Shown here: in pieces, positions 1-30,016 of the stretch
Numbering within the stretch: the stretch's first letter is position 1
Layout: every line of letters starts with the position of its first letter
Assembly (NCBI GenBank): GCA_044870765.1
Contig: JBIOZG010000059.1
Coordinates: 1-30,016, forward strand
Length of the DNA stretch: 30,016 bases
Origin: Nitrososphaeraceae archaeon
GTDB lineage: Archaea > Thermoproteota > Nitrososphaeria > Nitrososphaerales > Nitrososphaeraceae
Direction of reading: 5' to 3'
Notes under the pieces: model-generated
Databases searched by the model: none
What the model was told of the DNA's origin: nothing
Seen by the model: the letters and a program-made list of their open reading frames with translations, nothing else
Made by a program: the position numbers and the translations under genes

Positions 1-1153
1 CTGCTCCTTCTTCACAGACTACAGATTCACTGCCTGCTGGTGCTACACATGTTCCTGTTGGATGATCAGTTGCTGTCGAGTTTTCCATTGCTACTACTGC
101 AAATGCACCACCTTTTACGACATCTGCCATTGCGTGGTCAACACCTACATAGACACCTGGGTCTGGGAATGTTGATTCAATTACCGAACCTGCTGCTGGA
201 GGTATCCACCATGTTTCGTCGTTAATGTCCTGTGTTCCAAGTCCGTTGTTTGCTTGATTGGTGCCATCTTTGACTGTAATCATTCCGCTGATAAAGTGGA
301 ATGATACACCGTCGTTGGGTCCTGCATTAACTATATACCATCTAGTCAATTCACCTGGTTTTACTTTGAACAGTTCTGCGTTCTTGTTTAGTTCTAGTTT
401 GTTTACTTCACCAACTGCTGGAACATATTTGTGAGCCATACCGTTTGTCATTACCAAGTCTGGATTCTTTGATATGAATTTGCCAATATCAAATGATCCT
501 GCTGTTCCATTTGTACCTACAAATGGTCCCTTGTCAGCATTGTTGTACAATTCACTGAATACTACATAGAATTCCTTTGCTTTTTCTTCGTTTGTTGGAT
601 GAACAACTATGCCACCATACATTCCATTAGAAATGTGTTCCCATATTCCGTTGAGACCATCAGCGCCACAGTGATATATGAATACACCTGGGAATTCTCC
701 TGTAAGTGACCATGTCTTTGATTCACCTGGTTTTACGCTACCAGATAATGCTTTACCTGGACCATAGCCTGCATGAAAGTCAAGACTGTGTATAGTCTTT
801 CCTTCATTCTTCAATGTGATGTTTAATGTATCTCCCTGGTTTATTGATATAACTGGAGCGGGTATGGTACCATTGAACGTATATGCATTATACGTGATAC
901 CTCCTGGATGTAAAGCGTTATCAGGAGCGACTTCAACTTCTTTTTCTGATGCAATCAAAGTTACGTGTTTGACTTTTCCTTGTCCTTGTTGTTGATCTTG
1001 TCCTTGATCTTGTCCTTGATCTTGTCCTTGTTGTTGATCTTGATCTTGCTGTGCACGTACCACATTGGCTGAAAAATATGGAGCCAAAGCAACACTGCTT
1101 ACAAGCAAGAAACTAGCTACTAGTAAGCTTGTCAGTACTAAACTACGATTCAT
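1..1153 (-). CDS. nirK: Copper-containing nitrite reductase, AOA-type NirK (3' end runs off the window)
   Basis: Manual translation from ATG at 1153 is open for 384 codons to the edge. It has a signal peptide (MNRSLVLTSLLVASFLLVSSVALA) and the Cu-site motifs IHSLDFHA, YHCGADGLNGIWEHISNGMYG, SFHFISG and GVDHAM. It is absent from the ORF track because no stop lies in the window. Confidence 0.93.
   Translation of the reverse strand, partial: MNRSLVLTSLLVASFLLVSSVALAPYFSANVVRAQQDQDQQQGQDQGQDQGQDQQQGQGKVKHVTLIASEKEVEVAPDNALHPGGITYNAYTFNGTIPAPVISINQGDTLNITLKNEGKTIHSLDFHAGYGPGKALSGSVKPGESKTWSLTGEFPGVFIYHCGADGLNGIWEHISNGMYGGIVVHPTNEEKAKEFYVVFSELYNNADKGPFVGTNGTAGSFDIGKFISKNPDLVMTNGMAHKYVPAVGEVNKLELNKNAELFKVKPGELTRWYIVNAGPNDGVSFHFISGMITVKDGTNQANNGLGTQDINDETWWIPPAAGSVIESTFPDPGVYVGVDHAMADVVKGGAFAVVAMENSTATDHPTGTCVAPAGSESVVCEEGA
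977..1051 (-). repeat. In-frame Gln/Asp/Gly low-complexity tandem repeat in NirK (QQDQDQQQGQDQGQDQGQDQQQGQG)
   Basis: The 12-bp unit TGATCTTGTCCT occurs about three times, with TTG triplets, directly after the signal peptide. Confidence 0.9.
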
Positions 1154-1175
1154 TATCCGCATTGTATAGTATTCC

Positions 1176-1186
1176 ACTATAAATAT
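1176..1186 (-). promoter_or_regulatory. Putative TATA box of nirK
   Basis: ATATTTATAG on the minus strand, about 25-30 nt upstream of the ATG at 1153, in an AT-rich intergenic region. Confidence 0.5.
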
Positions 1187-1354
1187 TCTTCTGAGATAAG
1201 AATAAAATATTCTATTTTAGCTCATAATTTTCTTAAAACTATATTTTTATCATAAAATTACACACATTTTTTTAATTAGATTAGTTCAAAATATAATTAT
1301 TAAAGAATTATTAAATCAAGTTACAAAATAAGCTAGCGTAAAAATCAATCAAAA

Positions 1355-2119
1355 TTAGTCATCTGTGAGCAATTTCTTCATTTCTTGATAGTCTTCTTTA
1401 CTTATTTCCCCTTTCGCAAATCTAATTTTAAGAATATGCAATGGGTCATCTGTCCCAATAATTATCGATTTTTTTAAAAGATTGGAAGGTACCGACGAGC
1501 CACCTCTACTCTTCATGACATTCATTGATTCACTGCTCTCAGCAAGACCAGAAATATTGGTTTGCATCTGAGGTTTTTGTACAAGATAACATTCCTTACA
1601 TAACATGAGGTTGGGATTCCAACTAATTCTTGCCGAGTATTTTCTAATGCCAAGCTTCTTTTGGCAAATGCAACAATAATTCTTTTCATGACTAGACAAT
1701 AAAGCATAGCATGATTCACATAATTCACTATGTGTAGCCCAACCTATGGAGGGGATGTTCCGAGATATACCTAGTTTGAATTTTTTCTTACATATCGCAC
1801 AATTATCCAGGTCTTCGAATTTTATGTCTACATCTTGTCCGACAATAGGTAAAAGTAAACTAAATAGGCTACCGGCAAATTTCCTATCCAAGCCACGTTT
1901 TGAATAATCATATATTTCAACCCCAGTGGGTTTTTCCTTTAGGACAATTTGAAAATTTATTCCAGCTTGGTTTTGAGTTCCAAACATGGATTTTCCCACA
2001 ATATTATGTCTTTGCTTATCGGCGTACTTTATTTCCGCATTCTTTTTGCAACACTCAAGTACAGTATTAAAAATATCATCATTCAGATCGGAAAACGATA
2101 CTGACGCTTTTATTGTCAC
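1355..2119 (-). CDS. Hypothetical protein with two C4 zinc-finger repeats and a C-terminal SHOCT-like domain
   Basis: CAIC..W..LCESCY and CCIC..W..LCKECY repeats. The C-terminus DDPLHILKIRFAKGEISKEDYQEMKKLL fits the SHOCT pattern. Confidence 0.75.
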   Translation of the reverse strand: MTIKASVSFSDLNDDIFNTVLECCKKNAEIKYADKQRHNIVGKSMFGTQNQAGINFQIVLKEKPTGVEIYDYSKRGLDRKFAGSLFSLLLPIVGQDVDIKFEDLDNCAICKKKFKLGISRNIPSIGWATHSELCESCYALLSSHEKNYCCICQKKLGIRKYSARISWNPNLMLCKECYLVQKPQMQTNISGLAESSESMNVMKSRGGSSVPSNLLKKSIIIGTDDPLHILKIRFAKGEISKEDYQEMKKLLTDD

Positions 2120-2204
2120 ACAATAAGGTATTCAGTATAGATAGAAAAATTTTTCTAACGACGCTCTCAATTTGTAGAATAATCGGGGAAAACCTATCAA
2201 CTGA

Positions 2205-2837
2205 TTAAACAGGAAACCCAAATTTCAATGGAGAAGGGAGGAAGAGGTTATCGAAATCAACACCTGTTACTTCAAGTGATACCGTATAATTCCCCGGAGA
2301 AAAAATTTTACCGATAACCTTTATCGGACCGCTAAAGTCAGATACATAACTTGCTGAAAGGGTGTCGAAATTTGCATTTACCCGATACGGGTCAATTGTA
2401 GATGGAACAAATTCCATAAGTATATGCCCATCATGACTATGAACTGTTTCTGTAAATAGCCTTTGATTAGCATTAGATATGGTTACAAGAAATGTTGTGT
2501 GTTGTATGTTGTTCCCTGTTTTGTTATCTAACAAAGTAAAATCGAGATTAACATTATTATTTGTTGGTACTTGGGCTGCTTTGAACGTTAACATTGCATT
2601 TCGATCGCCAATAGTAACCATGGGCATGTTATGGCCGTCTCCGAGTTCAGCGCCAAATATTTGATTGCTTGAATAATTGACATACGATATGCAGATAATT
2701 GGTGTTAATAAACCCAAAACTTTAATTGAAATGAATTCTTGAGTTGAAACCATATCCTGATTCAGGATAGGAATTGCATTTAAATTATTACCTAAAAGGA
2801 CGATTAAATGGTCTCGTAAAATAATATAAATTACCAT
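2205..2837 (-). CDS. Secreted His-rich hypothetical protein, paralogous to the N-terminal domain of 2855..4186 (true start probably downstream of 2837)
   Basis: Hydrophobic signal-like segment, then GDGHNMPM, HTTF and VHSHDGH. It aligns by eye to the neighbouring protein. Confidence 0.7.
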   Translation of the reverse strand: MVIYIILRDHLIVLLGNNLNAIPILNQDMVSTQEFISIKVLGLLTPIICISYVNYSSNQIFGAELGDGHNMPMVTIGDRNAMLTFKAAQVPTNNNVNLDFTLLDNKTGNNIQHTTFLVTISNANQRLFTETVHSHDGHILMEFVPSTIDPYRVNANFDTLSASYVSDFSGPIKVIGKIFSPGNYTVSLEVTGVDFDNLFLPSPLKFGFPV

Positions 2838-2854
2838 TTATTTGCTAGACTGAC

Positions 2855-4186
2855 ATGGAAAAGATTATCAAAATAATTGTCTGTTTTCTATTTGCAACTG
2901 GCTCCATTTTAATTCCGAATTTGCTACAAGCAAACGCTGATGGTATATTCGAAGAAAATTTACCCCCCGCTACTGTGGGCAATAGAGTAGCAAGTCTCTA
3001 TACAAAAATCAGCCCGCCAATATTGACATCCGATACCATGCAAAATGCATTTTTCCAATTAAAATTATTTGATTCAAAGACTGGAGATAACATTACCAAT
3101 GTCAATTATTTTTTAACCATTAACAAGGGAGACAAAATGCTACTCCGAGAATTATTTTATTCCAAAGACGGTCCACTTACCTTAAAAATTGAGCCAGGCG
3201 AAGGCCCTGTTAATGTATATGGGACTACAGAACCTTTTTTGGGCGGATGGTCAAGTGAAACAGGACAAATTACGATTTCCGGCCCTGTCCTCACTCAAGG
3301 AGGTTTATATCATTTTGCCATAGAAATCTTTGGAATTGACAATGTTAGAAACATCTTCAAACCTGAAAATGCGCCCAAGTTTGATTCTTACCTCAGTATT
3401 GGTGATGTCTCTAAAGCGAACTTGACCTTTGGAAATACTAACTATAACAGCACACTAATCTCATATTATGATAAAATCCAAAATTTCACTTTTGAACCAA
3501 AAAACCTGGAAGCAAAATGGTCTATGCCATTCAATTGGAATGTGTCAAGAATAAAATCACAGAATATTTTTGTTCATGAAGAAATCAAGTTTCCAAAATC
3601 ATTCAGCGAGTTTTCAAATTCTTCTATATTTAATGGGACTGTAAATGGACAACCATTGGTAGGTAGATCGCTTGCAGTAGATCCTTTTACTTCGGAAAAG
3701 GCACTAATAATTCATTTTCTACTGAACAAAAATGATATCATTAAAATGGCTGAAAATAAAAATGCGTTGGCCGTTAGCAATGATTCTATGAAATTTACAA
3801 TTCGTCCGTTGAAAAATCAAACCCAGAAAACATCTTTTGAGGTGGTAACAGACGCAGGAGCAATACATGCATTGTTAGGATGGAACCCAAACCCCCCCGT
3901 GGTTGGAAAAAATAATCTGAACATTAATTTCAGTGACGCATTAAATGGTAATCGATTGAACGCCGATGTAACTTACAATTTGAATATTCGTACGAAGGAT
4001 GGACAAGAAATTGTGAAAACTAATAACATTACAGCCATAAATGGGATTTCAAACCAGACATTATCATTCCCTTCCAAAGGATTGTTTAATCTAGAAGTTA
4101 AGGTAAATTCGCTAAAATTTGCTAACCAAACTAACCTTGACACAACTCGAAACGGTATTGCAAGGGGATTTGTTGTAATACCCTGA
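2855..4186 (+). CDS. Secreted thaumarchaeal surface protein (PEFG-CTERM-associated family-like, no C-terminal anchor)
   Basis: Signal peptide ending LQANA, many N-x-S/T sequons, beta-rich, family-like motifs GGLYHF and MPFNW. It ends at ..FVVIP*. Confidence 0.75.
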   Translation: MEKIIKIIVCFLFATGSILIPNLLQANADGIFEENLPPATVGNRVASLYTKISPPILTSDTMQNAFFQLKLFDSKTGDNITNVNYFLTINKGDKMLLRELFYSKDGPLTLKIEPGEGPVNVYGTTEPFLGGWSSETGQITISGPVLTQGGLYHFAIEIFGIDNVRNIFKPENAPKFDSYLSIGDVSKANLTFGNTNYNSTLISYYDKIQNFTFEPKNLEAKWSMPFNWNVSRIKSQNIFVHEEIKFPKSFSEFSNSSIFNGTVNGQPLVGRSLAVDPFTSEKALIIHFLLNKNDIIKMAENKNALAVSNDSMKFTIRPLKNQTQKTSFEVVTDAGAIHALLGWNPNPPVVGKNNLNINFSDALNGNRLNADVTYNLNIRTKDGQEIVKTNNITAINGISNQTLSFPSKGLFNLEVKVNSLKFANQTNLDTTRNGIARGFVVIP

Positions 4187-4353
4187 TTACTGTTTTGAAT
4201 CCGCAGGGACGACTTATATGTCCAATACAAAAAAAATAGAATCAATCCCAAAAAATGGACCCAAAAAATGCAATAGTTTGTCGTTGGCTTGATACTAATT
4301 CCACCCAGGTCTAATTGTTGAAAAATATCACGATGTCATTTGATTTAATTTAA

Positions 4354-5085
4354 TCAGTGATCCAGATTTTTCATACCCTTATTTCTTTCAATATGATCCA
4401 ATACATCCTCATATTGCGCATCAAATGGTTTGGTGGAAATCGACAGACGTTCAATCTTTGTAAAGGACTTTACTATACTCTTTGCCGCAAGAGGTTGTGG
4501 CAAGGTTTTGTCTGGAATCTCACCGTAAAATCCAATAGCGTCTATATTTCTGTCCGAAGCTAATCCCAAGATAAGACCATTAAACCAAGTTATTGTGGTA
4601 AACTCGGAACCTAGAGTGTCCACGTTAGAACTTTGAAGAATTTCCATCAATTCAGAGTTAGTTGCTACACCTACAACTCTGGGTTCTCCTGTAATCATCT
4701 CATTTAATGAGCCACCTGCAGTATAGAGTCTTTTTACTGGGCCAATTGAGGTACAAAAATCAAGAAATGTATTACACAAGTCGAGAAGTTCTCTATGGTC
4801 TTCCGGCTGTGCCTCGCCGGTGAGAATCAATAGCTTTTCTCTTTTTGCAAAATAGATTTTGTATATGTCCTTTGCCGATACTACAATACCATCCTTGACA
4901 TTAACCCACGGTTTAGGGTTTGAAATAATATTTGCAATATGTTCAGTCTCTAAGTTACTAGCCAAAAATGAAGATACTAATCCACCAACTCTACCCATAT
5001 CAGGGAGAGAAGCAAATATCGTAAAGGAATCTACTTTCTTTTTTACCAGAATATCTAGAATCACCATTTTGCATCTGTTCTCCAT
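4354..5085 (-). CDS. PAC2-family proteasome assembly chaperone-like protein
   Basis: Motifs LPDMGRVGGLV, GEAQP, YTAGG, NGLILG and PQPLAAK are typical of the PAC2/DUF75 family. Confidence 0.85.
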   Translation of the reverse strand: MENRCKMVILDILVKKKVDSFTIFASLPDMGRVGGLVSSFLASNLETEHIANIISNPKPWVNVKDGIVVSAKDIYKIYFAKREKLLILTGEAQPEDHRELLDLCNTFLDFCTSIGPVKRLYTAGGSLNEMITGEPRVVGVATNSELMEILQSSNVDTLGSEFTTITWFNGLILGLASDRNIDAIGFYGEIPDKTLPQPLAAKSIVKSFTKIERLSISTKPFDAQYEDVLDHIERNKGMKNLDH

Positions 5086-5133
5086 ATGCCTACGCCGGCA
5101 AGGAATTCAGTTAATTTTTTCAATATAAAGAGT

Positions 5134-5697
5134 TTAGAGTTTGTCTTCTTCTTCTACTAAATTATCTACAGGTTCTCCCTCAGGCAAAGGTGCATTCTTA
5201 TCGACTTTAAATTTGAAAAGCTCGTCCCAGTCCATTCCCAAAATAACGTTTCTTCCTACCGCAATGATTTTTGATTTAGGAACATCGAACCTATAATCAC
5301 GTTCGCCAAAGATAATGATCTTGTCATCAGTCTCCTTCATCACATGTCCAACATGATCTTCATTTGCTATCCGCACTCCTTTATTGAAGAGCGTCTTGGC
5401 ATATTCTTTCATATATGTTTTCAAATCAGTAGTTCCATCAGAACCCCAAGGATCTACGTATTTAGTCGTAGGCAGCGGTGCATCCCTGTCGACAGAGTAT
5501 TTTTTGGCAATTTCATCAAATTTTAATCCTACCAACACATTTTTACTTACGGTCTGAATTTCCGATAACGGTATGTCGTATCTTTCCTTTCCATCTCCAA
5601 ACACAACGATTTTGTCATCAGTTTCTCTTACAACGTAGCCAACATGAGGTGCATCTAGTGCTATTACTGCCCTATTGAAATATTTTCCCGATGTCAT
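5134..5697 (-). CDS. Hypothetical protein made of two ~70-aa internal repeats (PRC-barrel-like)
   Basis: HVGYVVRETDDKIVVFG..RYDIP..APLP versus HVGHVMKETDDKIIIFG..RFDVP..APLP. Confidence 0.8.
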   Translation of the reverse strand: MTSGKYFNRAVIALDAPHVGYVVRETDDKIVVFGDGKERYDIPLSEIQTVSKNVLVGLKFDEIAKKYSVDRDAPLPTTKYVDPWGSDGTTDLKTYMKEYAKTLFNKGVRIANEDHVGHVMKETDDKIIIFGERDYRFDVPKSKIIAVGRNVILGMDWDELFKFKVDKNAPLPEGEPVDNLVEEEDKL

Positions 5698-5911
5698 ATA
5701 TTATTTTTAATATCTACTATGCTGTATATTAATAAATAGTTACAAAGACGTATTCAGGCTGTTGCGACCCCGGATTTTGAATTTCTATACCTTCTTTATT
5801 AGGCTCAGTTAGATATTATAATTTGTTTTAGCGATTGAGGCAATTCCAATTTGATTTCAGCACAAATGCTAATATATCCAATTGTACCTATTACATATAA
5901 CAAGAAAACAA

Positions 5912-6061
5912 TTGAGCGTTCCTTTAACGTCTCTAAAAAAGAATAAACAAAGCGTCCCCGCCCTTGATGAAGCGGCGTTGGAAAAATTAAGGAAATACTA
6001 TAGATTTGAAAGAAAAGAAGAATTACTCGAATTTTTGAAGATACAGTGTATGCACGATTAG
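5912..6061 (+). CDS. 49-aa micro-protein, paralog of 6145..6300 (not in ORF track)
   Basis: TTG start; MSVPLTSLKKNKQSVPALDEAALEKLRKYYRFERKEELLEFLKIQCMHD*. It shares its core motif with the next ORF. Confidence 0.6.
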   Translation: MSVPLTSLKKNKQSVPALDEAALEKLRKYYRFERKEELLEFLKIQCMHD

Positions 6062-6144
6062 TAATCATTAATTTTTTCTCCAAATTCAATTTTTCATTAT
6101 AATTTTTTGAAATACTTAAGTGCGATTAGATATTTTAATATGGT

Positions 6145-6300
6145 ATGGAAAAAGCAAAAGTAAAAAGATATCCACATTACGATGATGAAACTTTAGAAAA
6201 GATGAAAAGATACTACAAGATTGATGATCAGGACGAACTTTTGCGATTCATAGAGACTCATGGACTGAAGAATTCTGATTTTGAACTAGAAAACTCATGA
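6145..6300 (+). CDS. 51-aa micro-protein (not in ORF track)
   Basis: MEKAKVKRYPHYDDETLEKMKRYYKIDDQDELLRFIETHGLKNSDFELENS*. ATG start, AT-rich upstream region, paralogous to 5912..6061. Confidence 0.7.
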   Translation: MEKAKVKRYPHYDDETLEKMKRYYKIDDQDELLRFIETHGLKNSDFELENS

Positions 6301-6348
6301 GGTATGTTTAGTAATGGAATTGGAATTTTCTTATTAGGGTAGAGTTAT

Positions 6349-7578
6349 TTGTATTTGTTAGACCTCATATCACAAATAAACACATCACAAATAAACACTG
6401 GCTTTTTAATTCAAGATTTCGCAGTAGTAATGATTGTAGCCGCTGTTATGGTATTTGTTACCCACAAACTAAAACAGCCGATGGTAATTGGATATTTATT
6501 AGCAGGTATGGTAATTGGACCATTTACTCCCCCATTTAGTCTGATACACGAAGTGGCCACAATCAATACGCTAGCTGAGCTTGGAATAATCATACTTTTG
6601 TTTGTAATAGGAACGGAATTTCCTATTACTAAGCTAAAGTCTGTTGGAAGGGTTTCAATGATTGTGGGTATTGCAGAATCATTGGGAACTTTGTTAATTA
6701 CGTTCTTCGTATCTCAAACACTTGGGTTTTCGCAATTTGACTCGATGTTTCTGGCACTGGCTATGTCTGTTACTAGTACTGTGGTTACAGTAAAGATATT
6801 AGAAGAATTGAACATGATAAATGAAAAATCAAGTGTATTGATAATGGGAATACTGATAGTTGAAGATGTTATAGTCATTACTACTTTAGGTATTCTACAA
6901 TCTCTGGCCTTGACAGCTGCAGTATCATTTGTCCACGTAATAATTTCGGTAGCAATAGTAGTGGGATTCATCGCTGGTATACTAATTCTAGGTTCGAGAT
7001 ATCTACCGCCACTGATAGACAAGCTGGCTAGAAAAACTGATTATTCTGTATTAATTATTGTTATACTTGGTCTCGCATTTGGTTTATCTTTTGTTGCAAT
7101 TGAGCTTGGATTATCACCAGTTATAGGCGCATTTTTAGCCGGTGTGCTTGTAGCAGAATCAAATAGTGCCGGAATAGCACGGGTCATAACTATCCCTCTT
7201 CGAGACGTGTTTGCAGCATTATTCTTCGTATCGGTAGGTGCCCTTGTGGATGTGTCAAAAATTCCTCTTTTTATCATTCCAGCTTTAATCCTTATTGTCA
7301 CGTCATTTATGGCAAAAATGTTGATTATCATCCCTGTCTTAATTAAAGCAGGATACGACACTACTACGGCCGTTAGAACAGGTCTTGGGTTGTCATCGGC
7401 CAGAGGCGAAATGTCATTGATAGTTGGAAAAGGTGGTCAGGATGTAGGCGCTGTCTCGTCATATGTTCTTCCTATTTTGGGAGTTGTTACAATTGTTACC
7501 ACTTTTGTTACCCCCTATATATTGAAAATGGGGGCTAAACTGAACATATCATCGGGTTTGAACCCTGACAAAAATTAA
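6349..7578 (+). CDS. Cation:proton antiporter, CPA2 (KefB/NapA-like) family, membrane domain only
   Basis: About 12-13 TM segments with motifs GYLLAGMVIGP, LAELG, TSTVV, GILIVED, GAFLAG and RGE. Confidence 0.92.
   Translation: MYLLDLISQINTSQINTGFLIQDFAVVMIVAAVMVFVTHKLKQPMVIGYLLAGMVIGPFTPPFSLIHEVATINTLAELGIIILLFVIGTEFPITKLKSVGRVSMIVGIAESLGTLLITFFVSQTLGFSQFDSMFLALAMSVTSTVVTVKILEELNMINEKSSVLIMGILIVEDVIVITTLGILQSLALTAAVSFVHVIISVAIVVGFIAGILILGSRYLPPLIDKLARKTDYSVLIIVILGLAFGLSFVAIELGLSPVIGAFLAGVLVAESNSAGIARVITIPLRDVFAALFFVSVGALVDVSKIPLFIIPALILIVTSFMAKMLIIIPVLIKAGYDTTTAVRTGLGLSSARGEMSLIVGKGGQDVGAVSSYVLPILGVVTIVTTFVTPYILKMGAKLNISSGLNPDKN
6369..6398 (+). repeat. Perfect 15-bp tandem duplication (ATCACAAATAAACAC x2; SQINT x2)
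   Basis: Read directly from the sequence; in frame at the antiporter N-terminus. Confidence 0.9.
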
Positions 7579-7656
7579 TCGGAATCGAAATCTAGAATCA
7601 TCAATGCATTGAATCTATCTTGAATTCATAAAGCGTTTCAGAGTGTTACGAATGAT

Positions 7657-8610
7657 TTAGGAATGATTTAGGATACCGGCAACTCTTACGGTGTGTTCAT
7701 TAGGTGGAATAAATATGTTAGTTGTGATAGTCTTGCCATTGTTTGTAATCTGCTCATTCTGAACTTCCAGATTGTCCAAAAATATCGTTAAATTGTGACT
7801 GTTATTTGACTGTGGTATCTTTAAGGTGATGATACCTCCCAGTGGATTATAGTGATCAGCGGTAAAAGATATGCTATCCGTTGACTCATTATATCCGAAA
7901 TCGCTTATCTTTGCGACACTCTCCAAGCCATATGGCAAAAACTTTCCATTACCCAAGTCAAGAGTGTTAATTGGAGAGTTTGGATTAAATCCTGCACAAC
8001 TGAAATAATTTGCATTACTCGCTATAGCATAATCTGGCCTTGCTGAAAAATGCTTTATCTCTCCCGGATTTAGTGTTGAGATAGTATTAGATTTAATGGA
8101 ATCAATTTGGCTTCCATTCTTGTCATGAACTGATGCAAAAACGTTAATGTTCTTCACTACAACATTTCCTACGTTCTTCAGGCTTCCGACAAGTTCCTTG
8201 TTTTGGCCTACTGGGAAATTGGAATAATTTTGCACGATGACATTGTAATAAGGCTCATTTCCATTTTTCATTTCAAGTAAATACGGTTTACCTAATACTT
8301 CATGGTCGTCACTAATCTTGAATTTAAAGGGAGATTCCTTTCCCGGAAAAATAATTTTACTAAATGTAGTATCCCGTAATATGGTTTTTGAACCATCGAT
8401 TTTATTATGAACATCTAATCCTACTGTGACCTGTTCTGAAGTTGTTCCAAGATTTGTCACAACTCCTATGACATTTAATTTGCCATTAGAATCAACAAAG
8501 GAGGTTCCGGAAGAAATTTCGATATCCTCTCCATAAACAAAACTAAGGTTAAAAAGGCAAATATACGCAGTAAACAAAAAAGAAACCAGACTTATTAGGA
8601 TTAAATTCAC
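7657..8610 (-). CDS. Secreted/surface protein with FxLYD-like Ig domains
   Basis: Signal peptide; repeated 'G.V.N.G' strands, 'SVHDKNG' and 'PGKESPF/LNPGEIKHF' patterns. Confidence 0.7.
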   Translation of the reverse strand: MNLILISLVSFLFTAYICLFNLSFVYGEDIEISSGTSFVDSNGKLNVIGVVTNLGTTSEQVTVGLDVHNKIDGSKTILRDTTFSKIIFPGKESPFKFKISDDHEVLGKPYLLEMKNGNEPYYNVIVQNYSNFPVGQNKELVGSLKNVGNVVVKNINVFASVHDKNGSQIDSIKSNTISTLNPGEIKHFSARPDYAIASNANYFSCAGFNPNSPINTLDLGNGKFLPYGLESVAKISDFGYNESTDSISFTADHYNPLGGIITLKIPQSNNSHNLTIFLDNLEVQNEQITNNGKTITTNIFIPPNEHTVRVAGILNHS

Positions 8611-8687
8611 AATAGTAGATACTCAAAGGGAAAATAAATATCATTACGAAATGAAGCGCATAACATCCTTAAAAAATCAAAATATAT

Positions 8688-9569
8688 CTAGATTTTTTGA
8701 CTAGATATTTTGTCATACGGTTTCATTACTTCCGGGAGTTTTTCTATCAGATCCGTCGCTACTAAATGAAGACCGACCTGTTCAGTTGCTGCAGTCGCAG
8801 CCAACCCATTGAAATAAACTGCAAGAGCAGACGCCTCAAAAGGTGAGTTCATCTTTGTATAAAGCGCGGCTACGAGGCCCGCAAGCACATCTCCGGTTCC
8901 TCCAACAGTCATAGCAGGAGTACTCCTTTTTATTGATGCAACCTTTCCTGTCGGGTCAGCGATAATATTTAACCAGCCCTTTAGTATTACAGTAATCTTA
9001 TACTTTGTAGCCATTCTTGAAACGGTCGATATAGTTTGTTCTTCATTGATTCCCAAATCCTCATCAAAAATTCTTTTGAATTCACCTGCATGTGGTGTTA
9101 CTATGGTATCAGTTTCTTTAATTTCTTTAAGAACTTGCGGAATTAGCGATGAAGCATCTAGTACTAGCTTTATTTCCTTTTCCTTAAGTTTCTTGATAAG
9201 TGAGTTTAACGCTTCAACCTTGGATATTGTCATCCCCATTCCTATAGTAGCAGTGTTAGGTATCTTTGGTAGACCCATAACCAAACGATTAGCAGATCCA
9301 ACTGTTAGAGAGTTATCTACCATCGGCAATGCAATGAGATTTGGCGATTGGGATCTTATTGCATTGATAATAGTTTTAGGAACCGCGGTATAAACCAAGT
9401 CAGCGCCAGCACGCAGTACAGTTAATGATGCCAACAATGGAGCACCATGATACAAACTACTACCACCTACGACAAGCACTATCCCATTATCTCCTTTCCT
9501 ACAATTTTCATATCGAGGCGTTACGCGATTAACAACATAGTCCCTTGTCACAGGAATTAATTCAGTCAA
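8688..9569 (-). CDS. nnrD: ADP/ATP-dependent NAD(P)H-hydrate dehydratase (YjeF C-terminal domain)
   Basis: Motifs KGDNG.VLVVGGS..YHGAP, VLDA, TPHAGEF, LKG and MTVGGTGDVLAG. Confidence 0.93.
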   Translation of the reverse strand: MTELIPVTRDYVVNRVTPRYENCRKGDNGIVLVVGGSSLYHGAPLLASLTVLRAGADLVYTAVPKTIINAIRSQSPNLIALPMVDNSLTVGSANRLVMGLPKIPNTATIGMGMTISKVEALNSLIKKLKEKEIKLVLDASSLIPQVLKEIKETDTIVTPHAGEFKRIFDEDLGINEEQTISTVSRMATKYKITVILKGWLNIIADPTGKVASIKRSTPAMTVGGTGDVLAGLVAALYTKMNSPFEASALAVYFNGLAATAATEQVGLHLVATDLIEKLPEVMKPYDKISSQKI

Positions 9570-9686
9570 TGTTTACTATGCTATGTTACGCCTTTGCCAA
9601 AAACCTTCCTAAATGCATGAGAACTTGACTGATGAATGAAATTCACTGATATCCTTTTGGTTTGCCGACTAGATTTGATGAGCAAA

Positions 9687-10778
9687 TTATTCTATAAACT
9701 GAAACCTTCGCCTGCTTTTCTTTTGAAGAGATCCAACAATAGGTATGCTCTTTCCACATTGTTTGCAACAATTTCTATCATCCAAGTTCCATCCCTCAAT
9801 GTTGAATCCATATCTTTGAATTACTAAATTATTACATTCAGGACAGTAAGTGCTTTCCAACTTATGTCCTGGGACATTGCCAATGTAGGCATAGTTCAAT
9901 CCAGCTTGTTTTGCTATTTCATAATGTTTTTCCAGAGTCAAAACAGGAGTTGATTCAAACTCCATCATCTTGTAGTCTGGGTGAAATCGCAAAAAATGGA
10001 CCGGAGTGTCAGGTCCAAGCTCATCATAAACAAACTTGCAAAGCTGTCGTGCAGAATCCAATTTGTCACCAACTTGAGGAACGATAAGATCAGTTATCTC
10101 TACATGAATATCAGTTTTTGATTTTATTTCCTTTAGAGTTGAAAATATCGGGTCTGAATTAGGAATTCCTATGTAGCGTCTTACAAATTCTTGATTTCCA
10201 CTACCCTTAAAATCAACAGTAATGCAATCCAAAAATTTCGACATCATATTAACTGATTCGGGGGTATCATATCCATTAGACACAAAAATGTTAAAAATTC
10301 CTTTCTTATGTGCTTCAATACCGCAGTCCTTTGCAAATTCCATAAAAATTGATGGCTCATTATAAGTATAGGCGATACCCTGTGCACCATAAAGCTGTGC
10401 GTTTTCCACAACCTCTGACGGAGTCATTTCGGTTCCTTCTATTTTTCTTCTCTGAGAGATGTCAAAGTTTTGACAGTATTTACAAAGCCAATTGCATCCT
10501 GTCGTAGCAATTGAATATATTGATGAGCCGGGGTTGTAATGAATAACAGGCTTCTTCTCAATCGGATCTACATGTCCTGCAATTACCCTTCCGTAGACAT
10601 ATAGCCATAATTTCTTGTGATTAACACCTCTAATTCCACAAAGGCCTATTTTTCCTTCGGGAATTTCACATTTTCTGGCGCAGGCAGTACATCGAATTCT
10701 GCCATTTTGTAGCTCTGTGAACAGCTCAGCTTCTTTACCAATTATTTCTACAGACGCCATCATAATCATATTAGGCAA
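9687..10778 (-). CDS. amrS: AmmeMemoRadiSam system radical SAM enzyme
   Basis: N-terminal CTACARKC..G.CG.R, DPIEKKP, radical SAM motif CNWLCKYCQN, YTYNEP, RFHP and C-terminal CPEC/CKQC. Confidence 0.92.
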   Translation of the reverse strand: MPNMIMMASVEIIGKEAELFTELQNGRIRCTACARKCEIPEGKIGLCGIRGVNHKKLWLYVYGRVIAGHVDPIEKKPVIHYNPGSSIYSIATTGCNWLCKYCQNFDISQRRKIEGTEMTPSEVVENAQLYGAQGIAYTYNEPSIFMEFAKDCGIEAHKKGIFNIFVSNGYDTPESVNMMSKFLDCITVDFKGSGNQEFVRRYIGIPNSDPIFSTLKEIKSKTDIHVEITDLIVPQVGDKLDSARQLCKFVYDELGPDTPVHFLRFHPDYKMMEFESTPVLTLEKHYEIAKQAGLNYAYIGNVPGHKLESTYCPECNNLVIQRYGFNIEGWNLDDRNCCKQCGKSIPIVGSLQKKSRRRFQFIE

Positions 10779-10958
10779 AGAACTTTATAAATCAGACTAG
10801 AGCAGGTAGACGAGATTTTATTAACATCTACTGCATGGCAAAATGTATATCATGGCAATATCCAGTTTTTTGCTCGTAGATTAATTCCACTGGAAATGTT
10901 TCCTTTAGGATCAACATTATAGGGTCCATACCAAAGACTATAAGATAGCGAGCACAAG

Positions 10959-10966
10959 TTTTATAT
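10959..10966 (+). promoter_or_regulatory. TATA box of tRNA-Glu
   Basis: TTTTATAT lies about 26 nt upstream of the tRNA 5' end. Confidence 0.55.
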
Positions 10967-10991
10967 GAAGAAAATAATCCAATTTTCTATC

Positions 10992-11067
10992 GCTCCGATG
11001 GTGTAGGCCGGTTAAGCATTTCGCCCTCTCGAGGCGACGATCCCGGGTTCAAATCCCGGTCGGAGCA
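10992..11067 (+). tRNA. tRNA-Glu(CTC), intronless, CCA not encoded
   Basis: Acceptor stem GCTCCGA/TCGGAGC plus discriminator A; anticodon arm TCGCC-CTCTCGA-GGCGA; T arm CCGGG-TTCAAAT-CCCGG. Confidence 0.97.
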
Positions 11068-11235
11068 TTGAAACTACAAGATTCTGCAGTCCGGTAAAAT
11101 CTCTTCATCTACACTTGATTTAACTCAAGAGTTATAGGGGGACTACCAATGTCATCATTATCTTGTAGCACTTGAAATGAGAGGTGTGCAAAGATATTAT
11201 TCTTGCTTCTAATCTAATTCTGTTTTTTTAAAGAA

Positions 11236-11409
11236 CTAACGACTTGGCACTATTGTTTTTTTCCGAATTATTACTGAATGCCCTTCTTTGACATGGTAAT
11301 AGTAATGAAGTTTAGACAATTCATCAATATTGGCATCGGAGAAGTAATCTTCATTGTATTTAGCCAAAATTATTTTGCAGTCTTGACAGTAGATCTCTTT
11401 AAATGACAC
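11236..11409 (-). CDS. 57-aa putative zinc-binding micro-protein (CxxC...H..H..GH), not in ORF track
   Basis: GTG start; MSFKEIYCQDCKIILAKYNEDYFSDANIDELSKLHYYYHVKEGHSVIIRKKTIVPSR*. It starts 37 nt after the endA stop on the same strand. Confidence 0.7.
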   Translation of the reverse strand: MSFKEIYCQDCKIILAKYNEDYFSDANIDELSKLHYYYHVKEGHSVIIRKKTIVPSR

Positions 11410-11446
11410 TCCTTACATTTAGCATTTTCAGACCCTTTTTATTTAA

Positions 11447-12043
11447 CTATTTTCTTTCCTTTAGCGTCAGAGTTGTCTCTTGTTTTTTATTTTCATTAAA
11501 CCTCATGTTACTGAGTTTATAATAAATTACTTCACCGCGTCTTTCAACTACTGCAGCTATTGCACTTTTCCCCATTGTTTCTATTTCACGTACATTTTTT
11601 GAGAGCTCACCGACATTGACGTTAATACCTTCATTAACGCAAAAGACGACAAATTTTGCTTGTTTCTTTTCATATCCACCTCTTTCATACACTCTGAAAT
11701 CCGTACCAAATCCAAACCCTTCCTTTGCAACGTATCCCCTGCTTCTTAAGTCCCTATATACTAAAAATTTTGTAACGATATCCTTATCATATTTTAATAC
11801 GTGTTTGAGAAGATCGCTAAAGTTGACCACACTCCCATTTGTTATGATTAACTTGTTAAGGTAGAGAAGATAGAGAGCCTCGTATGTTTCTAACAAATAA
11901 TTATTATCATCTTTGTCGCCAAATCCTTTATTGCGAAGCTGATCTTGAGATCTTGAATCTTCAATCTTTATCATGCATTTTCTTGTCAAGGCCCCCTCGA
12001 TTACATTTTGGAATTCAGTGTTTTGATCTGCTTCTGAAGACAT
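11447..12043 (-). CDS. endA: tRNA-splicing endonuclease subunit, probably the structural (non-catalytic) subunit
   Basis: Motifs EALYL, VYRDLRSRGY, GFGTDFRVY and AVVERRGEVIYY. There is no catalytic His after DFRVY. Confidence 0.88.
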   Translation of the reverse strand: MSSEADQNTEFQNVIEGALTRKCMIKIEDSRSQDQLRNKGFGDKDDNNYLLETYEALYLLYLNKLIITNGSVVNFSDLLKHVLKYDKDIVTKFLVYRDLRSRGYVAKEGFGFGTDFRVYERGGYEKKQAKFVVFCVNEGINVNVGELSKNVREIETMGKSAIAAVVERRGEVIYYKLSNMRFNENKKQETTLTLKERK

Positions 12044-12097
12044 AACGATTAAATCACTCTGAAAGAGGCATTTAAGTATTAAAACAGGTTATGAGTT

Positions 12098-12613
12098 GTG
12101 AAAGGAGTTAACTATAGAGAAACTAAAGGAATGCCTTATGTAAGGAGGGAATACATTTCTGGGAAACCTCAGCTTAAAATTGCAAGGTTCTCGTCAGGGC
12201 AATCTAAAGCAAATTATGATTATAAGCTTGAATTAATTGTTAGTGAGAAAATGCAGATTAGACACAACGCTCTTGAGGCAGCAAGGCTGGCTGCAAATAA
12301 GAGAATGGCCCAAGCAGGAGATATGAGTTTTTTTTCTAGGCTTACTGTATATCCTCACCTGGTTCTGCGTGAAAATAAAATGATTGCTACTGCTGGCGCA
12401 GACAGATTGCAGGAGGGAATGAGAAGAGCATTTGGCAAGGCCACTGGGCTTGCTGCCAGGGTAAAGCCAGATCAGTCGATATTTGAAGCGTATGTTTCAA
12501 AGGCAAACCTCCAGCTGGCAAAAGACGGTTTCAAAGTTGCATCAAGCAAATTAGGCTGTCCGATAAGTGTCAAGATAACTTCATTAAAAAGCCAGAACGT
12601 TCAGGACAATTAA
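12098..12613 (+). CDS. rpl10e: 50S ribosomal protein uL16 (L10e)
   Basis: Motifs ALEAAR, YPH.VLRENKM, AGADRLQEGMRRAFGK and SKLG. Confidence 0.97.
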   Translation: MKGVNYRETKGMPYVRREYISGKPQLKIARFSSGQSKANYDYKLELIVSEKMQIRHNALEAARLAANKRMAQAGDMSFFSRLTVYPHLVLRENKMIATAGADRLQEGMRRAFGKATGLAARVKPDQSIFEAYVSKANLQLAKDGFKVASSKLGCPISVKITSLKSQNVQDN

Positions 12614-13011
12614 TATTGGATATAAAGTCCCTGACATATCAAGATTTATTTTGATTGTGCAGTACACTTTATGATTTTCAATAAAATATAGCCCGCCCAT
12701 AGCTCGCTATTCAAAGTCGACATGGCTTGCAATGTAAATGAATTACTATGATCTGGTAAAATATAGATTAGTTAAATAAAAATCATTTCAAATTTAAGGA
12801 ACGAGAATCAAGAAATTACTATTTTAATTTCCTAAAGATAGTACGTCTGTACGGCTGACATAAATCATACATTACAATCTAAAAGATGGCGATGAAATTT
12901 TAGTTCGTAGTCTATGATTGAATAAGTAAAATCTTTTTTTTAAGAATGGCTCTTTATGGCTGGCAAATATTTAATGGAAAGGCAATTATATGCTATAGGA
13001 CAATAAGTAGC

Positions 13012-13350
13012 ATGGCAAGTATGAAAAAAGACTTTATTGTAGCACGTATAGAGGCTGCACAGGATGGAGGTCCTTATGTCTACGTCGGTTTCAGTGACCC
13101 TAATGATTACAAGACAGATAAACCAACGAACCCATTCGGTTCAAATGTTATGGCATTTTCATCCCCAGAAGACATGATGAAAAATCTTCCAAAAGCTATG
13201 GGGAATATCTCTAGAATGATGTCCGGTGGAGGTGTTAGTGATTCTCCAACATTCAAAATCAGTGTAAGGGAGTACGAAGATATTGGAATTAGAGTGGGCG
13301 ATAAAGTTACAATAGAAATTCGAAAGTCAGACACCAATCTCTACACCTAA
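13012..13350 (+). CDS. Conserved archaeal hypothetical protein, possibly arcadin-1-like (start revised from 12946)
   Basis: ATG at 13012 (MASMKKDFIV..); the sequence upstream of it looks non-coding. The C-terminus ISVREYEDIGIRVGDKVTIEI resembles the arcadin-1 pattern from memory. Confidence 0.7.
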   Translation: MASMKKDFIVARIEAAQDGGPYVYVGFSDPNDYKTDKPTNPFGSNVMAFSSPEDMMKNLPKAMGNISRMMSGGGVSDSPTFKISVREYEDIGIRVGDKVTIEIRKSDTNLYT

Positions 13351-13444
13351 TCATACCTCTGGAAAAGTTGCAATTCTGCCAAGTGTCCTAAAAATAGGAG
13401 AAAAGTTTATCCTACTAGTGCATAAAAGCCATACTTGGAAATAG

Positions 13445-14632
13445 ATGCTCAGATCTATATCAGACCTTGATGATATTCAATATTATGGAAAGAAAGTCTT
13501 AGTAAGAGTAGACTTCAATATAACAATTAACAACGGTGCTGTTACTGAAGATTACCGCATTAGGAGTGCAATTCCCACTATTGAATATCTCATTAAAAGA
13601 GGAGCAAAGGTCATTTTGGCTTCTCATCTTGGCAGACCTAAATTACGTGATCACAACAACACACTTGCTCCGGTAGCTGTGAGATTGAAAGAAATTCTCA
13701 ACAGGAATGTTGACTTTATTAACGACTGCGTTGGTCCCGCGGTGCAGGCCAAGATCGACAAGCTAAATTATGGCGGTATTTTGCTTTTAGAAAATCTGAG
13801 ATACTATCCAGAGGAGCAGAATAATGATCCTGAATTTTCAAAGTCCATATCCTCATTAGCCGATATTTATGTTAATGATGCTTTCAGCACATCTCACAGA
13901 AAACATGCTTCAACGTATGGGGCTGTAAAAAATTTTGAAATCCGATTGTCAGGATTTAGTTTAAAGAAAGAAATAGAATATCTTTCAATGATAAGATATA
14001 ATCCAAAAAAGCCATTTACACTTGTAATCGGAGGTTCCAAAATTAAGGATAAAATCGGAGCATTAGAAAATTTACTGCCAAAGGCAGATAAATTACTGAT
14101 TGGTGGCGCAGCAGCTTACACGTTTCTTAAGGCAAAAGGATTTAAAATTGGTAATTCACTATTTGACGAGGAACACTATGATTGGGTGAAAAGAGCCCTT
14201 TCGTCATATGGTGATAAAATACTCCTTCCAGTTGATCATATAGTGTCATCCGAGGAAAACTCTTTTTCAACTATTACTGGTGACATACCAGACGGAATGA
14301 GTGGATTTGACATAGGTAATGAAACTTCTATGATGTATTCTTCTGAAATTGGTGGAAACGGATTTGGTACCATTTTTTGGAATGGACCTATGGGAATGTT
14401 CGAAGTCAGTCAATTTTCTGCGGGGACTATGAGTGTAGCAAAGAGCATGGCTCTTGCTTTTTGGAGGGGTGCAATGACACTTGTGGGTGGTGGTGATTCC
14501 ATTGCTGCTCTGAAAAAATCAGGTGTCTCAGAAAACGAGGTAACTCATTTATCAACCGGAGGTGGGGCAACTCTCAGATTTCTGGCGGGAGATAAAATGC
14601 CCGGGATAGAAGCTCTCGAGAGAGCCAATTAG
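13445..14632 (+). CDS. pgk: Phosphoglycerate kinase
   Basis: Motifs RVDFN, SHLGRP, LLENLR, YVNDAF..SHR.HAS, GGSKIKDKI, WNGPMGMFE, GGGDS and STGGGA. Confidence 0.98.
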   Translation: MLRSISDLDDIQYYGKKVLVRVDFNITINNGAVTEDYRIRSAIPTIEYLIKRGAKVILASHLGRPKLRDHNNTLAPVAVRLKEILNRNVDFINDCVGPAVQAKIDKLNYGGILLLENLRYYPEEQNNDPEFSKSISSLADIYVNDAFSTSHRKHASTYGAVKNFEIRLSGFSLKKEIEYLSMIRYNPKKPFTLVIGGSKIKDKIGALENLLPKADKLLIGGAAAYTFLKAKGFKIGNSLFDEEHYDWVKRALSSYGDKILLPVDHIVSSEENSFSTITGDIPDGMSGFDIGNETSMMYSSEIGGNGFGTIFWNGPMGMFEVSQFSAGTMSVAKSMALAFWRGAMTLVGGGDSIAALKKSGVSENEVTHLSTGGGATLRFLAGDKMPGIEALERAN

Positions 14633-14633
14633 T

Positions 14634-16253
14634 TTATGAAACATGTACTTTTATTGAATTAAGGTAGGACATTTCACTATTTTCCGCTCCAATCATCAAG
14701 GCATACTCACGATTTTCTAGATCTGCTGAAGGAGTAAGCAAAAAAGTTACATTCTTTGTTTCACCCGGGCCCATTGAGAATGAATCTTGGCTGAACGAAA
14801 AAGAAGAGTTTCCAAAATTACCCGTATTTGTAAACGTGGATGAAGCAATCATCTTTAGGTCTACTTGCTGGTTAGCCGATACGACCAGGGGTATTTCAAT
14901 AGTTTCACCACGCTTTATATTGAATTCCTTAGAGTTACTATCCACAACAAATGATAGCGGTTTTGAACTATTCAACATGCCTAGTTTGTTTTCTGTCCAT
15001 TCTGAAAACCACAATTGGTTATTTTTTCCTATCGAAAACTGAAGAGCGTTAGATATGCCACAAGAACTTTCATTAGGGGTACAGGGTGCCCATAAGCTAT
15101 TCTGTGTGGGTATCCAATATTCAACTAATGTTCCATTTGTAGGGTTGAATTTTGCGATTTTGTTACCAATATGTTCGTTGAACCAAAGGTTCCCCTTTAC
15201 ATCCATCCTGATCCAGTAAGGCAATGTATAGCTGAAATCCTTTGGAATATTTGCTGAAATCCGCGAAAGTGGCGAAGTACTAAATTCCGAAATTTTGCCA
15301 TTGGTAGAATTAACCATAAAGAAAATACTGGTTCCATGGTCAGTTATCCAGGGGTTACCCTTTTTATCAATAGCAATCCCCACCGGGGAATCAAGATGGT
15401 CAGGTAACTCATAGGGGGTGAATATCTTTGTAGCAAGATCAAACTTGAACAATTGGCCTTTAACTCCGAACGCGAGTACAGATAACCAAATGACATTTCT
15501 GTCTCTGTCAATGTCAATTGAACCAGTACTTACCAAGTCTGGATCTATTCCATTGAATGATGATAGTGGAATAGAAATATTTGAAATACCTAGCGGCGAC
15601 ATATTTTTCAAATCTGAGACGTTTGCCGACCAAAGGGATTTTGATCGAATACCTACGAAATAGATTTCATCATCACCGTTGAATGCAATTGAAACGGGAT
15701 AGATTGTACCAAATGCTGAAGGTCGTTCCGGTACAGGAAAGAAACTAAAATTCTTATTTTCTTGTTCATATTTCCATATTCCATTTTGTTTTTCATCAGT
15801 GAACCAGATATTTCCTTTTGAATCTGTCTTGACATCCCAGGTTTGTGACATGTCAGTGGGCTTTGATCGGCTATCCCAAACAGGGATTTTAAACTCTTCA
15901 CTTTTGTTATTGTTAACATCAAATTTCCCAAGAGTCCCTAATTTGGTGGATACATACCAAACTGAATCGTTATCTGCCAAAATACCCAATGGCATTTCGC
16001 ATTTCTGCGGAAGTAAATATTCAGTAATGAATGAGTTTTTATTGAGAGTAGAATTCATTCCACAAAATTGACTTTGAAACTGTAAGATCGCTTGGTTTCT
16101 TGAAGCACTTTCAGATTTAGAAAACTGATCTGTTTGACCAAATGAGATATTATTTTCACTGAATTCAAATGCTGCAAGAAACACAAAGATAATTGTAATC
16201 GCAATTATGGATACAAGAAGCTCAGCTTTAGCATCGGACCTATTTTTGAACAT
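14634..16253 (-). CDS. Membrane-anchored/secreted Vgb-lyase-like beta-propeller protein with a C-terminal Ig-like domain
   Basis: N-terminal TM; repeated D.KGNIWFT, GN.WF.E and P.GIA.D blades. Confidence 0.85.
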   Translation of the reverse strand: MFKNRSDAKAELLVSIIAITIIFVFLAAFEFSENNISFGQTDQFSKSESASRNQAILQFQSQFCGMNSTLNKNSFITEYLLPQKCEMPLGILADNDSVWYVSTKLGTLGKFDVNNNKSEEFKIPVWDSRSKPTDMSQTWDVKTDSKGNIWFTDEKQNGIWKYEQENKNFSFFPVPERPSAFGTIYPVSIAFNGDDEIYFVGIRSKSLWSANVSDLKNMSPLGISNISIPLSSFNGIDPDLVSTGSIDIDRDRNVIWLSVLAFGVKGQLFKFDLATKIFTPYELPDHLDSPVGIAIDKKGNPWITDHGTSIFFMVNSTNGKISEFSTSPLSRISANIPKDFSYTLPYWIRMDVKGNLWFNEHIGNKIAKFNPTNGTLVEYWIPTQNSLWAPCTPNESSCGISNALQFSIGKNNQLWFSEWTENKLGMLNSSKPLSFVVDSNSKEFNIKRGETIEIPLVVSANQQVDLKMIASSTFTNTGNFGNSSFSFSQDSFSMGPGETKNVTFLLTPSADLENREYALMIGAENSEMSYLNSIKVHVS

Positions 16254-16348
16254 TTTTTAGCGATTCAAATATTTAATATTTGTAATAAGAGTTTTTTTAT
16301 TCAGATACCGATAAGAAATTTAAATAATAAATTTAATTTTCCTATAAT

Positions 16349-16768
16349 ATGAAATCGGTTACAAAATATTTGACATTTCATGTTGAGAAGAGATTCAAAT
16401 TGGTAAATATAACACCTGAGATAGAAAAAATTGTACAGGACTCGAAAATTAGTGATGGACTTTGTTTAGTTAATTCGATGCATATTACATCAAGCATTTT
16501 TATTAACGATGATGAAGGAGGTTTACACGTCGATTTCGAAAGATGGCTTGAGAAGCTTTCACCTCATTTACCCATTAAACTGTACTTACATAATGATACT
16601 GGAGAAGATAACGCTGATGCTCATCTGAAACGTCAAGTGATGGGTCGAGAAGCAGTAATAGCCATCACTAATGGTAAGCTTGATTTTGGACCTTGGGAAC
16701 AAATCTTTTATGGAGAGTTTGATGGTTGTCGAAACAAGCGCGTACTAGTCAAAATTATTGGAGAGTAA
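16349..16768 (+). CDS. yjbQ: YjbQ (UPF0047) family protein
   Basis: Motifs HITSS..IN, H...[10 protein letters not shown] and [16 protein letters not shown]. Confidence 0.93.
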
Positions 16769-16892
16769 AGTAGACACTTGTGGTAATAGCACTGGGCCAC
16801 ATGGGTTAGTCGAATGCCGATTATTTTCATGTTTTGTTTAGTCATTATGCAGAGTCGATTGATTTATTAGATCATTGCTGTTTTTTGTGTTT

Positions 16893-18281
16893 ATGGAGTC
16901 GTATCGAGTAGACAAAGACTCTTTAGGAGAGGTCAAAGTCCCGACTAATGCATATTATGGACCATTCACTGTGAGAGCTTCTAACCAATACAAAGTAACA
17001 GGTCAGAGCTCACACTTGAATATGATAAGGGCATTTGTAATGATAAAGCGTTCTGCAGCACTGGCAAACAGAGATTTAAAAATTTTGGCTGGAGAAAAAG
17101 CCGATGCAATAGTAAAGGCGTGCGATAAAATACTATCTGGAGATTTATTGGATCAATTTATAGTGGATGCTATTAATTCAGGTGCAGGAACGGCATTCAA
17201 CATGAATACAAACGAAGTTATCGCCAACAAGGCCCTAGAAATTAGTGGACACAAAATCGGTGATTATTCATTTATTAATCCAAACGATGATGTAAATATG
17301 TCTCAATCTAGTAACGATACATTTCCAACAGCTATGCATATTGCGTTATTAATGAATTTGAAAGAAGTTGAAGATTCACTTAATTTACTCATAGCTTCGC
17401 TTGAAAAAAAAGGGGTGGAATTTAAAGACGTCATTAAAATAGGCCGAACTCACCTAATGGATGCGATACCTGTTACACTTGGTGAGGAATTTAGTGAATA
17501 TGCCTTTTCTCTTAAGAGAGGTCTGGATAAAATTGTCGATACAAGTTCTGATTTAGAATATGTTGGCCTTGGGGGAACAGCGGTAGGGACGGGAGCGAAC
17601 GCACCTCCAGGCTACAGCGAGCTGGCGATCAAACATCTATCCCAAATATCGGGATTGAATTTAAAGCCTTCACAAAACTATTTCTTTTCCTTACAGAGTA
17701 AATTTGACATCACAATGTGTTCTTCTATTTTGAGGAACATTGCAATTGAATTAATAAAAATGTCAAATGATTTGAGGTTAATGGCATCTGGTCCTATAGC
17801 AGGGTTGTCCGAAATTACAATACCTGCGGTACATGCTGGCTCGTCTATAATGCCAGGTAAAGTAAATCCATCACTGTCGGAGTGTCTTAACATGATTTGT
17901 TTCATAATAGTAGGTAACGATGTTTCGGTTGCTCTTGCTGCTCAGTCTGGTCAATTTGAATTAAATGTGATGTTACCAGGAATGATAAAAGACATGTTGG
18001 AGTCGACTGATATGTTAAAAAACTTTCTGGGAGTTTATGCAACAAATATGATAGATGGATTGAAAGCAAATGAGCAGAAACTAGCTTCGTTTGTAGAAAA
18101 AAGTCCCATATTGATCACTCTGCTCAATCCGCATATAGGATACCTCAAAGCATCTGAGATATACAAGGAATCTATGACAACCAACAAAAGCATAAGAGAA
18201 TTGATCCTTGAAAAAGGACTGATGACAAAAGAAGACCTGGACAATGCCCTTTCAAAGAAAAAGATTCTTGGTTCAAAATAA
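16893..18281 (+). CDS. aspA: Class II fumarase/aspartate ammonia-lyase family enzyme (ATG start at 16893 preferred over 16875)
   Basis: Motifs DSLGEV.VP, GAGTAFNMN.NEV, SQSSNDTFPT, GRTHLMDA and signature GSSIMPGKVNP. GAGT is aspartase-like, but fumarase activity is not excluded. Confidence 0.85.
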   Translation: MESYRVDKDSLGEVKVPTNAYYGPFTVRASNQYKVTGQSSHLNMIRAFVMIKRSAALANRDLKILAGEKADAIVKACDKILSGDLLDQFIVDAINSGAGTAFNMNTNEVIANKALEISGHKIGDYSFINPNDDVNMSQSSNDTFPTAMHIALLMNLKEVEDSLNLLIASLEKKGVEFKDVIKIGRTHLMDAIPVTLGEEFSEYAFSLKRGLDKIVDTSSDLEYVGLGGTAVGTGANAPPGYSELAIKHLSQISGLNLKPSQNYFFSLQSKFDITMCSSILRNIAIELIKMSNDLRLMASGPIAGLSEITIPAVHAGSSIMPGKVNPSLSECLNMICFIIVGNDVSVALAAQSGQFELNVMLPGMIKDMLESTDMLKNFLGVYATNMIDGLKANEQKLASFVEKSPILITLLNPHIGYLKASEIYKESMTTNKSIRELILEKGLMTKEDLDNALSKKKILGSK

Positions 18282-18329
18282 TAATCGATATATTAATTTG
18301 TGTGATATTGATATGTTTTCGTGTTTAAT

Positions 18330-18355
18330 TCAATCGATCAATCAATCAATCAATA
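18330..18355 (+). repeat. (TCAA)n tetranucleotide microsatellite upstream of the 18380 gene
   Basis: TCAA TCGA TCAA TCAA TCAA TCAA. Confidence 0.7.
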
Positions 18356-18379
18356 AATGTATAGAGTGAGATCGACTAG

Positions 18380-18769
18380 TTGGTGGATAAAAGAATCTTA
18401 ATCACCTTATCCTTTGGAATATTGGTAACACTTGTTGTTTTTTTGGGTCTCCAGGATTCTCTAAATCGACCCTCGTTGTCGAGGTTGCCAATTTCTGCAG
18501 ATGCGGCCATAGTAAGGGTAATCAGCACGTACAATATATCAGAAGACCGGTTAGACAAGCCTCCCCGCTATGTTTATGTAAAGGCTGATGGGAATGTGTA
18601 TGAATCAAATCCGGAACAAAACAATATTGGAGAAATTATTGGTCATACGGATACTACTAATACTGGCGGTAGTCATTTTGCATGGGAAATAAATGACTTG
18701 CAAGGGAAGCAAAAGTACTATGTTGATGCGGTAATCGCCGAAATAATTTCTAACTCTAGTTATAATTGA
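18380..18769 (+). CDS. Membrane-anchored hypothetical protein (PepSY-like C-terminus); target gene of the integrated element
   Basis: N-terminal TM, and AWEI....YYVDA....I near the C-terminus. The last codons overlap attL. Confidence 0.75.
   Translation: MVDKRILITLSFGILVTLVVFLGLQDSLNRPSLSRLPISADAAIVRVISTYNISEDRLDKPPRYVYVKADGNVYESNPEQNNIGEIIGHTDTTNTGGSHFAWEINDLQGKQKYYVDAVIAEIISNSSYN
18748..18764 (+). mobile_element. attL: spacer TTCTAAC plus element arm TCTAGTTATA
   Basis: TAACTCTAG is repeated at 23782-23790. Arm 18755-18764 is the exact reverse complement of 23769-23778. Confidence 0.8.
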
Positions 18770-18868
18770 TTTAACTAATCTCTAATAATTTAGAATTTCT
18801 TAGTATGAAGGTAATAAGGGGTATTTTTCTTCCAAGCATTATTTGCTTAACTGGAATAATATTATCCC

Positions 18869-18924
18869 CCTTCCCTTGTTGGTGATTTAGATATTAAATT
18901 GAATGATTCATGATAATTTGTATG
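18869..18924 (+). promoter_or_regulatory. Promoter copy 1: CCTTCCC-N16-TATTAAA-N23-ATG
   Basis: Same architecture and spacing as 19056-19111 and 20250-20305. Confidence 0.6.
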
Positions 18925-19035
18925 GGCCAAACAATTCCATCGTATATCCTTGCATCAGACAGGAAAAAAAGAAAAAAGTCTCCAATTGTCGCTAAATGTT
19001 TGCATTTTGAATATAGAATTACTCGTTTCGATTAA
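18922..19035 (+). pseudogene. Truncated duplicate of the 19109 gene (MGQTIPSYILASDR..., 37 aa)
   Basis: About 100 bp (18866-18963) is a diverged direct repeat of 19053-19150. Similarity is lost after about codon 14. Confidence 0.75.
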
Positions 19036-19055
19036 AAGTATCCTTTTACCCTAAC

Positions 19056-19111
19056 CCCTCCCACACTGGTGATCTATGTTTTAAATTGAATGTTTCACGA
19101 TAATTTGTATG
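19056..19111 (+). promoter_or_regulatory. Promoter copy 2: CCCTCCC-N16-TTTTAAA-N23-ATG
   Basis: Same architecture as copy 1. Confidence 0.6.
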
Positions 19112-19351
19112 GGTCGAACTATTCCATCATACAGACTTGCATCAGAAAGAGAAAAAAGCAAATGGAAAATATTTAGAGAACAACTAGATAAAAGTGAACG
19201 AAAGGATTTTGATGAAATGATGTCTTATTCACGATTGTATAATACTTCGGGAGTAATGGTATGCAAACCTGTCTTATTGCATCCGATTCTTATGTCTATA
19301 ATATTTGAACATTATAAGCAATTAAAAAATATTGATCTACAGAAGGAATGA
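19109..19351 (+). CDS. Small helical MGRT(I/V)PS-family protein (resembles the PolB2-operon-associated small protein, arCOG07300-like)
   Basis: MGRTIPSYRLA..E..KW..FR..LDK.ERK.FDEM ... ILMSI.FEHYKQL. The family assignment is from memory. Confidence 0.75.
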   Translation: MGRTIPSYRLASEREKSKWKIFREQLDKSERKDFDEMMSYSRLYNTSGVMVCKPVLLHPILMSIIFEHYKQLKNIDLQKE

Positions 19352-19465
19352 AGGAAAAATAATCATCTAATTTGAATTCTTGATTGGATGTTCTATCAAG
19401 TTTGTGTTAACAGAAGGCACTAGAAACTATAAATATTATGTTACTTGGTAATAAAATAACAAAAA

Positions 19466-19567
19466 TTGAGACTGACCGGGCATGGAACAGTTACAGACGT
19501 CGCCATAGTTGTTGGTATAATGGTTGTGGTGGGAGTGGTCGTCGGGATTGTCTTCAGGCTCTTTTGA
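19466..19567 (+). CDS. 33-aa single-TM micro-protein (not in ORF track)
   Basis: TTG start; MRLTGHGTVTDVAIVVGIMVVVGVVVGIVFRLF*. TATAAATA at 19428-19435 lies upstream. Confidence 0.6.
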   Translation: MRLTGHGTVTDVAIVVGIMVVVGVVVGIVFRLF

Positions 19568-19783
19568 TTTGACATAAATATTTAATGGTGTTTTCTCAAT
19601 AATTTTAGATTGGATAGTCATTACCGTAAGAAAGATTACCCAATACTACGGTTGTGACTTAATCCAAGAAATACAAAGAGGCGCTAATTGTATTTTATTA
19701 TCTCTTTCGGTTGTTGTTTCTTTATTGGTATTCTGTGAAATGGTACTACTTTTTTATTGATCTGCCTAGTTTGAAGGTATTAT

Positions 19784-19927
19784 TCATTCCTTATTCTCCT
19801 GTCTCTCCAGTCTCCTCACTCTGTGATCGAGATCTCTAAGATGACACCCAAAGCACTTGAACTCGTCTGCTTCGGTGTTGAGATTGTATAGTTCTTTTAC
19901 TTCCGAACTGCATACAGGACATTTCAT
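19784..19927 (-). CDS. 47-aa zinc-ribbon micro-protein with a charged helical tail (not in ORF track)
   Basis: MKCPVCSSEVKELYNLNTEADEFKCFGCHLRDLDHRVRRLERQENKE*, with two CxxC motifs. Confidence 0.7.
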   Translation of the reverse strand: MKCPVCSSEVKELYNLNTEADEFKCFGCHLRDLDHRVRRLERQENKE

Positions 19928-20027
19928 TTCTTATTCTCAAATATTGAAACTCGAAGGATAAAATTCTTCGTCTGGACAGTCAAGCCCCTACTGGCGATCA
20001 TATATTTCTAGAATTTCGTCATTTAAG

Positions 20028-20085
20028 ACTGGTGGGGTCTAATATGACTGGATGAACAGGAAACAGCCAATATCCCACCACCAGA
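20028..20085 (+). repeat. Hairpin repeat copy 1 (ACTGGTGGG...ATGAACAGGAAAC...CCACCAG)
   Basis: Imperfect terminal inverted repeats; the interior is homologous to copies 2 and 3. Confidence 0.7.
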
Positions 20086-20249
20086 TGTTTAGGACTTCTT
20101 ACTACTGTGATGATCTATAAGTGAATATAAACCGAGGAATTTATGATAGCACCACAAAGAAACCGCCCTTCTTAATTTATGATCGTTAAGAGCAATAATT
20201 CAAATAAAAAGTTGATTTCTTCTCAAGCATTATCACGTATAATTTCACT

Positions 20250-20305
20250 CCCTCCCTGAATCGCACTTCATATTTTAAATCATTCTAACGCTAATTTCTC
20301 TTATG
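20250..20305 (+). promoter_or_regulatory. Promoter copy 3: CCCTCCC-N16-TTTTAAA-N23-ATG
   Basis: Spacing identical to copies 1 and 2. The upstream TTTCTTC(T)CAAGCATTAT is also shared with ~18826-18842. Confidence 0.6.
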
Positions 20306-20605
20306 AACGTAGAACGATTACTACAAAACGAAATTAAGACTCTCAAAGATGGATTGAAATTGAAAAAGACGAATCTACTTACAAGCGTAATCTTAAGAAA
20401 CGAGTAATATTGATAAATTGGGTTCTAGATAATATGAAAAATTCGAATACTGACATTTGTTCTGTCATTGAGACTAGAATGAATCAACTTATAGATAATA
20501 TAAATAGATTCTATTTTTGAATCCGATCCATTAGATAGTGAATTAAGAATCCTAGATTGGATTTTCTATCAGGATTGTAGTAACAAAATAAAAAGTTTGA
20601 AATAA
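20303..20605 (+). pseudogene. Frameshifted ~100-aa helical hypothetical protein
   Basis: Stitching across two frameshifts gives MNVERLLQNEIKTLK / WIEIEKDESTYKRNLKKRVILINWVLDNMKNSNTDICSVIETRMNQLIDNIN / DSIFESDPLDSELRILDWIFYQDCSNKIKSLK*. The ATG sits at the conserved promoter position. Confidence 0.7.
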
Positions 20606-20659
20606 TATAATATTAAATAAGAGTTATAATATCGATCATAAGATTTAAAAATAATAATT

Positions 20660-20727
20660 AAGCAAACTGATGGGCATCTAACTGGTCGAATAATGAACAA
20701 GAAACAACCAAGCCCCACCAGTCGCTT
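20660..20727 (+). repeat. Hairpin repeat copy 2 (AAGC-AACTGATGGG...ATGAACAAGAAAC...CCCACCAGT-CGCTT)
   Basis: Best-paired copy of the three. Confidence 0.75.
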
Positions 20728-20972
20728 GTGTTTAGACTTAGGGTTACTTGGTTGACGTATTATATTAATTGCTGAGGTAGAATGAGACATAAGATTTTGA
20801 CAAGAAATAGTATATATTTCTAAACTATTTGTTAGTAAGTCTTATTTTTTGAGCGCTCAATTAAATAATATCATATTCAGTCTAAAGGCTTACAGTGTAA
20901 CTTGAATTGTGTTGAGTTTAAACTATTTTATAATTTGTTGAGCATTATAACATAACGAAAACGAAGAGTCTT

Positions 20973-21031
20973 GAACACATAGTGGGCTGGGGGGTTCTTG
21001 TTTATCACCAATCAACTCCTCCCACCAGTTC
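20973..21031 (-). repeat. Hairpin repeat copy 3, inverted (GAACTGGTGGG...ATTGG..ATAAACAAGAAC...CCCACTA..GTTC)
   Basis: Its reverse complement matches copies 1 and 2 in both arms and loop. Confidence 0.7.
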
Positions 21032-21075
21032 TTCGAATCAATATATAAAATTGAGATTATAATATAAAAAAAGAA

Positions 21076-21336
21076 TTAGGGAGAAGTTGAAGGCGTACGG
21101 AACAACGCCATGACATCATCGCTGTAGTCATCAAGCAACGTTTGTATCTTGTCAGGATCAGGCGGATTTTGGGCTCCTACATCTAATACGGCCTTCTCGA
21201 ATTGAGTTGTTAGTTTTTTGAATTCTGAACAACCTGGACAGTCTCTATGTGCATACACTTGCTGAGCGTTCATTGTTACTATTGTGACAATAGTTACTGA
21301 GACTAGGATTGCCAGCACGATATAAATGGATTTCAT
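21076..21336 (-). CDS. Small secreted helical protein with an N-terminal HRDCPGC motif
   Basis: Signal peptide ending QQVYA; CxxC immediately follows the predicted cleavage site. Confidence 0.8.
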   Translation of the reverse strand: MKSIYIVLAILVSVTIVTIVTMNAQQVYAHRDCPGCSEFKKLTTQFEKAVLDVGAQNPPDPDKIQTLLDDYSDDVMALFRTPSTSP

Positions 21337-21473
21337 ATTTCATTTAGAAAGGATAATCTATTAAGATTTGAGGCTATTCTCCAGAACTGCCTCCTTTAAC
21401 CCAATCTCCTACGGTTAAAAAACTATAAAATAGACTTTAATTGGGTTCCAAAATTGGAGTGCTAGCGTTATCA

Positions 21474-21502
21474 GTTCCACCGAACCCGTGTGAAATTCAC
21501 AT
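21474..21502 (+). repeat. Block pair A-B (GTTCCACCGAACC, GTGTGAAATTCACAT)
   Basis: Recurs in swapped order at 22256-22286. Both blocks are short palindromes. Confidence 0.65.
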
Positions 21503-21595
21503 CATATTTCTTAATATTATAATGTAAAATACGTTACTATTTGAATATATTATATCCTTTAATTTCTAATTACCAATCTCAAATATTGAATCTAA

Positions 21596-22183
21596 CTAAC
21601 AGATTATATCGATGATAACGTCTTGGTGAAGCGATCCAGTAAAGCTATTAAGGCTAGCGTTAGTGGCACCGCCCGGCTTCATCTGGAAATAAACTGGTAA
21701 CGACTGTCCCCCGGCTATCCCACCTAATTGCGATCCAATATTTGATAAGGATTTTTTGTTATCATAATCAATGTTTGGGGCGATAGCGACATGAGTGTTC
21801 ATTGATGGGAATATAGTAGGGTTACCCGCCGCATCACTTTTCCAGTCACCTCCCTTAATCATAATTTTTGCAACTGTATCCGAAGTCCCTTCATTTTTAA
21901 GGATGACCACCCTCTGTCCGCTCACCTGACCAGGATTAACTTGTCCGTAATTCATTGGAACTCCTGATACTATTTGAAGTCCACATGAACAGTCTTCGAG
22001 GGTCATTTTACCAAGGACAGGGTCGAACGTATTACATACCTTCTGGATCATAGTTGTTGAAGGGGCATTTATTGTAACTCCGCTCTGAAGTTTTGCCGCC
22101 TCTACAAAAACATAGGGAAATAGGTACACTAGAAGGGCAAGTCCAAAAAATAGGAATATTACAAGCAGAACTTGGTTTTTCAC
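21596..22183 (-). CDS. Secreted beta-rich hypothetical protein
   Basis: Signal peptide, CGLQIVSGVPMNYGQ, and a C-terminal Cys that may form a disulfide. Confidence 0.8.
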   Translation of the reverse strand: MKNQVLLVIFLFFGLALLVYLFPYVFVEAAKLQSGVTINAPSTTMIQKVCNTFDPVLGKMTLEDCSCGLQIVSGVPMNYGQVNPGQVSGQRVVILKNEGTSDTVAKIMIKGGDWKSDAAGNPTIFPSMNTHVAIAPNIDYDNKKSLSNIGSQLGGIAGGQSLPVYFQMKPGGATNASLNSFTGSLHQDVIIDIIC

Positions 22184-22255
22184 AAGTAAAATTTATTTAT
22201 CAATCTTATATTTAACAATTTTTTGCACACTTGTTGTAATTCTTTAATTGGACTA

Positions 22256-22286
22256 GTGTGAAATTCCACATGGTTCCCACCGAACC
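22256..22286 (+). repeat. Block pair B-A (GTGTGAAATTCCACAT, GTTCCCACCGAACC)
   Basis: Permuted copy of 21474-21502. CTTTAATTGG precedes both copies (21435 and 22242). Confidence 0.65.
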
Positions 22287-22337
22287 GGAGAAACTATAAG
22301 TTCAATCTAAAGTTACTGCACAAACTTCATGTGAAAG

Positions 22338-22628
22338 AATGGGCTTAAAATTTATGTCAAATATGATTCACAAACCTCCGAGCCAAACAAAATTTAGAGT
22401 AACAAAAATGCAGATGCTTTCATAAATGAATTTGGTTCCTTATTTCAAATAGAATTAGAAGCACTTGAATCGTCTCCTTATTTTGAGGAGATGGTTAGAA
22501 GAGAAGTTGATATATTATATGATCCAAATGTCCATGAAGAAGCACTTAATCTACCAGAAAACAACCTAACGGAACGCGAAATCAAAGAAACAATTGTGGA
22601 AAAACTAAAGGAAAGATTTTCACTTTAA
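22338..22628 (+). pseudogene. Remnant of an acidic helical protein with an in-frame TAG
   Basis: NGLKIYVKYDSQTSEPNKI*SNKNADAFINEFGSLFQIELEALESSPYFEEMVRRE...KERFSL*, with no good start codon. Confidence 0.45.
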
Positions 22629-22636
22629 TTTTATTA

Positions 22637-23719
22637 TTATTTCCTTTTTCTCTGTTTCATTACTTCATTCTTAAGGTTCTCAAAGTCTGCCCTCAAAGAC
22701 TCAATTTGAGATTTTTCAATTTGGATTGTCTGCTCCAGTTTCAGTTTAAGCCTATTTTCTTCATTTATTGTCAGTAATCCTACTGCCTTCAAATATTCAT
22801 TTAACATCTCTTGCTCAGTTGGCCTATAGTAACAAGATGCCAATCCTATTTCATGCCCCAATAACTTTTCACGGATTTCAGGATTTATTCGAGAGTTGAC
22901 GCATTGTGTTGTGAAAAACTTGCGGAATCCGTGTGATCTAGATACATCTTGTCTAGTATAGTTTGAGGTATGATTGACAACCTTAACGCCGGATTTTATC
23001 AAAGCAGTATTAACAATTACCTTTATTGTATGTAATGTAATGCCTTTGCTCCTATTTCGGACCTGCTCTATGTCTGTGATATCGAACTGATCTCTAATCA
23101 GAAAAGATTCCTTGTGTAAATTCTCGCCATTTTGTTTTCTATATTCTAAATAGGAATCAATGAATGACGTACATTCCGGAGTACAGAAGGTATAATATTG
23201 CTCGTTGGTTCCTTCATAAACAATTATTTTATAAACCGAATCAACCTTTTCGATGTTCCTTAACCTTAGTAATGGTATAGCACCTATTCTAATTCCTGCA
23301 GAGGCCATTAAAAGTATAATACTCTTCATTCTCAGATCAGAAACATCTAGTATTTTTTTTATCTCCTTGTCAGTATAGGCCCTGTCTACAAATTTCTTAA
23401 ATTCACCTTTGAACATGTTAATTTTTTTCTTATTCAAAACTACATCATTCATTTCGTAGAAGTGGTAAATTGCACACAGAGACAGCGAAAGTGTATTGTA
23501 CGATAAACCTTTTTCTCTTAATGACATCAAATATTTTACTATTTGTTTCTGTGTATCCGTTAACAGAAGATCTGATAATTTGGTTACATTGCAAAACTTC
23601 ATGAATAATTTAATATTCTTCTCATAGGTTTCTTTGGTAACTTCGGACTTGATTGAATTTATGAAATTAAAGTATATTTCCTCTTCATTTTTGGAATTCT
23701 CACGGGTTAGGGTTGTCAT
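22637..23719 (-). CDS. Tyrosine recombinase/integrase (XerD-like, with N-terminal SAM-like domain and C-terminal coiled coil)
   Basis: Catalytic residues are intact: GIRIGA (R), HGFRK (HxxR), LLGH (H) and SCYY (Y). Confidence 0.95.
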   Translation of the reverse strand: MTTLTRENSKNEEEIYFNFINSIKSEVTKETYEKNIKLFMKFCNVTKLSDLLLTDTQKQIVKYLMSLREKGLSYNTLSLSLCAIYHFYEMNDVVLNKKKINMFKGEFKKFVDRAYTDKEIKKILDVSDLRMKSIILLMASAGIRIGAIPLLRLRNIEKVDSVYKIIVYEGTNEQYYTFCTPECTSFIDSYLEYRKQNGENLHKESFLIRDQFDITDIEQVRNRSKGITLHTIKVIVNTALIKSGVKVVNHTSNYTRQDVSRSHGFRKFFTTQCVNSRINPEIREKLLGHEIGLASCYYRPTEQEMLNEYLKAVGLLTINEENRLKLKLEQTIQIEKSQIESLRADFENLKNEVMKQRKRK

Positions 23720-23768
23720 AGCGATCCATACCTTATCGCCGTATATGATAACTAATTATTAAAGAGTA

Positions 23769-23800
23769 TATAACTAGACGGTAACTCTAGCTACAGGTAA
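23769..23800 (+). mobile_element. attR: element arm TATAACTAGA, spacer CGGTAAC, host arm TCTAGCTACA, followed by the displaced stop of the 18380 gene
   Basis: AAC TCT AGC TAC AGG TAA (NSSYR*) mirrors AAC TCT AGT TAT AAT TGA (NSSYN*) at attL. It lies 50 bp upstream of the integrase start. Confidence 0.8.
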
Positions 23801-23850
23801 TTGCATTGATTTAGCAACCAAATTATAAGACCTACAATTTGCATAATCTC

Positions 23851-24783
23851 ATGCAGGTTGAGGGTAGAATAATTATCTGCGATGCTATAGATGAAATAGG
23901 AATATCTATATTGAAAAAAGCGGGCCTGGTTGTCGATTACAAACCCGATGTTGAGCCTGATGAATTAATAACTTCTGTAAAAGACTGCGATGTAATAATA
24001 GTTAGAAGCAGAACCAAGATAACAAAGGACATAATTGACGCTGCTCCAAACGTCAAAATCATTGCTAGAGTAGGCGTAGGATTGGATAATATTGATACAA
24101 ATTATGCGGATACTAAGGGAATTAAGGTTTTGAATGCTGCTGAGGCTGCAATGAATGCAGTGTCAGAACTTGTAATAGGCCATATGATATCACTATGCAG
24201 AAATATTCCAAAGGCCAACGATGGGATAAAGGTAGGCAAATGGTTAAAAAAAGAACTCGTTGGTAGCGAGCTTAGAGGAAAATATTTGGGAATAATCGGA
24301 GTGGGAAATATAGGAAGAAATGTCGGTAGAATAGCAAAATGTCTCCGTATGAACTTGATAGGCTACGACATTTTTCCCATAAATCAAGAATATGTTAGAG
24401 AAGTAGGAATGATAAAAACGGATTTAAAGACGCTGCTTGAAAATTCAGACTTTGTCACGTGTCATGTGCCATTAACCGCTGAAACTAAACATCTGATAAA
24501 TTCAGAGACACTGTCGTACATGAAACCAACCGCCTATCTCATCAACACATCTAGAGGAGAAATAATAGATGAGCAATCTTTGTTTATTGCGTTAAGTGAA
24601 AAAAGAATTGCTGGAGCAGCACTCGATGTTTTCGAAGTAGAACCTCCAACCAACACCGAGTTACTACACTTGCCAAACATCATTTGCACCCCTCATGTTG
24701 CTGCTCAAACAAAAGAAGCGCAGGAGCTTGCTTCAACGGTCATAGCAGAAAAGGTAATCCAGACGCTGCTGACCAATAGATGA
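23851..24783 (+). CDS. serA: D-3-phosphoglycerate dehydrogenase-like D-2-hydroxyacid dehydrogenase, no ACT domain (start 23851 or 23839)
   Basis: Motifs VRSRTK, RVGVGLDNID, GIIGVGNIG, HVPLT, INTSRG, ALDVFEVEP and TPHV. Confidence 0.85.
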   Translation: MQVEGRIIICDAIDEIGISILKKAGLVVDYKPDVEPDELITSVKDCDVIIVRSRTKITKDIIDAAPNVKIIARVGVGLDNIDTNYADTKGIKVLNAAEAAMNAVSELVIGHMISLCRNIPKANDGIKVGKWLKKELVGSELRGKYLGIIGVGNIGRNVGRIAKCLRMNLIGYDIFPINQEYVREVGMIKTDLKTLLENSDFVTCHVPLTAETKHLINSETLSYMKPTAYLINTSRGEIIDEQSLFIALSEKRIAGAALDVFEVEPPTNTELLHLPNIICTPHVAAQTKEAQELASTVIAEKVIQTLLTNR

Positions 24784-24890
24784 AGTATTAAATCAATCTC
24801 AAAAACGATTCATTTTTGCTCTTTTTTATTCGTATTATGGCGACTCAACAAAATACAGATATTAAGGTCTTGTCTGGAGTTATCTGTTAT

Positions 24891-25349
24891 ATGCATCAGT
24901 ACATGGCCGACATGTGGACGAAGATGTGGAAAACCAACTCGGAGGAATTAAAGAGTAGAGCAATGGCATGGAGAAAAGAACCCACCATACATAGAGTAGA
25001 CAAACCTAGCAGACTGGATAGAGCTCATAAACTGGGGTACAAAGCAAAACAGGGCATCATTGTAATTCGCACAAAAGTTGGAAGAGGCGGAATGAGAAAG
25101 CAACGTCCCGTATCTGGTAGAAGGCCAAAGCACCTAGGTGTAGTTAGAATTAAGCAAGCAGAAAGTATGAAGCTAGTTGCACAACGAAGAGTAAACGAAA
25201 AGTATCCTAATATGGAAGTTCTGGGTTCTTATTTCCTTTATAAAGATGGTAAAAACATATGGTACGAAATTATATTGGCAGACCCTTCTCATCCATCAAT
25301 AGCAAGAGACGTGGAATTCAAAAAGAAATTAAAGGCGTTTGCTAAATAA
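24891..25349 (+). CDS. rpl15e: 50S ribosomal protein eL15 (start revised from 24816)
   Basis: Motifs RLDRAHKLGYKAKQG, RGGMRK.RP..GRRPK, KYPNMEVLGSY and YEIILADP.HP.I. Confidence 0.95.
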   Translation: MHQYMADMWTKMWKTNSEELKSRAMAWRKEPTIHRVDKPSRLDRAHKLGYKAKQGIIVIRTKVGRGGMRKQRPVSGRRPKHLGVVRIKQAESMKLVAQRRVNEKYPNMEVLGSYFLYKDGKNIWYEIILADPSHPSIARDVEFKKKLKAFAK

Positions 25350-25356
25350 ATTGATG

Positions 25357-25776
25357 TTAATTAGAATAACTATTAATTTTTTCAGTTAGCAAATCTACTA
25401 ATTTTATTAATTCTTGGCTTGCAATGTCATTATCAAATGTGACATAATAGTATCCCCCCGATCGAATCGGAATAGTCAAAGTTATCACCTTCTGATTTAC
25501 GGTTAGAGTGTAAAGCGTGTTGCCCAAGACAGGATCAAATGCTTTTCGTAACTGATTACGGGTAGCCTCAATAAAATGTTCATTTATTGCATGTTCAACA
25601 TTAAGTAATGGTACAAGTCCAGCACGTAACTGTCCGGCAATTGTCCTCCCAAAATTATTTATCATACCAACGTACCGCACTTTTTGTGACGATAAGAGTA
25701 AATCATGACATCTCTCTTTGTTCTTGATAGACTCCCCTCGTGCAAGCAGATTGTTCTCCTTTTTTTCCATAAGCAA
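25357..25776 (-). CDS. Thaumarchaeal roadblock/profilin-like hypothetical protein (DUF6659-like)
   Basis: C..LL....VRYVGMINNFGRTIAG..R.G..PLL ... R..FD..LG pattern. Confidence 0.7.
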   Translation of the reverse strand: MLMEKKENNLLARGESIKNKERCHDLLLSSQKVRYVGMINNFGRTIAGQLRAGLVPLLNVEHAINEHFIEATRNQLRKAFDPVLGNTLYTLTVNQKVITLTIPIRSGGYYYVTFDNDIASQELIKLVDLLTEKINSYSN

Positions 25777-25877
25777 GTAAAGTAATTTTACTAGTTATAT
25801 TTTTTAATGTCATGATTCCGTTTCCGATCAATAGGTTTTAATGGTCAATTGTAATTGATTACAAAGATATATCCAAA

Positions 25878-26411
25878 ATGAACAAAAGTACGATATATAG
25901 TTTGATTGGAATTGCAATTATTATTGGAGGCGGTCTACTTGCTATTCACACATTATTTGGATCCTTTAATCCTTTTTATGTAGTAGTTAGTGGCAGCATG
26001 ATTCCGACAATAAACATAGGCGATATCGTAATAATTAAGAATAATTCATTTGATACTTCATTTAATAATCTTAAAGTCGGAGACATTATAGTTTTCAGAG
26101 CGCCTGAAGCTAAAACGGAAGATGGAAAACCAAAAGTTATAGTACACAGAATAGATGAAATTGGCAACTTTTTTCAAAAAGAAGTCATTAGAACAAAAGG
26201 AGATGCAAACCCTTATTCCATCCCAGGGATAGACTACCCGCTATTTACAGAGAATTACGTTGGAAAAGTTGTATATGTAGTACCAAAGATAGGAACAATT
26301 TCAATGATTATAACTCCTCCTATTAATTACATCATAATGGCAATTATAATTGGACTGTTAATCTATTCCATAAGACCGAAAAAAGTAAAACCTGATAATG
26401 AGACGGTATAA
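25878..26411 (+). CDS. Signal peptidase I, archaeal Sec11/SipW type
   Basis: N- and C-terminal TMs; VSGSM.P (Ser), GDIIVF, IVHR (His) and TKGDAN. Confidence 0.93.
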   Translation: MNKSTIYSLIGIAIIIGGGLLAIHTLFGSFNPFYVVVSGSMIPTINIGDIVIIKNNSFDTSFNNLKVGDIIVFRAPEAKTEDGKPKVIVHRIDEIGNFFQKEVIRTKGDANPYSIPGIDYPLFTENYVGKVVYVVPKIGTISMIITPPINYIIMAIIIGLLIYSIRPKKVKPDNETV

Positions 26412-26425
26412 CTTTTATTATCGTG

Positions 26426-26740
26426 TCAAATTAGAATGTAAACCCAACCGTCTTTGACCTCTGTGCCATATGTCTTGAGAGATTCTTCGGCTGGTAAATT
26501 CTCAGGTACCCCACTTTCTAGATTAAATCTAGACATGTGGAGCGGACAGGTAACGGTGTTATCGTCTTCATTCAAGAATCCGGTAGAAAGATCGGCATAC
26601 GCGTGTGTGCATATCCTATCAGTAGCGTAGATTTTGTTTTTTATTTTTGTAATTAGAATTTTTTTATCGTCGTGATCAAAATCTAACATTTCACCGCTAT
26701 TTAGTGTCTTTATCTCACATACCTTAATCCATGAACTCAA
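26426..26740 (-). CDS. Rieske [2Fe-2S] ferredoxin
   Basis: CTH...L..G ... CPLH.S.F.L.SG; lies immediately downstream of sufD. Confidence 0.93.
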   Translation of the reverse strand: MSSWIKVCEIKTLNSGEMLDFDHDDKKILITKIKNKIYATDRICTHAYADLSTGFLNEDDNTVTCPLHMSRFNLESGVPENLPAEESLKTYGTEVKDGWVYILI

Positions 26741-26769
26741 AATAAATCACATTTAGCAAAATTTTCCAT

Positions 26770-28200
26770 TTATCTATACTTATAGTGTTTCTCAAATATG
26801 TCTTCTGTCTCTCTATATCTGGATTTTTCAACTTCAAGGATATGTTCCATTGCCTCGTCAGTTTTGAGCATCAAAGGTTTTCCGAGCCATTTATTTTCCA
26901 TAAGATAGTTGACCCAAGCTCTAATCGTTGGACCCATTTTGCGAGACAATGGCTCCAAAAAGCCGCTAACAATTTCCCTTTTTGATTCTTCATTACTAAG
27001 ACCTCTACACATAAGATAGAAGATTTGGCTTTCATCTATTTGCGCAACAGATGCCGAATGCGTCGCCCTTACTTCATTAGTTTCAATTTCTAGTCCAGGT
27101 ATCGTATCAGACTTTGCACCTTTATCCAATAATATAGAATGACCAGCAAGATATGATTCCGCAGATTTTCCATTTTTATTAATTTTTATCATGCCCTTAA
27201 AGAGTGACTTGGAGTTGTCTTTCATTACTGATTTTGATAACACTCTTCCCCTTGTGTTTGGTCCCTCGTGAATAAGATTTGAGGTCACATCAAACGACTG
27301 GTTATTGACACCAAAAATAATTTCAACATCTTCCGCACTCGCTCCTTCTCCCTTCATAATATTGTCAATTTTATATCTTGAAAGCTGGGCACCAAATAAT
27401 CCCATATACCAAGACATTTTTGCATCCCTATCAATGAATGCCTTCCTATTTGAAAAGTTAACCGTGCTTTTCTCATTCATTGCTTGCAGTGTTACAACTT
27501 CCAGTTCCGAGTTTGATCCAACATAGCATTCTAAAAGTTCAAACAATGACTGTTGAACCGTCTTATCAGATTGTTCATTACTATATAATTCTTGAACTAT
27601 GCTTGCCTTTGAATTTGATTCTGATATGACGATGTTCCTTGTTATCGAAGATGTTCCATCTGGTGCCAATACATCGATTATTCTTATTGACTCATCAATT
27701 ATTACATCCTTTGGTATGTACACAAAAATACCAGAGTCAAAGCAGGACAATTCCAAAGCTAGAAACTTATCTTCAGTATAGTTAAGTTGATTTGAATACA
27801 GTTTATCTTTAATAATACTTCCGTAATTCTTTATTGCACTCTTAAGATCTGAAATAACTACACCTTGTTTTAACAGCTTTTCTGGAACATTCCTATGAAC
27901 TATTGAAGAGCCTATTTTAAGAATACTAGTTTCCTTTTGTAGCTCTTTTATCCTTTCATTAAGATCATCTTCTGGAGCATAAGTTTTAGTCCCTTGTGAA
28001 AGATAAACACGTTCCGGATATAGAAGATTGGCGTCAGAATATTTCTTATACAAAGGTGAAACTTCGTGAGGAAGAGAGGAATAGTTTGAAAATGCATTAT
28101 TCCTTATTTCCATCATCCACTCTGGTTCTGAATTCAAATTACTCTTTTCTTTTACATATTTGTCATCTAATGATGATAGAGAAATAAGCCCACTTGTCAA
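26770..28200 (-). CDS. sufD: Fe-S cluster assembly protein SufD (SufB/D family)
   Basis: Motifs EPEWM..IR, SLFKGMI.I, DTIPGLEIETNEVRATHSASV and FYLMCRGL. Confidence 0.9.
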   Translation of the reverse strand: MTSGLISLSSLDDKYVKEKSNLNSEPEWMMEIRNNAFSNYSSLPHEVSPLYKKYSDANLLYPERVYLSQGTKTYAPEDDLNERIKELQKETSILKIGSSIVHRNVPEKLLKQGVVISDLKSAIKNYGSIIKDKLYSNQLNYTEDKFLALELSCFDSGIFVYIPKDVIIDESIRIIDVLAPDGTSSITRNIVISESNSKASIVQELYSNEQSDKTVQQSLFELLECYVGSNSELEVVTLQAMNEKSTVNFSNRKAFIDRDAKMSWYMGLFGAQLSRYKIDNIMKGEGASAEDVEIIFGVNNQSFDVTSNLIHEGPNTRGRVLSKSVMKDNSKSLFKGMIKINKNGKSAESYLAGHSILLDKGAKSDTIPGLEIETNEVRATHSASVAQIDESQIFYLMCRGLSNEESKREIVSGFLEPLSRKMGPTIRAWVNYLMENKWLGKPLMLKTDEAMEHILEVEKSRYRETEDIFEKHYKYR

Positions 28201-28431
28201 ATTATAGGATAAATATGGATAAACATATTATCTATCTTTCTATTTTCAACTTTAATCTGCGAGTTACTTAATAACCACTGATTCTAGCCAATTCTAGCGC
28301 TGACCGTGGACCCATATGAATGAAAATCTTTCAGCTTGTTTTGGTCAGAAGAAGGTGCAGATAATTGATAGATGCACAATTTGGCTAACATTATTTCAAA
28401 ACAGATAAAAGATTGACAAGAATTTTTTCTA

Positions 28432-29706
28432 ATGATGAGAAGGCATATAATAGTTATACTGATTTTTAATTTAATCTTAGTTCCCACTTTTGCTTTTGCT
28501 CCAATTATTTACGAGAACAATATTTCTCATGCAGCATACGTGAGAGCTTTGCCTGAGAGCACTGGACAGACATTAGCTGATCCTTCTTTGAAAGTTGAAT
28601 TAACCTTTAAGGATGGTCTTAAGGGGCCAATAACTGGCATGGCCTTTCTCGGGCCAGATGATATTCTTGTTTTAGAGAAAAACACAGGAAAGGTCCAGAG
28701 AGTCTTAAACGGAAGCCTTCAAGACGCACCACTTCTGCAGGTGAAGGTTGGGACAGAAGTAGAGTTGGGAATGTTGGGAATTGCAGTGTCAAAGAGTGAA
28801 GAGGGAAAGACCTTTGTATTCCTATACTATACTGAGGCTAATAGTTCTGGAATCGTTATTGGTAACAGATTATACAAATACGAATTGGTCGATAACAGAC
28901 TTGTAAATCCACTTTTGCTTTTGAATTTGCCCGCAAATTCTCCCATATTGGGACATGAGAATAATCATAACGGCGGAAAAGTTGTCATAGGACCTGACAA
29001 GAACGTCTACGTTGTAGTGGGGGATGTAGGAGGCAGAATGGGCAACATTCAGAATATCATTAGAGGCAATGCTCCAGACGGTACAAGCGGAATCTTAAGA
29101 GTAACGCAAGATGGTAAGTCTGTGTCTGACGGCCCTTTTGGGAGTAAGGTCCCAAATGTACTATATTATGCATATGGGATACGCAATAGCTTTGGGTTTG
29201 ATTTTGATCCCGTAACTGGTAACTTGTGGGATAGTGAAAACGGTGGAGTCGACAAGGATGAAATTAATTATGTGTATCCTGGCTTTAATAGTGGCTGGAG
29301 AAAGGCCATGGGTATGGCTCTATCAAGATTTGACCCCAATGAAGATTTATTTGATTTTGAGGGGAAAGGAAAATACAGTGATCCGGAGTTCGTATGGAAG
29401 GAAACTGTTGCTCCAACAGCTCTAAAATTCCTGAATTCATCTAAACTTGGAGCGCAATATGAGAACACGATATTCGTGGGCGATGTGAAGACTGGCAACC
29501 TTTACAATTTCAAACTCGATTCGAATAGAGAACAATTACTTTTGGATCCGCCCTTAGATGATAAGGTAGCCGATACTCCTCAGGAAGTTCAAAGTGTCAT
29601 ATTTGGTCGAGGGTTTGGAGTAATAACGGACATACAAGCTGGACAGGATGGCTATCTCTATGTATTGGGAATAGATGGGACCATCTACAGGATTGTGCCG
29701 ACGTAA
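28432..29706 (+). CDS. Secreted PQQ-dependent glucose/sorbosone dehydrogenase-family protein
   Basis: Signal peptide; motifs MAFLGPDDILVLEK, GMLGIA, NHNGG...GPD, YGIRNSFG and DEIN. Confidence 0.92.
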   Translation: MMRRHIIVILIFNLILVPTFAFAPIIYENNISHAAYVRALPESTGQTLADPSLKVELTFKDGLKGPITGMAFLGPDDILVLEKNTGKVQRVLNGSLQDAPLLQVKVGTEVELGMLGIAVSKSEEGKTFVFLYYTEANSSGIVIGNRLYKYELVDNRLVNPLLLLNLPANSPILGHENNHNGGKVVIGPDKNVYVVVGDVGGRMGNIQNIIRGNAPDGTSGILRVTQDGKSVSDGPFGSKVPNVLYYAYGIRNSFGFDFDPVTGNLWDSENGGVDKDEINYVYPGFNSGWRKAMGMALSRFDPNEDLFDFEGKGKYSDPEFVWKETVAPTALKFLNSSKLGAQYENTIFVGDVKTGNLYNFKLDSNREQLLLDPPLDDKVADTPQEVQSVIFGRGFGVITDIQAGQDGYLYVLGIDGTIYRIVPT

Positions 29707-29814
29707 GTGGTACGGATCTAAAGCATACCCATGTATTGAATGGCATGTATTTGATTTATTCCAAGATATCGACTTATTCTTAACTTAAAATATAGCTGAC
29801 CACAAGTTAATCAC

Positions 29815-30016
29815 ATGAATTCAGCAGGCGGCTTCATAAAGGCAATAGAATCTGGAACAAAGCATCTTCTTATCAAGAGATTTACACTCAGATATCCAGA
29901 AAAGAAACTAAAGTTTGTAGGCGATGGATATCAATTTGATCCAAAGAGAGGAGTTGGAATCGCAGGTTCTAGAGGTCGACATATCCTATTTCACGATAAA
30001 TGTACTGGATGCCAGC
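29815..30016 (+). CDS. nuoI: NADH-quinone oxidoreductase subunit I (5' part only; not in ORF track)
   Basis: MNSAGGFIKAIESGTKHLLIKRFTLRYPEKKLKFVGDGYQFDPKRGVGIAGSRGRHILFHDKCTGCQ... contains T.RYPE, RGRH and the start of the first ferredoxin motif (CxxC). Confidence 0.88.
   Translation, partial: MNSAGGFIKAIESGTKHLLIKRFTLRYPEKKLKFVGDGYQFDPKRGVGIAGSRGRHILFHDKCTGCQ

Follow-up and report, generated by a model that had tools for sequence, protein, structure and literature searches.

A 5.0-kb cryptic integrated element with its own integrase at the 3' end of a small gene in a soil Nitrososphaeraceae archaeon

Background

Small elements that carry only an integrase as a recognisable mobility gene, have very short att sites and lie at the 3' ends of protein-coding genes have already been described for Thaumarchaeota (PMC6563490). 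In the text of that survey (Krupovic et al. 2019), 14 of 68 thaumarchaeal elements lie in the 3'-distal parts of protein genes, the att sites have a minimum of 8 bp and a median of 17, and orthologous targets are hit by unrelated elements. The smallest cryptic integrated element (CIE) listed there measures 2.6 kb and consists of an integrase and three small genes, and NitEve-E2 substitutes its own stop codon for that of its target (PMC6563490). An earlier reading of the DNA studied here, made from the letters alone (the sequence-only reading), held that archaeal integrases usually target tRNA genes; in view of those 14 elements, this is overstated for the phylum.

Other tyrosine recombinases offer further comparisons. 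For IntDOT, the text of PMC2817482 states that the position of the identical bases in the overlap determines where cleavage first takes place, that mismatches at other positions are tolerated and that the orientation in which attDOT integrates is dictated by the overlap region. The dif site is described as an 11-6-11 dyad (PMC8371274), and SSV-type elements as having attP within an integrase gene that is split when the element integrates (PMC7253208, PMC8371274).

The locus reported here is a small mobile element with its own integrase, which sits exactly within the final codons of a small gene. It is a cryptic integrated element of 5.0 kb from a soil Nitrososphaeraceae archaeon (ammonia-oxidising) and lies in the window, which is the whole stretch of 30,016 nucleotides that was analysed. 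Like the CIE NitEve-E2 and NitUzo-E2, it is an integrase-bearing island without viral or conjugative signature genes, but it belongs to a different genus and has a different target gene (PMC6563490, main text).

Element boundaries and target gene

Measured core to core, the element is 5,031 bp long and lies between two copies of TAACTCTAG (18751-18759 and 23782-23790), an exact 9-bp direct repeat common to attL and attR. The left end reads TTCTAACTCTAGTTATA (18748-18764) and the right end TATAACTAGACGGTAACTCTAGCTACA (23769-23795), and positions 18751-18764 and 23782-23795 match at 12 of 14 bases. In attL (18751..18764), the exact core is followed by element-type bases; the arm TCTAGTTATA occupies 18755-18764 and the host-type spacer TTCTAAC 18748-18754. 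The breakpoint of attL follows from the empty sites of G012 and other genomes. The attR (23769..23795), which was found in identical form on two metagenome contigs (L126 and L136), is composed of the element arm TATAACTAGA (23769-23778), the spacer CGGTAAC (23779-23785) and the host arm TCTAGCTACA (23786-23795). The crossover falls somewhere inside the 9-bp core. The element body (18760..23781) has a GC content of 0.31-0.38, like the flanks, and a low coding density.

When the element ends were joined by script, a single perfect inverted repeat (10/10, arms TATAACTAGA and TCTAGTTATA, 7-nt spacer) was found to span the joint. The perfect 10-7-10 palindromic attP of the sequence-only reading can therefore be reconstructed, and all of the motifs that it named are in place. 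A perfect 10-nt repeat with a spacer of 5-9 nt lay across the joint in only 4 of 20,000 random joins of window DNA, so the dyad is not a product of chance; a repeat of at least 9/10 was obtained in 125 of 20,000. One other such repeat is present within the 30-kb window (at 6604), and mononucleotide shuffles gave a mean of 0.27. By manual count, the host arms match the element arms at 8/10 (TCTAGCTACA) and 4/10 (CCGAAATAAT); the two spacers, TTCTAAC and CGGTAAC, have 4 of 7 positions in common and differ at 3. These counts agree with the earlier ones, and the host site has only one good half-site, as the proposal of half-site targeting had it.

The same ends could also be read as those of a DDE-type transposon whose target duplication would be 4 bp long and whose 10-bp inverted repeats would be subterminal, as TAAC formally flanks a segment that starts with TCTAGTTATA and ends 3 nt past its reverse complement. 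However, the right repeat is not terminal, and the left repeat is matched at 8/10 by the host sequence that follows the 'duplication'; this fits a shared core and not a duplication. In addition, the same site recurs across the genus, and the tyrosine integrase is the only recombinase, with no transposase in the element. We rejected this reading on gene content and regard it as extremely improbable.

The target gene (18380..18769, + strand) encodes a 129-aa protein with an N-terminal hydrophobic segment, for which no Pfam, NCBIfam or PHROG match was found; orthologues are present in 37 of 40 genomes of the genus. Its original last codons and stop have been replaced by the element, which supplies a substitute end (TAT AAT and the stop TGA at 18767-18769). 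Proteins at empty sites end in ...SNSSY(K/R)-stop. The orphaned original end is located at 23791..23800 (+ strand; ..C TAC AGG TAA, stop at 23798-23800), and in G012 it reads in frame directly after ...TCTAG. The insertion site lies just upstream of a serA-like D-2-hydroxyacid dehydrogenase gene (23839..24783, + strand; PF02826, E-value 3.8e-61, and PF00389), a host gene outside the element.

Integrase and other gene products

The element encodes a tyrosine recombinase of 360 aa (22637..23719, - strand; PF00589 with 38.1 bits, PF13495/PF02899 and phrog_1). Its N-terminal domain is SAM-like, and besides the catalytic domain it has a conserved coiled-coil tail of ~50 aa at the C terminus. As previously claimed, the integrase is intact, being full length with all catalytic residues: R144, H263, R266, H289 and Y297 are invariant among 11 homologues and K164 is nearly so. 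No arm-binding N-terminal domain was detected in profile searches. Integrase matches number up to 16 per genome, and at least one is present in 31 of 40 genomes. The integrase ATG (23719) is 49 nt from the dyad arm. The block between them (23720..23768, - strand; ...TTTAATAATTAGTT...) is promoter-like and conserved 5' of many homologues, and probably serves as a promoter.

The nearest curated model and solved structures are those of archaeal XerA, likewise a simple recombinase on a dyad site (dif), and the integrase matches the XerA chains 4a8e and 5hxy in PDB. An XerA orthologue was nevertheless rejected, as the score against the XerA model (71.9 bits) is far under the cut-off of 220. In contrast to XerA, the integrase is element-borne and multicopy, has the extra C-terminal coiled-coil tail and is associated with a 10-7-10 site. 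It shares with the SSV1-type ('suicidal') integrases that it is an archaeal element-encoded tyrosine recombinase, but its attP lies upstream of the integrase gene, which stays whole.

Paralogous integrases use their own sites. The family A paralogue (48-51 % identical) has an ordinary identical att core of 16 bp, and no dyad is present in its reconstructed attP; thus, the dyad core is not a family-wide trait. It had been expected that paralogues would have similar 10-7-10 sites upstream, and this was not borne out. The look-alike motif upstream of the paralogue in the same genome is host DNA, located 14 nt outside the true 16-bp core of the paralogue's element and ~29 nt from the end of host homology, and it is not conserved in other hosts.

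The remaining genes are a few small ORFs, which other mobile elements of the genus share. In a tandem duplication (18868..19162, + strand; 108 nt twice, 80 % identity, family D1), the first copy repeats the start of an 80-aa ORF (19109..19351, + strand) as a truncated pseudo-copy; run contigs in X1, X2 and X5 skip 18917-19108. The 80-aa ORF (PF26485 in the precomputed annotation) belongs to a large family of small Nitrososphaeraceae proteins with 835 relatives at E<=0.001, and is multicopy in the genome and the genus, with further copies on four G000 contigs (C55, C12, C35 and, in two pieces, C28). A 47-aa ORF (19784..19927, - strand) with two CxxC pairs is zinc-ribbon-like, and the surrounding region 19755-19973 shows 93-96 % identity to copies in genomes where the host flanks reach only 77-81 %. 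An 86-aa ORF (21076..21336, - strand) has an N-terminal signal or anchor segment and four paralogues elsewhere in the genome, and gave no family match in profile searches. The 195-aa ORF (21596..22183, - strand), a single-copy hypothetical cargo protein with an N-terminal hydrophobic segment, has no match in Pfam, PHROG or NCBIfam and only unnamed clusters in Atlas. In agreement with the sequence-only reading, no replication or transfer gene was recognised in Pfam, PHROG and NCBIfam searches, nor was a capsid gene.

Site occupancy across the genus

The predicted empty site was found, letter for letter, in G012 (L003: ...GAAATAATTTCTAACTCTAGCTACAGGTAATTGC...), which confirms the proposed boundaries, and is also exact in the unpublished G020. 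In this comparison, the flanks show a 12-nt overlap at the core. Among 27 genomes of the genus with a conserved gene end, the site is occupied in 12 and empty in 15, related elements at the site being non-independent samples. The occupants represent several element types. All occupants other than the present one lack an intact integrase, and their arms may accordingly be relics in decay. Neither the element nor its ends occur a second time in its own genome; the matches there are confined to shared internal modules and to a 51 %-identical paralogue, which has a site of its own.

These results do not support the description 'relaxed specificity, transposon-like', according to which a Tn916/CTnDOT-like transposon would use loose half-sites and heterologous coupling sequences. 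The junctions do differ at 3 of 7 spacer positions and the host site has one good arm only, as this would predict. However, CTnDOT and Tn916 integrases use several sites with a loose consensus, whereas the present element has one fixed site, recurrent in 12 of 27 genomes, and no further copy in the genome. It also differs from CTnDOT and Tn916 in its size of 5 kb, its archaeal host and the lack of any detected transfer genes or arm-binding N-terminal domain.

Alternatively, the element might be an inert relic that entered long ago and is now decaying and immobile, with the empty sites belonging to never-occupied lineages. The low coding density, the internal duplication with its pseudo-copy and the loss of the integrase in every other occupant are consistent with this, as is the circle-junction search that had been suggested: no circle junction or free attP was found in searches including the run contigs. 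Against this, the integrase is full length with all catalytic residues and both arms are perfect. Moreover, the site is empty in the closest relatives (flanks 96 % identical) but contains a remnant in a more distant one (87 %), and two MAGs (G019 and G052) have both the occupied and the empty allele on different contigs. A near-identical empty allele also occurs beside element contigs in run X6, where a contig (depth 26, against 2.5-4.3 for the element contigs) joins 18750 to 23782 and skips 5,031 bases with 9 ambiguous letters; it has one differing letter in 519 nt of flank and is weak evidence, as the short side of the joint is 21 letters. We consider an inert relic unlikely.

Dyad and spacer in two element types

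In window-type elements, the integrase module adjoins attR and the arms are TATAACTAGA (G000), TATGACTAGA (G009), TTTAACTGAC (G023) and CTCAACGAGC (G044, decayed). In G005-type elements, the same module is inverted and adjoins attL; for example, window positions 23444-23772 match G053 in reverse orientation beside attL. The far end of these elements keeps an AACTAGA-like arm (GTTAACTAGA in G019:C46, TTCAACCAGA in G005 and G021, and TTCAAGCAGA in G053). From this we infer, as a new feature, that the same dyad arms have been retained in both element types, with opposite polarity.

In both types, the central-region bases that are identical (TAAC/TAAT or CTAAT) lie beside the arm whose partner is the good host arm, and 1-3 mismatched bases (CGG, TGG, CGG, CAG; TAC three times; CAC) adjoin the other arm. 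TTC is present in 12/12 attL and 15/15 empty sites, every attR with an AACTAGA-like arm keeps element-type bases, and the mismatched bases were found on the opposite side in 0/12 attL and 0/15 empty sites. In the occupants of G016 and G014, both sides read TTC and an AACTAGA-like arm is absent. Spacer identity therefore appears, as a second new feature, to be confined in every case to the side that adjoins the good host arm. By analogy, this resembles the rule for IntDOT of CTnDOT (Bacteroides), a tyrosine recombinase whose 7-bp central region is likewise identical only beside one cleavage site.

A heteroduplex across a 7-bp overlap, as in Tn916 and CTnDOT, should leave the reciprocal outcome about half the time. 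The three mismatched bases never change sides. This speaks against coupling sequences of the Tn916/CTnDOT type, of which no reciprocal or exchanged footprints were seen. A Tn916/CTnDOT-like transposon is thus largely refuted and very improbable; tolerance of spacer mismatches is possible, although the prediction of bases on the other side failed.

The same data suit a classical homology-dependent recombination of the lambda Int type, with an overlap of 6-8 bp wholly within TAACTCTAG. The three 'mismatched spacer' bases would then lie outside the exchanged region, and the palindrome would reflect offset binding or be a historical by-product of an attP that copies the gene end. In its favour, CGG and TTC never swap sides, the identity blocks of all site occupants intersect on TAA(C/T)TCTAG, family A has a plain core, and att sites down to 8 bp have been published for Thaumarchaeota (PMC6563490, main text). 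However, by manual reading no other symmetric arm pair flanks any 6-8 bp window in the core, and the sole dyad, unlikely by chance, is the 10-7-10 one, which is kept in two element types of opposite polarity. We regard the classical reading as possible but doubtful.

Proposed mechanism of integration

As a whole, a site-specific cryptic integrated element with a dyad-centred mechanism is the best explanation (probability of about 0.6). Integrase protomers would bind the two 10-bp arms of attP, TATAACTAGA and TCTAGTTATA, around a 7-bp central region, while the chromosome would offer only one good site, the right arm, which consists of the gene's Ser-Ser-Tyr codons. Exchange would start at the TAAC/TCTAG boundary, where attP equals attB. 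The three central bases by the other arm (CGG against TTC) would either be tolerated in the second exchange or never be exchanged, in which case the junction might be resolved without a second exchange, e.g. by replication.

Integrating elements that exploit Xer, for instance CTX phage, rely on XerCD of the host and on a single-stranded attP that is folded, and a single strand exchange followed by replication, as in that phage, would keep mismatched bases on their own sides, as is seen here. The one-sided homology of the central region is likewise shared with CTX phage, but the present element encodes its own integrase. The dyad attP, one-sided spacer identity, two polarities and 12/27 occupancy do not appear in the main-text passages on such elements in the thaumarchaeal survey (PMC6563490).

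With a dyad-centred mechanism, the orientation of insertion would be set by which side of the central region is identical. The insertion site in the last codons of the 129-aa gene is a genus-wide hotspot.

Ends of the element and the reconstructed attP

When the two ends of the 5,031-bp element were compared, an exact 9-bp direct repeat, TAACTCTAG, was found in both (18751-18759 and 23782-23790); extension of the direct repeat gives matches at 12 of 14 bases. The sequence-only reading had given the end sequences correctly: 18748-18764 of the window, at the left end (attL), reads TTCTAACTCTAGTTATA, and 23769-23795, at the right end (attR), reads TATAACTAGACGGTAACTCTAGCTACA. The palindromic attP proposed there was also reproduced. 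Joining the right end to the left end by script gave a single perfect inverted repeat (10/10) across the joint with a 7-nt spacer, and attP can be reconstructed to 27 bp. Among 20,000 random joins of window DNA, a perfect repeat arose in 4 and a repeat of at least 9/10 in 125. The sole other perfect 10-nt inverted repeat in the window with a spacer of 5-9 nt is located at 6604 and has a spacer of 6 nt.

A free or circular attP was also sought. An exact search for the perfect dyad returned unrelated bacterial matches plus one contig each from IMG/VR and Nitrosopumilus, and no integrase lies within 600 nt of any of them. IMG/VR gave no relatives of the integrase, whether queried with the protein alone or with an 11-sequence alignment. 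The contigs of four sequencing runs contained no circle back-joint, an absence of little weight because contigs drop rare forms. A scan of metagenomes for the attR pattern gave at least 120 stretches. Among the 80 with sequence three were relevant; two are exactly the attR of the window and one is of the type carried by the related genome G005.

Insertion site and target gene

Positions 17000-25500 were searched against 41 genomes (the window's own genome, G000, 24 others of the genus and 16 others of the order). The flanks of the element are contiguous in several genomes of the genus; the left flank stops at 18762-18765 and the right flank starts at 23782 or a few bases later, with an overlap of 11-12 nt. 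The predicted empty site was found letter for letter in genome G012 (...GAAATAATTTCTAACTCTAGCTACAGGTAATTGC..., flanks 96 % identical) and likewise in genome G020. A DDE transposon or insertion sequence is excluded, as there is no transposase, the right repeat lies 3 nt from the end and the host DNA past the repeat resembles an element arm.

The insertion site is the 3' end of a gene of 129 aa (18380..18769, plus strand) without a family match. Where the site is empty, the gene closes with ...Ser-Asn-Ser-Ser-Tyr-(Lys/Arg)-stop. Its final codons and stop (TGA, 18767-18769) are provided in the window by the element, and the original gene end, TAC AGG TAA, is left stranded at 23792-23800, upstream of a serA-like gene (23839..24783, plus strand).

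Occupancy of the site across the genus

The gene end and the region upstream of the serA-like gene were gathered from 40 genomes of the genus, 27 of which were conserved enough to score (in the other 13 the gene end was divergent, the gene was cut at a contig end or there was no match). The site was empty in 15 of the 27 (G012, G020, G046, G049, G010, G004, G048, G007, G043, G008, G019, G041, G017, G011 and G022), and an insertion at exactly the same point was observed in the other 12 (G000, G009, G016, G053, G005, G052, G021, G014, G015, G044, G024 and G023). Both alleles, occupied and empty, are present on separate contigs within G019 and within G052.

In X6, one of the public soil/rhizosphere runs, a contig of depth 26 links 18750 to 23782 with nine ambiguous letters, as in the empty form, while the element contigs have a depth of 2.5-4.3; this joint is taken as a hint, its short side having only 21 letters at a likeness threshold of 93. 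A joint of 18697 to 24280 in run X1 was set aside as a likely artefact (21-letter short side, no shared letters). In run X2, a 938-letter contig matches the right flank from exactly 23782 and its 419 upstream letters are absent from 18300-24300. It may come from a coexisting strain in which this site has another occupant.

In G000 the ends of the element were found only once, and the sole full-length paralogue of the integrase in that genome (51 % identical, contig C11) occupies a separate site of its own. The loose targeting suggested from the sequence finds no support: a single site is occupied in 12/27 genomes, with no further copy of the ends in the genome. A Tn916/CTnDOT-like transposon can also be rejected. 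Elements of that type enter several sites with a loose consensus, carry heterologous overlap bases (coupling sequences) at either junction and possess conjugative transfer genes, whereas this element has a single site, no such footprints and no transfer genes that could be found.

A second insertion hotspot lies about 1 kb downstream, at 24797-24866, between the stop of the serA-like gene (24783) and the next ORF (24816). The alignment to the window breaks there in G016 (~10.7 kb), G021 (~5 kb) and G005 (~5 kb), with a 17-bp overlap between the two sides in G016 (query 7851-7867).

Integrase and other contents of the element

The integrase, of 360 aa, is encoded at 22637-23719 on the minus strand. 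Across 11 aligned homologues, R144, H263, R266, H289 and Y297 of the catalytic set of the PF00589 superfamily are invariant and K164 is nearly so. PF00589 itself matched at 38.1 bits (cut-off 27.1), and the RI, HxxR, H and Y motifs are visible in the alignment to XerA chain 4a8e. The N-terminal SAM-like core-binding domain was matched by PF13495 (27.8 bits, cut-off 27) and PF02899 (22.8 bits, cut-off 22.3). Judged by both of these predicted domains, the protein belongs to the tyrosine recombinase / phage integrase superfamily. Among curated models it comes closest to archaeal XerA (NF040815), and the score of 71.9 bits against a cut-off of 220 rejects a XerA orthologue. A suicidal integrase of the SSV type, in which attP lies in the ORF and the gene becomes split, was rejected because the ORF is whole and the dyad arm starts 49 nt upstream of the ATG.

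Integrases with only 48-52 % identity elsewhere (loci L014 and L041) have almost the same C-terminal coiled-coil tail (~50 aa; 22637-22800, residues about 305-360), which suggests that integrase genes have recombined with one another. An isolated piece of a tail of this kind lies on contig C11 of G000 (52552-52641).

Among the other predicted products, those of 195 aa and 86 aa each have an N-terminal hydrophobic segment, and the former matches only unnamed Atlas clusters. The 80-aa product has 835 relatives and belongs to a large family of Nitrososphaeraceae (precomputed label PF26485, which is not in the Pfam set used), and the 47-aa product has two CxxC pairs. The element also contains a tandem duplication including a truncated pseudo-copy. 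No replication, capsid, packaging, casposase or conjugation/transfer genes were recognised with Pfam, PHROGs and NCBIfam; of the nine, nine and four ORFs scanned, respectively, only the integrase had a functional match, though very small or novel genes may have escaped recognition. Three further PHROG matches were weak and to families of unknown function. A scan of 18300-24000 with Rfam gave no credible RNA, the single match (E 0.22) being to a human lncRNA model. Copies of several internal modules are present elsewhere in G000 and in further genomes of the genus, some with 93-96 % identity where the host flanks share only 77-81 %. This makes the element a mosaic of parts circulating among mobile elements.

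The genes for the 86-aa and 195-aa products are preceded by the same motifs, CCACCGAACC and the near-palindrome TGTGAAATTCACA, arranged in a different order (21474-21501 and 22258-22290); these may form a shared operator. A C-rich box (CCCnCCAC/CCCACCAG-like), followed within ~10-15 nt by an A/T-rich stretch, was seen by eye to recur at 18866-18900, 19053-19090, 19990-20020, 20075-20100, 20244-20280, 20711-20740 and 21018-21050, mostly before small ORFs. These boxes could be element-specific promoters or binding sites.

Comparison with cryptic integrated elements

The available text of a survey of Thaumarchaeota (PMC6563490) describes 74 integrated elements, mostly cryptic integrated elements with an integrase and no other signature gene. 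Their sizes run from 2.6 kb upwards and their att sites have a minimum of 8 bp and a median of 17; 14 of 68 targets are 3'-distal parts of protein genes, one element swaps the stop codon of its target for its own, and unrelated elements hit orthologous genes. The same 8-bp figure is found in the text available from a review of archaeal tyrosine recombinases, where dif is given as 11-6-11 (PMC8371274). Our element shares with the cryptic integrated elements (Krupovic 2019) an integrase-bearing insertion, direct repeats, an empty site confirmed in relatives and the lack of other signature genes. It fits the thaumarchaeal class in every feature tested, and its identity as a cryptic integrated element is close to certain. 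What the sequence-only reading observed at the ends stands, and its interpretation holds in part.

Paralogous integrases and their sites

Integrases of this family are common, and a match at E ≤ 1e-30 was found in 31 of 40 genomes, with up to 16 matches per genome, many of them broken. When the two arms around N7 were searched for in 40 genomes of the genus (up to 3 mismatches), 18 places were found against 10 with the reversed-pattern control, a weak enrichment, and an integrase homologue lies beside 5 of the 16 pattern loci that were fetched.

The best look-alike, TATAACTAGA-N7-ACTTGTTATA, is 88 nt upstream of the C11 paralogue. As an att site it was rejected since it is host DNA: the empty sites of G017, G049, G005 and G020 run through the motif. 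It sits 14 nt outside the true 16-bp core, ~29 nt from the end of the empty-site homology, and is not conserved in more distant hosts of the same element type. For the C11 element the true att is a plain direct repeat of 16 bp, AAGGAAGATAGTACTA (C11:50741-50756 and C15:7583-7598), ~95 nt from a tRNA gene, and the reconstructed attP of this element contains no dyad. A second look-alike (G041:C88) is also host DNA, colinear across the genus, with the element boundary 18 nt further on. The test set in the sequence-only reading, that paralogues should have similar 10-7-10 sites, therefore failed, and we dropped shared sites as support because both look-alikes lie in host DNA.

The C11 element spans a contig break (G000:C11:50741 to the contig end, then G000:C15:1-7598), and its type is present in at least seven other genomes. 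On the same contig, a broken integrase fragment (locus L017, C11:24741-25211) directly adjoins a tRNA gene that apparently bears an intron, and is probably the remnant of a tRNA-targeting relative.

Two polarities at one site

The site at the end of the 129-aa gene holds two element types with a common integrase module in opposite polarity. In the window type (G000, remnant in G009, G023, G044) the putative integrase promoter block adjoins attR. In the G005 type (G005, G021, G053 and contig C46 of G019) it adjoins attL and is inverted; window positions 23444-23772 match G053 in reverse, immediately beside attL. We do not claim the hotspot or the two-polarity pattern as unpublished, as our literature search was not aimed at the hotspot. 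The integrase has been lost in every occupant except that of the window.

Toward the integrase, the layout in both types is an AACTAGA-like arm, seven bases, the arm TCTAGTTAYA and then the promoter. The far arm in the G005 type reads GTTAACTAGA (G019:C46), TTCAACCAGA (G005 and G021) or TTCAAGCAGA (G053). It mirrors host codons, for which protein binding would be the only apparent reason. In both types, the identical part of the seven bases lies next to the arm whose partner is the good host arm, and the 1-3 differing bases adjoin the opposite arm, where the host has TTC. These differing bases are CGG, TGG, CGG and CAG in the window type and TAC (three times) and CAC in the G005 type. The three mismatched positions read TTC in all 12 attL and all 15 empty sites and never show element-type bases, although the independent events are few.

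A proposed mechanism with one-sided identity

If both strands were exchanged over a mismatched 7-bp overlap, element-type bases would be expected at attL or excised empty sites about half the time. A mechanism like that of Tn916/CTnDOT is disfavoured because all 12 attL and 15 empty sites keep TTC. This constancy fits an exchange of one strand pair only, at the identical boundary, with the junction resolved otherwise. It also fits a true overlap within TAACTCTAG, offset from the dyad, or a reciprocal outcome that is hidden by selection on the Ser codon.

A mechanism that is centred on the dyad and uses one-sided homology is given somewhat less than an even chance; our confidence was lowered because the independent events are few and the other occupants have no integrase. 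Identity and mechanism taken together are put at roughly 0.6. A bolder proposal, which we regard as rather doubtful, is that this clade of XerA-like integrases, carried by thaumarchaeal elements, recombines a simple dyad-symmetric 10-7-10 core in which identity is needed only in the 4-5 central bases by the good chromosomal half-site, and that the side of identity sets the orientation of insertion. Sister elements would then be found in both polarities at one gene-end hotspot. According to the text available on IntDOT, the location of overlap identity sets the first cleavage, mismatches elsewhere are tolerated and the orientation in which attDOT integrates is determined by the overlap region (PMC2817482). 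The proposed rule would be the equivalent in archaea of that for IntDOT, and a single strand exchange may be its route, as the mismatched bases never switch sides.

Significance

The element is a further small cryptic integrated element of soil ammonia oxidisers, in a class already catalogued, and is unusually well delimited. It has an exact empty site and an intact integrase, its 27-bp attP is reconstructable, and natural populations apparently contain both alleles. Small thaumarchaeal elements are wanted as starting points according to the available text of the 2019 survey (PMC6563490), and this one is a candidate for a minimal integration module or integrating vector in archaea without genetic tools. 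The element itself is known in kind, and the mechanistic twist, as read from the sequences, would be of moderate interest. If the rule of one-sided homology is true, tyrosine recombination that tolerates mismatches or uses a single exchange would be extended to Archaea, and the shortness of thaumarchaeal att sites would be explained.
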